Origin: Myxococcota bacterium
GTDB lineage: Bacteria > Myxococcota_A > SURF-8
Assembly (NCBI GenBank): GCA_963674735.2
Contig: CAXXQS010000001.1
Coordinates: 1,312,001-1,376,000 of the forward strand
Direction: 5' to 3'
Length of the DNA: 64,000 bases
The translations under genes and the position numbers were made by a program. The notes under the pieces are model-generated. The model ran no database searches, had not been told where the DNA came from, and saw only the letters and a program-made list of their open reading frames with translations. Shown piece after piece: positions 1 through 64,000 of the stretch. Positions within the stretch are counted from its first letter, which is position 1. The number at the start of each line of letters is the position of its first letter.

Positions 1-2
1 AA

Positions 3-3000
3 TTGCCGGTAACGCTGCAAAGTATCGGTTGGTTCGAACCCCCGGCAGTCTTTTCGCTGGGAGTCGATGACGTCTTGGTTGATGTCGTATTGGCTCCGGG
101 TGAACGCCACGAGCTGCACATTACCTTTGCACCCACCCAGAGAGCGACTTACCAGAGTCGCATCCATTTCACCACCGACGACGCAGTGATGCAGGCGGGT
201 GATGTAATCGTAACCGGCGTCGGAATCGCCCCGGTCATTCAAGTCGAGGAAATCGGAAATCCCGACTACAACGGTCTACTTGATTTCGGCGAAGTCCGTT
301 TAGACCATCCTGCTACTCGAACTTTGAGATTGACGAATGTCGGCGATGCTGTCTTGGCCTTGGCGTCGGCGAATCTCACAGTGAACACCGATGACCAGGA
401 ATTCTCGATCGATTATTTGCATGATATCCTTCTCGCGCCGAATCAGAATGTTTCTTTAGGGGTCGGCTATGCGCCGGTAGGATTGCCGGGACAGGATCAA
501 GGACAGCTCAAGCTGTTTTCCGACGATCCTTTTACACCTGAAAAAGTAATCGGATTAAGCGGACTTGCAACCGACCAGCGTCTCATCATTTCGCCTATGC
601 CCGCTTTGGAATTTCGCGACACGCATTTTGCTGCCCATAGTACCGAAACGGTGCGCCTTTTTAACGGTGGCTATATCGGTGTGCTGCTTGTGACGGATCT
701 TTTAATAACTGAGGGGGACACTGTTTTTCGGCTCGAACCGTTGGCGCAGCAGTTGCCTTTCGAGCTCTACCCCGAAAGCCAGAATTCGCTGGCGGTAGAG
801 GTGACGTTTGTGCCGATTGCGACCGGAACACGTGAACCGCCACCGGAGGATTTCTCCGGGATGCTGCGCATTTCCGCGAATTCGTATCTTGGTGATTATA
901 CGGATTATCCGCTTTTAGGTAGCGGGATTCCCTGCCCGGACGGTTATTGGGATCTGGATGACAACCCGGAGGACTGTGAATACCGCTGTGACCTGACCAA
1001 TGGCGGAGTCGAGATGTGCGACAACAAGGATAACGACTGCAACAATATCATCGATGATGGCGACAATGTTACTTACAACTGCAACCCACCCGACAACGCC
1101 ACGGCGATCTGTCCGCATGGAGCCTGTGATTTCGTCTGTAACGAAAGCTATCATCGTTGCGGCGACCTCTGCTATGCAGACGACGATCCCGAGCATTGCG
1201 GACAAGGCTGTATCGAATGCCAAAATGACAGTTTCGACTGCACCTATGTGGTTTGCGAAGAGGGTCTTTGCGGACAGGCTATCGGAGAGGATTACTGCCT
1301 GATCGATTTTGCCTGTTACGATTATCGCGGTGAAAATCCCGAAAACGAGTGTCAGATTTGTTTGCCGTTCTACAATCAAACAAACTGGAGCAACAAGGAG
1401 AACGACGCGACTTGCGACGATGATTTGTTCTGCACCATCGACGACAGTTGTCAGGAAGGCGCTTGCACCGGTGGTGGCGAGCGCGATTGCTCGGAAGCGA
1501 TAACGCAGGCGGAGTGTCAGAGTCCGGTATGCAACGAAGAAGAAGATGCTTGCGAGACGACGGCCGCCAATGAGGGGGCGGATTGCATGTTGGGTGAGGC
1601 GGGCGACGGTTGGCACGAAACCGGCGACGCCGGTCCGGGCTGCCGGGAGATGGACGATTCGGTAGCCGAGCGCCGCGATTATGCCTGTGCGGAAGGGACC
1701 TGCGAATTCTCCGTGCTCGAAACCTTGAACTGCAACAGCCAGGACGGCTATTACGGCGGTGGAAATGATGCCGGATGCGGATTAGATCCGGAAAGTCTGC
1801 AGCGGGATTATTATGCCAACGCGCATGGCGAATGCGTCTATACCACCGAGCAGTGCGAGGTGAAAACCTGTGATGAAATCGACATCTGCGAGGATGTCTG
1901 TTATGGATCTACAATCCATCACTTCAAAGACGGATATGTGGTCGAAGACTCGGCCGATTGCATAGAAATATGGGGCTCCATCGTACAGGATTGCGCGATG
2001 AAGGATTCGATCGACAGCGACGAATCGGAGTATGACTATATCACGCCTGGAACGGTGACCGACTACATCGGTTGTGCGGGGGGCGACTGCACCACCCAGC
2101 AATATCTCGATACCTGTCAGCCCGGTACGACGATCATCAACGAGTACGGTGCAAACGGTGTAGGCGTCAGCGGTCCGAACAGCTATGATTGTCAGAGTTT
2201 CGAATCCGTTTTCTGCGTTGCAGATCGCTATCGCTATCGCAGTGAATGGACCTGCTCCGGTAGTCCGGGCTATTGCCACGATAGCGGGGTGGATACCCTG
2301 GAGACCGATTGCGGTTTCGATGCCTGCGAAGGAACCTGCGGGAGCATGCGTAACGGTTGCAATTATCACGAACGTGGTTGCGATGATGGAAGTTGCCTGG
2401 ATGACGTGCATGGGGCCGACGACGCACAGAACTACTGCGAAATCTGCGGCTTGTCCTGGGCGATCGGAGGGGCGGTATCGGTAGACGATTGCTGTGGTGA
2501 TGATGAACATGAATTCGCAATCAATTGCAACGACAGCAGCAACAATGGATCATGCGGGACCGATCTCAAGGGTTGTTGTTCCGCAGCGAGTGATTGCCTG
2601 GACCACGAGGGCCAATGTGCCGATGGCGGTCTGTGCCACGTCTTCGGTGATGGCGGCCTGAAATCCTATTGCGATGCGGGTGTGTGGGGCGATCCCGACG
2701 AAGACTCCGTTTATTGTGCCGCCGACGGCTGTGGCTTCGATTGGATGGACAATCCGGCTGGGACCAACAACCGCTGTTGCGGCGACGATCCCGGCGAAGA
2801 TATCGAGCAGGTGCAAGGGGCTGACCGCATCTGTTGCTATAACGGAACGGGCCTCGACAGCGGGACTTCGGAAGGATCGATTCTGTGTCTCGATGGTTGG
2901 CTGTATGATTGCAACGGTGCAGCCGACGATCATAGCGGCTTGGCGATGGACAAACAAACCTGTGATGCCGTGGGAGATTGGTACTGCGGATCGTCCGATA

Positions 3001-6000
3001 CCTGGTCTCCGACACGTGAAAACAATTGCGCCTGCGAAGACGACCTCGAATGCGGTTCGGGTTATTGCAAGCCGGATTACGACGGGGTGGGTGATTGGTG
3101 TGCCGACGTGGATCAATGCGTCCATAACGGGCGGGCCTATGTTGAAGATGAGTACTCGGTGGACTGTTACAACAGCGGAGGACGGGCGGTTTGCCGCTCC
3201 GGCAATTGGCTTGAAGAGAGTTGTGGAACGGATACGACCTGTGCCGACCATGCCTGTTCGGACGGAACTTGCGGCGTGACACTTCCCGGACCCGAAACGC
3301 TGTGCAATGCCGCCTTTGCCTGCGTAGCCGGTGAGGGCGATGGGTTGTACGGAGTCCCCGGCGAGGCGCGTTGCCAGGGCTATTGCGATGCGGCGGGCCA
3401 CTGTGACTATGCGGGGAACTGCCAGGACTGCACCACACAGGATGGCTGGTACAATACCGGTGATAGCGGTCCCGGATGCAGCGATATGCAGGATCTTGAC
3501 GGTGAGCGCCGCGACTACTACTGTGCCGACATCGGATGTCAGTACACGGTTACGGCAACCATGTCTTGCAACGATCAGGATGGCTATTACGGAGGTGGAA
3601 ACACGCCCGGTTGTGGGATTGATGCGGTCAGTCAACGGCGCGATTACTACGTGACCGAAAACGGAACCTGTGCGTATACGACTACGAATTGCGAAACCGT
3701 CAGTTGTGACGGACAAGATGTGTGCGCGTCCGTGTGTGACGGAACGTCGGTGGTGGAATCGCGCGACTACTACGTGACCGAAAACGGAACCGACTGCCTG
3801 TCGGTGGATGGCGCACTCGATCAGGATTGTTTGGAATTACTATCAGACGATACGGATGGCTCGTCAACCGCCTATACCGATCCCGGCATCGTAACCGATT
3901 ACGACGATTGCAGCGGGGGAGCCTGCGTCGCCAGTAGCTATCGAGACGCCTGCTTGACGGATACGGTGTTGTTGGAATATGCCGCGGACGGTACCGGTTT
4001 TGCCGGACCCTTCAACTACGATTGTCAGACACTCGAAACGCTTTTCTGCGATGGCGATCGCTATCTCAAACGCAACGAATGGAACTGCTCGGGCAATCCG
4101 GGGCGTTGCGGCGATAGCGGCTTTGATTCGCTGGAAACTGATTGCGGGGTCGATACTTGTCTGGGAAGCTGCGGGAACGGAATCAACGGCTGCGGTTACC
4201 ATCTGCGCGGATGCGCTGCCGATGCCTGCTTCGACACGGTTCTGGACGTGGATAGCGCACAGAACGTCTGCGAAGGATGCGGGCTGGATTGGTCGATAGG
4301 AGGCGATGTGGCGGCTGCGACATGCTGCGGCGATGACTCGGGTGAGCACGCACGTGGGTGTTTCTCCAGCTCGAATAACGGAAGTTGTGGAGCGGATGCA
4401 GAGGCCTGCTGCGGGACATCCGACGATTGCGTCGATCATGACGGTTTGTGTACCGATTCGCTTAGCTGTCATTTGTTTGGAAGTGGTGGCAAGCTTTCGT
4501 ACTGTGAGGACGGAATCTGGCAGGATCCGGACGAAAATGAAGACTATTGCACGGCTTCCGGTTGTTCGTTCGTGTGGATGTCCGGACAGATCGACATCAA
4601 CAAATGTTGCGGCGATGATCCCGGCGAAGATTTCGAGCAGCAGGAAGCGGCCGATAGAAGCTGCTGCTACAATAGCGCCGAACTGGCAAGCAATGCCTCA
4701 CAAAGCTCCCTGATTTGTTTCGATGGTTTGCTTTACGATTGCAACGGCGCGGCGGACGACGACAGCGGGTTGTCGGCGCACGTGGCGGTTTGCGACAACG
4801 TGGGGGACTTCTACTGCTCCAACAGCGATGACTGGTTGGATGGCCTGGACAACGGCTGTCCATGCGTTGATGATGAAGACTGCGTCTCGGGCTTCTGCAA
4901 GTCCAACCCCGAGGGAACCGCCAGTTGGTGCGCAAGCGAAACCCAGTGTGTCTACCTCGGCGGATTCTACGACGATGGCGAATATTCGCCCGATTGCTTT
5001 GATTCGGGGAGCCGTGCCCGCTGCAATAACGGCACCTGGGTAGAGGAAAGTTGCGGAGATGACAGCGCCTGCACCGATTACTATTGTTCGGGTGGTGCAT
5101 GCGGAGCCACGCACTTTAGTTCGACGGTTCAGTGCAACAGCGATTGGGCCTGTTCGAGCGGGTCGGGTGACAACGCCTATGGAGCCACCGGCGGGTATCT
5201 GTGTCGCGGCTATTGCGATGGAGCAGGCAACTGCGATTACGCGTCGGATTGCAGCGATTGCAACATTCAGGACGGCTGGCACAATACCGGCGACAGCGGC
5301 CCCGGCTGCGGTTCCTTGGATGATCCCATGGGAGAGTTGCGCGATTACTATTGTTCGTCGGGCGCCTGCGGGTATGGGGTGACCGATACGCTCGACTGCG
5401 ATGATCTCGATGGTTATTACGGTGGGGGTGATACCGCCGGATGCGGCGACGACCCCTCCGCGACTCAACGGGATTACTATGTGTCGAGTGGCGGCAGCTG
5501 CGTGTACACCACTCAGAGCTGTGCAACCCTCGATTGCGACGGCCAGGATGCCTGCTCGGGGTCGTGCAACGGCAGTATTGTCGCGTCTTACCAGGATTTC
5601 TATGTCGCCTATAACTCCGATACCTGTGCCTATTCACTGGGTGGGGACGGCGAAGATTGCGCGACGAAAGCCTCGATTGACAGCGACGGCGCGGCCAATG
5701 CCTTTACCATCGGTGGCAGCGTGACCGATTATGTCGGGTGTGCTGGCGGGGCCTGTACGTCGCAGAGTTTCGCCGATGTTTGCGAATCCGCCACGACATT
5801 GCGGGAATATGGTGCCAGCGGCAGTGGCACGAGTAGTCAGGTCGCTGATTGTGAAAACAACGAAACCACGTTCTGTCAGGATAACCGCTATCGTTACCGA
5901 AACGAATGGGAGTGCAAAGGTGCGCCCGCCTACTGCGGCGATAGCGGCTACGATACCCTCGTGCAGGATTGCGGCACGGGTACCTGCCTGGGAGTCTGCG

Positions 6001-7634
6001 GCAGTGGCCCCGATGGCTGCACGTATCATGAGCGTGGCTGTTCGGGGACGGATTGCTACGACCTGATTCGACCCGGCGATGACGGACAATCCTACTGCAC
6101 CGGTTGCGGATTGTCGTGGAATCTCGGGGGCGAAGTGGCCGCATCCACTTGTTGCGGCGATGATGCGGGCGAGAATAGTCGCACCTGCTCCGATGATTCG
6201 GCCAATGGTGATTGCGGTGTCGACATGCTGGCCTGCTGCGGAGCCGCCAGCGATTGTGTGGATCACAACGGAGCCTGCGCCGACTCGGGAAGTTGCCACG
6301 GCTTTGGCTCGGCTGCGCTCAAGTCCTATTGCTCGAACGGAACCTGGCAGGATCCCGACGAATCCAGCACCTATTGCGCGGCGACCGGCTGCGGGTATGC
6401 GTGGCTGGCCAACGTCGGCAGCGGCAACCGCTGTTGCGGGGATGATGGCGCGGAAGATATCGAGCAGACGGCCGGAACGGCCCGGAGTTGCTGCTACAAC
6501 GGTCTCCAATTGGCCAGCGGTGCGACGAGCGGATCGGTGCAGTGTTACAACGGTCAGCTCTACGACTGCAACGGAGCGGCGAACGACGACAGCGACTTGT
6601 CCACCCATTCCAGCACCTGCGGAAAGGTGGGGAGCCTCTACTGCACCAGCGCCAACACCTGGGCATCCAAGCTCGAAAACGGGTGCGGTTGCCTCACGGG
6701 GAGCAATTGCCAGAGCAGCTATTGCAAGAACGACTATGACGGAAGCGGGGCCTGGTGCGCCAACAGTTCTCAGTGCGCACACAATGCCGCCATTTACAGT
6801 AGCGGACAAAAAGCTCCCGATTGCGTGAATGCCGGTGCGGAACGTCTGTGCGCCAACGGAAGCTGGTCGTCCCAGTCCTGCGGCAGCGATACCACCTGTT
6901 CCGATTACGCCTGCTCGTCGGGCTCTTGCGGTGTCACCCATTACAACAACAGCACGCAATGCGATACCACCTATCGCTGTTCGAGCGGGACCGGAAACAA
7001 CCATTACGCAGTGGGGGGCGACTACTTGTGCCGGGGTTATTGCGATGGCGCGGGCGCGTGCGATTATGCCGACAGTTGCGATAACTGCGGCGACAATTTC
7101 TCACACGCGAGTGGAACCTGCTCGTCCAACAGTTGCACCATGGGAAGCTGCTTGACCGGCTATGCCGATTGCGCCGGGGGTACGGCGGATGGCTGTGAAG
7201 TCAACCTGAATGACGGCGGCGGCAATTGCTCGGATGGCGCCAGTTTGGGTAACCTGTGCGGCGATAAGTACAAGGGCTTCCTCTGTCCCTCATCTTGCGA
7301 ACATAAATCGGAGCAGGACCGTAGCGGTTATGGTGAACGCTGGTTCAAAATCTATATCGAGGAATGCTCGATCTGCATTTCAGATGTCAAAATACGGGTG
7401 CGGCTGCAATCTCCGGCCGGGATGGATTACGATCTCCACCTCTACGAACCTTGCGGGACGGAACGCGCATCCTCGACCAACGGGGCCGGGCAGTTGGACG
7501 AAGTCAGCAAAACCGAGAGCGAAAGCTATTTCGGTGGTGAAGATGGTAAATGGTATTGGATCGAAGTTCGCTACATCAGCGGTAGTTCCTGCGATAACTG
7601 GACCTTGCAGGTGCATGGCGGCAACTGCGGCTGA
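3..7634 (+). CDS. Giant Cys-rich surface/secreted protein, 5'-truncated at the window edge: N-terminal ASH/choice-of-anchor D Ig-like domains, MopE-like metal-binding motif, three ~610-aa Cys-rich repeats, C-terminal PPC-like domain
   Basis: 2543-aa ORF open from the window start. LDFGEV..TLRLTNVGDAVL and FSDDPFTP are Ig-like ASH signatures; EMCDNKDNDCNNIIDDG motif; repeats begin DGW(H/Y)xTGDxGPGC; C-terminal DYDLHLY...YWIEVRY. Confidence 0.85.
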   Translation: MPVTLQSIGWFEPPAVFSLGVDDVLVDVVLAPGERHELHITFAPTQRATYQSRIHFTTDDAVMQAGDVIVTGVGIAPVIQVEEIGNPDYNGLLDFGEVRLDHPATRTLRLTNVGDAVLALASANLTVNTDDQEFSIDYLHDILLAPNQNVSLGVGYAPVGLPGQDQGQLKLFSDDPFTPEKVIGLSGLATDQRLIISPMPALEFRDTHFAAHSTETVRLFNGGYIGVLLVTDLLITEGDTVFRLEPLAQQLPFELYPESQNSLAVEVTFVPIATGTREPPPEDFSGMLRISANSYLGDYTDYPLLGSGIPCPDGYWDLDDNPEDCEYRCDLTNGGVEMCDNKDNDCNNIIDDGDNVTYNCNPPDNATAICPHGACDFVCNESYHRCGDLCYADDDPEHCGQGCIECQNDSFDCTYVVCEEGLCGQAIGEDYCLIDFACYDYRGENPENECQICLPFYNQTNWSNKENDATCDDDLFCTIDDSCQEGACTGGGERDCSEAITQAECQSPVCNEEEDACETTAANEGADCMLGEAGDGWHETGDAGPGCREMDDSVAERRDYACAEGTCEFSVLETLNCNSQDGYYGGGNDAGCGLDPESLQRDYYANAHGECVYTTEQCEVKTCDEIDICEDVCYGSTIHHFKDGYVVEDSADCIEIWGSIVQDCAMKDSIDSDESEYDYITPGTVTDYIGCAGGDCTTQQYLDTCQPGTTIINEYGANGVGVSGPNSYDCQSFESVFCVADRYRYRSEWTCSGSPGYCHDSGVDTLETDCGFDACEGTCGSMRNGCNYHERGCDDGSCLDDVHGADDAQNYCEICGLSWAIGGAVSVDDCCGDDEHEFAINCNDSSNNGSCGTDLKGCCSAASDCLDHEGQCADGGLCHVFGDGGLKSYCDAGVWGDPDEDSVYCAADGCGFDWMDNPAGTNNRCCGDDPGEDIEQVQGADRICCYNGTGLDSGTSEGSILCLDGWLYDCNGAADDHSGLAMDKQTCDAVGDWYCGSSDTWSPTRENNCACEDDLECGSGYCKPDYDGVGDWCADVDQCVHNGRAYVEDEYSVDCYNSGGRAVCRSGNWLEESCGTDTTCADHACSDGTCGVTLPGPETLCNAAFACVAGEGDGLYGVPGEARCQGYCDAAGHCDYAGNCQDCTTQDGWYNTGDSGPGCSDMQDLDGERRDYYCADIGCQYTVTATMSCNDQDGYYGGGNTPGCGIDAVSQRRDYYVTENGTCAYTTTNCETVSCDGQDVCASVCDGTSVVESRDYYVTENGTDCLSVDGALDQDCLELLSDDTDGSSTAYTDPGIVTDYDDCSGGACVASSYRDACLTDTVLLEYAADGTGFAGPFNYDCQTLETLFCDGDRYLKRNEWNCSGNPGRCGDSGFDSLETDCGVDTCLGSCGNGINGCGYHLRGCAADACFDTVLDVDSAQNVCEGCGLDWSIGGDVAAATCCGDDSGEHARGCFSSSNNGSCGADAEACCGTSDDCVDHDGLCTDSLSCHLFGSGGKLSYCEDGIWQDPDENEDYCTASGCSFVWMSGQIDINKCCGDDPGEDFEQQEAADRSCCYNSAELASNASQSSLICFDGLLYDCNGAADDDSGLSAHVAVCDNVGDFYCSNSDDWLDGLDNGCPCVDDEDCVSGFCKSNPEGTASWCASETQCVYLGGFYDDGEYSPDCFDSGSRARCNNGTWVEESCGDDSACTDYYCSGGACGATHFSSTVQCNSDWACSSGSGDNAYGATGGYLCRGYCDGAGNCDYASDCSDCNIQDGWHNTGDSGPGCGSLDDPMGELRDYYCSSGACGYGVTDTLDCDDLDGYYGGGDTAGCGDDPSATQRDYYVSSGGSCVYTTQSCATLDCDGQDACSGSCNGSIVASYQDFYVAYNSDTCAYSLGGDGEDCATKASIDSDGAANAFTIGGSVTDYVGCAGGACTSQSFADVCESATTLREYGASGSGTSSQVADCENNETTFCQDNRYRYRNEWECKGAPAYCGDSGYDTLVQDCGTGTCLGVCGSGPDGCTYHERGCSGTDCYDLIRPGDDGQSYCTGCGLSWNLGGEVAASTCCGDDAGENSRTCSDDSANGDCGVDMLACCGAASDCVDHNGACADSGSCHGFGSAALKSYCSNGTWQDPDESSTYCAATGCGYAWLANVGSGNRCCGDDGAEDIEQTAGTARSCCYNGLQLASGATSGSVQCYNGQLYDCNGAANDDSDLSTHSSTCGKVGSLYCTSANTWASKLENGCGCLTGSNCQSSYCKNDYDGSGAWCANSSQCAHNAAIYSSGQKAPDCVNAGAERLCANGSWSSQSCGSDTTCSDYACSSGSCGVTHYNNSTQCDTTYRCSSGTGNNHYAVGGDYLCRGYCDGAGACDYADSCDNCGDNFSHASGTCSSNSCTMGSCLTGYADCAGGTADGCEVNLNDGGGNCSDGASLGNLCGDKYKGFLCPSSCEHKSEQDRSGYGERWFKIYIEECSICISDVKIRVRLQSPAGMDYDLHLYEPCGTERASSTNGAGQLDEVSKTESESYFGGEDGKWYWIEVRYISGSSCDNWTLQVHGGNCG
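1605..7100 (+). repeat. Three tandem intragenic repeats of 610-612 aa
   Basis: Equivalent DGW codons start at 1605, 3441 and 5271 (spacings 1836 and 1830 nt); motifs such as GYYGGG, CCGDD and LYDCNGAA recur in register. Confidence 0.9.
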
Positions 7635-7660
7635 TCGGTTGTCAGAGTGATTCGAAAAGT

Positions 7661-7691
7661 ACGGCCCGGCGTTTGTGCGTCGGGTCGTTTT
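7661..7691 (+). terminator. Probable intrinsic terminator
   Basis: acggcccggcg-tttgtg-cgtcgggtcgt hairpin followed by ttt, 26 nt after the stop. Confidence 0.6.
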
Positions 7692-8007
7692 CGTCGGTAC
7701 GCCAGGAAATGGCGCAGGATTCCCTTTTGCAGTGGAAGTCGACGAAGTCTCCCTAAAATTGTATGCTGGCAGGTGTAACCATTGGGAAAGGCTTGCTGAT
7801 TCCCTCGGCGACAGGAAAGATAGTAGCCCTTGGTTGGAACAAGTCCATCAAGGACGAACTGCTGGCTTTTTTTCCCATCAAAAGGCAGAATGAGGTCGTT
7901 TCGCTACCGAAACACGGCAACTTAGAAGAAGCAGCAGGACCTTTCGTTAGAGTACGGAACTGGAAATGAAGATTAAACCATGCCTTCAACAGAACGGAAG
8001 TTGAAAA

Positions 8008-8847
8008 TTGTTTGAAAAACTTAAGCAGATCAATAGTCGTCCCAAACCCTTTGAATTTTACACCGCCCGCGATTTGTGGACAGACAAACACACGTCGAAG
8101 CAGATGATTCAAAACCATTTGAATGACAATGTCGAGCTGTCTTCGCGAAACTCCCGGTTTATCGATAAGTCGGTGGAGTGGATCGCGTCACGATTCTCCA
8201 TCGATTCGGAATCGACGGTAGTCGATTTCGGCTGTGGACCGGGACTCTATACCACGCGCCTGGCTCGCCTTGATTCCCGGGTGACGGGAATCGATTTCTC
8301 GAAACGTTCGATTCAGTATGCGCGAGAAAGCGCAGAAAACGAACGACTGTCCATCGACTATGTCAATCAGAACTATCTGGAGTACGCAACCAACGAACGT
8401 TTTCATCTTGCGATGATGATCTATTGTGACTTCTGCGCGCTTAGTCCCAAGCAGAGAGAGGAGATGCTCAACAGGTTTCACACGGTTTTAGAGCCGGGAG
8501 GACGGCTTCTCCTGGATGTTCATTCTTTAAAGGCCTTTGAAAAGCGTGAAGAATTGGCGACATATGAATTCAACCAACTCAACAGGTTCTGGTCACCCGA
8601 TGACTACTACGGCTTTCTCAATATTCTCAAATACGAAGACGACAAGGTTATGCTGGACAAGTACACAATCATTGAAGAATCACGCACTCGAACCGTTTAC
8701 AACTGGTTGCAGTACTTCAGCCCGGAAATGATCGAAGCTGAATTCTCCAGATGTGGGTTCACAATTGTTGAACTCTTTTCAGATGTTTGCGGTAATAGGC
8801 TCGATTCCAATTCTGAAGAACTTGCTATCGTTGCAAAAAAGAAGTGA
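8008..8847 (+). CDS. Class I SAM-dependent methyltransferase
   Basis: VVDFGCGPG motif I, GIDFS, LEPGGRLLLD; TTG start. Confidence 0.9.
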   Translation: MFEKLKQINSRPKPFEFYTARDLWTDKHTSKQMIQNHLNDNVELSSRNSRFIDKSVEWIASRFSIDSESTVVDFGCGPGLYTTRLARLDSRVTGIDFSKRSIQYARESAENERLSIDYVNQNYLEYATNERFHLAMMIYCDFCALSPKQREEMLNRFHTVLEPGGRLLLDVHSLKAFEKREELATYEFNQLNRFWSPDDYYGFLNILKYEDDKVMLDKYTIIEESRTRTVYNWLQYFSPEMIEAEFSRCGFTIVELFSDVCGNRLDSNSEELAIVAKKK

Positions 8848-9098
8848 GAGTGAAGCTCCGTTTTATCTCTTTGTTGCAAGAGGTAACAATCGGGCTCCGA
8901 AATCACTCATCCAAGTCAGCAGACGCATCTCGGACTGTCAACCCAATATTGAGTCAATTGTTACGGCAACAGGGTGTTACTGCTTGAATGTGGGTGAAAG
9001 ATCGCCGACCAGCGGCGCGGAGCTGACACACACAAGTCCAATGACAAGCGCCTATGCGTTGCGTGTTTACAAGCGCGGACGATCGGCGAGCGCGGTCT

Positions 9099-10466
9099 CT
9101 ACTTGGATAGGCACACCGTTTTGACGTTCATGAATTCACGGATGCCCTCGCGGGACAACTCGCGGCCATAACCCGAAAGCTTGACGCCACCAAAAGGAAG
9201 GTGGGGGTCGCTTTTGGTGAAACTGTTGATAAAGACCGCCCCGGTTTCCATGCGCCGAGCCAGATCGCGGGCACGGTCGAGGTCGGCGGTCCACAATGCG
9301 CCGCCCAGTCCGTAATCGGAGGAATTGGCGATGCGCAGGGCCGTTTCCGCGTTGCCCGCTACGATGACCGGCGCCACCGGGCCGAAGGTTTCCTGCATGG
9401 CGACGATGTTGTTCAGTTTGACATTCGATAGCAGGGTGATGGGGTAGAACGCGCCGCGCCCTTCCGTAATGAATCCGCCCAGTTCGAGACGCGCGCCCTG
9501 CTTGACCGATTCCGTCACCTGGGCGTGCAACTCCTCGCGCAGATCGAGCCGGGCCATCGGGCCGACTTGCGTGCTGCGGTCCATGGGATTCCCAACCTTG
9601 AATTCGGACAAATTCAGGCGAAAAGCGTCAAGGAAGCTATCCGCGACAGACTGTTCGACGATGAAACGTTTGGCGGCAATACAGCTCTGACCGTTGTTGA
9701 GCATGCGTGAAGACGCCGCGGCTTTGGCCGCGCGTGGAATATCGGCATCGGCCAGGACGATGAAGGGATCGCTGCCGCCCAGTTCGAGAACCGTCTTTTT
9801 CAGTGACGCACCGGCCGCCGCCGCCACCTTTCGACCCGCCGCCTCGCTGCCGGTGAGCGTGACGGCCCGAATCCGGCGGTCACGTATCACGGCGTCGGTG
9901 GATGCGGCCGAGATCAGCAGAGTGGTGAAGGCACCCCGTGGAAAGCCCGCTTCGAGGAAGACGCGTTCGATCGCCATCGCGCAGCCGGGGACGTTGGAGG
10001 CGTGTTTGAGCAAGCCGACATTACCCGCCATCAGGGCGGGAGCGGCAAAGCGAAAGACCTGCCAGAATGGGAAGTTCCACGGCATCACGGCCAAAATCGG
10101 TCCGATCGGGTCGTAACGCACATACGACTCATCCGCACCCGATTGTTCGGGGCGGGGGCTAAGAAAACGTTCGGCGTTTTCGGCGTAGTAATCACAAACC
10201 CAGGCGCATTTTTCGATTTCGGCTTCGGCCTCTACGATGGGTTTTCCCATCTCATTCGTAATCAAAGTCGCGAATTCGTTCTGCTTTTCGCGCAATATCC
10301 GAGCAGCCGCCTGAAGGCGTTTGCTGCGAAGGGGAAAGTCGCTTTCGCGCCACTGGTTGAAAAATTGCTCCGCGCCTTGCAATTTGGCATCGATCTGCTC
10401 GGGCGAAATTTCGTCATAATGCTCGATCAGCTCTCCGGTCGTAGGATTCAGGCTCTCGATTGCCAT
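9099..10466 (-). CDS. NAD(P)-dependent aldehyde dehydrogenase, succinate-semialdehyde dehydrogenase (Sad/GabD1-like) family
   Basis: VMPWNFP, LKHAS, TLTGS, LELGGSDP, catalytic GQSCIA, ETFGP, PFGGVKLSGYGRE. Confidence 0.92.
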   Translation of the reverse strand: MAIESLNPTTGELIEHYDEISPEQIDAKLQGAEQFFNQWRESDFPLRSKRLQAAARILREKQNEFATLITNEMGKPIVEAEAEIEKCAWVCDYYAENAERFLSPRPEQSGADESYVRYDPIGPILAVMPWNFPFWQVFRFAAPALMAGNVGLLKHASNVPGCAMAIERVFLEAGFPRGAFTTLLISAASTDAVIRDRRIRAVTLTGSEAAGRKVAAAAGASLKKTVLELGGSDPFIVLADADIPRAAKAAASSRMLNNGQSCIAAKRFIVEQSVADSFLDAFRLNLSEFKVGNPMDRSTQVGPMARLDLREELHAQVTESVKQGARLELGGFITEGRGAFYPITLLSNVKLNNIVAMQETFGPVAPVIVAGNAETALRIANSSDYGLGGALWTADLDRARDLARRMETGAVFINSFTKSDPHLPFGGVKLSGYGRELSREGIREFMNVKTVCLSK

Positions 10467-10506
10467 TGGAGATTCCTTTCAAGTTCAATACGGCTTCCAC
10501 CGTTTA

Positions 10507-12168
10507 TCAGTGTCGTAAAATCTCACCCAAGCGCTTGGTAAGCTTGAGGTTTTCCGAATAGTCAACCGGCACCACCACAACCGACGGCCGCGAGGCGTCG
10601 GCCAGCGCGGCTTGTAGAATCGGGACAAAATCCTGAGCTGCTTCAACGCGTGCGGCGCGGCAACCGAAGCTTTCGGCCAGCTTCACCAAGTCGGGATTGA
10701 GGAAGGCGGTGTGCGAATGTGCGCCGAACTGGGCTTCCTGCTTCCAAGTGATAAGTCCGTACTCGTTGTCTTCCCAGACGAGAAAAACCGCCGGGATTTT
10801 GTATTGCACCGCCGTTGCCAACTCCTGCACGTTCATCAGGAACCCGCCGTCTCCGCAAAGCCCGACGATGTGCTTTTCGGGATGCAAACGTTTGGCCGCG
10901 ATCGCGCCGGGCAGGGCGATACCCATGGAACAGAAGCCGTTCGAGATAATGCAGGTGTTCGGCTGGTAGGCCGGATAATTACGCGCCACCCACATTTTGT
11001 GCGCGCCCACATCGCTGATGAGGATATCGTCGTCGCGCATCACCTCACGCAGGTCGCGTAGAATGCGTTGCGGCTTCATGGGAAAGTGGTCGCTGGAGGC
11101 TTCGTATTCCAGCTCGGTCAGAATGTGTCGCCGCTCGGTGGCGAACTCCTCCACATCGCGTTTGTGGGCGTCGGTGAGGCCCTCGTTGATCGCCCACAGC
11201 GACCCGGCGATGTCTCCCACCACTTCGATTTCGGGCCGGTAGTGGTCGTCCACCTCGGCCGGGCTGAAATCGATATGCAGCACGTTCTTGTCGTTTTGCG
11301 GATTCCATACGGAGGGATGCCATTCCACCATGTCGTAGCCGATGCAAATCACCAGGTCGGCTTTGAAAAACGCTTCCGTGACGTGGTCGCGCGACTGCAA
11401 GCCGGCCGCCAGCAGACTGCGTTCGTGGCGAGCGCTGACGGCTCCCTTGCCCATGAAGGTATGGGCGACGTAAAGGCCGGTGGCGTCCACAAAACGATTA
11501 AGCTGCTTCATGGCACGGGTCCGAACACAGCCGTTACCCGCCAGAATGATGGGACGGCGACTGTTTTGAATTAGCTCCAAGGCCTGGGATACCGCTTTTT
11601 CGTCGGGTCCGGGTCGACGCACCTTGATTCCACGCTTGAAGGGCTTGTTCGAGGTTTCTTTCTTCGCAATGTTTTCAGGCAGTTCAACAAGACACGCGCC
11701 CGGTTTTTCCGCCATCGAGAGTTTGAAGGCTTTTCGAATCACCTCCGGAATGTTGCAGGCTTCGTGCACGGAATGCGCCCATTTCGTGATCGGCTGGAAC
11801 ATGCCGACGATGTCCATATTCTGATGCGATTCCTTGTGCAGACGTAGGGTGCTTCCCTGACCGGCGATGGCGACCACCGGGCTGTGGTCCATATTTGCGT
11901 TGGCGACGCCGGTAACCAGGTTGGTCGCGCCGGGGCCGAGCGTGGCCAGGCAAACGCCCGGTTTGCCGGTCAGACGACCGTGCAGATCGGCCATGAAAGC
12001 CGCGCCCTGCTCGTGTCGGCAGATGATGAACTCGATGGGAGAGTCTAAAAGCGAGAGCATCAGGTCGGCATTTTCTTCACCCGGCACACCGAAAATGGTG
12101 TCAACACCTTCTTCTTCCAGGCAGCGGAGAAACAGATCCGACGCTTTTTGAAAGTGAACATCTCGCAC
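10507..12168 (-). CDS. ThDP-dependent enzyme, acetolactate synthase large-subunit family (no small subunit nearby)
   Basis: FGVPGEEN, RHEQGAAFMA, TLGPGATN, GDGGFLMN ThDP motif; start likely GTG ~12168 rather than 12243. Confidence 0.9.
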   Translation of the reverse strand: MRDVHFQKASDLFLRCLEEEGVDTIFGVPGEENADLMLSLLDSPIEFIICRHEQGAAFMADLHGRLTGKPGVCLATLGPGATNLVTGVANANMDHSPVVAIAGQGSTLRLHKESHQNMDIVGMFQPITKWAHSVHEACNIPEVIRKAFKLSMAEKPGACLVELPENIAKKETSNKPFKRGIKVRRPGPDEKAVSQALELIQNSRRPIILAGNGCVRTRAMKQLNRFVDATGLYVAHTFMGKGAVSARHERSLLAAGLQSRDHVTEAFFKADLVICIGYDMVEWHPSVWNPQNDKNVLHIDFSPAEVDDHYRPEIEVVGDIAGSLWAINEGLTDAHKRDVEEFATERRHILTELEYEASSDHFPMKPQRILRDLREVMRDDDILISDVGAHKMWVARNYPAYQPNTCIISNGFCSMGIALPGAIAAKRLHPEKHIVGLCGDGGFLMNVQELATAVQYKIPAVFLVWEDNEYGLITWKQEAQFGAHSHTAFLNPDLVKLAESFGCRAARVEAAQDFVPILQAALADASRPSVVVVPVDYSENLKLTKRLGEILRH

Positions 12169-12376
12169 GGGATCGCCACTGGGCTTTTCGCATTTGGACG
12201 GCACGAGTCCTTCCTTTCCGCAATGTGAAGACCCGATCATCATGCCGGGCGGTTTGGTCTATTGAAAGCAGGTGTAACCAATTAACTTTATAGCACACCC
12301 CTCCAGTCGAAGCCAGTCAAGATCGTCGGGTCTGGCATGCGGGTTAACGTTACGGCTTCCATTGCGTCGGGAGCAT

Positions 12377-12411
12377 AAAAAGAGAGACGGGAACGCCTGG
12401 TTCCCGTCTCT
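12377..12411 (-). terminator. Intrinsic terminator of the fadL-like/lipoprotein operon
   Basis: agagacgggaac/gttcccgtctct perfect stem with an A-tract on the left (U-tract on the minus strand). Confidence 0.8.
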
Positions 12412-12431
12412 TGAACTCGATGAAAAGCTTG

Positions 12432-13889
12432 CTACGGATTGGGCTGTGTTTCGATGGAAACCGTATACTTCAGCCAGCCGTCCTCTTCTTTGCTGAGTGC
12501 GATGGCGTCTTCACAGGTGGCGTCTTCGTCCATACGCTGCATGTGGAAGAAACTCAGGTTTTCGTCGGGGAAGGCCGGGAAACTGAGCTCGGGGTAAACC
12601 AGCGAGTCCTGGTCCGCGCCGATTTCATACTGCTCGTTGTCGTGGAACACAATACCCTTGATATGATTTTCGTCGAGGATGGTCGCGGTGTGCAGGCGCG
12701 ATTCCCAACGCTGGGTACTGAAGATCTTGCCGTTTAAAAGGCCCGTGAGCTGGGTGGTCATGCCGGGGTATCCGTCCATATCCTGATCGAAAACACGCGG
12801 GTCGACGTTGTCGGGGTTGTCCAGGTCGAGTTTGGGGATATCTTCATTGAGAAGGTCTTCCAGGACCGCGCCGCGTACTTCGGTGAAGGTGCTGGTGGTG
12901 TCCCAGGTCGCGCCCGCTTCGAGTTTGGGCGGGTTTTCCAACTCGTGGCGCAGCATGGAGACGTTGTCCCAGTAGGCCTTCGGGATGATCATGCCGCCGG
13001 TGACGGTCTGGGTCGGATCTTCGACGCTGTACGTGACGGAACTACCATCATCCTCTTCCAACAGATTCCACATGAACATCTTGCAGGCTTTGGATTCGAT
13101 GATCAGTTTGTCGCCGTCGCGGCTGACACGCGTGAGCATGGTGTGCTGAGAAACGGTACTGATTTCGTTGATGATGGGAATCCCGGTGGTGAGCTGGGCG
13201 GTGTTGAACATCATGCCCCACACGCCGACATAGGCTTCGGCGTTGGAACCGGCATCGCCCGTGCCCAGATCCACTTCGCCGTTGTCCTGACAAACGGCGT
13301 CTTCGTTGCAACTCCACTGGTAACCGTAATCGATGCAGGGACGGTCGGCGCAGTTGTCCAGCCAATGATGGGTGGCGCAATCGAGATCCGGCACGCAGCT
13401 ACCTTTGGTTTCCGTTTGTGTGTCACCGTCGGGATCGTCGCCGTCAGAATCGTCGCCATCGGGAGCATCGCCATCGGGAGAATCCGAGACAATGCAGGCG
13501 AAATTATCGCAAATCAGTCCGTTGCCGAATTTCGCGCAATCTTCGTTGGTTTGACATTCCGACAAGCAATAGCCGCTCTCCTGGCAGATGCCGAAGGTGC
13601 AGTTGGCGTTGCTTTCGCACACTTCCAGACACTGGTAGGTTACGCATTCCATATTGGTGCCGTATAGCGCGCAATCTTCATTTTTCCGGCAATCGCTGGC
13701 GCAAAAACCGCCGGGATTGCAGAAACCGAAGCTGCACTGGTCGTCGGCGGTACACGTTTGATAGCCGAGGGAGTCGAAATCGGTCTCGTGTCCTTGTTCG
13801 ATGGCACAACCCGCAAGCAGGACCAAACCGAGCATGGCGAGTACCCAAACACTCATAATCGATGATCTATACATGGTATCCTCCTGCAA
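12432..13889 (-). CDS. Lipoprotein with Cys-rich repeats, DGD linker and C-terminal domain of unknown function
   Basis: LLAGC lipobox; CxxDxxC repeats; PDGDAPDGDDSDGDDPDGD; DQDMDGYPG. Confidence 0.8.
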   Translation of the reverse strand: MQEDTMYRSSIMSVWVLAMLGLVLLAGCAIEQGHETDFDSLGYQTCTADDQCSFGFCNPGGFCASDCRKNEDCALYGTNMECVTYQCLEVCESNANCTFGICQESGYCLSECQTNEDCAKFGNGLICDNFACIVSDSPDGDAPDGDDSDGDDPDGDTQTETKGSCVPDLDCATHHWLDNCADRPCIDYGYQWSCNEDAVCQDNGEVDLGTGDAGSNAEAYVGVWGMMFNTAQLTTGIPIINEISTVSQHTMLTRVSRDGDKLIIESKACKMFMWNLLEEDDGSSVTYSVEDPTQTVTGGMIIPKAYWDNVSMLRHELENPPKLEAGATWDTTSTFTEVRGAVLEDLLNEDIPKLDLDNPDNVDPRVFDQDMDGYPGMTTQLTGLLNGKIFSTQRWESRLHTATILDENHIKGIVFHDNEQYEIGADQDSLVYPELSFPAFPDENLSFFHMQRMDEDATCEDAIALSKEEDGWLKYTVSIETQPNP

Positions 13890-13893
13890 CAGG

Positions 13894-15444
13894 CTAGAAT
13901 TCGTAGTGGAACGAAACGCTGGTCACGAACATCCATCCATACTGGCTGTATGACGGAAACCCCGGATTGTTGGTCTGTAAACCATATCCGGCTGAAATCG
14001 GGGCTTCTTCAACAATGGTTACCAGATGATCCGGGAATTCGTCGCGAATCTGGTTTGGATCCTTGTTGACCGTCCGTTTCAGCATTTGCCAGAATTGGAG
14101 CCCGATCTGAGCGTAGAACTGCCAGTCTTCGCCGAAACCGAAGTCGAAACGGTTGCCCATGCTGAGACCCCAGGTATCGCTATCGGCGTAGTTGGTACGG
14201 CCCTTTTGAGTGGGGACCGGCGAGGGGTTCCAGGCGAACCCGAGTTTTCCTTCAGACCAGCTTACGTAACGGTAACTGGTGTTCATATTGACACTGAGGG
14301 TGTCGAACCACTTGTAGTCGTTGCCATTGATGGCGGGAGACGAAGAATTGGCGCGTTGGAAAACCGCGGCTTCTTCCGGATGTTCATAATGAATGTCGCG
14401 GTACTTCGACCAGCGATTCCAGGTCAGACCGGCTTGGATTTTCCAGTCGGGCAGCGGCATAAAGCCAAGCCCCGAGGACACTTCCATCGGCTCGTAATCG
14501 AGGGCCATATCCCACTCGGCTTTGACACGCATGGGGACGGTCTGAGGGCCGACATCGGAGACGCTCTCGTGGAAGTTCCACAGATTGACGCCGCCGCTGG
14601 CATCGGTTTTGATGTAGGATTCGTTGCGCCAGGTCATGCCGATCGTAAACCAATCGAGGGGCTGCGCATGAATACCCACGATGGGACGAAACTTCGGTAC
14701 GGCGGTGGTTTTTCCTGCCACCAGCATGTAGTCCTGCACGGTGGCTTCCGGGATGTAGACGTTGAGATCGGCCACCAACGCGGCGCTGACCTGCAGGCTG
14801 ACACCCAGGCTGATGTACTTGATCGGCGAATACGAAACACCAAACATACCGGTAATAATGGGCGACCATTCACCGAAACGCGCGAAGTGCATCTGGTTGG
14901 AGAAATACTGTTCGCGTTCGTCCGAGTAATAAAGCGCGGCATCCAGGGCGTTGATCACCGGGATCGTGGCCATACCGCCCACTCGGAATCCCTCAAGCCC
15001 GAAATCATACGTGAAACCGGCACCCAGGTAGGTTTCCACGTTCGTGACCCGGGTGTTGCTGCGCTTGTTGGTCAACTCGATGGTCGGCAGGGCGCGGTCG
15101 GGATTATCGGAGGCTGAAAGGCCGCCGACGCTGACTTCGTATATCTGCATCGGGACATCCGCATTGGCCGGTCTTGTTCCGACATTGACTTTGAAGCTCG
15201 GTTTGTAAAGGGTGAAATCCACACCGGAGTGTGGGGCAAACCGCGACATCAACGCAGGGTTCGAGTATAAAACGCCGTAGCTTTCTCCCCAGGAGTAGTC
15301 GGCATTGGCTCCCGCAACGGCCGAACTGTCGTAGCCGATCCACTTGAAAGCGGATGCGTGAGCCGTGATGGGCATGAGCAGGAGGGCCAGAATGGCCAGC
15401 CGCCCGCCCCAACGACGGATTTCGGGTAAGTGATGATGCGTCAT
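13894..15444 (-). CDS. OmpP1/FadL-family outer-membrane transporter
   Basis: Signal peptide ending AHA; N-terminal hatch with LYSNPALM (NPA motif); amphipathic strands; C-terminal Phe. Confidence 0.8.
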   Translation of the reverse strand: MTHHHLPEIRRWGGRLAILALLLMPITAHASAFKWIGYDSSAVAGANADYSWGESYGVLYSNPALMSRFAPHSGVDFTLYKPSFKVNVGTRPANADVPMQIYEVSVGGLSASDNPDRALPTIELTNKRSNTRVTNVETYLGAGFTYDFGLEGFRVGGMATIPVINALDAALYYSDEREQYFSNQMHFARFGEWSPIITGMFGVSYSPIKYISLGVSLQVSAALVADLNVYIPEATVQDYMLVAGKTTAVPKFRPIVGIHAQPLDWFTIGMTWRNESYIKTDASGGVNLWNFHESVSDVGPQTVPMRVKAEWDMALDYEPMEVSSGLGFMPLPDWKIQAGLTWNRWSKYRDIHYEHPEEAAVFQRANSSSPAINGNDYKWFDTLSVNMNTSYRYVSWSEGKLGFAWNPSPVPTQKGRTNYADSDTWGLSMGNRFDFGFGEDWQFYAQIGLQFWQMLKRTVNKDPNQIRDEFPDHLVTIVEEAPISAGYGLQTNNPGFPSYSQYGWMFVTSVSFHYEF

Positions 15445-15662
15445 GGATCTCCCTTGTATACGAAATAGACAGGTACCCTAAAACACACATTCGATAACCC
15501 GGCTGCCTCTTTCCGAGATACTCAGAAGCGGCGGTCCAGTTTTTTTCTTCGTTTGGTAACTACGGTAGCCGTGGCTTAACGTGTTGACTCGATAAACCTA
15601 ATCGAAAGACGAATGCTTTTGCAAGAAAAAGGTGAAAATTCTGTAATTATTTTGTAAAAGGA

Positions 15663-15682
15663 CTGAGTGAGCAGTCGCTCAG
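15663..15682. promoter_or_regulatory. Palindromic operator resembling the TetR-family FadR(YsiA) box
   Basis: ctgagtga-gcag-tcgctcag (8-4-8, one mismatch) in the divergent promoter region; same shape as TGAATGA-N4-TCATTCA. Confidence 0.5.
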
Positions 15683-15814
15683 GGAACGGGCGGAAATGCT
15701 CAAATATCATGGGTAAAAGGCGCTGGACAGACAATTTTAAGCTTTGTCGTGCAAGCAATTTCGGTTATGTTGAAATGTCACTCGTCTTCAGACTCACAAC
15801 GTAAAGGATATGCG

Positions 15815-17248
15815 ATGCCGTCGATCAATCCCATTCCTGATTTCAAGGCTCCCATCGATCGCGATGAAGCTCTTCGAATCGTAAAAAGCTTCGAGCGACA
15901 TATCAACCGCGGGCAGGTGCGTTACCTCAAGGCCGGTCATCTGGATGTGCTGGAAACCGAGCGCATAGGGGTGACCTTCGTCGACCCGATTTCGAAGCGT
16001 CGTATGATCGACTGCTTTTCGTCGGCGGGCAGCTTCAATGTTTCGCGGCACAATCCGCAGATTATGCAGGTCCTGGTGGACGCCTTGGACGAATGGGATA
16101 TGGGAAGCGCCGCGTGTCTGTCCGAAGCCAAACTGGCGTTTGCAAGAAAACTGGTGGATCACGCCCCCGGCGACCTCAACCGCATCCGTTTTGCGGCGGG
16201 GGGCGGAGATGCCGTGGATGGGGCGATCAAGCTGGCCAAAGGCGCAACCAAGCGCACGGAAGTGGTAAGCACGGTCATGGCCTATCATGGTCATACGGGC
16301 TTTGCCCTGTCGGCCAACGGCAAAGAACATTACCGCCACTATTGCGAGCCGCTGATGCCGGGCTTTCGCTTCGTTCCTTTCAACGATCTGGAAGCCATGC
16401 GCCATGCGATTTCCGACCGCACCGCGGCCGTGATCGTCGAACCGGTACAGGGCGAGGCGGGAATCTTTGTCGGAACGACCGACTACCTGCACGGACTGCG
16501 GCAGTTGTGCGACGAAATGGGGGCGCAACTCATTTTTGACGAGATCCAAACCGGTTTCGGGCGTACCGGGCGTCTGTTCGCTTGCGAACATGCGGGCGTG
16601 GTGCCCGATATCATGACCGTAGCCAAGTCGCTGGGCGGTGGACTTTACCCCAACGCGGCGATTTTATATCGCGAGACCGATACCTTGGTCCGTTTTGTGG
16701 ACACCTATCCCGACTTCCACCCGTCTGCGGTGGGCGGGTCTGATCTGGGCTGCAAGGTTTCGCTTGCGGTGCTGGAATACCTGATAGAAAACCGCATGTG
16801 GGAAAACGCCGCGCGTCAGGGCGAGCGTTTGAAAGCGGCGCTGAATAACATTCGGCGGCGTAATCCCAAGATCGTTAAGGACGTGCGCGGTATCGGGCTG
16901 ATGATCGGGATCGATTACCTGCATGAATTCATGGGCCCGATGATGGCGGATGCGCTGGCCCGGCACGGTGTTTTCGCCGCCTATTCGGGCAATGCGCCGC
17001 AGGTCATGCGCTTCATGGCACCCATCACCATCGATGACGCCGAAATGGACCGTCTGATCGACGCCATCGAGGCGGCCGTGGCCGACATGAAAAAGCTGCT
17101 GCCGCTGGCGCTTCCGGCTGCGCGGGTTCCGGTGGTGCTGAAGATGCTCAATAGCGAGAAGGTGCAGACGTCTCTATTCGGCCTGTTGCGCAAGGTGGAA
17201 GACGGGGCCAAGCGAATCGGACTGGGAACGGGAAGGGGGGCGAAATGA
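15815..17248 (+). CDS. Class-III PLP aminotransferase, subunit A (has the PLP lysine)
   Basis: [37 protein letters not shown]; ATG 15815 follows aaagga. Confidence 0.93.
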
Positions 17249-18489
17249 GCCGACAAGCGATGACCCTGGAACAGATGAAAACCGAAGCGGCGGCGCTGTT
17301 CGGAACGGCGGCGGTCGGCCAGTTGGAAGCGCGCGGGCGCGACTTTCTGGAAGGGCGGCGCGCCGGATGCGAAATGTGGTCGGCGGAGGAAAAACGCTAT
17401 CTCGATGCGGATACCAACGGCGGTATCTTCAATCTGGGCCGCCGACACCCCGAGTTGGCCGAGGCTTTCAAGGGCGCGGTGGCGCAAACGGATCAGGGTA
17501 ATTTTCCGATGATTTCGCGGGAAAAAGCCGCTTTGGCCGAGGCGTTGAGCCGCTTTGTCCCGGGGTCGCTCGATTGCGCCATGTTCAGCGTCGTGCGCGG
17601 CGAAACGGTCGAAGGAGCCTGTAAAATCGCACGCGGTGTGACGGGGCGTAGCGAATTGATCGCCTTCGATGGTTCCTGGCATGGGGAAACCGGTTTCGCC
17701 ATGACCCTGTCGGACCGGAACGACAAGCGCTTGTACGGCGAAATGATCCCCGATGTGTTTCATCTGCCATTCGACGACTTGGATGCCGCCAAGCAGGCTA
17801 TCGGCAAACACACGGCGGCCGTTATTCTCGAACCGCTGCAAGCCGAAAACCATGCGCGGGCGGTCAGTGCGAAATTCGCGAAGGGCTTGCAACGCCTGTG
17901 TCGCAAGCATGGCGCATTGCTGATCGTCGACGAAACCCAAACCGGTCTGGGGCGTTGCGGCGCGGCATTCGCCTACATGAGTCTGGGGATCGAGCCCGAC
18001 ATGCTGATTACCGGTGAAGCTTTAGGGGGAGGATTGTTCCCCATCGCCGCGACCTTGCTGACTCAAAAAGTCAACGCCTACCTGAACGCTCATCCGCTGA
18101 TTCATCTGTCCACCTTCGGCGGCTCCGACCTGGGCTGCCGGGTGGCGTTGAAAACGTTGGAGATCATGGAACGCGAACGGATATGGGAAAAAGCGGCTCG
18201 CCAGGGATCGCGTTTCAAGCTCGGACTGGGCCATATCGCCGCCGATTATCCCGAGCTGTTCGTTTCGGTGGCGGGGGAGGGCCTGCTGCTCTCGCTTAAA
18301 TGCCGTGACGACGACACCGCCGCCGCATTTGTAAAGGCCTTGTCAACACGCGGTCTGTTGACGTCGCAGGGACGGGGAGACCGCTCTTCGGTCTTGTTCC
18401 GTCCTCCGCTCACCCTCGACGATGCAACGGCCGATGAGATGCTGAAAATCGCCGTTCTTGCCGGAGACGATCTGTCCAACGAGAAATGA
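17245..18489 (+). CDS. Class-III aminotransferase homologue, subunit B (PLP lysine replaced by Glu)
   Basis: EPLQAE, VDETQTGLGRCG, PDMLITGEALGGG, HLSTFGG; ATGA overlap with subunit A. Confidence 0.88.
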   Translation: MSRQAMTLEQMKTEAAALFGTAAVGQLEARGRDFLEGRRAGCEMWSAEEKRYLDADTNGGIFNLGRRHPELAEAFKGAVAQTDQGNFPMISREKAALAEALSRFVPGSLDCAMFSVVRGETVEGACKIARGVTGRSELIAFDGSWHGETGFAMTLSDRNDKRLYGEMIPDVFHLPFDDLDAAKQAIGKHTAAVILEPLQAENHARAVSAKFAKGLQRLCRKHGALLIVDETQTGLGRCGAAFAYMSLGIEPDMLITGEALGGGLFPIAATLLTQKVNAYLNAHPLIHLSTFGGSDLGCRVALKTLEIMERERIWEKAARQGSRFKLGLGHIAADYPELFVSVAGEGLLLSLKCRDDDTAAAFVKALSTRGLLTSQGRGDRSSVLFRPPLTLDDATADEMLKIAVLAGDDLSNEK

Positions 18490-18496
18490 GGCTGTC

Positions 18497-19699
18497 ATGA
18501 AGGCGCTATATTTCGAAAACAAACTTCTACCCGCTCTGGCGGTGAAGGTGGCCTCGCAAGTGGACCGCTTCGCCGCGTTGAAGGGTTTCTCTCCGCTCAA
18601 ATATGCCGAGGTGCCCGAGCCGTCCTTGCCGAATGCGCGCTGGCTGAAAGTGCGCAATCTGGCTTGTGGGCTGTGCGGGACCGACCTGCATTTCATGTTC
18701 ATGGACTTCGATCCGACCTGCTTTCCGGCCGCCATTCCAGGGATTTCCCGCAAGTTTCTCGGTCACGAACTGGTGGGCGAGGTGACGGCCGTCGGGGCCG
18801 AAGTTGAAAATCTGAAAGTAGGTGATCGTGTCGCCATGCGCATCGACTGGCCGAGTTGCAACCAGCTGGAAATCGATCCGCTATGCCCGCAATGCCAACG
18901 CGGCTACTACATGTTGTGCGAAAATCAGGGGACGGTGGACCTGCCGTTGCGGGATGTGGGCGGTGGCTTCTCGCCATACATGGTGATGCATCGCAGCCAG
19001 CCTTACAAAATCCCCGACGAACTCGATAACGACCACGCGCTGCTGCTGGAACCGCTGGCCAGCGCGGTGCACGGCGTTCTGAAAGCCTCGCCCGAACCCG
19101 GCAGCAAGATTCTGGTGATCGGTGCGGGAACCATGGGGTTGATGACGGTCGCCGCCTTGCGCGGGCTCTTTCCCGAGACCGACGTCTATTGTCTGGCGCG
19201 CTATCCCTTGCAGGCGGAAGCGGCGGCGCGCATCGGCGCAACGGTCCTCTCCGGTTCGGGGCCGCTTTACCGCAACCTGGCGGAAGTCACCCAGGCCCGG
19301 CACGTAAAGGGCTACCTGGGAAACGAGATTCTGCTCGGTGGTTTCGACGTGGTCTACGACACCGTGGGCGGCGACGCCACCTTGAGTCAGGCGCTGCGGG
19401 TCGTCAAGGGCGGCGGACGTGTGGTGCTCATCGGCATCAATTTCAAGCCCGGCAAGATCGACTACACGCCGGTCTGGGCGCAGGAAGTGGAGTTGACCGG
19501 CATCAACTGTCACGGAACGGAAGCGGATGGACGTACCAGCTTCGAGGTGGCGGCGGAATTGCTCAAACGCGGCGTGCTGGAACCGGAGTGGATCATCACC
19601 CACCGTTTCCCCGTCGCCGACTACAAAGACGCCGTCAAAACCTTCCTCACCAAAGGAAAAAACCAGGCCATCAAGATCGTTTTGGAACACGGGAAGTGA
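18497..19699 (+). CDS. Zn-dependent alcohol dehydrogenase (MDR family)
   Basis: CGLCGTD, GHELVG, structural Zn cysteines (C..CPQC..C), EP motif, GAGTMG Rossmann motif. Confidence 0.92.
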   Translation: MKALYFENKLLPALAVKVASQVDRFAALKGFSPLKYAEVPEPSLPNARWLKVRNLACGLCGTDLHFMFMDFDPTCFPAAIPGISRKFLGHELVGEVTAVGAEVENLKVGDRVAMRIDWPSCNQLEIDPLCPQCQRGYYMLCENQGTVDLPLRDVGGGFSPYMVMHRSQPYKIPDELDNDHALLLEPLASAVHGVLKASPEPGSKILVIGAGTMGLMTVAALRGLFPETDVYCLARYPLQAEAAARIGATVLSGSGPLYRNLAEVTQARHVKGYLGNEILLGGFDVVYDTVGGDATLSQALRVVKGGGRVVLIGINFKPGKIDYTPVWAQEVELTGINCHGTEADGRTSFEVAAELLKRGVLEPEWIITHRFPVADYKDAVKTFLTKGKNQAIKIVLEHGK

Positions 19700-19707
19700 G
19701 GAAGGGG

Positions 19708-20136
19708 CTACCGCCGCTTCCCCATGTAATTCATATACAGCGTTTCGCCGGGGAACAGCAGAAGCAGCATCACGAGCGACGGAAACAGGAAGGCCAGAAA
19801 CAACGGCCAGCTTCCGCTCAGGATAAACAGCACCAGCCCGTAAATCGCCACCGATTCCGATAGCGCCCAGCGCATGATGCAAAACACCTCAAAGGGCAGG
19901 GCGCGGGCGAGGAGGGTCGAAAGCAGGGATTGGCCGACGATGGCCGCCGTTGAAATAGCGCCGAAGGCGAGGGTGAGTGTTTGGATGAAGTCCGGGTCGG
20001 GGTCGGTTTTAACGATCCCGATTTGGGGGAAATAGGCTATGCCTCCATAGATGAATGTCGAAAAGGTGATGGCCGCCCAAATGATCCACAGCTTGCGGCG
20101 GCGCTCGGGTGTCAGTTCCTGTTCGTCCATCGGCAT
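19708..20136 (-). CDS. Small membrane protein (142 aa, about four TM helices)
   Basis: Only the 3' part of the listed 597-aa ORF is credible: ATG 20136 preceded by aaggg; hydrophobic segments; WALSESVAIYGLV. Confidence 0.7.
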   Translation of the reverse strand: MPMDEQELTPERRRKLWIIWAAITFSTFIYGGIAYFPQIGIVKTDPDPDFIQTLTLAFGAISTAAIVGQSLLSTLLARALPFEVFCIMRWALSESVAIYGLVLFILSGSWPLFLAFLFPSLVMLLLLFPGETLYMNYMGKRR

Positions 20137-20349
20137 GGCAACCCCTTGAAAGTCCAGTGTGTTCAAGCCCGGCAAGCATACGTCACCCGCTCCGCAGAAA
20201 CAAGCGCCGGAGAAGAAAAAATGTTCCGAAATCGGTGATTTGATCGACGAAACCCTTGAACATCCGGTAAAAATCGCGTAGGTTTTGATTAAATATGATC
20301 CTATGGGTCTGAAATCTGAAAATGTGGAAATTTTGACGAAGGATTGTCC

Positions 20350-23300
20350 ATGAATTCGATACGCTGGATGGCTTGGATGCTGATCTTGATTGTCGCCTTC
20401 GGGCTTGGAGCCTGCATGGAAGACGATGTCGACTTCAGCGATGGAGACGACCCGGAAGACGGCGATGATGTCGATGGCGACGCTGCGGACGGCGATTTCG
20501 ACTGGTCGCTGCCCGGCGACGGAGACGGCACGGACGGCGATCTTCCCGACGGCGACAAGCCGGACGGCGATGTCCCGTTGGCGTGTCCCGGTACGACGAT
20601 CGAGCCGGACAATCCCGTTGAAGACAGCACCGTCGATAGTCGCAACAACTGGAGCGATTACAGCTGTCTTTCCGCCGAGGAAAACGGTCCTGAAAAACTT
20701 TACCGTTTCGTCGCTCCCGCCTGCGAAGGCACTCTCAACGCGACTGTCGATCTCTCCGAGATGTCGGCCGATCTCGATCTGTTGCTGCTCGATAGCTGCA
20801 ACCCGGCCGACTGCACGCGTTTTTCCAACACCTACGTGGATGAACGCATCGCCTTCAGCGCGACCCCGGGCGAGGATTATTACATCGTGGTCGATGGCTT
20901 CGACGGCGCGGCCGGCTCGTTCACGCTGGAGCTGACCTTCGATTGTCAACAGGGAACCGACGGCGATTCGGATGGAGACAGCGACGGCGATCAGACCGAC
21001 GGGGATAGTGGGGTGAGCCCCGGTGCGAATTGCGCCGATCCCTTGCCGCTGACCCTGAGCAACGGCGATATCGCTGGAAACACCAGTGGGGGCGGCAACG
21101 ACTTCGAGGGTAGTTGCCAGAGCAATAACGGCAGCGACCGGGTTTATGTGTTTACCGTTGCCGAAACGATCAAAATAACCTTTGAAGCCTCCGGCTTCGA
21201 TACCGTCATGTATCTGCGATCCGATTGCGACGATACCGCTTCGCAAATTGCCTGCGATGATGATGGCGGTGCGTCGCACAATGCGCGTATCAGCGAAGAC
21301 CTCGATCCCGGAACCTATTACCTGATCGTGGACGGTTTCGGCGAGAACGAGGGAGCTTTCACTTTGAATACGAAGTTGGATTGCCCGGCGGGAGAAGTGT
21401 ACGATCCCGGTAGCCAGGACTGCGTGGACGATCCCTGCGAGCCCAATCCCTGCTCGGCGGCCAATCAGTCCGTTTGCGTCTACCAGCCGCCCAGCGGCCA
21501 CACCTGCGATTGCGATAGCGGCTATGTGCCGGACGGCGCGGGTGGCTGCATGGTCGATCCCAATCCCAGCGGCGAAACCTGTAGCTCTCCCTTTGTGCTG
21601 ACGCCTTCAAGCGGCAGTGAGAGCGGCAGCACCGTTGGAGCCGGAAATTACTACGCCGGTAGTTGTGTGGGCGACGGTCCCGAGCACGTGTATTCGGTCA
21701 CGTTGACCGAAACCGTCATGGCCAGCATTTATATGGACGGCTACGATACGGGGCTGTACATTCGGCGCGACTGCGACAACAACAACACCGAGGTGAAGTG
21801 CAACGACGATGGCGGCGACGGCTCCGATGCCTACATCGCCTTGGTCCTGGATCCCGGAGATTACTCCATTTTCGCCGACAGCTATGGAGACGGCGGCAAT
21901 TACACCTTGATCTACTCCTTCAATCCCGATCCCTGTGCGAGCGATCCTTGTCCGGCGGAAGCCGATTGCGTTCCCGATGCCGACTGGAGCGAATATACCT
22001 GCGTCTGTGCGGAGGGCTACGTGGCTTACGAGGACGCCTGTATCGACGATCCTTGCACCCCGAACCTCTGCGCTAGCGAACACCAGCACATTTGCCGCCC
22101 GGTGCTTCCGAGTGGCTACGCCTGCGACTGCGATCCGGGCTGGATTTCCGACGGCGCGGGAGGCTGTATGGTCGACCCCGATCCGAGCGGCGAAACCTGC
22201 GCCGAACCGCTTCCGCTTGATATTCTGGCCAGTGGCAGCACTTCCGACACCACCGCCGGAGCCGGATCGAATTACAACGGCGAATGCGGCGGGTCCGGTC
22301 CCGAACGGGTGTACGGCTTCGTCCTGGACGAGCCGATGTATAGCGTCTTCGAAATGAGCGGTTTCGATACGGTTCTGCATCTGCGTAGTGAATGTGACAA
22401 TGCCGACAGCCAGTTGGCCTGTGACGACGACGGCGGACCGAGTTCCGGCTCGCATCTGGCGCGCGTTCTCGAGGCCGGACCGTATTATCTTTTTGCCGAC
22501 AGCTACGGTTCCACCGGCGGCACCTACAATCTGACCTACCAGTTCAACCCCGATCCCTGCGCGGACGATCCGTGTCCGGGGTTGCCCGAGTGTGTGGCCG
22601 CGGCCGATTGGTCGAGCTACGAATGCGTCTGTCCTGCGGGCATGGTTCCGTGGGAGGAAAGCTGTGTGGACGATCCCTGCGAGCCGAATCTGTGCACGGA
22701 TCCATACATGAACCGCTGCGTCATGGATGGCGTGGATCAATACCATTGCGAATGCAATCTCGGCTACATTTCAGATGGGGCAGGCGGCTGTATCGTCGAT
22801 CCCGACGCCAACGATTGGGCTTTCTTCGTGTTCCTCAACGCCGACAACAATCTGGAGGACGATGGGTGGAGCGATGTGGCCGAAATGGTGACGGGCGGCG
22901 GATCGAATCCCTATGTTCACATCGTGGTGATGCTCGATACCTATAGCGGTCCGACCAATACGCTCTACATCACCGACCAGGCCACCAACGGCAATTACGA
23001 AACGTTGGTCGAACACGGGGAACTCAACTTGAGCGACTACCAGACCATGGCCGATTTCGGCGTCTGGGCGGTCGAACATTATCCCGCGCGGCATTACGCC
23101 TTTATCGCCTGGGATCACGGGGCGGGCTGGGAAAAACGTGCGCCGCAGGACGATCCGCTCACCAAAGGCTTTTCCAACGACGACCACGGAAGCGGGGCCG
23201 GAGAAATCAGTATTTCCAACGGCGATTATGCGCGCGCCATGGCGCAGATCACGGCGGCCTTGGGCGACAAGCTCGATGTGGTCGGTTTCGATGCCTGTTT

Positions 23301-23889
23301 GATGGGGATGTGGGAAGTCGCGGCGGCCACCGCCCCCTTCGCGCATTACCTGGTGGCCTCGGGCGATACCGAGCCGGCCTGGGGCTGGTCCTACGATTTG
23401 TTCATGCCCGGTCTGGTCGGCAATCCCGATCTCACGCCGCTTGAATTGGCCACCTCGATTGTCGATACGTATCATGAGTATTCGCCAAACAATGGAACAC
23501 TGGCGGTGGTGGATCTCGATACGATCGACGACCTGAACGACGCCATGTCGGATTTCGCGGATGCGCTGATGGACAATCCGAGTGTCTACACCCAGTTGGG
23601 GACGATTCGCAATGCGACCGAAAGTTTCTACGGCTTCTACGACATCATGCATTTCGCGTTGCAGGTGGCGGCTTCCGGCAGTATGCCGCAGGTCGTTAAA
23701 GATGCGGCACAGGCGCTGGTTACGCAGCTGGAAATCAGCATTGCCTACAATCAGAGCCATTTCGCCAACTCCCATGGCTTGACGGCTTACTTCCCCAATT
23801 CTTCGTTCAATACGGCTTACCAGGACGAGGGCGCGGTGTGGAGCCACAACAGTACGTGGGATGAATTCTTGATTGATTACACAGACTGA
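20350..23889 (+). CDS. Lipoprotein with DGD linker, four PPC-like domains, EGF-like Cys modules and C-terminal clostripain (peptidase C11) domain
   Basis: LGAC lipobox; GFDTVxYLRxxC and GxYYLIVDG repeats; LNADNNLE, WDHGAGW (His) and GFDACLMG (Cys) catalytic dyad. Confidence 0.9.
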   Translation: MNSIRWMAWMLILIVAFGLGACMEDDVDFSDGDDPEDGDDVDGDAADGDFDWSLPGDGDGTDGDLPDGDKPDGDVPLACPGTTIEPDNPVEDSTVDSRNNWSDYSCLSAEENGPEKLYRFVAPACEGTLNATVDLSEMSADLDLLLLDSCNPADCTRFSNTYVDERIAFSATPGEDYYIVVDGFDGAAGSFTLELTFDCQQGTDGDSDGDSDGDQTDGDSGVSPGANCADPLPLTLSNGDIAGNTSGGGNDFEGSCQSNNGSDRVYVFTVAETIKITFEASGFDTVMYLRSDCDDTASQIACDDDGGASHNARISEDLDPGTYYLIVDGFGENEGAFTLNTKLDCPAGEVYDPGSQDCVDDPCEPNPCSAANQSVCVYQPPSGHTCDCDSGYVPDGAGGCMVDPNPSGETCSSPFVLTPSSGSESGSTVGAGNYYAGSCVGDGPEHVYSVTLTETVMASIYMDGYDTGLYIRRDCDNNNTEVKCNDDGGDGSDAYIALVLDPGDYSIFADSYGDGGNYTLIYSFNPDPCASDPCPAEADCVPDADWSEYTCVCAEGYVAYEDACIDDPCTPNLCASEHQHICRPVLPSGYACDCDPGWISDGAGGCMVDPDPSGETCAEPLPLDILASGSTSDTTAGAGSNYNGECGGSGPERVYGFVLDEPMYSVFEMSGFDTVLHLRSECDNADSQLACDDDGGPSSGSHLARVLEAGPYYLFADSYGSTGGTYNLTYQFNPDPCADDPCPGLPECVAAADWSSYECVCPAGMVPWEESCVDDPCEPNLCTDPYMNRCVMDGVDQYHCECNLGYISDGAGGCIVDPDANDWAFFVFLNADNNLEDDGWSDVAEMVTGGGSNPYVHIVVMLDTYSGPTNTLYITDQATNGNYETLVEHGELNLSDYQTMADFGVWAVEHYPARHYAFIAWDHGAGWEKRAPQDDPLTKGFSNDDHGSGAGEISISNGDYARAMAQITAALGDKLDVVGFDACLMGMWEVAAATAPFAHYLVASGDTEPAWGWSYDLFMPGLVGNPDLTPLELATSIVDTYHEYSPNNGTLAVVDLDTIDDLNDAMSDFADALMDNPSVYTQLGTIRNATESFYGFYDIMHFALQVAASGSMPQVVKDAAQALVTQLEISIAYNQSHFANSHGLTAYFPNSSFNTAYQDEGAVWSHNSTWDEFLIDYTD

Positions 23890-23916
23890 TATATGCTCCC
23901 AGTCGAAAACTCCGAC

Positions 23917-23950
23917 ACGCCCCGGCTGTAAAAGTCGGGGCGTTTTCGTT
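23917..23950 (+). terminator. Intrinsic terminator
   Basis: acgccccggct-gtaaa-agtcggggcgt followed by tttcgtt. Confidence 0.75.
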
Positions 23951-24009
23951 CGACGTGTTTGCATTGAAAAAGATAACCTGAAGACAATTTCGAGGCGAGA
24001 AAGGAAAGG

Positions 24010-24444
24010 ATGATGCAGGATTTGGAAAGCCGTATCCGCGCTTTGATTACGCCGAAACAGCTTTCAGTACTGGCGACGCTTACACCCGATGGCCGTGCAT
24101 GGGCGCGCTACATGGTGAGTTTCGGTCAAGACGATTTCAGTATCATCTACGCCACCTACTCGGGCTCACGCAAGGTGAAGAATATCGAACGCAACCCGCG
24201 CGTGCATGTCACGATGGGCGCGAAAGAGGCCATGGAGCCGGTCGACTATCTGCAGGTTGTCGGAATGGCCGAGGTTTTGACGGATGAAAATTCGCGTCAT
24301 CATTACTGGCAGAACGATTTTACGGCCTTCTTTTCCGGCCCCGACGACCCTTCGTATGCCGTCATTCGCGTGGTGCCGGAGCGTATCGAATACGTCAGCA
24401 TGCGTGAACTCAACCACGCCGAAACGGAAATCTGGGAGGCTTAA
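24010..24444 (+). CDS. Pyridoxamine 5'-phosphate oxidase-like FMN-binding protein (general stress protein 26 type)
   Basis: VLATL, ARYM, SRKVKNIERNPRV, FSGPDDP. Confidence 0.85.
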   Translation: MMQDLESRIRALITPKQLSVLATLTPDGRAWARYMVSFGQDDFSIIYATYSGSRKVKNIERNPRVHVTMGAKEAMEPVDYLQVVGMAEVLTDENSRHHYWQNDFTAFFSGPDDPSYAVIRVVPERIEYVSMRELNHAETEIWEA

Positions 24445-25167
24445 CGCCTGGGCTTTTTCGCCCGCTGCGCCGTTGCGTGTATTGGCCGTGACCCACGAAA
24501 ATCGTCGTATCGTCAACATTCGTCTGACAGGGCAAATCTTTGCCTGATTGCCGCAGCAGGTGGCAATTCGCTCCATGCGCTCGCTGCGCTGTTTTTCGCA
24601 GCCGAAATTTTCATTTGTTGAAATCATTGGGTTTTTCGCCTTCAAAATAGGGGGTCGGCGTCTTTTCCTACCAACTTACCGGGTTGGGCGTAATACGTCA
24701 CATGTGGCGGTCGGTGTCGGGACACCGTAAAAGGCGGTAGAAGACTACGAGTTCAGCAACGTCTCGGCTTCAAACTGAAAAAGGGTTGGATTATTCGATA
24801 CATAAGGCTGTGTTGCAGAAAGACGAAACGGGGGCGGATGCGTCACAGTTTGCAAAACGGGTAGGCTTTTCACGGGAATAATCCATATAGTGAGTATATT
24901 GTCCGTGCCCGCTTTCATTGTGGTACTCTTAAGTGACTGATATCACATTACAATGTCCTCTTTTCCGGTTTTGCCCCAAGATGAGAAAGAGAAAGAGGGT
25001 GAATAATTGAAATAGGCCAGTAATATTATGGTGATAGAAAGTCGTAACAGAGTGTTTCACGCGATTCGTGCTCGATTCGAGATGCGGATTCGGCGGTTTT
25101 CAAGCTGCCTGGATCGACCGGACAGACAGCGACATTGTAAGTCATATAATGAACCAATTATACCAGT

Positions 25168-25191
25168 AAAAAGCCGGGCATAAGCCCGGCT
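25168..25191 (-). terminator. Terminator of lon
   Basis: agccgggc-ataa-gcccggct with an A-tract on the left. Confidence 0.8.
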
Positions 25192-25257
25192 GATGAGAAT
25201 AATTTCAGAGGTCGAAAACCGCAACGAGGCAAATGTCCGTTCCTCATCCGGCTTCGC

Positions 25258-27612
25258 TCAGTGCCGATTGAGACCGAGGGAATGATGCAGCACTTCATCC
25301 ATCTCCTTGACGAAAATGAAGTGCATGTCCTTGCGCGACGATTCGGAGATATCCTCCAGGTCTTTCTCGTTGCGTTCGGGCATGAGAATCGTTTTGATCC
25401 CGGCCCGCTTGGCCGCCAGCACTTTTTCCTTGATGCCGCCCACCGGCAGAACCGCGCCGCGCAACGTGATTTCGCCGGTCATGGCCACATCGTGGTGGAT
25501 GGGCGCTTTGACTAATAGAGAAGTCAAGGCCGCCATCATGGTGACGCCCGCGCTGGGGCCGTCTTTGGGGATGCTGCCCGCCGGGACATGCAGATGCAGG
25601 TCGTGGCTGGCGAACAAATCCTCATCGATATCAAGCACATCCGATTTCGAGCGGATGTAGCTGAGCGCCGCTTGGGCCGATTCTTTCATCACGTCGCCCA
25701 GTTGACCGGTGAGCACCAGCGCGCCTTTGCCCTTCATCATCGTCGCTTCGACGAACAGAATGTCGCCGCCGACGGGCGTCCAGGCGAGGCCGGTGGCGAC
25801 GCCGGTGCGCGAGACACGCTCCGCCACTTCGCTATAAAATTTGCGCTGACCGAGGATTTTTTCCACTTGGTCGGTGTCGATGTGGGTGGGGGCGGTGAGG
25901 CCGAAGGCTACGTTCTTAGCCACCGAACGACACACCGACGCGATTTCGCGTTTCAGATTGCGGACGCCCGCTTCCTTGGTGTAGCCGTTGATGATGAAGC
26001 TCAGGGCGTCGTCGCCGAAATCGATCAGATCGTCGGTCAATCCATGATCGACCACGTTTTCGGGAATCAGATAACGCCGCGCGATATGCAGCTTCTCTTC
26101 TTCGGTGTAGCCCGGAATGTTGATGACTTCCATGCGGTCGAGCAGAGCCGGCGGCACCGTGTCGAGCGTGTTGGCGGTGGTGATGAACAGCGCGTTTCTG
26201 AGATCGAAGGGGACGTCGATGTAATGATCGGAGAAGGCGTAGTTCTGTTCGGGATCGAGCACTTCCAAAAGGGCCGAGGCGGGATCGCCGCGAAAATCGC
26301 GTCCCAGTTTCTCGATTTCGTCGAGCATGAAAACGGGATTGTTGGTGCCGGTTTTCTTGAGCCCCTTAATGATACGCCCCGGCAGGGCGCCGATGTAGGT
26401 GCGCCGGTGGCCGCGAATCTCGGCTTCGTCGTGAACGCCGCCGAGCGACATGCGGTGAAACTCGCGTCCCAGCGCCTTCGCGATGGAACGACCCAGGGAC
26501 GTTTTGCCGACTCCCGGAGGCCCCTGCAGGCACAAGATCGGACCGCGCAGATCGCTTTTCAGCTTGCGGACGGCCAGAAATTCGATGATGCGGCGCTTCA
26601 CTTTTTCCAGGTCGTAGTGGTCTTCGTTGAGGATTTTTTCGGCCTGCTTGAGATCGATATCCACGTCGGACGACTTGGACCAAGGCAGTTCGACCATCCA
26701 ATCGAGGTAAGTCCGCACGACTTGGTATTCGGGAGAGCTGGTGTGCATGCGCGCCAGTCGTTTCAACTCTTTCATCGAAGCCTCATGCGCCTCTTCGGGC
26801 ATTCCGGCGTCTTCGATGGACTGGCGCAGCTTCTCCATTTCTTCCTGATTGCCGTCGGTTTCGCCAAGCTCTTTCTGGATGGCCTTCATCTGCTCGCGCA
26901 GATACACTTCACGCTGGTGGTTGTCGATTTTGTCTTTGACTTCCGTCTGGATTTTGTTGCCAAGCTCCAGAACCTCGACTTCACGGGTGATGATCTCGGT
27001 CACTTGCTTGAGACGATCCTTGATGGCAAGTGTTTCGAGCTGTTTTTGTTTCTCTTCAACCTCGATATCCAGATAATGAGACACCATATCGGCCAAATAG
27101 GCCGGGGTCGGCGCTTTGTCCACCAGGATGGTCGCCTCATCGGGAATACTGGGAGAGAGGCGAATGTAGCGGTGAATGATCTGCTTGAGATTTTTCGTGA
27201 TGGCGCGGATATCCAAGTCGTCGTCCGCTGCGGGTGCATCGGCGAAATATTCCACGCGGGCGATGTGATAAGGTTCCTCTTCGATCATTTCGACGATGCG
27301 AAAGCGAACCAGCCCCTGCACCAGCACGCTGGCGGTGGACTGTGAAATATCCGAGGTGCGCAGAATCTTGGAGATAGTCCCGTAGCGGTACAGATCGTCG
27401 TCACCGGGATAATCCACGTTTCCGTCGAATTGCGCCACCACCCCCATGTATTCGCTCGATCCGACCACTTCTCGCAACAACTTCAGGGAGCGGTCGCGCC
27501 CGATGGAAAGCGGCAGCGTCATGTATGGGAACAGTACCGTATTGCGAACCGGCAAAAGCGCCAGTTTTTCGGGAAGATCGTTGATAATTATCGATTCCAT
27601 ACTGTCGGTCAT
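25258..27612 (-). CDS. lon: ATP-dependent protease La
   Basis: LonN domain, GPPGVGKTS Walker A, RGHRRTYIGALPG, PKDGPSAG catalytic Ser, GGIKEK Lys. Confidence 0.98.
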   Translation of the reverse strand: MTDSMESIIINDLPEKLALLPVRNTVLFPYMTLPLSIGRDRSLKLLREVVGSSEYMGVVAQFDGNVDYPGDDDLYRYGTISKILRTSDISQSTASVLVQGLVRFRIVEMIEEEPYHIARVEYFADAPAADDDLDIRAITKNLKQIIHRYIRLSPSIPDEATILVDKAPTPAYLADMVSHYLDIEVEEKQKQLETLAIKDRLKQVTEIITREVEVLELGNKIQTEVKDKIDNHQREVYLREQMKAIQKELGETDGNQEEMEKLRQSIEDAGMPEEAHEASMKELKRLARMHTSSPEYQVVRTYLDWMVELPWSKSSDVDIDLKQAEKILNEDHYDLEKVKRRIIEFLAVRKLKSDLRGPILCLQGPPGVGKTSLGRSIAKALGREFHRMSLGGVHDEAEIRGHRRTYIGALPGRIIKGLKKTGTNNPVFMLDEIEKLGRDFRGDPASALLEVLDPEQNYAFSDHYIDVPFDLRNALFITTANTLDTVPPALLDRMEVINIPGYTEEEKLHIARRYLIPENVVDHGLTDDLIDFGDDALSFIINGYTKEAGVRNLKREIASVCRSVAKNVAFGLTAPTHIDTDQVEKILGQRKFYSEVAERVSRTGVATGLAWTPVGGDILFVEATMMKGKGALVLTGQLGDVMKESAQAALSYIRSKSDVLDIDEDLFASHDLHLHVPAGSIPKDGPSAGVTMMAALTSLLVKAPIHHDVAMTGEITLRGAVLPVGGIKEKVLAAKRAGIKTILMPERNEKDLEDISESSRKDMHFIFVKEMDEVLHHSLGLNRH

Positions 27613-27651
27613 GTCAACACCACCTGATTCGGTTTTAAAAGCTTAAAATGC

Positions 27652-27730
27652 CTATCGAGTTAAACGATTGAAGCTAATATAAGAGCGCGGATACCTGCTG
27701 TCAAGGCTCGCCCGTCTCTTAACTCGATAG
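27652..27730 (-). promoter_or_regulatory. lon sigma70 promoter bracketed by a perfect 12-bp inverted repeat
   Basis: Minus strand TTGACA(27704-27699)-17-TATATT(27681-27676); ctatcgagttaa 27652-27663 and ttaactcgatag 27719-27730. Confidence 0.65.
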
Positions 27731-27917
27731 ATCGGCAAAGCGGCGGTTGTATTTCGCCTGTTTTTAAAATACAGTTGGAATGACTTACGATTTTGGAAAA
27801 TCATGTCAAACGGATGGTCGGACAAAATGCTCATTGTAGAGAGCGAACAGGCCAAAGTGCAGAAAATCCGAACAAAGACGGCCAAACAGATCGTCGAAAT
27901 GGGGTTAGGAGCGCTTC

Positions 27918-28097
27918 ATGACTGTTGACGAGCGGAGCGAGTTACAAGTTGAAATCCGGCAGTTGGAGGCGCAATTGGCCGAGGCAAACGCGCGTTTGCC
28001 GGCTCATTCGATCCGTCCTCACCAATTGATGGAAGTGGAAGAGCTGGAGGAACGGCTGGCGGCGCTTGTCACGCGTCTGAAAGCGCTGGAGGGCTGA
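27918..28097 (+). CDS. Small 59-aa coiled-coil protein with LPAHSIRPHQ motif (not in the ORF track)
   Basis: aggag RBS; MTVDERSELQVEIRQLEAQLAEANARLPAHSIRPHQLMEVEELEERLAALVTRLKALEG. Confidence 0.8.
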   Translation: MTVDERSELQVEIRQLEAQLAEANARLPAHSIRPHQLMEVEELEERLAALVTRLKALEG

Positions 28098-28125
28098 AAA
28101 AGGCCCTGTGTCGTGTCGGGGATAA

Positions 28126-28154
28126 TTGACAGCCCCATCTATTCGGTGTAGAGT
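28126..28154 (+). promoter_or_regulatory. Sigma70 promoter of the Nfu-type gene
   Basis: TTGACA-17-TAGAGT. Confidence 0.6.
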
Positions 28155-28224
28155 TGAGTCAGTAAACCCGTAGTCGGGTGCCACACGCCCGGGCGGTTTC
28201 CGATCGCCCGAAAAGGAGGTTTGT

Positions 28225-28452
28225 ATGCTGGATCGCGATGCGATTGAGAAAGTTGTCAACGAGCGCATTCGCCCCGGTCTGATGATGGACGGCGGCAACA
28301 TCGAAATCGTCAATATCGAAGATGACAAAATTTTCGTCCGCCTGGTAGGGGCCTGCGGCAGTTGTCCGGGTGCGCAGATGACCTTGAAAATGGGAGTCGA
28401 GCGTATTTTGAAAAGCGAATTCGCCGACTTGCAGGAAGTGGTTCCGGTCTAA
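28225..28452 (+). CDS. NifU-C/Nfu-type Fe-S carrier protein
   Basis: IRPGLMMDGGNIE, LVGACGSCP; aggagg RBS. Confidence 0.93.
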   Translation: MLDRDAIEKVVNERIRPGLMMDGGNIEIVNIEDDKIFVRLVGACGSCPGAQMTLKMGVERILKSEFADLQEVVPV

Positions 28453-28478
28453 ACAGCCGGTTCCGTCGTGAAGCGCGC

Positions 28479-28524
28479 AAACGGGAAGCTTCCGCCGTCA
28501 TAGCGGTCGGCTTCCCGTTTTTTT
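28479..28524 (+). terminator. Intrinsic terminator
   Basis: aaacgggaagc...gcttcccgttttttt. Confidence 0.65.
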
Positions 28525-28557
28525 ATACCCCGAATAAACCGAGCGGGAGGAGATGGC

Positions 28558-28971
28558 ATGCTGAAGCGAATCGGTATTTCGTTGGAAGAAGACCTTCTGG
28601 AGAAATTCGATGTGCTCATCGAGGAGCGCGGTTACACCAACCGTTCGGAGGCGGTGCGCGATCTGATCCGCAATGAACTGGTCCAGAAGGAATGGACGGA
28701 CTCGCAGCATGTCAACATGGGCGTGGCAGTGCTGGTTTACGACCATCATAAGATGGATCTGGGCCAGCGACTGACCGACGTTCAGCACGATCACCACGAT
28801 CTGATCGTTTCGACCATGCACGTGCATATCGATCATCACAACTGCCTGGAAATGATCGTGTTGCGTGGAAAACAGCGTGACATCAAGAAGTTGGGAGAAT
28901 CTCTGATCAGCGTGCGCGGCGTCAAACACGGGCGTTTCATCCCGGCGACCACCGGAGCTTCGTTGAAATAG
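28558..28971 (+). CDS. nikR: Nickel-responsive transcriptional regulator
   Basis: RHH start RIGISL..FD..GYTNRSEAVRDLIR; YDHH; HVHIDHHNCLE Ni site. Confidence 0.96.
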   Translation: MLKRIGISLEEDLLEKFDVLIEERGYTNRSEAVRDLIRNELVQKEWTDSQHVNMGVAVLVYDHHKMDLGQRLTDVQHDHHDLIVSTMHVHIDHHNCLEMIVLRGKQRDIKKLGESLISVRGVKHGRFIPATTGASLK

Positions 28972-29168
28972 GCGGATTCGCCGCTTTTTTCGGATCCGCT
29001 TTGTCCGGCCGGGTTTTCTTCGGTCGGCTTCTCTTTTTTACCTCTTTGTTGCAATTCCACCCGAATCGGCCCCGATCTTTCCGTGAAACCCGTTGACCTT
29101 CATCCACATAATCAGCTAACATACTGCAAACAATTCGAATCCGCCGCCCGACATTAGGCTGCAAGAAT

Positions 29169-30260
29169 TTGTATTCACTGAACAACAGGATGATTACCAT
29201 GCTTCCATCGTCGTTGATCCGTATGGTTTCGCGTGTGGGTTGGCTGCTGCCGCTCGTGCTGTTAGTGGCGGCTTCCGGGTGCAGCGACGAAAACGAGCAA
29301 GTGGACGGCGATTCGGATCTTGTTCCCGCCGATGAAGAGACATTTGAGCAAACGAATCCGGATGGGGATGTGGACGAGACCGAGTTGGATTCGGATGGAG
29401 ATGCCGATTTAGACGAGATGGAAGGGGAGGGCGCAGGCGAGTCGGAAGGTGAAGTGGAGCATGAAGAAGTGGACGTCTTCGCGAATGGCTGCAACGGGTT
29501 TGATGTATTATGCGATCGCCGTTTCGATCAGGTAGCCTATGCCACCACCCACAACGCCATGTCGAACCAGGCCGATGGCTGGGTCGCCCCCAACCAGACC
29601 TACGGACTGCGCCGCCAGCTCGATGACGGCATCCGCGCCATGATGATCGACAGCTACGAATACGAGGACGACGCCTATCTCTGCCACGGCGACTGTCTTT
29701 TCGGCAGCATCAAGCTGGTTGAGGCTCTGGGCATTCTGAACGATTTTCTGGATGCGCATCCGGCCGAGGTGTTGACGCTGATTTTCGAGGACTATCTGGG
29801 TTTCGAAAAAACGGCGGCCGCCTTTACGGAAAGCGGACTGGCGCAGCGGGTGTATCATCACGATGCCGAAATCGGCTGGCCGACATTGCGCGATATGATC
29901 GCCGCCGACCGGCGGGTGGTCGTTTTATCCGATACCGGAGCGGATGACGACGGCTGGTATCTGAGATTGTTCGACCACTGTTTCGAAACGGACTGGGCCA
30001 ATAAAAAGCCCGAGGACTTCAGTTGCGACGACAATCGCGGCGATCCCGACAACGCCTTGTTCATCCTGAACCACTTCCTCACCAATCCGCTGGCCTCCAG
30101 CACACTGGCGGAGCAGGTCAACCACAACCCGTTTTTCCAGGAACGTGCGCAATCCTGCCGCGACCGCTACAGCCGCATCCTCAACTTCGTCACGGTGGAT
30201 TTTTACGACATCGGCGATGTTTTGGCGGTGACCGACAGCTTGAATGGAGTGGGCGAGTAA
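29169..30260 (+). CDS. Lipoprotein with PI-PLC-like (PLC-X) phosphodiesterase domain
   Basis: ASGC lipobox, acidic DGD linker, THNAM, QLDDGIRAMMID, LCHG, VLTLIFED, VDFY; true start probably a little downstream. Confidence 0.85.
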   Translation: MYSLNNRMITMLPSSLIRMVSRVGWLLPLVLLVAASGCSDENEQVDGDSDLVPADEETFEQTNPDGDVDETELDSDGDADLDEMEGEGAGESEGEVEHEEVDVFANGCNGFDVLCDRRFDQVAYATTHNAMSNQADGWVAPNQTYGLRRQLDDGIRAMMIDSYEYEDDAYLCHGDCLFGSIKLVEALGILNDFLDAHPAEVLTLIFEDYLGFEKTAAAFTESGLAQRVYHHDAEIGWPTLRDMIAADRRVVVLSDTGADDDGWYLRLFDHCFETDWANKKPEDFSCDDNRGDPDNALFILNHFLTNPLASSTLAEQVNHNPFFQERAQSCRDRYSRILNFVTVDFYDIGDVLAVTDSLNGVGE

Positions 30261-30265
30261 GCCAA

Positions 30266-30791
30266 ATGTCGAGAGGCCGAACTGTACGAGAATTGGTTGC
30301 CTTTTACGAATTATCCGATCTCCGGGACTTGATCTGGGCAAGAGATATTCAGATAAAAGGCAAAGTTCCCTCGGAATTCAGAGGCCTTCGTTGTTTTGTG
30401 CCTGTCAGCAAACCTGGAAATCCTACATGAATACTGGATTAAAGGGACGCGTCGCGCCACCACGATAGATCCCAACGCCGTGTTCCGCGACCTGCTCAGC
30501 CTTGATGCCCATGCGGTGATTGTCGCACACAATCACCCGTCCGGCAACCTGTTACCCAGCCTCGACGACCACCGCCTCACGGAGCGCCTGGTGTTTTATT
30601 CGGCCATGACGGACATCGAACTTGTGGACCATATCATCGTGGCCGGTAGGCAATTCTACAGCTTCGCCGAGGCCGGGGATCTGCAAGGCATCAGGGATCG
30701 GCAACTGGTCGATGACCTGGAGTTCTATCTCCAGAGCAACCCCGGGGATTCGGCTTTGAGAGAAGAATTGAGGAAGGCGATAAAGTGCTAG
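30266..30791 (+). pseudogene. RadC-like JAB/MPN domain gene, apparently frameshifted or truncated at the 5' end
   Basis: SEAFVVLCL...HNHPSGNLLPSLDD...ELVDHIIV; in-frame TAA at 30354-30356, plausible N-terminus (ATG 30266) in another frame. Confidence 0.65.
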
Positions 30792-30884
30792 TGTTAGCTT
30801 GTGGAATTGGGTCGTATTTTATGCCGTGACACCTTAGTGATGGCTCTTTCATTTTCCCGATTCATTTTCCCTTTTTGTGGCTTA

Positions 30885-31325
30885 TCATGTCTCTTTCGCT
30901 TCAAGGATATTATTGATTTGCTCTATCAATTGCGGAATAATAAAAGGTTTTGCAATAACCTTGACCTTATCAGGATATAGAAAGTCTTTCGTTATTTCGC
31001 CGCAACTAGCATCTGCCGAACATATTATTATTGGAGTTCGGGGGTCAGCGGATTCCCAGCTAGTTTTGAATTCGCCGCGTTGAAAACTGGACATTAAAAC
31101 TAGGCCTGTCTTTTGGTAGGGACAATTAAGCGGTCCATTGGGCATCATGATATCCGTAATAACCAAATCTATTGTTTCACTACTAAGCCTCTCGATGGCC
31201 GTCTCCACATCGCTTGCCGTCATTACCTCAAACTCATTTTCGTTCAGAATTAGCATTGCCGATGTTGAAAAACAGATTTCATCATCTACTAAAAGGATCC
31301 GAGGCTTAGAGCTTTTACGTTTCAT
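30885..31325 (-). CDS. Single-domain response regulator (receiver)
   Basis: ILLVDDE, DLVITDIMMP, CSA, KPF. Confidence 0.85.
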   Translation of the reverse strand: MKRKSSKPRILLVDDEICFSTSAMLILNENEFEVMTASDVETAIERLSSETIDLVITDIMMPNGPLNCPYQKTGLVLMSSFQRGEFKTSWESADPRTPIIICSADASCGEITKDFLYPDKVKVIAKPFIIPQLIEQINNILEAKET

Positions 31326-31371
31326 GGTTCTAGCCTTTCCGGTCTTTGGGCAAGCGGGGAGCTGGACTACA

Positions 31372-31797
31372 CTATCGGCCGAATGACTTTCTAATTTTCG
31401 CAGCTTTGGCTTCAAAATTATCGATTTTTGAGAGATAGCCGACATTAGAACTCGAGGTGGGCATATCGTCTTTTCTCATTACAGAGTGAAATAATACTGG
31501 AACTTCGGGATTGGTTGATTGCGCGCCAATTTTGAAATCACCCCGCCGCAAATGGGATATCAGGACTAGGCCGGTAAACATTCCATACCTGCTCTCATCC
31601 TTGCTAAACGGACCAGGCGGCATCATCACATCGGTTATAATCAAATCGATCGAATCGTTTCTCAGCCGCTCAATAGCCGTTCCCACGTCACTGGCCAATA
31701 ATATTTCGTACTCCCCAGTCATTTCCAAGTATCTAATCAGGTATATGCAGCTGCTTAACTCATCGTCTATGAAAAGGATTCGATCTTTTTGTTTCAT
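31372..31797 (-). CDS. Single-domain response regulator (receiver), paralogue of its neighbour
   Basis: ILFIDDE, DLIITDVMMP, HSV, YLSK. Confidence 0.85.
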   Translation of the reverse strand: MKQKDRILFIDDELSSCIYLIRYLEMTGEYEILLASDVGTAIERLRNDSIDLIITDVMMPPGPFSKDESRYGMFTGLVLISHLRRGDFKIGAQSTNPEVPVLFHSVMRKDDMPTSSSNVGYLSKIDNFEAKAAKIRKSFGR

Positions 31798-31801
31798 GAT
31801 G

Positions 31802-32368
31802 CTAGCATTTAATGTAGGAGGACAATTGGTTTTGGAAAAGCGTAGTGATAGCGAGCAATAGCTCTTTTTGACAATTCCACAATTCCTCACGGACCTCCGC
31901 TGCATATTGACGGATGGTGTCGTCGACATGGATATACTTATTCTTCCAGACATTCTGTTTTTCAAAATAGTCGGCGCATTCTAGCATCTTTTTCTTCGAG
32001 CGATGCAGGATGATCCTTTGCGGCTCGGGAAGATCGGCGTGGCACACGTCATAATGGCACTTCAATTCCTCGGACGATTCGGTTAGCTCCTTTTTTAGAG
32101 GGTCGGATAGGTGCGAACCTTCCATGGCGTTCGTGATCTTCAACAGCAGTTCACGGCACTTTTGTATACCGGTGCAGCCCTGGTGCAGACCTTCATGCGC
32201 CTTCTTAAACTCTTCGATTTGAAGGGGAAGAAGAAGCTCGAATTTCTTCAGTTCGTCCTCTTGCCGCAGTTTGATCTTGTCGCGCCGCCAAAACAACAAG
32301 GCGGTTAAGAGAGAAATGCACAGCGACGTGATGGAGGTGATCAGCGCCACCAAGACAGTATCGTTCAT
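31802..32368 (-). CDS. Hypothetical protein with N-terminal TM helix and helical domain
   Basis: MNDTVLVALITSITSLCISLLTALLFW followed by a charged helical region. Confidence 0.7.
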   Translation of the reverse strand: MNDTVLVALITSITSLCISLLTALLFWRRDKIKLRQEDELKKFELLLPLQIEEFKKAHEGLHQGCTGIQKCRELLLKITNAMEGSHLSDPLKKELTESSEELKCHYDVCHADLPEPQRIILHRSKKKMLECADYFEKQNVWKNKYIHVDDTIRQYAAEVREELWNCQKELLLAITTLFQNQLSSYIKC

Positions 32369-32568
32369 GCCAAGCTCTCTTTCAGTGAGGCTTCGTACGC
32401 CGGAATTGTACCATACAGCCTTTTCAAACATATTGTTTTATGTTGCTGCCGTACATTAGGTGAACGAGTGCTTCTTCATGTATAAATGTATAATGCAACT
32501 CGAAGGTTTGGTCAAGCCAAGCCTAGCGTGCTCAGGCATTTTTGAGATGAGTTCTAACTATTATTTTC

Positions 32569-33250
32569 TCATTTAACAAGCAAAGACCATCGACTTCCGT
32601 TTAGTATTTTTTCTCTTTCTACAATATCATCAATAAACATTGGTCCAATGTGTTTTAGCAGACCTAAAATTGATAAAATAGCAACTAATTCGAGAGGACA
32701 GCCCAAATAGTAACTGATGCTAATAGTAAATGAATTTCTAATCATCTTACTTGTAGCTCTGTATGTTTTTGAAATAGTATCCAGTCTTTGGTTTTTCAAA
32801 GACGCCTTTAAATTAAGTATGGCAGGATCAACATCTCGAGAAATAATACTTTGTACCTGCTCCCAAACATCTAAAATATTCTTTGAAACCTCAATTTTCG
32901 CCACTGCTTCCGCAACACCAACCTTAAACGCCTCTAATTCATCTTTCCTTTTTCTTCGAAGCTCAATTATTTCATCGAATTCATAATTATCTAATGTCGG
33001 CAAGTGTCTGTTAAGGATTTCTTGAGCGACAATATTCTCATTCATCATTGTGGTATCAATGATACAGTCACTTGTTTCTTCGTTCCTGCTTTTTAGCAAT
33101 TTACGGACTAGCAATATCGTTGACAAATGGGCTTTTTGAAACATTGGAGACCATGTACAAAGGCTAATTCCATATTTCTCTGCAACATACAACAATGATA
33201 ACATATAATTCGCATAGTTTGCGGGTGACATCAACATCATGATAAGTCGT
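32569..33250 (-). pseudogene. 5'-truncated low-GC gene, DUF6236-like from recollection of the motif
   Basis: FDEIIELRRKRKDELEAFK; the reading frame runs into the REP doublet, so the listed N-terminus derives from the repeat. Confidence 0.5.
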
Positions 33251-33323
33251 GTAGGTCGGACAGATTTTCTGTCCGACACAAAGGGAGATTGAAATTGTCG
33301 GACAAAGAATTTGTCCGACCTAC
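33251..33323. repeat. GTAG-family REP doublet (REPIN/BIME-like)
   Basis: GTAG-gtcggacaga-ttt-tctgtccgac ... gtcggacaaa-gaa-tttgtccgac-CTAC: two palindromes in inverted orientation. Confidence 0.8.
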
Positions 33324-33379
33324 GAAACTATTGGAGTGAATGGCAAAACAATATGCCAAACAAGGGGTGGTCTGGAACC

Positions 33380-33558
33380 CTACCTCCCAACCTGCACATG
33401 AATATGATCATCATGCCGGGCGGCTTTGCAGCCTTGGAAGCGGATCTTGTCCAATGTCAGTCCCATCCGCGCTTCAGGTGTGGCTCGATAAGGACCTTCT
33501 GGACTTTGGGATCCCCGACCAGCTGCCGGATCAGGAAGGACGTCCGTTCCGGGTCCAT
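33380..33558 (-). pseudogene. Frameshifted 3' gene fragment ending RFQGCKAARHDDHIHVQ (HxH metallopeptidase-like)
   Basis: MDPERTSFLIRQLVGDPKVQKVLIEPHLK, then a 1-nt deletion near 33468, then RMGLTLDKIRFQGCKAARHDDHIHVQVGR*. Confidence 0.6.
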
Positions 33559-33646
33559 TTCAACAGATTCATACAAAGGGTGTATCTATCCTGACATGTC
33601 TCTGAGATCTGTTTTTCTCTCTGAAAAATACTGAACCTCGCAAATC

Positions 33647-33726
33647 TGCCCCGATTTGCCCCGGAACCCCTCTCCCACAACGCAAAACAGGCACCTACGA
33701 ATGAACGTAAGTGCCTGATTTTATTA
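33647..33726. other. att-like arm repeats and hairpin at the tRNA 3' flank
   Basis: tgccccg-att-tgccccg direct repeat; caggcac...gtgcctg stem 33688-33717 with IHF-like taagtgcctgatt. Confidence 0.55.
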
Positions 33727-33813
33727 TGGTGCCGAAGGCGAGACTCGAACTCGCACATCCTTACGGACACTAGACCCTGAACCTAGCGCGTCTACCAATT
33801 CCGCCACTCCGGC
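33727..33813 (-). tRNA. tRNA-Leu (anticodon CAG), 87 nt, CCA encoded
   Basis: GCCGGAGTGGCGGAATTGGTAGACGCGCTAGGTTCAGGGTCTAGTGTCCGTAAGGATGTGCGAGTTCGAGTCTCGCCTTCGGCACCA; long variable arm. Confidence 0.98.
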
Positions 33814-34103
33814 AATCTCATCTGCAAAGAACGACGCTCTGTCGTTGCGGTCGATATAGCTATCACACCGCCTGCGGACTTGGCAAGAAAAAAATTCTAA
33901 AAGTTGTGCCATGCACGACCGGATAACGAGCTTGATTTCAAAAGCACAACCCAAATCGGGACTCGGGTGCGGGTGGTATGGGTAGCCGACGAATCGCCAA
34001 TCCTGACGATCCTGGCGAAAGTCCAGATTTCCCTTTAATAATCCGCATGTTTTGTATTAGTATACCATAAGAACATCTGTTTAATTCGGAAAAGGGTAGT
34101 TCG

Positions 34104-35849
34104 ATGAGACGGAACAAGAGCCTGTTTGTTTGGGCGTGCATCGCATCGATGTGTTTTTGCTTGTTGTCGGCGTGTAACGAGTCGGAATCCGACGAAGTGG
34201 CGGAACGCTGCACGCAAGATACGGATTGTGCGACCGGTGAGACGTGTCTGGGCGGTTTATGCCAGACTCAGAGCGGAACCGAACCGGAATGCATCGCGGA
34301 TTTGGACTGCCCGGTCGGAAAGCTGTGCAATACGTCAACGGGGCTTTGCGTCGACCTGGAAGATGTCGTTCCGGATGAGCCGGACTGCCCGGAAGCCGAG
34401 CAATGCACCGGCGTGGACGACTGCACGAACAAAGGCTATGTCGGGTATCTTTGCGTCTTGGGTTGCTGCGTCGATCCCAATGCCGATGGCGATGATCCCG
34501 ACGGCGACAACCCCGATGGTGACAATCCCGATGGCGATCAACCCGCAGACTGTACGACCACCGGCTGTGACGACAATTACGAGTGCAACAGCGAAACCGG
34601 CCGCTGCGACCCGTCGGACGATCATTGCGCGGTGGCGGGCTGTCCGCTGAAATTCAGTTGCGATGAAGTCACGGGGGAATGCTCGCCGGCCGCCGACCAT
34701 TGCAGTAACGTCGGGTGTGACGAGCTGTTCGATTGCAATACGGAAACCGGCGTATGTGAACCCTCGGTTGAGAACTGCACCCAGGCGGGGTGTCCGAATT
34801 TATTCACCTGCAATCCCGATACGGGCCGCTGCGATCCCGGCGCCGAGCATTGCTCGACCACTCTCGAATGCCAGGCTCCTTACGTTTGCAACGAACAAAG
34901 CGGTCTGTGCGAGGCGGGGCCGGATCACTGCTCGGTAACCCCGTGCAGCAGCTATTTCGATTGCAACGCCGAAAGCGGCTTGTGCGAACCGAACGCCACC
35001 CACTGCGACACGGTCGGCTGTGACAACCACTACACGTGCAATCAAGCAACCGGGGAATGCGACGCCGACGCCTCTCATTGTTCGAATGCCGGTTGCGACG
35101 AGTTGTTCGCCTGCAACCAGAGCAGCGGTGATTGCGAACCGGGGCCGGGGCACTGCTCCTTCGACGGCTGCAGCTACAGCTATCTCTGCAACGCCTCGAC
35201 CGGCACCTGCGCTCCCGATCCGTCTTCCTGCGGTGGCAGTTGCGACGGACGCCCCGATCAATTCTGCATCAATGACGGTCCCTTCCTGTGCGAGTGCAAA
35301 AGCGACTATCTCTACATCACCGATTGCGAGCAGGATTGCTACGACGAGGGTTATCCCTTCTTCGATAGCTGCAGCTACTACACCGACTCCGATACTCCGA
35401 GCAACAGCGGTTATCGCTGCGATTGCGATAACTACGCGTCGTCCGATGGCACCTGCGCAAGCCCGATCGACATCGAGGAGTTTCCCTACAAACACTATTG
35501 GGACGTTATTTTCGCCGCGAATGCCTTGGGGTATGGCGGCTGCACTCCGGCTGCGGGCTCCTACAATCCATCGGGAGATGGCGGGGAGCACGTCTATCGC
35601 TTCGAAGCCGAGGCGGGGGATGTGATCTCGATCGGTATCGTCAACGAGATGCCGTTTTTTGGAGACCCGTTTGCCACCGTGCGGGACACCTGCGGCAACA
35701 ACTTCACCTTCTGTACGATCGGAAACAGCTCCGGAACTTTGGGCAACGACAGTTTCACCGTCAGCATCCCGTCGGACGGAACGTATTATCTGACCGTCGA
35801 AAACACGAACGCCCTCGGAGTGTATACGCTGAATGTCAGCAAGAACTGA
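34104..35849 (+). CDS. Cys-rich lipoprotein with nine ~25-aa four-Cys repeats and C-terminal PPC-like domain
   Basis: LSAC lipobox, PDGD linker, repeats like DHCSNVGCDELFDCNTETGVCEPSV, GTYYLTVE. Confidence 0.85.
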   Translation: MRRNKSLFVWACIASMCFCLLSACNESESDEVAERCTQDTDCATGETCLGGLCQTQSGTEPECIADLDCPVGKLCNTSTGLCVDLEDVVPDEPDCPEAEQCTGVDDCTNKGYVGYLCVLGCCVDPNADGDDPDGDNPDGDNPDGDQPADCTTTGCDDNYECNSETGRCDPSDDHCAVAGCPLKFSCDEVTGECSPAADHCSNVGCDELFDCNTETGVCEPSVENCTQAGCPNLFTCNPDTGRCDPGAEHCSTTLECQAPYVCNEQSGLCEAGPDHCSVTPCSSYFDCNAESGLCEPNATHCDTVGCDNHYTCNQATGECDADASHCSNAGCDELFACNQSSGDCEPGPGHCSFDGCSYSYLCNASTGTCAPDPSSCGGSCDGRPDQFCINDGPFLCECKSDYLYITDCEQDCYDEGYPFFDSCSYYTDSDTPSNSGYRCDCDNYASSDGTCASPIDIEEFPYKHYWDVIFAANALGYGGCTPAAGSYNPSGDGGEHVYRFEAEAGDVISIGIVNEMPFFGDPFATVRDTCGNNFTFCTIGNSSGTLGNDSFTVSIPSDGTYYLTVENTNALGVYTLNVSKN

Positions 35850-35865
35850 TCGAGAGAGTGAATCG

Positions 35866-38367
35866 CTACTTTTCGTTCACGGTTCTCCACAACTCAAAGC
35901 CGTTTTGGTCGGCCGTGTAGAGGTGACGGTAGATGCCGTAAGCCTTTAAAACCCGGCGAGTGTAGCGGCGGGTTTCCGTGTACGGGATTTCCTCCACAAA
36001 CACATCCATGGGAATGTCTCCCAGTTCGTTGCGCCAGCGGTTGACCGCTCCGGGCCCGGCGTTGTAGGACGAAATCGCCAAGGCGTGATTGCCGTTGAAA
36101 CGTTTGATCAAATCGCTCAAATGATGGCTGCCGAAGCGAATCGCGGTGTCCGGTTCGGTCAGGTCGTCCAACTTGAAGTGTTTGACGCCGAGTTGTCGGG
36201 CAATGGCGCGACCGGTGGAGCGGATGATCTGTGTGAGGCCGACGGCATTGGCGAATGAGCGGATCTCCGCATGAAAACTCGATTCTTCGCGCATCAGGGC
36301 GAAAAGCAGCATCGGATCCAGACCGACTTCCTTGCAGCGCGTGAGAACTTCTTCGCGGTAAGGCGTCGGATAGGCCAGCCGCCATTGGCTGCGATGGGTG
36401 ACCCCCGGATAAACCTTCGTGTAACTGTTGAAAGTCGTGCGCGATAGCTGCACCGTTCGGTAGATGTCCCCCGCCAGGGTATACAGGTAAGCCAGGAAGG
36501 CTCCGATTTCATCGCGTTCCGGAAAGGCTTTCTGCAAGGCGGAAAACTCGCGCCGGGCTTCCTTTTTGCGTCCCAAGGCCAGCCACTCCATGCCTTTGGC
36601 AAAATGCGGATTCCGGGCAAGGGGCGTAATGTCTTGGTTGAGATCGTGAGATAGGGCGAAACCGGTAAGATCGGCTTTTTGACTGAAAACGCCGGGCAGG
36701 GGAGCGCCGATTTCCTGCAAACGCTGTCCGGCCAGGATCGAGTAATAACTGAGTGGATAATCGGTGACGAGGGACAGCCAGATACGAGCCGCATCGGTTT
36801 TCTTGTTGCGAAGCAGGGCGATCCGTCCCAACCAATAGAGCCCGCGTTCGCGCTCGAAACGGCTGACATCGTTAAGGGCCAACTTCGAGAAATAGGCCTT
36901 CGCCGACGAGAATTGACCCTCGCGAAAATGCAGCCATCCCACGTACCATTGTGCATCGAGGGCGTGGCGGCAATCGGGATGGCGACGCGCCAATTCGGCG
37001 AAAACGGCCCGAGCCTGCCCGGTTTCGTCTATTTTTTTGTAGGCCTTTCCCATCAAATAGCGGGTGTGGCAGGCCTTTTCATGATTGGGGAAACGCTCCA
37101 AAAACTCGTGTCCGAGACGAAGCGTGTCGGACACCTCGCTTTTACGTAAATGCGCATCCAAGCGTTCGTACAAGGCCTCTCCCAGCGGACCGTCATCCAG
37201 GCGCGTCTGGTTTACCCGGCGATAAGTGGCGATGGCATCGGTGTAGCGCCGTCGGGAAAACTGAGCCCGGGCCAGAGCCAACAGGGCTTGCCCCTTCAAC
37301 TCGGTGATGTCGTTTCGCGGGAAGAGCGGCATCACCTGCTCCACCCAGCGTTGGGCCTTGCGATATTCGTAACGGCGCATGAACCAGCTCGCCTGAGCAA
37401 CGGCCACTTCGATTTTTTCAGGCCACCGCAGCGGCGTCAGCCCAAACGACGCCAGCCGGTCCCGCGCGACTTTGCTGAACCCGATATCGGGTTCGCTTTT
37501 CATGACATCCAGCAGCAATTCGCGCGCCAGATCGCGGCGGTAACGCAAAATCAGCCCAGCCAGCTCCAGTTTGACTTGCGGAATCCGCCAATGATTCGGA
37601 TTGCGAACCAAAAGCTTTTCCAACTCTTCCCGCGCAACCGGATCCTTCAAGCGGACGAGGCAAAAAGCCAAACGAAATCGAGCTTGTAGATGCAAACGGC
37701 TGTCGGCCGGGATGGCGGCGAAACGCGACCGCGCCTCCGGCCAGTCGCCCATCTGAAATGCGGTTTCACCGAGATAATATTGCAGGTAGTCGTCGATCAG
37801 CGGGTAAGCTCCATCCAGCTTGAGGAAGAGCTCACGAGCTTTTTCGGGCTCATTGTTGTCGAAATATTCAAGCGCCAGCAACAACGTTAACCGCTTCACT
37901 TGCCAGGGGTCTTTTTCGATGCTGATCAAGGTATCCAGTGCGGCCCGACAATCTTCAGGTGTGCTTGTTTCGTCATCGTGGCAGGCATCGGTGAGAACGG
38001 CATATTGAGACGAAGCAAAATAGTCGGCTGGGTTAATCTGAGCGATGGTGATTCTCGGAGAGCTTTCGCCTCCGAAAGGCGTGGAATACACGGGGGTGAT
38101 AAACGCACTACAGGAGGCGGAAATCAACAACAACGTCAAAGCGATGATTCGTAACACTGGACGCCTCTGCGGCTCGCGGAGTTTTGTATCGTTTCGACCG
38201 TGCAATTGTCCTTCCCATTCCGGACCACGGCTCACTCTTTCTATCGGATTTGGCCGATCAATGCAAGGAACGACGGGCAAGGAAGTTGAAATCGGTCGTT
38301 TGGGGAGAATTAGTCCGTAAAAATCATGTGACACGTATCGTTGGATGGTATAATCTAAAAGCCACAA
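35866..38367 (-). CDS. Slt70-like lytic transglycosylase with TPR scaffold
   Basis: ALMREESSF, AVGLTQII, SYNAGPG, EEIPYTETRRY; true start likely near 38155. Confidence 0.92.
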   Translation of the reverse strand: MWLLDYTIQRYVSHDFYGLILPKRPISTSLPVVPCIDRPNPIERVSRGPEWEGQLHGRNDTKLREPQRRPVLRIIALTLLLISASCSAFITPVYSTPFGGESSPRITIAQINPADYFASSQYAVLTDACHDDETSTPEDCRAALDTLISIEKDPWQVKRLTLLLALEYFDNNEPEKARELFLKLDGAYPLIDDYLQYYLGETAFQMGDWPEARSRFAAIPADSRLHLQARFRLAFCLVRLKDPVAREELEKLLVRNPNHWRIPQVKLELAGLILRYRRDLARELLLDVMKSEPDIGFSKVARDRLASFGLTPLRWPEKIEVAVAQASWFMRRYEYRKAQRWVEQVMPLFPRNDITELKGQALLALARAQFSRRRYTDAIATYRRVNQTRLDDGPLGEALYERLDAHLRKSEVSDTLRLGHEFLERFPNHEKACHTRYLMGKAYKKIDETGQARAVFAELARRHPDCRHALDAQWYVGWLHFREGQFSSAKAYFSKLALNDVSRFERERGLYWLGRIALLRNKKTDAARIWLSLVTDYPLSYYSILAGQRLQEIGAPLPGVFSQKADLTGFALSHDLNQDITPLARNPHFAKGMEWLALGRKKEARREFSALQKAFPERDEIGAFLAYLYTLAGDIYRTVQLSRTTFNSYTKVYPGVTHRSQWRLAYPTPYREEVLTRCKEVGLDPMLLFALMREESSFHAEIRSFANAVGLTQIIRSTGRAIARQLGVKHFKLDDLTEPDTAIRFGSHHLSDLIKRFNGNHALAISSYNAGPGAVNRWRNELGDIPMDVFVEEIPYTETRRYTRRVLKAYGIYRHLYTADQNGFELWRTVNEK

Positions 38368-38390
38368 CTAAGCTAAATGAGAAGGTCGCC

Positions 38391-38873
38391 ATGCGTGAGG
38401 TTAAACGAATTCTGGTTGGTATCGATTACTCGGAGTATTCCCGAGAAGCCGCCCGTTACGCCTTATACTTGGCCGAGCATCTAAAGGCCGATGTGGATTT
38501 TCTGCATATTTGCGATCTTCCGGCCTATGTCGGTTCCGGCTACGGTCCTTATCAGTTGGCGCCGGTGAAAAATTACATCAACAAGCAGAAAGAGCTCGAA
38601 TCCGCCAGCTTGGATGAAATGAAGCGATTTATCGGCGAATTCGATCATGGCAAAGTCACCGTCAACTATCATGTGACCAGCGGGAATGCGCCGGCTGAGG
38701 TCATTCGCTTCGCGGAAGAATTAAAGGTTGATCTGATCGTGGTCGGGACACACGGCAGGGCTGGTTTGTCGCAGCTTCTGCTCGGCTCGGTTGCCGAAAA
38801 GGTGGTCCGCAAGGCAAGACGTCCCGTGTTGACCGTCAAACTGACCAACCAGGATTTTATCATAACGGGGTGA
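38391..38873 (+). CDS. Universal stress protein
   Basis: ILVGIDYS, DLIVVGTHGRAG..LLGSVAEKVVR..PVLTV. Confidence 0.93.
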   Translation: MREVKRILVGIDYSEYSREAARYALYLAEHLKADVDFLHICDLPAYVGSGYGPYQLAPVKNYINKQKELESASLDEMKRFIGEFDHGKVTVNYHVTSGNAPAEVIRFAEELKVDLIVVGTHGRAGLSQLLLGSVAEKVVRKARRPVLTVKLTNQDFIITG

Positions 38874-40249
38874 GTTCAAGCGTGGCCAGACGGTTGTCAG
38901 TCTCGGCGGTTTGGGGGATCGTCTGTATGATTTTCATGTCGGGCGTCGGCTCGGCTGTGGAGGTCGAGTTGTGGCCGGAGACGATCTTTCAGCTTCAGCA
39001 GTATCGGGATGTCGAGCAATTGAAAATCGATAGAACCCGTTTTACCCAATATCTCACGCTCAATTTGTTCGAATCGGTCGAAGAACCCAGACACCTATTC
39101 TTTTCGTCCCTGAGAGTCGATCTGGAGATGGGACGCGACAATTCCCCGGATGCCTCGCTTTTACCCTCACAATACCAACATATCGCGCTGCTCTATGCTT
39201 ATTACGAGTGGCGGCGAATCGGCGACATGGTGGATTTGACGATCGGTCGCCAGGTTTTAAACGATGAACTCGGCATCTACCCCATGGACGGCGTTCGCGC
39301 GGTTTTCTACCGCAACTGGCACGTCGGGGTAGATATTTACAGCGGTTTGGAGATCAAGGGTGCACTTAGCGCCGGAGATCGCGGACTGGATTTGCCGAAT
39401 TCCGATACCCACGAGCCGGATGGCTTGATCGACGACGATCACATGACCGGCGTCTTCGGTGCATCCGTCTTTTTGGACGGCTTTCAGGATACACAGGCCA
39501 AGGTTCAGTTCCGCCAGCGGTACTCCGGTGCGACGGACGGCCAGGATCTTTCGCTTTTCATTCGGCAGCAGCTTTTCGATATCTGGGAAATCTACACCGT
39601 CGACAGCTTCAGCCTCCTTCTGACACGCTTCGAGCAGGTTCAGTTGGGTACGACCGTGGATCTGGACTGGATCGCCATCAATCTCGAACACGCCAGTTGG
39701 ACGCCGACTTTCGACGGCGATTCGATCTTCAATTTATTCGCGGCTTATAGCGAGAAAAGCCTGTCCGCCAACGTCTATCTGGCTCCGGACGATAAAACGA
39801 CCATCAATTTGGGTTACAGCCGCCAGACTCAAAACGGAGATGGTGCGTTCTTCGATTCCTGGGGAAACGAGGGAAATGCGTCGGATTTCGTCGATGTTTC
39901 CATCGGACGTTCGATCGGAGAAATCGCCGATGTGCGCGCCTCCTACGATTTCAATCGCGGCTGGGGAGGCGATTACCATCGCATGGCGTTGGGCGGTGGC
40001 GTCTTTCTCTGGCAGCGGCGCGTCCGCCTCGATGCGGATTGGACCGGGACTTTTTTCGAAAAGCTGACCTACAACGATCTGCTGACCGGCATCACCAACG
40101 AAGGACTCTCCTGGGGAGTCTCCGGCAAATCGACGTTTCGCGTGTACAAAGAACTTTCCCTGGCGTTGCAGGGCGATGTTTACTCGAATCGTTTCATCGA
40201 AAGGCAGTTCGCATTGTATATGCGCCTCGAGGTTAGATTGTGGAGATAA
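38870..40249 (+). CDS. Outer-membrane beta-barrel protein (putative porin of a porin-cytochrome complex)
   Basis: Signal peptide; LLYAYYEW, DLTIGRQ, MDGVRA; alternating amphipathic strands; aromatic C-terminus; GTGA overlap with usp. Confidence 0.75.
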   Translation: MSSSVARRLSVSAVWGIVCMIFMSGVGSAVEVELWPETIFQLQQYRDVEQLKIDRTRFTQYLTLNLFESVEEPRHLFFSSLRVDLEMGRDNSPDASLLPSQYQHIALLYAYYEWRRIGDMVDLTIGRQVLNDELGIYPMDGVRAVFYRNWHVGVDIYSGLEIKGALSAGDRGLDLPNSDTHEPDGLIDDDHMTGVFGASVFLDGFQDTQAKVQFRQRYSGATDGQDLSLFIRQQLFDIWEIYTVDSFSLLLTRFEQVQLGTTVDLDWIAINLEHASWTPTFDGDSIFNLFAAYSEKSLSANVYLAPDDKTTINLGYSRQTQNGDGAFFDSWGNEGNASDFVDVSIGRSIGEIADVRASYDFNRGWGGDYHRMALGGGVFLWQRRVRLDADWTGTFFEKLTYNDLLTGITNEGLSWGVSGKSTFRVYKELSLALQGDVYSNRFIERQFALYMRLEVRLWR

Positions 40250-40253
40250 ACGA

Positions 40254-41408
40254 TTGAAACAACGAAGAAATACGCTTAAGTTTGTCGCACTTGGATGGCT
40301 GCTGATCGGTTTTGGAATCGGTGGGTTTTTATGGGCTGCGGCACCGCAAGAGGTTCCGGGCTTCGATGTCGTCTATCCACCCTCGGATAGCGCCCTGATT
40401 TTCAGCCACCGTATCCACAAAGGTTTTGAGTGCGCGACTTGCCACAAAGAGGCACAAACCAGTTCAAAAGCGGCAGACCGGCTGATTCCGACCGAAGCGA
40501 TCTGCGGGCGTTGTCATGCAAATCAGGTTCGAACGCAGGTCAACGAAGCCGGAACCGCCGCACGATGCGCAACCTGTCATCGGGATTACAAGCCCGACAA
40601 CTCGGCCAGGCCGGATCGCGTCAACTGGCCGACCGCCAATCTCGTCTTTTCGCATCAAACGCACGTGCAGCGGATGATGAAGTGCGAAAGCTGTCACATC
40701 GGGGTGGCCGATTCCGATCAATCCGGCGGCCGTCATCTGCCACGTGAAGCGCATTGTTTGAGCTGCCACGGCGGTAAACGCAGTACGGCCGACTGCAACC
40801 AATGCCATCCCGATCTGCCTTCGGGAGAAATGCAGACGGATTTCAAAGGGAAAAAGCTCATCCCGTCTTCGGGCGTAATGAATCATTTTCGGGACTGGAC
40901 GCGTCGTCATGCGAAAGAGGCGGCTTATCAGGAACGTAGTTGCAAAACCTGTCACCAGCAACGCTTCTGCAATGCCTGTCACGACGGCGTCATGAAACCG
41001 ATGAAAATCCATCCTGAAGACTATGCGACGATGCATTCGATCGATGCACGTAAGAACCGTAACAAATGCTCGTCCTGCCACCGATACCAGAGCTTTTGTG
41101 TGGATTGCCACACGAAAATGGGGGTCAGTACGAAATCCGAACTAAAATCGCGCAGGGCGAAAATTCATCCCGATGGGTTCGGCGACTGCCAGGCCGGACC
41201 CAATCATCATGGGTTCCAGGCGAAACGCTCGCTGTCATCCTGTGTCAGTTGTCATACGGAAGAAGACTGCCTTCGCTGTCATCAAGTCGGCGCGCCATGC
41301 GGAGGCGGTGTTCGTATCCATCGGCACATGAGCAAGAAGCAACTTTCGAGAATGAAGAAACAAAACTCGCGCGCGTGCAAGAAGTGTCATGGCGACAATA
41401 TTCCATAG
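40254..41408 (+). CDS. Exported multiheme cytochrome c with 13 CxxCH motifs
   Basis: CATCH, CGRCH, CATCH, CESCH, CLSCH, CNQCH, CKTCH, CNACH, CSSCH, CVDCH, CVSCH, CLRCH, CKKCH; FSHxxH c3/c7-type ligands; TTG start after ggag. Confidence 0.93.
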   Translation: MKQRRNTLKFVALGWLLIGFGIGGFLWAAAPQEVPGFDVVYPPSDSALIFSHRIHKGFECATCHKEAQTSSKAADRLIPTEAICGRCHANQVRTQVNEAGTAARCATCHRDYKPDNSARPDRVNWPTANLVFSHQTHVQRMMKCESCHIGVADSDQSGGRHLPREAHCLSCHGGKRSTADCNQCHPDLPSGEMQTDFKGKKLIPSSGVMNHFRDWTRRHAKEAAYQERSCKTCHQQRFCNACHDGVMKPMKIHPEDYATMHSIDARKNRNKCSSCHRYQSFCVDCHTKMGVSTKSELKSRRAKIHPDGFGDCQAGPNHHGFQAKRSLSSCVSCHTEEDCLRCHQVGAPCGGGVRIHRHMSKKQLSRMKKQNSRACKKCHGDNIP

Positions 41409-41862
41409 ATCACAATTAGCTGTTTTTATGTTTTTTACGCTGCTGTTGGTTTCTCTCGGGCTAACGGCATGTTCGAACGTCAACGAAGATGAGCGGGTTT
41501 ATCCGCTGGAAAACCGTCCGGCTCTTGTCGTCAGCGACTCTTGTCCGCTTGAAGGGCAGGAGGATGTATCGATTGAAGCAGTTATTCGCGTTCGATTCAA
41601 CAAAGCGCTCGATCCCAGCACCGTCACCGAGCGCAACATTCTTTTGGGCAGCGGTCGCTATCATGTCAAAGGAACTGTCATATATGACGACCGACTCGTA
41701 ACCTACATTCCTGTCGAACCGCTATATTCTGAAACGGATTATGCTCTGTACATCAGTTCTGCGGTACGTGACGAGGATGGTTTCTCTTCCTCGCCGGATT
41801 ATGTCGTACTGCGATTTATGACAGGAGACCCCGGGGTTTCAACATGTCGATGGGTGGAATAG
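41389..41862 (+). CDS. Lipoprotein with SbsA/Big_5-type Ig-like domain
   Basis: LTAC lipobox; IRVRFNKALDPSTV, PL..ETDY, VRDEDG, FMTG. Confidence 0.85.
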   Translation: MATIFHRSQLAVFMFFTLLLVSLGLTACSNVNEDERVYPLENRPALVVSDSCPLEGQEDVSIEAVIRVRFNKALDPSTVTERNILLGSGRYHVKGTVIYDDRLVTYIPVEPLYSETDYALYISSAVRDEDGFSSSPDYVVLRFMTGDPGVSTCRWVE

Positions 41863-41893
41863 CTTTGAATTCTTCTAAATAATGGATAATTAC

Positions 41894-41921
41894 TTGACAC
41901 TGAACCCAATGCCGTTACAAT
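41894..41921 (+). promoter_or_regulatory. Sigma70 promoter
   Basis: TTGACA-16-TACAAT upstream of 41997. Confidence 0.6.
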
Positions 41922-41996
41922 ATCACTCCCAACGGAGCGTGGGTCTAAACGACGCGAAATGAACAAAAATGTCACTTAATAGCCCGGGTTGTAGTT

Positions 41997-43538
41997 TTGA
42001 CTAAAACAATTGCCGAAAGGCCGCTTCCCAAAAAGCTTTATCAAGCCTTTCTGGATAGCTTCACCGGATATCTGGACGTATCGAGTCGCGGTCGGGTGTG
42101 GATGAATGCCGGTAATTTAGCCCACATTGAGCTGTCGGGTGGCGGTATATCCTATTCGAATCTTATCGTGCAGTATGGTTTTGCCGATGCATCTCGCATT
42201 GAATCTGTTTTGCAGATGAGCGAGCACAATGTCTCGGACCAGTCTATGTTTTTACACCGCCATGGCGTGATCAATGACGATCAGCTTGAATACATAAAAA
42301 AGCAGAAGATATTCCACGACTTATCTGCCATATTTCAGGTAGATGATGAGGTTTCTACTGTCGCCTTGACGAATATCGATGAAAAAGCGCGAACGAAGGT
42401 GACCGTATTTGAGGCTCTTTTCACAATTTTGCGATTTTTTAGCACGCCCGATCAAATCAGTTTGATGGAAGAGCGTTTAACCGATGTTCTGATTATGCCG
42501 CAGAGCAACCTTCCCTACATTCTTCCGGCTCTGAATTTCGACAGCAATATCTTAACGGCGTTGAAGAATTGGCAAACACCGCGCAGTCGAAACGATTTTT
42601 TCACCATCACCGGGCTTGATATTCGTAGCGGTCTTGCCGTTATCGAACTGTTGAAATTGGTTGATGCTCTGGTTATCAAATCCAGACAGGCGCGATATAC
42701 AGTTGAGGTCGAAGCCGCCCCACAAGAAGATGACCCCATCAAGCAGGCTTCGCAAGCACCGTTGAACTCGCCTTCCGCGTCAGCGAAACCGTCTGGCGCA
42801 GATTCCCCTACCCAATCAAAGAAAGCGGCAAGCCCTACACTCTCAAAAGATGAAAGGGAGTTGAAGGCTGAAATCGAAAAGCGCCTGAAGCTTGGGGAGT
42901 CCTCTAACCCCTTGACGATTCTGGGTGTTCAGGAGAGTTCTTCACCGACGGAAATTAAAGCGGCGTACATGAACTTGGTGCGGCGTCTTCATCCGGACCG
43001 TCTGGGCGGAACGCCTTTGGAATCGCTGAAAGACAAATGCTCGGAGGTCTTCACCAGTATCGGTAATGCGTATCAAATGCTCACGAATGCCGACGAGCGA
43101 AAGCTGTTTATCGAGGCGTTGCATGATCCTATTATCAAAGGCGATATGCATAAATTCGAGATGCGTCGCAGGGCCGATCTCGATATCCAGAAAACGAAAA
43201 TACTCTTTAAAAAACGCGACTACAAAGGCGTGATTCCCCAAGCCGATCATACCTTGGCGATCTTTCCTTACAACCCGGAAATCCTCGCGATGAAGGCTTG
43301 GGCCATTTACAACGTCTCCAAAGATAAAGACGCCGTTTTGTCTGATGTTTTGATGCAATTGGAAAAAGCGCTGAAATTGAATCCACGCACCGAACTCGCG
43401 CATTTCTGCAAAGCGAAGCTGGCACGTATTCAAGGCGACAAAAAGACGGCGATTCTACATTTCAGTATCACCCTCAAGCTGAATCCGAACAACGTAGAAG
43501 CGCAACGCGAACTTCGCTTGCTCAAGGCCCACGACTAG
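41997..43538 (+). CDS. J-domain (DnaJ-like) protein with N-terminal DUF4388-like region and C-terminal TPR
   Basis: ILGV..EIKAAY..LVRRLHPDR..AYQML; TPR end ALKLNP..LKLNPNNVEAQRELRLL. Confidence 0.85.
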   Translation: MTKTIAERPLPKKLYQAFLDSFTGYLDVSSRGRVWMNAGNLAHIELSGGGISYSNLIVQYGFADASRIESVLQMSEHNVSDQSMFLHRHGVINDDQLEYIKKQKIFHDLSAIFQVDDEVSTVALTNIDEKARTKVTVFEALFTILRFFSTPDQISLMEERLTDVLIMPQSNLPYILPALNFDSNILTALKNWQTPRSRNDFFTITGLDIRSGLAVIELLKLVDALVIKSRQARYTVEVEAAPQEDDPIKQASQAPLNSPSASAKPSGADSPTQSKKAASPTLSKDERELKAEIEKRLKLGESSNPLTILGVQESSSPTEIKAAYMNLVRRLHPDRLGGTPLESLKDKCSEVFTSIGNAYQMLTNADERKLFIEALHDPIIKGDMHKFEMRRRADLDIQKTKILFKKRDYKGVIPQADHTLAIFPYNPEILAMKAWAIYNVSKDKDAVLSDVLMQLEKALKLNPRTELAHFCKAKLARIQGDKKTAILHFSITLKLNPNNVEAQRELRLLKAHD

Positions 43539-43643
43539 CATCGCGTCTCTAAACAAAATCCCGACTACCAGAAAAGCCGACACCGCAAGAACGAGTGCCG
43601 GGCATTTCTGCCAGCCAATTTACTTTTTGAGATCAAGCCGTTG

Positions 43644-43937
43644 TCAGTCGCCTTCGGGTGGATACCAGGTTTGGAGAATTTCGACAATCTGCTTGGCCTG
43701 TTTGGCACTCGATATGTTGAATTTACTCTGCATCTGGTAGCGCCCGTTGTATTTCTTGTAACGACGGATCGATGCTTTCGGCGCATTGAATTCACCGGAT
43801 TGCCGGTCGACTTCGGCGTATTTGAACATGATGGTGGTCCAACTACCCTTGGTAAGAACCTGCTTGTCCAGTTCCTTGGTTAGGACTTGTCCGTTTTCTT
43901 CGTATTCGATTGTGATTTCGTCAATTGTTTCAGCCAT
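43644..43937 (-). CDS. Conserved-looking hypothetical protein (97 aa)
   Basis: gagga RBS; LTKGSWTTIMF, IRRYKK, SKFNISS. Confidence 0.75.
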   Translation of the reverse strand: MAETIDEITIEYEENGQVLTKELDKQVLTKGSWTTIMFKYAEVDRQSGEFNAPKASIRRYKKYNGRYQMQSKFNISSAKQAKQIVEILQTWYPPEGD

Positions 43938-43938
43938 A

Positions 43939-44313
43939 CTATCCTCGATCCCCCTGATTTAATAAATGATTTAACTCGGTACGTGCCGCTTCATCCAGCG
44001 GATCGAACGCGATACCCATACCTGGAAGATTCGGGTCCCGGTCCTCATCCCGGTTGAGATTGACCCATACGACGACTCCTGTCAAGTCGAATGCGGCAGA
44101 ATTCGGCATTTCAGGAAAGCGCATGGTCAAACGTTCTCCGATATCAAGGAGAAAATCGGAGGTGAGAAAGGCCCCGCCTTCACTGATGTTATCCGTATCG
44201 AACCAGATTTTGCCGTTCAGATCCTGGCTTTCGCTGATGATGCGAACGTTGAAGGGATGCCTTTCGAATTGCCGACGGCTTTCTTTAGGGGTGCTCTGTT
44301 CAGATCCGCTCAT
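43939..44313 (-). CDS. PilZ domain protein
   Basis: RRQFER (RxxxR), DNISEGG, GVVVW, GMGIAF. Confidence 0.9.
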   Translation of the reverse strand: MSGSEQSTPKESRRQFERHPFNVRIISESQDLNGKIWFDTDNISEGGAFLTSDFLLDIGERLTMRFPEMPNSAAFDLTGVVVWVNLNRDEDRDPNLPGMGIAFDPLDEAARTELNHLLNQGDRG

Positions 44314-44315
44314 GC

Positions 44316-45140
44316 CTATTTCCCTTGGTAATTTGGCGCTTTTCGCGCGGCAAAGGCTGCAATGGCTTCCATCAGGTCTTCCGATGGCAGAATCGGGGTA
44401 TTACGCGCCGCCACATATTCCAGGGTGTCCTGGATGGGCCGCCCACGATTCCAGTTCATCACTTCTTTGGAAGCCTGAACGGCAAGTGGCGCGTTGGCGA
44501 CAATTTTTTTCGCCATCTCTTCCGCCGCTTCGAGCAGTTGTTCACGGGTTTCGTAAACATCGTTGACCAGGCCGATCCGGAAGGCGCGGTCGACATCGAT
44601 GTCTTCGGCAGTAAAGGCCAATTGCCGAGTGTGTCCTTCGCCGATAATGTACGGCAGGCGCTGCAAACTGCCGAGGTCGGCCATGATCGCCACTTTCGCT
44701 TCTCGTAGTGAAAAGGTGGCATCCTGGGCCGCCAGACGAATATCGCAGGCGGCGGCCAGATCCAGACCACCTCCGATGCACCAGCCGTGAATGGCGGCGA
44801 TAACCGGTTTGCGGCATTTTTCGACCGACGTAATCGCTTCCTGGAAACGGCGAATCATACGCAGAACGCGCGGTTTGCTGGCTGCCGGAGCCGGAATGGC
44901 CATCAGAGACGGTTCCAGGCTAGCGAAAGCCATCAGGTCCAAGCCGGCACAGAACGCGCGACCTTCTCCGAAAAGAACCACGGCTCGCACTTCGTCGTTA
45001 TCTTCGATTTCATCGAAAGACGCCACTAAATCATCCTGGAATGTCGCTCCCATGGCATTGAGTTTCTTGGGATTATCCAGGATCACATGGGCGATGTGTT
45101 CCTTGATTTCAACACGAATTACAGCGGCGGTTTCGGTCAT
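44316..45140 (-). CDS. Crotonase family enzyme (dienoyl-CoA isomerase/enoyl-CoA hydratase-like)
   Basis: AFCAGLDL, KPVIAAIHGWCIGGG, REAKVAIMADLGSLQRL. Confidence 0.92.
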   Translation of the reverse strand: MTETAAVIRVEIKEHIAHVILDNPKKLNAMGATFQDDLVASFDEIEDNDEVRAVVLFGEGRAFCAGLDLMAFASLEPSLMAIPAPAASKPRVLRMIRRFQEAITSVEKCRKPVIAAIHGWCIGGGLDLAAACDIRLAAQDATFSLREAKVAIMADLGSLQRLPYIIGEGHTRQLAFTAEDIDVDRAFRIGLVNDVYETREQLLEAAEEMAKKIVANAPLAVQASKEVMNWNRGRPIQDTLEYVAARNTPILPSEDLMEAIAAFAARKAPNYQGK

Positions 45141-45223
45141 GACGTCCTCCTTGAAAATTCTTAGTCCGAAGTATATCGGGCGCAGCTCTTTCGGGCAAGC
45201 GTTATGCTAAAAAATCCAAGACG

Positions 45224-45251
45224 TTGACCCTGCAAGTCAAAAGAGTATAAT
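45224..45251 (+). promoter_or_regulatory. Sigma70 promoter with overlapping TTGAC-N7-GTCAA palindrome
   Basis: TTGACC-16-TATAAT. Confidence 0.55.
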
Positions 45252-45282
45252 CAGCCGAAATCGACCTTTAAAGGATTGGGAC

Positions 45283-45954
45283 ATGCTTGAAGCGGTTTTC
45301 TTCGATATGGACAACACCCTCGTGAATTCCGAATGGGCGGCGGCGCGTGCCGTCCGAAATGCCTTGGCCCGTTACGGAAGAGAACTGTCCAAGGCGGACG
45401 AAGAAGCCGTGATCGGCCTGCCTTGGGAAACGATTTTCGCGAACACTGTTAGAGATTACAGCTTGCCGATTGGAATCGAGCGGCTTCGCGATGAGATCCT
45501 GGCGGAAAAAGCCGCAATTTTGGAAGGCAACTTAACGGCATTGCCGGGAGCCGTCGAGGCCGTCAAACTTTGTGCCCAACACTGGCCGGTGGCGGTGGTC
45601 TCGGGCAGTTATCGCCGTGAAATCGATGAGACACTTAGCCAAATCGGGGTGCAGGAATGGGTCCGGTTTTTTGTCGCCAATGATGATATTTCTCCCGGCA
45701 AACCCGCCCCCGATCCCTATTTGGAGGCCGCGCGGCAACTCGGGGTGGATCCTACGCGATGCCTGGTCTTCGAAGACAGCGAAATGGGCGTTTGCTCGGC
45801 GAAAGCGGCCGGGATGACCTGCGTGGCGGTCGCATACGCCAATGAAACCGGGATGGATCTGGGCGGGGCGGACCTGGTGATTCCCTCTTTGGAAACCGTA
45901 ACGAACGAGTGGTTGGAGACGATGCCATGGAATACAGAGGCGACGGGAAATTAA
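45283..45954 (+). CDS. HAD-family phosphatase (CbbY/beta-PGM-like)
   Basis: FDMDNTL, VSGS, KPAPDPY, VFEDS. Confidence 0.92.
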   Translation: MLEAVFFDMDNTLVNSEWAAARAVRNALARYGRELSKADEEAVIGLPWETIFANTVRDYSLPIGIERLRDEILAEKAAILEGNLTALPGAVEAVKLCAQHWPVAVVSGSYRREIDETLSQIGVQEWVRFFVANDDISPGKPAPDPYLEAARQLGVDPTRCLVFEDSEMGVCSAKAAGMTCVAVAYANETGMDLGGADLVIPSLETVTNEWLETMPWNTEATGN

Positions 45955-46469
45955 TCGAATACAACCGCATTACGCCCAGCCTGGGACCGGGCTGCTGCCT
46001 GTTCGACGGTGCGTCGGTGATCGGTGATGTGGTTCTCGGCGATGCGTGCTCGGTGTGGTTCAATACCGTAATCCGTGGGGATGTGAACCAAATCCGGATC
46101 GGATCGAAAACCAATATTCAAGACTTGAGCATGATCCACTGCACCACCGCCAAATATCCCACCCTTATCGGCGACGAGGTGACGATCGGCCATAAGGCGA
46201 TGATTCACGGAGCCATTATCGATCAAAGAGTGCTGGTGGGTATGGGAGCCATTATTCTCGACAATGCACATATCCGTGAAAACACGATTATCGGGGCGGG
46301 TTCGCTGGTTTTGCAGAACTCCGACTTTCCCCCGAATGTTTTGGTTGTCGGATCTCCGGCTCGGGTCAAGCGCGAGTTACGTCAAGACGAGATCGACATG
46401 TTTGCCTGGACGGCCGACCACTACAAACATCTGGCCGACAACTACTTCGAAAAAGGCATCTATCCATAA
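45927..46469 (+). CDS. Gamma carbonic anhydrase family protein
   Basis: IRGDVNQIRIG, NIQD, IH, TIGH..MIHG hexapeptide repeats. Confidence 0.92.
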   Translation: MEYRGDGKLIEYNRITPSLGPGCCLFDGASVIGDVVLGDACSVWFNTVIRGDVNQIRIGSKTNIQDLSMIHCTTAKYPTLIGDEVTIGHKAMIHGAIIDQRVLVGMGAIILDNAHIRENTIIGAGSLVLQNSDFPPNVLVVGSPARVKRELRQDEIDMFAWTADHYKHLADNYFEKGIYP

Positions 46470-48782
46470 ATGCTCATGAATTCGAGACACCGCGCTCTAT
46501 GCGGGACGTGCCTTGTCGGGTTGTTGTGGCTTTTCGTTTTTCGTGTAAACGTTTCGGCTGCGGAAGCTCTGAACCTTGAATCGCTTACTCCTGAAAACCT
46601 TCTCCTGCGCGCCGAACGCCTGGTGCATGATCCCGCCAACGGAACCGTCGACGCCGAAGGGATGGCGATTGTCGAAGCGGGCGAATGGCTGGTATCGGCT
46701 AACCACATCCTCCTGAATCTACATACCGGCGCTCTCGATTTCGATGGGCACGTCCACCTGCAAGGTCCGGGGACGTCGCTTCGATCTGAAAGTCTGCATC
46801 TTGAGGCCGCAGGCAAGCAATGGCGTGTTAGCGGGATGTGGCTGGTTGTTTGCGAAGGATCGGATAGCCGTTGCGAGACGGCGAAGCGAAAACGATTTCA
46901 GGTTAAGAGCGCGTTGCTTGAACGATCCGAGGATGGTCGGTGGCAACTCACCGATGTGTGGTTTTCCCCATGCGACTGTAGAAATGATGCACCGAGCTGG
47001 GCGATGCGCTGCGAAAAAGCGGATTTGCACGAGAACGAACGAGTGCGACTCACGCGGCCGGTTCTCGAAGTGAAGGGGACGCCGGTTTTCGCCTTGCCTT
47101 ATGCCGAAATTCCACTCAGTCAACGGCGTTCCGGTTTTCTCGCCCCCTCGTTCGGTTATAGCGACACACTGGGTTTTGTTGCGGCCGAGGATTACTTCTG
47201 GGCAACCAGCCGACAAAACGATCTGACGTTCGGCTTGCTGGGTGCGACTGAAAAAGGCGTGAAACCAGCGGGAGAATTTCGATACGAAAGGACGCGCCTG
47301 TCGGGGCGAGTCGGCGCGGCTTATTTATACGACCTCCAGGGCGATCGGGAAGACGTCGCCACCCATCGTTTCGATTTCAGGTGGTGGCAAGACTGGCGGC
47401 CTCTACGTGGATTGCGCCAGAAATCGGATCTGACCTTGATTTCGGATGCGGATATGCAGGGTGATTTCGCGCGTGATTGGCGCAGCCGCGAGTCCGATTG
47501 GGTGGAGAATCGCCTGCAGATTCATACGGAAAACGAGACTTTCTTCGCGGGTGTCGAATTCGGTTTGATGCAGGAACGCTTCAGTGCCGTCGAAGCCGAC
47601 GGCCAGTTGTGGTCCCGTCGCGCATTGAACCAACCTGCGACGCTGCCCATGGTTCGGTTGAGTCTACCGGCGCATCCCTTTTTCGGCGGGGGATTACTCG
47701 TTTCGTCCGAGGTGGAGGCCGCCTGGATGACGCGGACCTCGGGCCGTTATGATGACGTGGGGCGGGATGGATTCCCTTACGACGCGCTCGACGAACGATT
47801 GGCGGATTCCGACCGAAGCGAGGGTGACAACCGTTTTCAAACGGGTGAGCCGGTGGCCGAGGCGGGGCGCTTTACCTTTCGCGAAAGGCTGTATTCGCCC
47901 GTGTCGTTCGGTCGCTTTGCACAACTGATTTTCGATGGAGGACTGGCTGCCAGCGGTTATTGGCTGACGGCCGATCACGACGAACAAGCGGGCGACGTGT
48001 GGGGCGATGCCGGGGCGACGCTTTCGTCTTCTCTTTATCGCTTATTCGATCTGCCCAGGGAAAAACGGTTCAAGCACGAAATGACGGCCTGGCTGTCGTG
48101 GCATAGCGTGCTTTTCGACGAACAGGCGGGAGCGATACAAGGCGAAACCTTGCGGTATTTGTCGCCCCTCGATTTTCGTGTAGCGCCGCATCGCGGTGAT
48201 GTGGGGATACGGCAGCGATTCGTTTTTTCGAAACAAAACGAGACAGGGTCAACCGTCAGCGCGGATCTGCTGATCTCCCAGGGGGTCTTTGCAGACTCGG
48301 CTACCCGTGAAAAAATGGATGGGATTTTAGATGATACTCAGGCGGCCCTCGATCTGCATTCCAAACACGTCATGTTTCATAGCGATCTCGGTATCCGCTG
48401 GACCGATCCCGGAATCGGCAGCGCCACAACCTGGCTCGATCTCGGACCGCTTCAAGGGATGTCGTTGCGGGGAGGGCATTCCTACCTGGCACCCGGCCCT
48501 GCTAAAGGCCGTTGGATCGAGCAATGGCGCGAAACGCCATCCGAGGGCATCCATGCTTTGATGATGGAGCCGAGTTATTCGTATCGCAACATCATAACCG
48601 CCTCCTATGGTGTCGATGTCTCACTGGCGGCGTTTGCGTTGGTCGAGCAGGTTTGGCGGTTGGGCTATCGCTCTCCCTGCCGTTGCTGGCGGGCCGATCT
48701 GTCCATTTATCACCGGCCCGGGCAAACCGCGCCGGACGTCTATTTCAGCCTTGACCTGACGCCGTTTCTGGATGGGGGTTGA
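46470..48782 (+). CDS. lptD: LPS-assembly protein LptD
   Basis: FSPCDC..PSW, PVFALPY..P...RRSGFLAP, C-terminal YRSPCRCW. Confidence 0.8.
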   Translation: MLMNSRHRALCGTCLVGLLWLFVFRVNVSAAEALNLESLTPENLLLRAERLVHDPANGTVDAEGMAIVEAGEWLVSANHILLNLHTGALDFDGHVHLQGPGTSLRSESLHLEAAGKQWRVSGMWLVVCEGSDSRCETAKRKRFQVKSALLERSEDGRWQLTDVWFSPCDCRNDAPSWAMRCEKADLHENERVRLTRPVLEVKGTPVFALPYAEIPLSQRRSGFLAPSFGYSDTLGFVAAEDYFWATSRQNDLTFGLLGATEKGVKPAGEFRYERTRLSGRVGAAYLYDLQGDREDVATHRFDFRWWQDWRPLRGLRQKSDLTLISDADMQGDFARDWRSRESDWVENRLQIHTENETFFAGVEFGLMQERFSAVEADGQLWSRRALNQPATLPMVRLSLPAHPFFGGGLLVSSEVEAAWMTRTSGRYDDVGRDGFPYDALDERLADSDRSEGDNRFQTGEPVAEAGRFTFRERLYSPVSFGRFAQLIFDGGLAASGYWLTADHDEQAGDVWGDAGATLSSSLYRLFDLPREKRFKHEMTAWLSWHSVLFDEQAGAIQGETLRYLSPLDFRVAPHRGDVGIRQRFVFSKQNETGSTVSADLLISQGVFADSATREKMDGILDDTQAALDLHSKHVMFHSDLGIRWTDPGIGSATTWLDLGPLQGMSLRGGHSYLAPGPAKGRWIEQWRETPSEGIHALMMEPSYSYRNIITASYGVDVSLAAFALVEQVWRLGYRSPCRCWRADLSIYHRPGQTAPDVYFSLDLTPFLDGG

Positions 48783-48835
48783 TTGGTCTGAAACGGAAGT
48801 TGCTGGGGACCGGCGGATGAAACGTCATTCAACAC

Positions 48836-49504
48836 CTACTTGTAGCTCTTCATGTCCAACTTGAACAAATACTCGATACCGTCCGGCGTTTTCTCGAAGC
48901 TGGCGTAGAAACGACCCGTGACCGTCATGGTGATAACGCTGCGGTAAAGCAGCTCACGATCGACCTGCAGGGCTTCATCGGTCGACTCGATGTAGATCAG
49001 GTCAGCGAGGGTAGGGGGATTGCAGAAAACGCAGCCCGCCATGACCACCGAGGGATTGCACAACCAGAAGCGTGTCATTTTGCCGTCTTTTCCGGGAGAA
49101 TCGATCGGCATGATCGCACCGGTGATGGTCACCGCCGCTCCGTGGATGCGCGGGAGTCCCTGCTCAAAAAATGTTTTATGAATTTTGTAGTATTGATAAT
49201 TGAGAGTGAGGTTGCGAAACGTCAACGTCTTCGGATTTTTCCAGTCCGGTTCCAGTAATTTTAGCGTTTGCTGCGGTTTATCGACATGCCCGCGAGCACG
49301 TAAGACGGCATCGGTTCCATGCTTTTTCACGCGTGTTTCGAATGCATCGGCCGGAGGATTCAGAGACCGGGAGTCGTTTTGATTGATAAAAAGACTGAGG
49401 CTGTTCGAAAACGGATTTGCATAGGCCGCAACCGACTGACAGAGAAACAAAACGACAAAGACCGTGAGCGTTGAAAGGGGAATCGACAAGCGGGAGTCCG
49501 GCAT
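48836..49504 (-). CDS. DUF3299-like exported protein
   Basis: Signal peptide; HGAAVTITGAIMP; AGCVFCNPP. Confidence 0.65.
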   Translation of the reverse strand: MPDSRLSIPLSTLTVFVVLFLCQSVAAYANPFSNSLSLFINQNDSRSLNPPADAFETRVKKHGTDAVLRARGHVDKPQQTLKLLEPDWKNPKTLTFRNLTLNYQYYKIHKTFFEQGLPRIHGAAVTITGAIMPIDSPGKDGKMTRFWLCNPSVVMAGCVFCNPPTLADLIYIESTDEALQVDRELLYRSVITMTVTGRFYASFEKTPDGIEYLFKLDMKSYK

Positions 49505-49704
49505 TTTCAGGTAATCCTTTCTGGAAACGGCGATGATCCGACATGATTGGTAACATGTCATTCTCGCGAAGTATTCCGCGAGCGGTCGGCATTATAGGTC
49601 TCGGAATGGCTGTATGCAAGTGGGTTATCGATAAAATCACGACGATTGAGTTTGACGAATCGGGTTTCGAGCCGCAATATAACAGTCGTGAAAGCGAGGC
49701 ATGT

Positions 49705-51003
49705 ATGAATCGAACGCGGCGCGTCGCCAAATCTGTATCCTATAGGAATTACGAGGATTTCGCCGTTGTCATCGAGCATCGGAGCGGCAAAACCTTACGC
49801 TTGAATCGCAGTGGGGGGAACTTGCTGGAGCGAGTCGAGAGGAGGGAGACCATCGATGACCCGGATGAACTCGACTTTCTCGCCGATCTCTCACGACTCG
49901 GTATTATTGAGGATGGTCGCGTTAAACCTAGCGCGCATACGGATCGACGCTCTCCCGATAATGAAGAAAATGAGCCGAAAATTCTGCGCGAGTTGCGCGA
50001 TTACGCGTCTCAACGACTGATACCGATTCAGGCACAAATCGAGTTGACCTACCGCTGCCCGCTGAATTGTCAGCATTGTTACCTAAAAGGAGAGCGTCGC
50101 GAACGAGCGGAAGAGCTATCGACGGATGAAACAAAGGCCTTTCTCGATGACTTCTCCGAAATGGGCGGCTTGTTCGTTGTTTTCACCGGCGGGGAACCCT
50201 TTCTGCGGAACGACCTCTCGGAGATATTCCAACATGCACGGAAACGCCGGCTGGCGGTATCGATTCTAACATCCGGGAACGGCATTCAAAACGGATTGAT
50301 CGAGGAAATGGCGGCTTGGGGTATCGATTCGGCCCAGGTCTCGCTTCATGCACCGGACGCGGAAGATCACGACCGTTTCACCGGTTTGGCGGGCTCTTTC
50401 GACAATGCCTGGAAAACACTGCTCACATTTCGTGACAACGGGGTTCCGGTGCGAGCGGCCATCAGCGTAAATAAACTGAACGTCGCCCGGATCGGCGAAC
50501 TGGTCAGCCAGCTTCAGGATCGACAGATTCCATACAATTTCAATCTGAACATGTTGCCATGCCGCAACGGCGATTTTCATCCGCGCGATCTTCAGATCGA
50601 GGAGAAGGAGCTTTCCGCGATAATCGAGCGTTTCGGGGGGCGCGGGACTCCCAGAATGAAGGAGCTTCGAGCAGACGATCCGCCCTGCACGGCTGGAAGA
50701 GGCATTGTTTCAGTCGATCCTTATGGAAATATCTATCCGTGTTTGATGTGGCGTCAGCCGAAAGGAAACCTGAAACAACGTTCGTTCGAGACGATCTGGA
50801 ATGACGTCCACGTTTGGGAGGAGGTTCGGTCCCTGACTTTGCAGGATGTGGATGATTGCCTGGAATGCGAACGGCGACCGTTTTGCAATCGCTGCACCGG
50901 TTTAGCGCTGATGGAAAATCTATCGATGAAAAGCCATTCCGCACTTGACTGCCGCCAAGCGGGTGTGCTAGAGTCTATAACTAGTAAAAAGACGGAAAGG
51001 TAG
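49705..51003 (+). CDS. Radical SAM/SPASM peptide maturase with N-terminal PqqD/RRE-like domain
   Basis: LRLNRSG...FLADLSRLGII (PqqD-like); CPLNCQHC; FTGGEP; SPASM CTAG..DPYGNIYPC..CLEC..FCNRC..C. Confidence 0.9.
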   Translation: MNRTRRVAKSVSYRNYEDFAVVIEHRSGKTLRLNRSGGNLLERVERRETIDDPDELDFLADLSRLGIIEDGRVKPSAHTDRRSPDNEENEPKILRELRDYASQRLIPIQAQIELTYRCPLNCQHCYLKGERRERAEELSTDETKAFLDDFSEMGGLFVVFTGGEPFLRNDLSEIFQHARKRRLAVSILTSGNGIQNGLIEEMAAWGIDSAQVSLHAPDAEDHDRFTGLAGSFDNAWKTLLTFRDNGVPVRAAISVNKLNVARIGELVSQLQDRQIPYNFNLNMLPCRNGDFHPRDLQIEEKELSAIIERFGGRGTPRMKELRADDPPCTAGRGIVSVDPYGNIYPCLMWRQPKGNLKQRSFETIWNDVHVWEEVRSLTLQDVDDCLECERRPFCNRCTGLALMENLSMKSHSALDCRQAGVLESITSKKTER

Positions 51004-51011
51004 GTAGCTCG

Positions 51012-51104
51012 ATGGATAAACCCGTTATTGAAACTGTTGAAACCACGCAAACCACCGATACCACGGACGATTGCCAGTACTGCGCCGGAAAGACACTCTG
51101 CTGA
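51012..51104 (+). CDS. Putative RiPP precursor peptide, 30 aa (not in the ORF track)
   Basis: MDKPVIETVETTQTTDTTDDCQYCAGKTLC*; ATG 8 nt after the rSAM stop with aaggtaggt RBS; fills the intergenic gap. Confidence 0.75.
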   Translation: MDKPVIETVETTQTTDTTDDCQYCAGKTLC

Positions 51105-51114
51105 ACGCTTGCCT

Positions 51115-52086
51115 TTAATCCCACGCGCGCTGAATGGTCAGTTCCGGCAAGGCGGCCTGTAGCGCATCCACTTCGACTTGATCGATAGTAACTTCGATCA
51201 GGGTCAACTTTTTAAGCTTCGATTTGTCGTGCAGGGGTTTGAGGGACTTGACCTGAGTTTTCGTCAGGTCGAGTTCTTCGAGCATCGGCATGCCGTCAAG
51301 CAGGGATAAATCTTGAATGGGAACACCCCAAAGCTTCAAGATGGTCAGATTTTTGAACTTCAGCAGCTGATTCAAGTCATCGATCGGGTCATTGCACAAA
51401 TCCAGATACGTAATACGGTCCGCCACAGAGAATAGGGGTGTGAGATCGCGAACTTGCGTACTGCACACCTGGATCTCCGTGATTTTGGGCAGATCGGCAA
51501 GAACTTGTACATCGGAAACGCTCGTGCGCAGAAGATCGATGCGTTCAAGCTGCGTCATGTCGGCAATGGGCGTAATATCCGCAATGCGGCTCATCTTGGC
51601 GTCGATTTCGGTGAGTTTTGGTAGCGTGGCGATGGGGGTCAGGTCGGCGACGGCCGTGCCCCAGATGTTCAGATATTCAAGATTGATCAGGTTTTTGAGC
51701 GGGGTTAGGTCTTGCAAGTGCGGATTGAAACGCAGGTCCAGTCGGCGCAGATTCGTAAGACCGGAAAGACCACGCAGATCTGTTATCCCGGCGAAAGCCA
51801 GTAGCACCGATTCGAGGTGGGTGCACTGTGGGAGAACCGACAGATCAGCCTCCTTCATGGTTTGGGCGGCTTGTCCGAACCACAATTCGCCTTCTTCCGG
51901 ATGCGCTTCCCACCAGCTTTTCCAATCGCCGTCGCCCCAGGGAGGCATGAAAACCCGGCAGGCCTCCACGATTTCAGGAGAAGGAGCGGGAACGGGTTCG
52001 GGGTCGGGTTTCGGAATGGTATGGCTGCAGGCCATGGAAACGAGAAGAATAGCGGCAAGAAGAGCGAAAGAAAACAGGCGCGGCAT
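51115..52086 (-). CDS. Internalin-like leucine-rich-repeat lipoprotein
   Basis: SMAC lipobox; ~22-aa repeats DLTPLxxLxNLxxLxL. Confidence 0.88.
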   Translation of the reverse strand: MPRLFSFALLAAILLVSMACSHTIPKPDPEPVPAPSPEIVEACRVFMPPWGDGDWKSWWEAHPEEGELWFGQAAQTMKEADLSVLPQCTHLESVLLAFAGITDLRGLSGLTNLRRLDLRFNPHLQDLTPLKNLINLEYLNIWGTAVADLTPIATLPKLTEIDAKMSRIADITPIADMTQLERIDLLRTSVSDVQVLADLPKITEIQVCSTQVRDLTPLFSVADRITYLDLCNDPIDDLNQLLKFKNLTILKLWGVPIQDLSLLDGMPMLEELDLTKTQVKSLKPLHDKSKLKKLTLIEVTIDQVEVDALQAALPELTIQRAWD

Positions 52087-52188
52087 GACGACTCCCTCGG
52101 TTCGATTGACAAACACGCGCATGATAGCACAGTCTGTACGACTTGACTACAGGTGTGACCCGTAATCCTGCCATGGCGTTGTGTGAGA

Positions 52189-52217
52189 TTGACCCGAAAC
52201 CGTTTGGAGGGCATAAT
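52189..52217 (+). promoter_or_regulatory. Sigma70 promoter
   Basis: TTGACC-17-CATAAT. Confidence 0.55.
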
Positions 52218-52241
52218 GCGCATGAAATGGAGGCGAGCGGT

Positions 52242-52745
52242 ATGACGACCACGGACGAACGCATTATTCGACAAGGCATTGTTCGACAAACCTATTCGAA
52301 CGGAACCGCCGATGTTGCGCTGCCTCGGCGCGGGGCTTGCGAAAACTGCAGCGAAAAGGGGCTTTGCTTCGGAGTCGGGGAAGACGAGCCGCAGTTTGTT
52401 CGGGTGACGAATCCCATGGGAGCGATACCCGGTGCACGCGTAGCGGTGGGATATCCGAGCGGATCCTTTTTGCGCGCGTCGCTGACCGTCTATCTCTTGC
52501 CGCTGATCGGCTTGCTGGCTGGGGCCGTTATTGGAACACTGGCAATGGGCGACACGTCACAGGTTCCGGCGATAGCGGGGGCTGGACTCGGCTTCGTATC
52601 GGCCCTGGGGATGAGCGTCGCAATGGATCGCCGAGCGCGCCGGAATCCGCGTTACATTCCCGAAATCGTAGAGGTGAATATCGCTGCATTGGCCTGCACG
52701 CTCGACCTGGAATCCGGCCAATCCGATCATTCGGTCAAGATATGA
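52242..52745 (+). CDS. RseC/MucC family membrane protein
   Basis: ACENCSEKGLC, NPMGAIPGARV, VYLLPL, two TM helices, PEIV. Confidence 0.88.
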   Translation: MTTTDERIIRQGIVRQTYSNGTADVALPRRGACENCSEKGLCFGVGEDEPQFVRVTNPMGAIPGARVAVGYPSGSFLRASLTVYLLPLIGLLAGAVIGTLAMGDTSQVPAIAGAGLGFVSALGMSVAMDRRARRNPRYIPEIVEVNIAALACTLDLESGQSDHSVKI

Positions 52746-53063
52746 TTAATTCTCATTCAAGATTCCCATCCGGTGTTGTCCTCCTTCACACAACCGGCTT
52801 TGTTGTTACGCATAAAATCACCACCGAGACTTGCGTAGCTTCGAATGGATACTCTGATTCGTATCAAAGTGAGTTCAGATAGATTCGATCCCGCCACTTT
52901 CATCTTCGAAAATCGTTGATTGGGAAGAAAATCAATGGCGACCCGGTCTACAAACTGAAATTGTGGAATCCCGACGATCTAAGCCGATCGATTGAAGTGG
53001 AGAGGTTAGCAAACACCTGCTCCGAGTCCGAGTTGACAACCTTCGAGTCGTAAAGGAACTTCA

Positions 53064-54038
53064 ATGAAAGCCATTGTTTATCGTGAATATGGTTCATCGG
53101 ATGTATTGAAGATTGAAGAAATCGACAAGCCGATCCCGAAAGATGATGAAGTGTTGATAAAGGTTCAGGCGGCCTCCGTGAATGCGGCCGATTGGCACCT
53201 TATGCGGGGAGATCCATTTCCGATGCGTCTGCTCTTTGGCTTCTTCAAACCGAAAAACAACCTTCTGGGAGCGGATGTCGCGGGTGTTGTGGAAGCGGTC
53301 GGGAAAAACGTCAAGCAATTCAACGTAGGAGACGCCGTTTTCGGGGATATCTCCAGTTGCGGTTTCGGTGCATTCGCCGAGTATGTGTGTGCGTCTGAGA
53401 CTGTGTTGGCTCTGAAACCGCAAAATACTTCATTCGAGGAAGCCGCCGCGACACCCATGGCCGCCGTGACCGCTTTGCAGGGTCTGCGCGATAAGGGTGA
53501 CATTCAACCCGGCAAGAAAGTTCTGATCAACGGTGCTTCCGGCGGTGTGGGGACATTCGCCGTACAAATCGCCAAATTGCTTGGGGCCGATGTGACGGGC
53601 GTTTGCAGTACGAAAAACGTCGAAATGGTACAAACGCTTGGAGCAGACCACGTTATTGACTACACAAAAGATGATTTCGCAAGTAATGGCCAGCGTTATG
53701 ATCTCGTTCATGCCGTCAACGGAAATCGGTCGATTTTCGATTATAAACGCGCGCTCAGTGCGACGGGGATCTACGTTACGAGCGGCGGAGCCGGGACTCA
53801 GATGCTCCAGGCCATGCTGATCGGACCATGGCTTTTCCTGGCCGGACGCCAGAAAATGAAAATCCTGATGGCCATGCCGAATCAAAACGATCTGACCTTT
53901 ATCAAGGAGCTTCTGGAAGCCGGCAAAATCAAACCCGTCATCCATCGGCGCTACTCGTTCAACGAGGTTCCTGAGGCGATCCGCTATGTCGAAGAAGGAC
54001 ATGCCTCCGGGAAAGCCGTCATAAACTTCGGATCATGA
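53064..54038 (+). CDS. MDR-family NAD(P)H oxidoreductase (Zn-free, quinone-reductase-like)
   Basis: AASVNAADW, GADVAG, NGASGGVG, GHASGK. Confidence 0.92.
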   Translation: MKAIVYREYGSSDVLKIEEIDKPIPKDDEVLIKVQAASVNAADWHLMRGDPFPMRLLFGFFKPKNNLLGADVAGVVEAVGKNVKQFNVGDAVFGDISSCGFGAFAEYVCASETVLALKPQNTSFEEAAATPMAAVTALQGLRDKGDIQPGKKVLINGASGGVGTFAVQIAKLLGADVTGVCSTKNVEMVQTLGADHVIDYTKDDFASNGQRYDLVHAVNGNRSIFDYKRALSATGIYVTSGGAGTQMLQAMLIGPWLFLAGRQKMKILMAMPNQNDLTFIKELLEAGKIKPVIHRRYSFNEVPEAIRYVEEGHASGKAVINFGS

Positions 54039-54071
54039 AAACGATTTTGGCCAGACGGGTTGCTTGAAGTA

Positions 54072-56120
54072 TTAGAATAACTCGAACATTTCAACACGCA
54101 AAACGATTTTCGCGTACGGGCTGTTCGCTTCGAACGTGTGATCCGTCAACGGCACCTGGCCACTGAACGAAACCAGTTCTTCGTGTGGATCGAAGCGCCA
54201 TTCGTTCACGTTGTAGCGCTCGTAAAAATCCACTTCTAAAAGCTTCATGCTCAGGGTCAATTGGGTCATGGCATCGAAAACCGGACCTTCGAAGATCACG
54301 AGCCCCGGCGCTTGAACTTCGACTCCGTCGGGGTGGATGTACAGATCCGGTGCGCGGTGCTCCACTTTACTTTCGTGAACCACCACGTTTTTGCCGAAGG
54401 TCTCCTGGATGTACGGATTGAATCGCACGGATGATTCGAAACTGATTTCAGCCGGAGCCACGCCGTTTTCCCCATCGCCCAGGCTGTGATTCTCGCGATC
54501 CGAAAACAGGTGGACTTCGTCGAGGGTGATACGGACCTTGCGGTCGTGGAATAATCCGGCGGTCGCCAAGAGTCCCGCGCCTTCGGTGTCGGGATAATTC
54601 ATGTGGTCGATATAAAACGTCGTGTGAGTCGGACGCACGGTTTGCCCCGAAGGCGTTTTGAAAGCCAGCGCTTCGGGTTGATCGTGGAAGAATTCATCGA
54701 AAGTGTACATGATGCCGTCGTTCGGCTCATGGGTGGGGTTGTCGATATCGAGTAGCTGAATGCCTAAGGCCTCCTCGATGCGCGGATCGGTGGCACAGCC
54801 GTGATGAATCAGCATTCCACCGAAGTAAGGGGAATTGGCTTCATACAGCTTGTGGTCCCAGGCCGCCACTTCATCCATGGCAATGTCGGGATGCATGATA
54901 ATGAAATCGGCCAGTTGCAAACCGACGACACCCAATAATCCACCGATCCCCTGAACGACCGGATTGCCGTACAGACGCGCCAGACGGGCCCCGGCGATGA
55001 CGCCCGCCGAGGTGAACCAGCGAACGAACCGGTTTTCGGCGGCCAGATTTTCGAGGTTGTTTTCTATGACATAACGAGTAACGTAGCATCCCATGGAATG
55101 GCAGGTCAGGTTGATGTGGGTGGCACCCGTTTCTTCGAGTTTGTGGCGTAAGTATTTGGCCACGATCAACCCGTAGCGGTGAAGTGTTTCGGGGCCATCG
55201 TAAGGATATTGCTCGATTTCCTCGATTTCGTCGTTTGTATAGATCGGATCCGGTATCGCCCCGTAGTACTCGATTTTGAAAAATCCTTGCGGGGAAGACG
55301 CCCCCGCAGGTGTATCGCCGCAGGGACGATCGATGCCGTTTTGTCGCATCATATCGAGAATTCCGCTGCAACTGCGAGTTGCGCCGTAAACGGTTTGTTC
55401 AAGATCGGCATTGCCTTTGTTGCTGAATCCATGAAGCCAAACCGTGATCGTCGTTTCATTCGAGTAGTCTTTTTCACCGCTGAATGCAGGATGCGAGGCG
55501 CAATCGGCCGGACAGCCATCGGGGGTTTCGCAAGGATCGCACAAGCCATCGCCGCAGGTTGCCCATCTATCCTGATTGACGACAGGCCCGATACAGATCC
55601 CCAATAGGCACCAACCACCGGGGCAGGTTTCCTCTACGCCCATGGTGCAAGTGTAATCGATGGAAGCCGGATCGACACATTCGTAATCGCCCCAGTCGAT
55701 CTCATCCGGATCGCTCTCCGTAACATCGAAGTCGAAATCGGATTCGGCATCGAGATCTTCGTCCAAGTCGCGATCGCCATCGATCAAATGATCTTCATCG
55801 GACGGGATTTCCATTTCTTTCTCGCCATCGCCGGGAAGAAGGTCTCCATCGGGGATATCTCCGTCGGAAGGCTCGTCCAAATCGGTCTCCCGGTCGCCAT
55901 CGCCCGGATCTTCGGGAACGCAGATTCCCCAGCCATCAACACTGCCGGGCGGAACGTAGCAGATCGTGTCATCCTGGCAGTCCGAATCTTCCTTGCAGAT
56001 GCCCGTGACCGAATCGCCGTCGGGAAGCGAATCGGCAGATAGATCACTTGAGCCGCATCCTCCGACAAGAAGACAAAGGCCCAGACCCATGCAAAACCAT
56101 CGAACTGCGCGCCATGACAT
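54072..56120 (-). CDS. Lipoprotein with DGD linker and alpha/beta-hydrolase (lipase-like) domain
   Basis: VGGC lipobox; WLHGF oxyanion motif; CHSMG nucleophile elbow; NDGI; DH. Confidence 0.7.
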   Translation of the reverse strand: MSWRAVRWFCMGLGLCLLVGGCGSSDLSADSLPDGDSVTGICKEDSDCQDDTICYVPPGSVDGWGICVPEDPGDGDRETDLDEPSDGDIPDGDLLPGDGEKEMEIPSDEDHLIDGDRDLDEDLDAESDFDFDVTESDPDEIDWGDYECVDPASIDYTCTMGVEETCPGGWCLLGICIGPVVNQDRWATCGDGLCDPCETPDGCPADCASHPAFSGEKDYSNETTITVWLHGFSNKGNADLEQTVYGATRSCSGILDMMRQNGIDRPCGDTPAGASSPQGFFKIEYYGAIPDPIYTNDEIEEIEQYPYDGPETLHRYGLIVAKYLRHKLEETGATHINLTCHSMGCYVTRYVIENNLENLAAENRFVRWFTSAGVIAGARLARLYGNPVVQGIGGLLGVVGLQLADFIIMHPDIAMDEVAAWDHKLYEANSPYFGGMLIHHGCATDPRIEEALGIQLLDIDNPTHEPNDGIMYTFDEFFHDQPEALAFKTPSGQTVRPTHTTFYIDHMNYPDTEGAGLLATAGLFHDRKVRITLDEVHLFSDRENHSLGDGENGVAPAEISFESSVRFNPYIQETFGKNVVVHESKVEHRAPDLYIHPDGVEVQAPGLVIFEGPVFDAMTQLTLSMKLLEVDFYERYNVNEWRFDPHEELVSFSGQVPLTDHTFEANSPYAKIVLRVEMFELF

Positions 56121-56280
56121 CGTTAACTCCCTGCATCTTCGGAAAGATCCCGTTCGTTATCGAGAACCTGAGCGATGGTGAATGATCACTTTCAGTGTTG
56201 TAAATACAATCTTAGACCGAACGGCCGGCGATTTCAAGGCAGAACGAAATTCCCACTTGCGGGACGACATCGAAGGGCAA

Positions 56281-58233
56281 TCAATCGTCGGGGGTAATTT
56301 TGAATTTGGAAAGTTTCGCCATGAAGGCTTGACGCGAAATCCCAAGAATCTGAGCCGTTTTCGACCGATTCCAGTTGTTATTCTCAAGTGCCCGCCGAAT
56401 GACCCTGATTTCATAAGCGTCGAGGACTTCTTTCAAGCTTCGGCCGTTGAATACGATTTTTTCTTCTTTACCATTGACTCCGGGCTTGGAAATCATCGGC
56501 GAAAAATGCCGGATTTCGATGGGTTCATTGGGCTCGACCATCAAAAGAGCTCGTTGAATCTCGTTTTTTAAATGGCGAACGTTTCCGGGGAAGGGGCTAC
56601 GGCGCAATTCCTGTATGCAACTCGGTGAAAAGTCGTTCCCGTATTTTTTTGTCTCGCGTTGGTACATACGCAGAAAATGTCGCGCCAGCAATTCGATGTC
56701 GTCGGGACGCTCGCGTAGCGGAGGGAGACTGATGGGAAAGGTGTTGATGCGATAATACAGATCCTCGCGGAAGCGTCCCGCCGCAACTTCTTCTTCGAGA
56801 TTTTTGTTCGTGGCGCAGATTACTCGCACGTTGACTTTGCGAGGTTGCGTGGCTCCCACGGCCATTACCTCGCCCTCTTGAAGCGCACGCAACAATTTGA
56901 CCTGAAGGTGGAAGGGGGTTTCGCCTATTTCATCCAGGAAAAGAGTGCCTCCGTCCGCCACTTCGAAAAGCCCTTTCTTGTTGTCGATCGCACCGGTAAA
57001 GGCCCCTTTGACATGGCCGAACAACTCGCTTTCCAACAATGTATCCGAAAAGGTTCCGCAATTGACGGCGGCAAAAATCGCCCCGCTGCGTTTCGATTGT
57101 TTGTGAATCGATTGGGCGACTACTTCTTTGCCCGTACCCGTATCGCCAAGAATCATCACCGTCAACTCGGAAGGCCCGACGGTTTCAATCTGCCGGCGCA
57201 CGGACTGCATGGCGTTCGAGTTTCCGATCAGACGTCGATCGTCCTCGGTTTGCCTAATCATGGATTTCAGATACACATTTTCGTTCTTCAGTTTCTCTTC
57301 CGCTTCTCTTACGACCTCGATCAGACGAAGGTTGACGACACGGGCTGAAAAAACATAGGTGATCAGCGAAACGAGATCCAAATCGTGCTCGTTTAAAGCG
57401 ATGGAATGAGATGTATTTCCGATTTCGACGAAACCGATGACACGCTCCTGCTGGATAAGAGGAGAAAGAATCATGGTTCGTAGGGGTTTGGCAGCCTGAC
57501 CGGCGACGCGCAGCCCGACAATCTGTTCCGCATCAAGCAGCAAAGCCCGGCGTTGGGTCCAGCCTTCATCAAACCAGACATCCGCGCGGGTGAGGTCCGC
57601 CGAAATATCTTTGGTTTTGCTTGTAAAGTAAACCTGTCGCCATTTGCTATCGATGGTTGTTTCTTCCCGATGCAGGGCCACATATTCGGCGTTGGGAACG
57701 TGGTTGAGCAGAAAGAGGGCGACATGTTGGTAAATGTCTTGTGCCTTGTCGCGTTCGTGGATTTCTTTCTGAAAGCGGAACAATGAGCGCACCAAGGATT
57801 TATCATCGAGAATCTGTTGAGAAAGCAGCGAGAAATCCGAGATCGCGCGAGAAGCTAAAATCGTCTTTCCACTTTCGTCTTTGGATTCGCCCTCCGCTTC
57901 CCCCTCGAAAAGCCGGACATGTATGCGCGTTGGAGATTGGATATCACCCAGAAGTAGCGAGTCGCCATCCCGGATTTCGCGTTCTTTGAACTTGATGCCG
58001 TCCACAACGAATTGTTCGCCATCGACTTCCACCATCGAGCCGTTCGTGCTCTGCAGATCCTGATAAAAATATCGACCGTCCCGGAAGACCAACTGCCCAT
58101 GCAAACTCGAAACGCGCGGGTCGTGAAGAAAAAAATCGTTCGAAACGGCGCGCCCGATCAAGATGTGATCCTTCGAATAGGTTCGTTGAATCGTTTCACC
58201 ATCGATTTCAGCTATCAATTCGACTAGCCACAT
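56281..58233 (-). CDS. Sigma54-dependent activator, FHA-GAF-AAA+-HTH
   Basis: IGRA..VSSLH..DLQSTNG; GDTGTGKE; GAFTGA; LDEIGE; REDLYYR; PGNVR; C-terminal HTH. Confidence 0.95.
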   Translation of the reverse strand: MWLVELIAEIDGETIQRTYSKDHILIGRAVSNDFFLHDPRVSSLHGQLVFRDGRYFYQDLQSTNGSMVEVDGEQFVVDGIKFKEREIRDGDSLLLGDIQSPTRIHVRLFEGEAEGESKDESGKTILASRAISDFSLLSQQILDDKSLVRSLFRFQKEIHERDKAQDIYQHVALFLLNHVPNAEYVALHREETTIDSKWRQVYFTSKTKDISADLTRADVWFDEGWTQRRALLLDAEQIVGLRVAGQAAKPLRTMILSPLIQQERVIGFVEIGNTSHSIALNEHDLDLVSLITYVFSARVVNLRLIEVVREAEEKLKNENVYLKSMIRQTEDDRRLIGNSNAMQSVRRQIETVGPSELTVMILGDTGTGKEVVAQSIHKQSKRSGAIFAAVNCGTFSDTLLESELFGHVKGAFTGAIDNKKGLFEVADGGTLFLDEIGETPFHLQVKLLRALQEGEVMAVGATQPRKVNVRVICATNKNLEEEVAAGRFREDLYYRINTFPISLPPLRERPDDIELLARHFLRMYQRETKKYGNDFSPSCIQELRRSPFPGNVRHLKNEIQRALLMVEPNEPIEIRHFSPMISKPGVNGKEEKIVFNGRSLKEVLDAYEIRVIRRALENNNWNRSKTAQILGISRQAFMAKLSKFKITPDD

Positions 58234-58248
58234 ACTTAAGCTCCTACC

Positions 58249-59187
58249 TTACCAAGATCCGATGAGTTTTAAGCCGGTCATTAAAAAGGTCGAACTTTCC
58301 GCCGGTTCGAACCGAACGACCCCGCCGGGACCGACGTTCAAGCCGATAGCCACATTCGCGTGCAAACGAACGAAAAAGGCGGGGTCGAAAAGCCAGATCA
58401 GACCGGCACGGTCGTCGATGCCATCCCATCCGAAAAAGACCGGACCGACCGCAACGGGTATTTGCATCCAGAAACGCGAAAGGTGATAGTTCCAGGCTGG
58501 GTTGAAGAGAATTCCCAGAACATTCAGGTTCCGGTTGTCGTCTTTACCCGCGTGTTGTTGAAACCATATACGTCCACCTAACGTGAATCCTTGTCCGACT
58601 GCCGCCTCCGCCGATGCCGAAACGAAATAACCGACATTGAAATAATCGGTGTCGTTGCCGACCAGAAAGGCAGCACCCGCACTCGCTCCGGCGGCTCTTT
58701 GAATGATCGGCCAGCGGGGAGGTTCGGAAACCGGTTCTATTGGGGGTTCGGGAACTGGAGCGACTTCAGGAATTTGCTCGGGTTTCGGGGCAGGTTCAAC
58801 AACAACGGGAGGCCGAAGCGTTTCCATTTCCAGCTTGGCTTTTTTATAAACACGGTAGATCTTGGGGGAAACCTGTTGTTCGGAAAGAACAAAATCCGGA
58901 TTTAAACGCATCAAGCTGCGAAAAGAGGCCTCTGCCTCTGCTTCACGTCCAAGAGCGACAAGCGTATAGGCCTTGTATTCATAGATGTCGGATAGCGAAT
59001 AGGTTTTGTCTTTACTGCGACTCGCGATTTCTTCAGCTTGTGTAAGCTTGTCAAGCGTGCAGCTGTAATTCAACTCGCCGTAACAAATCAACGCTTCGCG
59101 AAACAGGTTCTCGGAATCAGGCGATTGGGCTACAGCTGTCGAAAGGGTTAAAAATAGCGTTAGAACGAGAAAGACAAACAACCGCAT
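58249..59187 (-). CDS. Exported protein with TPR region, Pro-rich linker and small beta-barrel-like C-terminus
   Basis: Signal peptide from ATG 59187; LGREAEAEASF..LNPD..SPKI; terminal Trp. Confidence 0.75.
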   Translation of the reverse strand: MRLFVFLVLTLFLTLSTAVAQSPDSENLFREALICYGELNYSCTLDKLTQAEEIASRSKDKTYSLSDIYEYKAYTLVALGREAEAEASFRSLMRLNPDFVLSEQQVSPKIYRVYKKAKLEMETLRPPVVVEPAPKPEQIPEVAPVPEPPIEPVSEPPRWPIIQRAAGASAGAAFLVGNDTDYFNVGYFVSASAEAAVGQGFTLGGRIWFQQHAGKDDNRNLNVLGILFNPAWNYHLSRFWMQIPVAVGPVFFGWDGIDDRAGLIWLFDPAFFVRLHANVAIGLNVGPGGVVRFEPAESSTFLMTGLKLIGSW

Positions 59188-59480
59188 TGGCCCCGTCTTG
59201 ATTAGTTGACAAACCAAGCGAGCAACAACTGGACTGTCTCTCTGTTCTGTAAAGAATACTTGATACATAATGCCAGAATGATAGAAAATATTCTTAAAAT
59301 ACGCAAGTGAATCTAAGGTTTCAGAGCAGTTTCGGATCTCACTCCAATTCGTCAAGCCTGCTTTACACTTTCCAAAGAGAAAACGAGACCATACGGAAAG
59401 CGCCGGAAGTATCCCTATATGATCTCGGAATATTCTCGCGTTATTTCTGTTCTTTTACTAGAATACAATCGTTTTGGCGG

Positions 59481-59505
59481 ATGGATGATGAAAGTCATCA
59501 TTCAT
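59481..59505. promoter_or_regulatory. Fur-family-like operator
   Basis: atggatgatga-aag-tcatcattcat inverted repeat; the core gatgatgaaagtcatcatt matches 14/19 of GATAATGATAATCATTATC. Confidence 0.55.
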
Positions 59506-59541
59506 TCTCGGTCGACTAGACTGTCATTTTAGGAGACTCAC

Positions 59542-60033
59542 ATGAAAATGCACGTAGTTGAGAAACTCACATCGAACGTTATCGTTACGCTGTTTTTCAT
59601 CCTGGCGATGTCTGTTATAGCCGTGCCTGATGCGTTTGCGTTTGTGGATGACGATTTTACCGATCATGAGAATGCGTTGGATTGCAATTCTGCTGACTTT
59701 GAGGGCCTCACTCCAGCCATCGCACAATGTCCGTACGGTGGAAAAGACAAAAACGACGTCACCGACAAATCCGAAACGGCCAAAGCCGACACCGCATCCG
59801 GGTGTCCGTGCATGAAGCGCGGGAAAGGCGGTTGTCCTGGAATGCAAAAATCGGACGGGACGGGCTGTGCGAAAAATGAAGGAGGTTGCCCCTGCAAAGG
59901 CGAGGGGCAAGAATGTGGGAAAATGAAGGCTCGATCCGGGGACTGTCCTTACGCGAATTCGGCGAAAAAAGAACAAGAAAAAGAAACCGATGAAAATGAA
60001 GAAGCAGGAGACGAAAAAACCGAGTCTGAATAA
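59542..60033 (+). CDS. Small exported Cys-rich low-complexity protein
   Basis: aggag RBS; signal peptide ending AFA; CP/GC repeats; charged tail. Confidence 0.7.
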   Translation: MKMHVVEKLTSNVIVTLFFILAMSVIAVPDAFAFVDDDFTDHENALDCNSADFEGLTPAIAQCPYGGKDKNDVTDKSETAKADTASGCPCMKRGKGGCPGMQKSDGTGCAKNEGGCPCKGEGQECGKMKARSGDCPYANSAKKEQEKETDENEEAGDEKTESE

Positions 60034-60035
60034 GG

Positions 60036-60730
60036 CTATTTCAGCTCCCATTTTTTCATAAGCGTTTCATAGTCCGTTTTCCGTTGCGGCCTCTCCGGAC
60101 ACGTCCAACAACAGGGGGCTGACGGCAGACCTTGCGTGCGAAAGCGATGTCGTGAGTGGCGATCAAACATGGAAGCATCCAAACTCGCTAAAAGCTCCGC
60201 GAGTCGGTTTTTGCCAGGCGGGTCCAGACCGGCCGTCGGTTCGTCCAGCAGCAGCAGTTCCGGCCTCATGACCATCACTCCCGCGAGTGCTACACGCTGC
60301 TTTTGTCCATGGGAAAGATCGTAGAACCAGCCTATCCGCCAGATCCTGTGCTTCAAGCAGGGTCAAGGTTTCGAGAGCCTGTCGTTCCGCTTCGGCTTTT
60401 TTCATCCCCAAGCTTTTAAGCCCGAAAGCGACATCATCGAGCACACGCGGGAAGAGAAGCTGCTCTTCGGGGACATTGAACAAGTATCCGACTTTTCGCC
60501 GGATATTCGAATGTGTTTCGGGACTGACGATCGTTTCACCAACCCTGATTTCACCTACGTGCGGGAGCAATCCGACGATTGTCTTCAGAAGGGTGGTTTT
60601 GCCTGTTCCGTTCAAGCCCAAAAGCGCGGTTCGCTCCCCAGGCGGAATACGGAACGAAAATGCCATTCAGGGTCGGCTCCGATGCATGCGGGTAGGTGAC
60701 GCAGACCTTTTGGCAGGATAGCTCGATCAT
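60036..60730 (-). pseudogene. ECF transporter ATPase (CbiO/EcfA-like), broken by at least three frameshifts (decay or sequencing error)
   Basis: [24 protein letters not shown] and ATHD are separated by frame changes; extra bases near 60658, 60328 and 60166. Confidence 0.8.
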
Positions 60731-61500
60731 GTTGTTTCCATCCATCGGATAAGAACAGAGCCGAGTAAGATGCACACGGCAAAGACCGTTGAAAGACTGT
60801 CGGAAATGGCCCAGCTTGGGTTGTTTTCCCCCTTCTTTGAACGATCGAGGTCGTAATTGTAATTTCGTATTTCCATCGCATCACCGACACGTTCGGCGCG
60901 ATACAAAACCCGGGGCAACCAGACGCGTGGGAGCGCCGTTGAAAGCGCCATCATCGATCGCCAGCCACTCAATCCACCTCGAACATTGACAGCCTGGAGA
61001 ATGCCGTGTGTTTCGTGAGCGAGAGCATGCGCTTGATGGATGATTTGCAAAAGAAGCATCGCCAGTGGGCGCGGAACATGAAGGCGTTTGAAGGATCGCT
61101 CAAGCTCGGGAAGTGTCAACGCCGAGGCCGTCCACGCCGTGATACACATCGTACTTGCGCCCCTGATCGCAATTCGCCAAGGAACCGCCCAGGGCATGGG
61201 GATCAAAGAGGTCGATGCCGAAGAATAGCTCTCAATCCAAGGAGTTAGAAGGAAGAAAGGAATAAACAGGATAAAAGCAAACGAAAGAAGGGGGCCGACA
61301 AGCAGTTTTGGGGGCCGGACTAACAAAAACCACACAGCCGGAATCGTCAGTGACAAAACCAGCCCCCCCGATGAGGCCGGGTCTGCAATGAGAGTCGCGC
61401 TGAAAAGGAGGACGCCAATCAAAAGGCGGACATGTAACGAAAGGCGTTTCACCGGTCCTTGCGCGCTTCCCCAAACTTCGATAAAGCGGTTGCAACTCAT
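60727..61500 (-). CDS. ECF transporter T component (CbiQ/EcfT-like)
   Basis: TM helices; VPRPL; RG motifs; RAERVGDAMEIR; ATG 61500. Confidence 0.8.
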   Translation of the reverse strand: MSCNRFIEVWGSAQGPVKRLSLHVRLLIGVLLFSATLIADPASSGGLVLSLTIPAVWFLLVRPPKLLVGPLLSFAFILFIPFFLLTPWIESYSSASTSLIPMPWAVPWRIAIRGASTMCITAWTASALTLPELERSFKRLHVPRPLAMLLLQIIHQAHALAHETHGILQAVNVRGGLSGWRSMMALSTALPRVWLPRVLYRAERVGDAMEIRNYNYDLDRSKKGENNPSWAISDSLSTVFAVCILLGSVLIRWMETT

Positions 61501-61502
61501 CG

Positions 61503-62118
61503 TTAATCTTTGGGATTCAGGGCGGTTACAATGTATTCCTCGGTTGAATCGACCTGCGTTAAAACCGTTAGATTTGCAGCTGTTACAAGTTTTGATAACT
61601 CTTCGGCCGGGATTAAAACATGCGTTTTGACGGCCTCGCCTGCCCGCATTGGCATGAATATGGTTGATGGTCTCGCGAGAGTCGATATGCCAGATGTGAA
61701 GGAAGCCTCCCGGCTTCAGCACCCGCTTAATTTCTAACAGCGCCTTTTCCGGCTCCTCCACGTGCGGCCACATCGAGAAACACAAAACCCGGTCGAGAGA
61801 CCGATCCTCGACCGGCAGGCAACAGACATCCGCCACATGAAAAACGGACCGCGGATCGGGATTTTTGGCTTTAGCTAGTTCGATCATCTGCGGAGACACG
61901 TCAACGGCCATGACACGTCCCGATTCATCCAACCGTTCTAAAAGTTTACGGGTCAGATTGCCGGTCCCACAACCGACATCCAGAACGCATTCCCCCGCTG
62001 TGATGCCAAAACGCGACAAGCCAGCGGAAATACGGCGGTTGATGCTGTCCATGTCCATCCAACCATCCCATTTGTCGGCGATGGAATCGAAGTAGTCGCT
62101 TACAGAAGGGTGTGTCAT
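61503..62118 (-). CDS. Class I SAM methyltransferase with a frameshift near 61640 that falsely fuses it to the T component
   Basis: VLDVGCGTG, RVLKPGG; removing the 4-nt aggc duplication restores GEAVKTHVLIPAEEL...NPKD* ending just before the next ATG. Confidence 0.75.
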
Positions 62119-62131
62119 GTTTTTACCCCTT

Positions 62132-62659
62132 TTACGCTTGATAATTTCGTGATTTCGCCAAACGAGCCAACGGAGGAATCACGATCATCATGAGGATCAG
62201 CCCCGGCCAGCCACTAATGAACGATGCACCCGCCACGAAAGCGGCGGGAAGCTCAATGACAAGCGAGACCCCATAGATCATGGCAACATATAATATTCTG
62301 CCGATAAACAAAACAGGAATCAACACCAGCCATTCGTTCAGCTTCGGACGTTTCTTGCAGGCCAAGGCAAGCAGAGCGGCCATGATCGAAAGTTCAATCG
62401 CCATCAGAACGGCAACCGGCGGGTAAAAGGGCGGCATACCGGTCACAACACCCGAAAGCAACGGAACGACCAAGGCTGTCAAAGCGGCGGGAGCGGGCGA
62501 TACGAAAAAGCCCAGGGCCAGCAAAGGCAGATACATCGGCATGAAGATGTGACCCAGGTGCAGAGCATGAAATAAAACCGGCAACAACAAGCCCGCCGCG
62601 CCGAATAGTCCGCACATTGCCAACTCGCGTGAGGTAAACAATCGCTTGCCGCTAGCCAT
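62132..62659 (-). CDS. ECF transporter substrate-binding (S) component
   Basis: ~175 aa, about six TM; LPVLFH..FMPMYLP; PLLS..TGMPP; WPGL. Confidence 0.85.
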   Translation of the reverse strand: MASGKRLFTSRELAMCGLFGAAGLLLPVLFHALHLGHIFMPMYLPLLALGFFVSPAPAALTALVVPLLSGVVTGMPPFYPPVAVLMAIELSIMAALLALACKKRPKLNEWLVLIPVLFIGRILYVAMIYGVSLVIELPAAFVAGASFISGWPGLILMMIVIPPLARLAKSRNYQA

Positions 62660-62660
62660 A

Positions 62661-63998
62661 TCAGATCCTTACCTTCAATCCTGCCATGGTGTTGAGCCCC
62701 GGCATGGGATAACTTTTAATGTACTCGTAGGGTTGATTGAGAATATTTCGTATCAACACATACGGTTCGACTGCGAAGCCCCGCTCATTCGGCTCATAGC
62801 GATAGCGGACGGTCAGATCGATGAAGAAGACATTGTCGATAGCGTCGCGTTTGTAGTTTTCCATATACAAGCCGTGCACCCATTCACCGCTGATGCACCC
62901 GGCAATCCAATGCTCGCCGAAGTCATGGTTTGCCTCGATGCTAAAGTTGACCTTCGCATCGGGGTTTTGCTTGGTATAGCGGCCGATATCTTGCCAATTA
63001 CCAGTTACGGAAAGGCTTACAGGGCCGAGCTTTTTCAACCCCAGACGGCCTTCCACACCCCAGATGACCACTTCATCGATATTCACCACTTCCGATGACG
63101 GCCAGGAACCGAAATACTTTATCATGTTATCGGCCTGGGTTCGATATCCGCTGGTCGAAAATTCGACATGTTCGAAGTCCAGCCCAAAGCCGACGTCCCA
63201 GTTGAGAGAGTATTCAGGCTTCAAATCCGGGTTGGCCGAAGGGAAGGGCAGGTAAAGCTCGCGCAGAGTGGGTTGTCGGAAATTTCGCGTAATCCGTGAA
63301 CGAAGATGCAAGCCTTTGTAAAACTCCCAGCGAGCGCCCCCTTTGTAAAGGAAAACAAAACCGTATTTGGTGCTCAGCAATTCCCGCGAGCCGAGAACAA
63401 GGCTCAAGCCTTTGATCGGCTTCCAAGTGAGCTGATTGAAAAAGGCGTAATTGGCGACACCCTTCACATCTTCATCTTCCTGCTCAATACGATCCGTGAC
63501 TTCGCCTTCAACCCATTCCCCCGATATTCCGAGAAGCAGATCCAATGTTTTGTGAAGATGGATGTCGAATTCCGCATTAACTCCGGTAACATAGTCTTCG
63601 GAATAAAACCCGTCGTACAAACGATGGACACCGACATTCAAGAACGGCAGCAAACGAAAATCGAACCATTTATGCTCATAATCGAGTCTTAATGACACGC
63701 TATCCCGCCAGACGTTATACCAGTGCCCCGAATTCGGGTGAGTCGCCGGGCCCGGATCTTCTCCTTCAAGATGAACGACTTTATTTCGTAGAGTCAGGGA
63801 GACTTCAGGTAGCAGTCGCCAGCGCAGACCGTTCGAGGCAACCAGGTTCATCCCTCCCGAGCTATCCCGATGACCGTCGGTTCGAAAGTAATGGAAGGCA
63901 CTGGCGAGGTCCCAATCGCCCCAGCGGCCCAGGAAGGCGACAGTTTCGCGTATCGATTGAAAGCTGCCGTAAGCGGCGTCGTTTTCAAGCTCGAATCC
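62661..63998 (-). CDS. TonB-dependent receptor, 5' part outside the window
   Basis: Frame open to the window edge (AYGSF, RTDGHR); FRQPTLRELY, NPDLKPE, GVE, NILNQPY..MPG. Confidence 0.92.
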   Translation of the reverse strand, partial: GFELENDAAYGSFQSIRETVAFLGRWGDWDLASAFHYFRTDGHRDSSGGMNLVASNGLRWRLLPEVSLTLRNKVVHLEGEDPGPATHPNSGHWYNVWRDSVSLRLDYEHKWFDFRLLPFLNVGVHRLYDGFYSEDYVTGVNAEFDIHLHKTLDLLLGISGEWVEGEVTDRIEQEDEDVKGVANYAFFNQLTWKPIKGLSLVLGSRELLSTKYGFVFLYKGGARWEFYKGLHLRSRITRNFRQPTLRELYLPFPSANPDLKPEYSLNWDVGFGLDFEHVEFSTSGYRTQADNMIKYFGSWPSSEVVNIDEVVIWGVEGRLGLKKLGPVSLSVTGNWQDIGRYTKQNPDAKVNFSIEANHDFGEHWIAGCISGEWVHGLYMENYKRDAIDNVFFIDLTVRYRYEPNERGFAVEPYVLIRNILNQPYEYIKSYPMPGLNTMAGLKVRI

Positions 63999-64000
63999 GG

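Follow-up and report, generated by a model that had tools for sequence, protein, structure and literature searches.

RRE-guided modification of short peptides by radical-SAM/SPASM enzymes is a known kind of system. The enzymes CteB (thermocellin), AlbA (subtilosin), SkfB, and StsB combine an RRE, a radical-SAM core, and a SPASM part, as does the enzyme described here, and in sactipeptide systems, as at our locus, a short substrate with core cysteines is encoded next to the enzyme. In PQQ (PqqA/D/E) and mycofactocin (MftA/B/C) biosynthesis, the radical-SAM/SPASM enzyme is likewise directed by an RRE to its precursor, which is very short and has a strictly conserved C-terminal core, and the products serve other proteins and are not antibiotics. 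The radical-SAM/SPASM enzyme QhpD cross-links cysteines of the small peptide QhpC in the cytoplasm. The modified QhpC then joins the quinohemoprotein amine dehydrogenase complex outside the cytoplasm; the operon of QhpC also supplies a dedicated protease and an ABC exporter. Trp-Arg and related links are ascribed in PMC11851443 to an enzyme group of the SuiB/WgkB/RrrB/WprB type.

In this study, we analyzed a locus of a Myxococcota bacterium within a stretch of 64,000 nucleotides, the whole of which is referred to as the window. A first-pass annotation had described a minimal two-gene system here, consisting of a maturase and a hidden precursor peptide. This description was one gene short, since the convergent gene of an LRR lipoprotein is conserved together with the pair. 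We consider it fairly probable that the three genes form a peptide-modification module representing a new RiPP family, the cross-linked product of which works with the LRR lipoprotein. No curated model fits the enzyme, the peptide, or the partner of this module.

The precursor peptide gene and its conservation

The putative precursor gene (51012..51104, + strand) encodes a peptide of 30 aa, according to direct translation MDKPVIETVETTQTTDTTDDCQYCAGKTLC, and its ATG is located 8 nt past the TAG stop codon of the radical-SAM/SPASM gene (49705..51003). This agrees exactly with the hidden ORF that the first-pass annotation had placed downstream of the maturase. The RBS postulated there corresponds to the purine-rich, putative ribosome-binding stretch GGAAAGGTAGG (50994..51004, + strand), which was read from the sequence and ends 7 nt before the peptide ATG. 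The precursor comprises the leader M-D-K-P-V-I-E-T-V-E, a hydrophilic spacer, and the core D-D-C-Q-Y-C-A-G-K-T-L-C, which forms its extreme C-terminus. The host genome contains one copy of the gene. A consensus scan also yielded a Sigma-70-like promoter match, TTGACT-18-TAGAGT with TG (50945..50974, + strand), within the 3′-terminal part of the enzyme gene and 5′ of the peptide gene. The scan found 4 sites in the region compared to 2.1 ± 1.4 in shuffled sequences, which is not significant, and the match is a weak lead for a promoter of the peptide gene.

No family of Pfam, NCBIfam, or PHROGs fits the peptide. The peptide of the window gave no match to NCBIfam models (E ≤ 0.1) or Pfam models (E ≤ 1), and together with its relatives from loci L002, L004, and L008 it matched no curated precursor family at E ≤ 1. 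The NCBIfam library presumably includes a SCIFF model. The missing matches to NCBIfam and Pfam peptide families are in line with the earlier statement that the peptide is unlike the PqqA, MftA, SCIFF, and subtilosin precursors, and literature searches returned no description of the peptide. With 30 codons, the ORF is shorter than usual gene-calling limits. A profile search against 1.84 billion representative proteins resulted in 11 matches at E ≤ 0.001, among them 8 short peptides of the same kind, so that only 8 representative clusters of so short a gene appear to have been called.

Conservation was evaluated with 15 orthologous enzyme genes (window, L002-L009, and L135-L139/L141), which were found via the enzyme alone. 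Directly 3′ of 11 of these genes, a short ORF is present that ends with C-x-Y-C-x-G-(K/R)-x-x-C-stop, and two genes are followed by variant peptides (...CQYMVGRPFC in L135 and ...CRACAGSPFC in L008). The search for conserved short ORFs beside maturase homologues, which had been proposed as a check, was thus positive. For L141 and L005, no peptide was seen directly 3′ of the enzyme gene. In the L005 genome, the canonical peptide adjoins the LRR gene on another contig (L153), and a small ORF 3′ of the L005 enzyme gene ending with CGCSLVF is probably spurious. L141, having an orthologous enzyme gene and no peptide seen downstream, counts against the interpretation as a module. The conserved codons change synonymously (TGC/TGT, TAC/TAT, GGA/GGT/GGC/GGG, and AAG/AAA/CGT/CGC), which indicates selection on the protein. 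In the core, the first and the last cysteine are invariant, while 11 of 12 canonical cores have the middle one, which is replaced by Met in L135; the Tyr and the Lys/Arg, four residues apart, are invariant as well. The precursors have a length of 28-33 aa, and the 10-residue core terminates the protein. According to an alignment of 24 peptide sequences (A2), the (K)PxI leader noted in the first description is conserved; the Thr/Asp-rich spacer, in contrast, is confined to the host genome and its near kin, and the spacer is rich in Asn, Ser, Thr, and Lys elsewhere.

A scan anchored on the peptide gave 46 metagenome loci, of which 24 were family-like. The invariance of CQYC..G..C in this metagenome set was imposed by the search pattern, and only the enzyme-anchored set is unbiased. 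Myxococcota, Spirochaetales MAGs, and phage fragments have a near-invariant core in common. The shortness of the ORF and the small number of profile matches, 8 of 11 being alike, might suggest that it is a chance frame in the stretch separating two convergent genes. Judged by the conservation data, this reading can be regarded as already refuted, and its probability is close to nil: frame, length, start region, and C-terminal stop are conserved across phyla with synonymous codon changes, a purine-rich stretch lies upstream, and the family was found independently from the peptide side, where 13 of the 24 family-like loci have the enzyme gene upstream and the LRR gene downstream.

The radical-SAM/SPASM enzyme and predicted docking of the leader

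The gene upstream of the peptide (49705..51003, + strand) encodes an RRE-fused radical-SAM/SPASM maturase of 432 aa, as assigned by Pfam, alignment A1, and an AF2 model. The ATG at 49705 is the start fitting the N-termini of the orthologues; further in-frame starts are found at 49543 and 49606. Pfam detected Radical_SAM (PF04055; E 5.4e-21) and SPASM (PF13186; E 5.9e-07; 30.1 bits with a cut-off of 21.5; residues 382-442 of the 486-aa frame). The enzyme has a further 26 relatives of full or nearly full length, with 35-50% identity; 25 of these and the window's enzyme constitute A1 (26 sequences). Invariant in A1 are the CX3CX2C motif of the [4Fe-4S] cluster (C118/C122/C125 in YRCPLNCQHCY; 50056..50079, + strand) as well as the seven cysteines and G341 of the SPASM set C328-x12-G341-x4-C346, C385-x2-C388-x5-C394-x2-C397, C416 (50686..50952, + strand). 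The last spacing of the SPASM motif is Cx3C, unlike the Cx2C of the window's enzyme.

The AF2 model of the enzyme reached a pLDDT of 90.5. Its best matches among solved structures were CteB (Z 25.3; rmsd 3.5; 306 residues aligned), SuiB (Z 24.4; spanning model residues 5-417), and SkfB (Z 24.3), and SuiB was also the best Foldseek match (E 4.8e-19), with the RRE region included. Another good structural match was anSME (Z 23.7). As functional leads, the matches to viperin, MoaA, anSME, and others were dropped, since they are explained by the shared radical-SAM core. Among PADLOC models, only those of viperins matched the enzyme, through its generic radical-SAM likeness (E 3.9e-16); there was no match for the LRR protein, the peptide, or a neighboring 241-aa protein. 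All NCBIfam matches of the enzyme were below the curated cut-offs; StsB and AlbA, two sactipeptide maturases, are among the models whose alignments extend over both the radical-SAM and the SPASM part.

The N-terminal RRE, a PqqD-like leader-binding domain (residues ~1-72; 49705..49920, + strand), was identified by folding the domain alone and by Foldseek. The model, obtained with an alignment of 18 rows (pLDDT 81.5), contains strands at residues 11-15, 19-24, and 29-34 and helices at residues 35-45 and 53-64. The best Foldseek match was TbiB1 with leader (E 4.8e-4; TM 0.62/0.65; rmsd 2.8 over 83 columns), followed by SuiB, ThcOx, lasso B1 6jx3, TigE, the PbtF RRE, and PqqD 5sxy. The Pfam PqqD match was weak (E 0.027; 15.3 bits with a cut-off of 23.4). 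The architecture with RRE, radical-SAM, and SPASM parts that was assumed from the start is borne out by the Pfam domains, the invariant cysteines of A1, and the RRE fold, for whose possible absence the first-pass annotation had allowed and for which RREs were the top Foldseek matches.

Structure prediction for the complex of enzyme and peptide, as recommended earlier for the RRE, placed the leader on the RRE with a score of 0.88 in each of 3 runs, while the best of 3 controls scored 0.02. A score of 0.88 is reached by 116 of 157 solved complexes and by 2 of 215 mismatched pairs, in a calibration whose set-up differs from that of our run with its own alignments and riding ligands; furthermore, solved RRE-leader complexes exist, and the high score may partly reflect likeness to them. 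At least 83% of the contacts were in agreement between the runs, and the pLDDT of the partner was at least 81. In the complex prediction, the contacts with the least error connect peptide residues 4-10 with enzyme residues 30-40, 58, and 62, and the peptide part predicted to dock on the RRE is the (K)PxI leader motif. Additional contacts are predicted on the SPASM part (enzyme residues 328-336, 346-348, 395, and 397).

Sequence and prediction together indicate that the adjacent enzyme has the product of 51012..51104 as its substrate. In the model, the leader (K)PxI(x)(K/E) would add as a strand beside strand 3 and the helices of the RRE, and the C-terminal core would extend as far as the cavity flanked by the radical-SAM cluster and the SPASM clusters. 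Here, the enzyme would install at least one intramolecular cross-link in the core C-x-Y-C-x-G-(K/R)-x-x-C-COOH. By analogy, thioethers from Cys sulfur to carbon are the more likely chemistry, since CteB and SkfB are the closest structural relatives and AlbA and StsB give the closest full-length NCBIfam alignments. The alternative is that the invariant Tyr and the invariant Lys/Arg are joined by a carbon-carbon link, such as would be made by an enzyme like SuiB, WgkB, or WprB.

It would also be conceivable that the peptide is an unmodified Cys-rich metal- or thiol-binding peptide which partners the LRR protein, or acts alone in phages, and that the enzyme modifies another substrate such as the LRR pre-protein. 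The enzyme anSME, found among the good structural matches, acts on sulfatases and offers a model for the modification of a pre-protein before export, and the C-x-x-C-x-G of the core resembles a zinc-knuckle turn. We consider this explanation very unlikely because the enzyme bears an RRE, a domain with a known role in leader binding, and because the conserved N-terminal motif of the peptide is the very part predicted to dock there. In addition, the exchange of the second Cys for Met in L135 weakens the idea of a fixed three-Cys metal site.

The LRR lipoprotein, the neighborhood, and the phage copies

The convergent gene (51115..52122, − strand; likely start MPRLFSF... at 52086) encodes an LRR lipoprotein, which was assigned by Pfam LRR_4 (E 3.2e-25), tblastn orthologues, and its lipobox. 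Its features are the lipobox Cys, a Trp-rich N-terminal cap C..F.PPWG..W..W, and internalin-type repeats. NCBIfam internalin models matched the protein partly and far below their cut-offs (InlA 89 bits compared to 1600), and a protein atlas search yielded generic LRR clusters only. Judged by its sequence, it shares the internalin repeat type and belongs to none of the named internalin families. Twelve orthologues were taken into alignment A3, and each of them has a signal peptide and a lipobox, as does the window's protein. A3 shows five invariant cysteines (lipobox C20, C43, C88, C208, and C231) and a mean column identity of 60%. The lipoprotein signal in the orthologues points to a location outside the cytoplasm and makes an intracellular cofactor, as originally considered for the product, less likely.

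LRR orthologues adjoin the pair in 6 of 8 orthologous loci (tblastn; L002-L009; 80 loci searched) and were found in 15 of 24 peptide-bearing metagenome loci and in 20 of 26 module loci. Enzyme and LRR protein formed the only clusters common to more than 8 of these 26 loci when alternative frames of both were set aside. Among 41 related genomes, 8 have the enzyme and 7 an LRR orthologue, all 7 being within the 8, and no LRR orthologue was found in the 33 genomes without the enzyme; as these genomes are kin, the counts do not represent independent events. One genome (G004; 86% complete) has two enzyme genes and no LRR orthologue was found in it, which counts against the link. In another genome (G010), the LRR and enzyme genes are separated by approximately 500 kb and both are kept, with the peptide gene staying with the enzyme gene. 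The association thus holds with the genes adjacent or scattered and points to a peptide that acts via an envelope protein and not as a free antibiotic. In L090 and L153, the peptide gene adjoins the LRR gene and is not flanked by an enzyme gene, an arrangement that would suit an unmodified peptide; however, the L153 genome retains a single orthologous enzyme gene on another contig. From neighborhood and co-occurrence, we infer that the modified product would partner the LRR lipoprotein as a ligand, a small subunit, or an envelope cofactor.

The same enzyme and RRE evidence would equally fit a bacteriocin with immunity, i.e. an enzyme-matured antimicrobial compound resembling sacti- or ranthipeptides, from which the LRR lipoprotein shields the producer at the membrane and of which phage copies are released by lysis. 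LanI-type lipoproteins protect lantibiotic producers by binding the compound, a conserved exported lipoprotein adjoins the precursor here, and release by lysis would explain the absent exporter. Bacteriocins usually diversify, though, while the core is near-invariant from Myxococcota to Spirochaetales MAGs to phages and the LRR protein is conserved as described above for A3. A cofactor or a ligand-receptor pair would more typically be this constant, and the LRR protein has no likeness to immunity families in Pfam or NCBIfam beyond the generic LRR, so that we regard a bacteriocin as unlikely.

As already seen at the window itself, where no protease or exporter is adjacent, no exporter or leader protease is conserved across the 26 loci. 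This counts against an exported partner, the peptide being cytoplasmic. Divergent from the module, a secreted protein of 241 aa is encoded (48836..49561, − strand), which has a signal-peptide-like N-terminus and a weak likeness to DUF3299 (Pfam E 0.023, below cut-off). Homologues are located beside the enzyme gene in L002 and L006 and beside the LRR gene in L145-L148, a set including the genome with the LRR and enzyme genes approximately 500 kb apart, and none was found in non-Myxococcota loci. On this sequence evidence, the protein is a lineage-restricted fourth neighbor, seen only in Myxococcota kin. Genes of sigma-54 activators were observed upstream in 5 loci as generic AAA+ matches, and a sigma-54 promoter 5′ of the enzyme gene, looked for by eye, was not seen.

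In phage fragments, orphan peptide genes that agree with the family in length, leader, and core adjoin T4-type genes; these copies had been overlooked in the first-pass annotation. The neighbors are a helicase (1e-46) and UvsX (9.9e-46) in L108, UvsX (5.7e-67) in L125, a head closure protein (5.9e-43), SSB, and clamp in L112, a DNA polymerase (2e-26) in L089, a baseplate wedge protein (1.1e-29) in L099, and a tail tube protein (1.8e-19) in L128. Helicase and UvsX of the phage fragments are 29-45% identical to proteins of T4-like cyanophages and a pelagiphage. L117 and L128, whose contigs have an identical length of 38881, were considered as two copies on one contig, which was rejected because blastn gave no similarity between these loci. 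When 50,697 named phage records were searched by tblastn with a phage-type peptide of 28 residues, nothing matched at E ≤ 10; with so short a query, the search had little power. A scan of viral contigs with the peptide alignment returned 19 stretches, none confirmed by tblastn, for which the peptide is too short, and a further pattern scan of viral contigs returned one already-known site and one chance match inside a longer ORF.

No enzyme or LRR gene was found near the phage copies in the available flanks or in two IMG/VR records, which are fragments (21% and 8% complete). The phage peptide might therefore act unmodified, as considered above. Against this, even the phage copies retain the leader motif, and its retention would be difficult to understand if nothing read the leader. 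As leader and core are both retained, the phage precursors are probably matured by a host enzyme of the same family. In the module that we favor, such orphan precursors would thereby feed the same LRR-linked pathway. A more specific version, in which the cross-linked peptide is a dedicated ligand or small subunit of the LRR lipoprotein at the surface or in the periplasm and phages supply host-matured copies to occupy or trigger it, is proposed tentatively and is rather doubtful. If true, peptide and LRR protein would be a bacterial pair of ligand and LRR receptor shared by several phyla, and the phages may mask a receptor against superinfection or mimic a host signal. This would constitute a new route from a RiPP to an LRR partner, with phages supplying substrate to a host RiPP pathway, and the feeding of a precursor into host maturation would be a new form of phage-host interplay.

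Comparison with described systems

For the N-terminal domain of the enzyme alone, the lasso-peptide RREs TbiB1 and B1 of 6jx3 are the best fold match. The leader of our peptide, with Pro and an aliphatic residue two residues on, resembles the lasso leader motif, in which an aliphatic residue follows Pro two positions later. Lasso systems share the leader-binding domain only, and their catalytic machinery is unrelated. With respect to PQQ and mycofactocin, the enzyme falls outside both families, reaching 111.9 bits for PqqE (TIGR02109; cut-off 381.35) and 102.7 bits for MftC (TIGR03962; cut-off 265). None of the genes for PqqB/C/F and MftD/E/F was found near the module, and the core sequence is unrelated.

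The enzyme is likewise not a member of the sactipeptide maturase families AlbA (NF012164; 93.4 bits, cut-off 850) and StsB (NF045574; 98.5 bits, cut-off 625). Compared to sactipeptide systems, the precursor here is only 28-33 aa long and ends with its 10-residue core, the usual exporter, protease, and immunity genes are not nearby, and the partner is an LRR lipoprotein. The three core cysteines are putative thioether donors.

The core shares with the SuiB/streptide, WgkB, RrrB, and WprB systems an aromatic residue (Tyr) and a Lys/Arg four residues apart, and the Lys-Trp link of streptide has a comparable spacing. The likeness of the enzyme to SuiB is one of fold and not of family membership, and with 98.4 bits for WgkB (NF050035; cut-off 650) it also lies outside that family. 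SuiB/WgkB-type systems lack core cysteines, whereas our precursor has three, and in contrast to these streptococcal systems, the module occurs in Myxococcota, Spirochaetales MAGs, and others with no quorum-sensing regulator adjacent.

In comparison to QhpC, the peptide described here is smaller and has no conserved protease or exporter, and its partner is an LRR lipoprotein and not a dehydrogenase. Nevertheless, QhpD/QhpC is the nearest precedent we are aware of for a modified peptide serving an exported protein partner.

Peptide gene and its conservation beside orthologous enzymes

The 30-aa ORF at 51012..51104 (+), translated as MDKPVIETVETTQTTDTTDDCQYCAGKTLC, starts 8 nt past the TAG stop codon of the 432-aa ORF of an RRE-fused radical-SAM/SPASM enzyme (49705..51003, +) and is preceded by a purine-rich stretch, GGAAAGGTAGG, read from the sequence. 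The gene is present as a single copy in the genome. Searches with the peptide matched no model in NCBIfam or, at E ≤ 1, in Pfam, and gave no meaningful match to a PHROGs family. Searching a peptide profile against 1.84 billion representative proteins resulted in 11 matches at E ≤ 0.001, and only eight of these were short peptides of the same family; thus, the gene is almost never annotated.

The first-pass annotation had proposed a minimal two-gene RiPP system, for which a similar short ORF should be conserved beside homologous enzymes. Such conservation was confirmed with 15 orthologous enzyme genes found via the enzyme alone, i.e. those of the window, of species genomes (L002-L009; L134 and L140 are repeats of L002 and L006) and of related genomes (L135-L139 and L141). 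Eleven were followed within about 150 nt by a short ORF ending with C-x-Y-C-x-G-(K/R)-x-x-C-stop, for example MDTPTIEIIETIENDTNGDDCQYCAGKSLC (L002), MTKKPVIVKKETAKPTTTTDQCQYCTGKRIC (L004), and METNQSLPVIEIVEDVDVETNGDDCQYCAGKRHC (L137), and two by variant peptides (...NNNMCQYMVGRPFC in L135 and ...PNTCRACAGSPFC in L008). No peptide was seen downstream of the enzyme gene of L141; in L005, a doubtful ORF only follows the enzyme gene, and the canonical peptide is located on another contig of this genome (L153). Conserved peptide codons showed synonymous differences between genomes. All 12 typical cores had the two outer Cys (first and last) as well as Tyr, Gly, and Lys/Arg; the middle Cys was present in 11 of them and lost in L135, and position 2 (Q, A, L) as well as positions 8 and 9 were variable.

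From the peptide side, metagenomes were searched with the DNA pattern CQYC-x-G-(K/R and others)-x-(aliphatic)-C-stop, which imposes the core of each match, and 46 loci were obtained. In 24 of them, a 28-33-aa ORF carried the family leader (M, 0-3 residues, P-x-I; 20 distinct sequences); the other 22, lying inside longer frames or having no leader, were rejected as chance matches. Thirteen of the 24 peptide loci had the enzyme gene upstream and a leucine-rich-repeat (LRR) lipoprotein gene downstream (L083, L084, L094, L098, L100, L101, L102, L104, L106, L110, L111, L120, and L121; L084, L104, and L120 are repeats of L007, L004, and L009), two had the LRR gene only (L090 and L097, the latter with the peptide at the contig edge), and nine had neither.

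Radical-SAM/SPASM proteins of more distant relationship (25-34% identity, with matches that do not begin before about residue 75-107; L012, L013, L014, L019, L022, L023, L024, L025, L029, L033, and L038) are followed by another family of 46-60-aa peptides with Cys-rich cores and a leader of the type K-K-Y-x-K-P-x-I/V...E-x-I/V-x-E...A-L, which occurs in MAGs of Elusimicrobia, Firestonebacteria, Lentisphaerota, and others. Four of these peptides (L012-L015) matched nothing in NCBIfam. The KPxI-type leader common to both families suggests a wider superfamily of putatively RRE-read leaders.

Enzyme family, fold, and predicted docking of the leader

With its start set at the ATG at 49705 (in-frame alternatives giving longer proteins begin at 49543 and 49606), the enzyme matched the Pfam families Radical_SAM (E 5.4e-21) and SPASM (E 5.9e-07). 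All 82 matching NCBIfam models were far under their curated cut-offs, among them PqqE (111.9 vs 381 bits), MftC (102.7 vs 265), AlbA (93 vs 850), StsB (98.5 vs 625), and WgkB (98 vs 650). A search of 5.8 billion proteins yielded 318 matches at E ≤ 0.001. In addition to P0003, the protein encoded in the window itself, these include a distinct group of 26 proteins with 35-50% identity (P0004-P0029, E 1e-133 to 5e-81), in most of which the N-terminal domain is covered, too. In an alignment of the window's protein with 25 relatives, omitting the shortest (P0007, 347 aa), ten Cys were invariant, namely C118, C122, and C125 of the CX3CX2C motif and seven SPASM Cys (C328, C346, C385, C388, C394, C397, and C416). 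The genome carries a second radical-SAM/SPASM gene (G000:C2:832216-833280; L150 2465..3799, +; 33% identity over residues 78-428) with methyltransferase-like ORFs upstream; the region downstream of it in L150 showed no short ORF rich in Cys.

The AlphaFold model from the family alignment was confident (pLDDT 90.5, pTM 0.91), and its best solved structural matches were peptide maturases. Foldseek ranked SuiB first (E 4.8e-19), followed by CteB, SkfB, BlsE, PqqE, and TigE, and VIA-align gave CteB (Z 25.3, rmsd 3.5, 306 aligned), SuiB (Z 24.4 over model residues 5-417), SkfB (Z 24.3), ChlB (Z 23.8), and anSME (Z 23.7). At the sequence level, the N-terminal domain matched PqqD weakly (E 0.027). 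Folded alone from an 18-row alignment (pLDDT 81.5), it consists of three main strands followed by two helices, and its top Foldseek matches were nearly all RiPP recognition elements, so that the RRE postulated earlier is borne out by the fold. The match to TbiB1 with leader had E 4.8e-4, TM 0.62/0.65, and rmsd 2.8 over 83 columns; further matches were SuiB, ThcOx, the lasso B1 protein 6jx3, TigE, the PbtF RRE, and PqqD.

Complexes were predicted from enzyme, peptide, SAM, and three clusters in three runs with three controls. The score was 0.88 in each run and at best 0.02 in the controls; of 157 solved complexes and 215 mismatched pairs, 116 and 2, respectively, attain the mark used. Part of the score of 0.88 may reflect likeness to solved RRE-leader complexes instead of independent support, since such complexes exist. 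The runs concurred in at least 83% of contacts, with partner pLDDT of at least 81. Best defined were contacts of peptide residues 4-10 (PVIETVE) with enzyme residues 30-40, 58, and 62, which belong to the third strand and the helices in the RRE; the remaining peptide was predicted to touch the surroundings of the radical-SAM loop (residues 108-111) and of the Cys in the SPASM domain (328-336, 346-348, 395, 397). Sequence and prediction together describe a radical-SAM/SPASM enzyme guided by its RRE, and a peptide consisting of leader and core that is predicted to dock on it.

LRR lipoprotein as third conserved gene

Convergent to the peptide gene lies the LRR lipoprotein gene (51115..52122, -; Pfam LRR_4, E 3.2e-25), and orthologues with 39-56% identity are located directly past the peptide in L002, L003, L004, L006, L007, and L009. 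Clustering of ORFs over 26 module loci, excluding alternative frames of the enzyme and LRR genes, revealed just two proteins common to more than eight loci, namely the enzyme (in 25) and the LRR protein (in 20); no exporter or protease was conserved among these clusters. The window's LRR protein and all 12 aligned orthologues carry an N-terminal signal peptide and lipobox Cys, followed by a conserved C..F.PPWG..W..W cap and the repeats (60% mean column identity), and four more Cys beyond the lipobox (C43, C88, C208, and C231) are invariant. A further orthologue (E 3e-84) lies within a longer 687-aa open frame (L155, G044:C3:14725-15612) in the same genome as L008 with its variant peptide ...CRACAGSPFC; no canonical peptide was found within 1.5 kb of it.

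Among 41 genomes, comprising that of the window and 40 relatives, all kin of one another, eight have an enzyme orthologue (excluding the window's genome, 4/5 in the family, 3/4 in the rest of the order, and 0/31 in the rest of the phylum). The seven genomes with an LRR orthologue are all among these eight; the exception is G004 (86% complete), having two enzyme genes, one with a Met variant peptide and the other without peptide. Linkage varies: in G010, enzyme and peptide genes are about 500 kb away from the LRR gene, which adjoins a gene homologous to that of the 241-aa secreted protein of the window. In G043, to which L005 belongs, the peptide gene is convergent to the LRR gene, a disintegrin-domain gene takes the upstream place of the enzyme gene, and the sole orthologous enzyme gene is on a separate contig; L090 is arranged likewise, the upstream gene being MBOAT. 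As the three genes are kept in the same genomes despite changed order, they show the pattern of a functional trio.

The 241-aa protein (48836..49561, -; Cys-rich stretch, weak DUF3299 likeness, E 0.023) adjoins the enzyme or LRR gene in Myxococcota kin (window, L145-L148) and may be a lineage-specific fourth component. On the far side of the LRR gene, the two loci lacking an adjacent enzyme gene have a DUF1846 gene (L090 2165..3682, L153 34..1482), and L004, L007, L098, L106, L111, and L121 share a conserved ORF, about 480-500 aa long and without Pfam match; both probably reflect lineage synteny rather than function. The window's RseC/MucC-family gene (52143..52745, +; Pfam E 4.8e-26), starting 21 nt past the LRR gene start on the opposite strand, was not conserved at other loci. 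Sigma-54-dependent activator genes are located directly upstream of the module in different lineages (L094, L111, L121, L003, L005), and one with FHA, GAF, and AAA+ domains about 5 kb from it in the window (56281..58233, -). The upstream activators could indicate sigma-54 control or, because AAA+ activators are common, chance.

Phage-borne copies and proposed working

In six of the nine loci without enzyme and LRR genes, and in the IMG/VR locus L128, the peptide gene is surrounded by T4-type phage genes according to PHROGs: DnaB-like helicase (1e-46) and UvsX (9.9e-46) in L108, UvsX (5.7e-67) in L125, head closure Hc2 (5.9e-43), SSB, and processivity factor in L112, DNA polymerase (2e-26) in L089, baseplate wedge (1.1e-29) in L099, thymidylate kinase and GTP cyclohydrolase in L123, and tail tube (1.8e-19) in L128. 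L092, L122, and L105 are outside these six; glycosyltransferase and glucosaminidase genes neighbor the peptide in L092 and L122. The phage peptides, such as MKPEIIKITSSTAQSVNDCQYCCGKSIC (L112) and MKAKLIKGINNSSQNNNSCQYCCGKQIC (L128), retain the length, leader, and core of the family, and the leader, being absent from the search pattern, is independent evidence of kinship. Neither enzyme nor LRR gene was found in the available flanks, nor the enzyme in two IMG/VR records, which are fragments (21% and 8% complete). The carriers are distant from named phages, their helicase and UvsX having 29-45% identity to the proteins of T4-like cyanophages and a pelagiphage.

The enzyme would cross-link the ten-residue core. 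Thioethers from the core Cys are preferred, given that sactipeptide maturases are its closest relatives in structure and in full-length sequence and that the first and last core Cys are invariant. Alternatively, a C-C link could join the invariant Tyr to the invariant Lys/Arg four residues on. Such a link would agree with the resemblance to SuiB, with Lys and Arg being interchangeable at their position, and with L135 having lost the middle Cys; the abstract of PMC11851443 names enzymes of the SuiB-type group linking Trp to Arg. Whether thioether, as preferred, or C-C link, the product probably acts with the exported LRR lipoprotein, as neighborhood and co-occurrence suggest; with no conserved exporter, topology is a problem for a meeting of the two. 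A precedent for a cross-linked peptide serving a periplasmic protein partner is QhpD/QhpC, in which a radical-SAM-cross-linked peptide joins a periplasmic protein. That system carries its own exporter and protease, whereas neither is conserved in the 26 module loci. Full-text searches of the literature outside subscription journals found no description of the peptide family or its motif, of radical-SAM RiPPs connected with LRR proteins, or of phage-borne precursors of this kind. Compared with known systems, the enzyme class is already familiar; the precursor family is undescribed, its conserved partner is unusual, and copies of the precursor are phage-borne.
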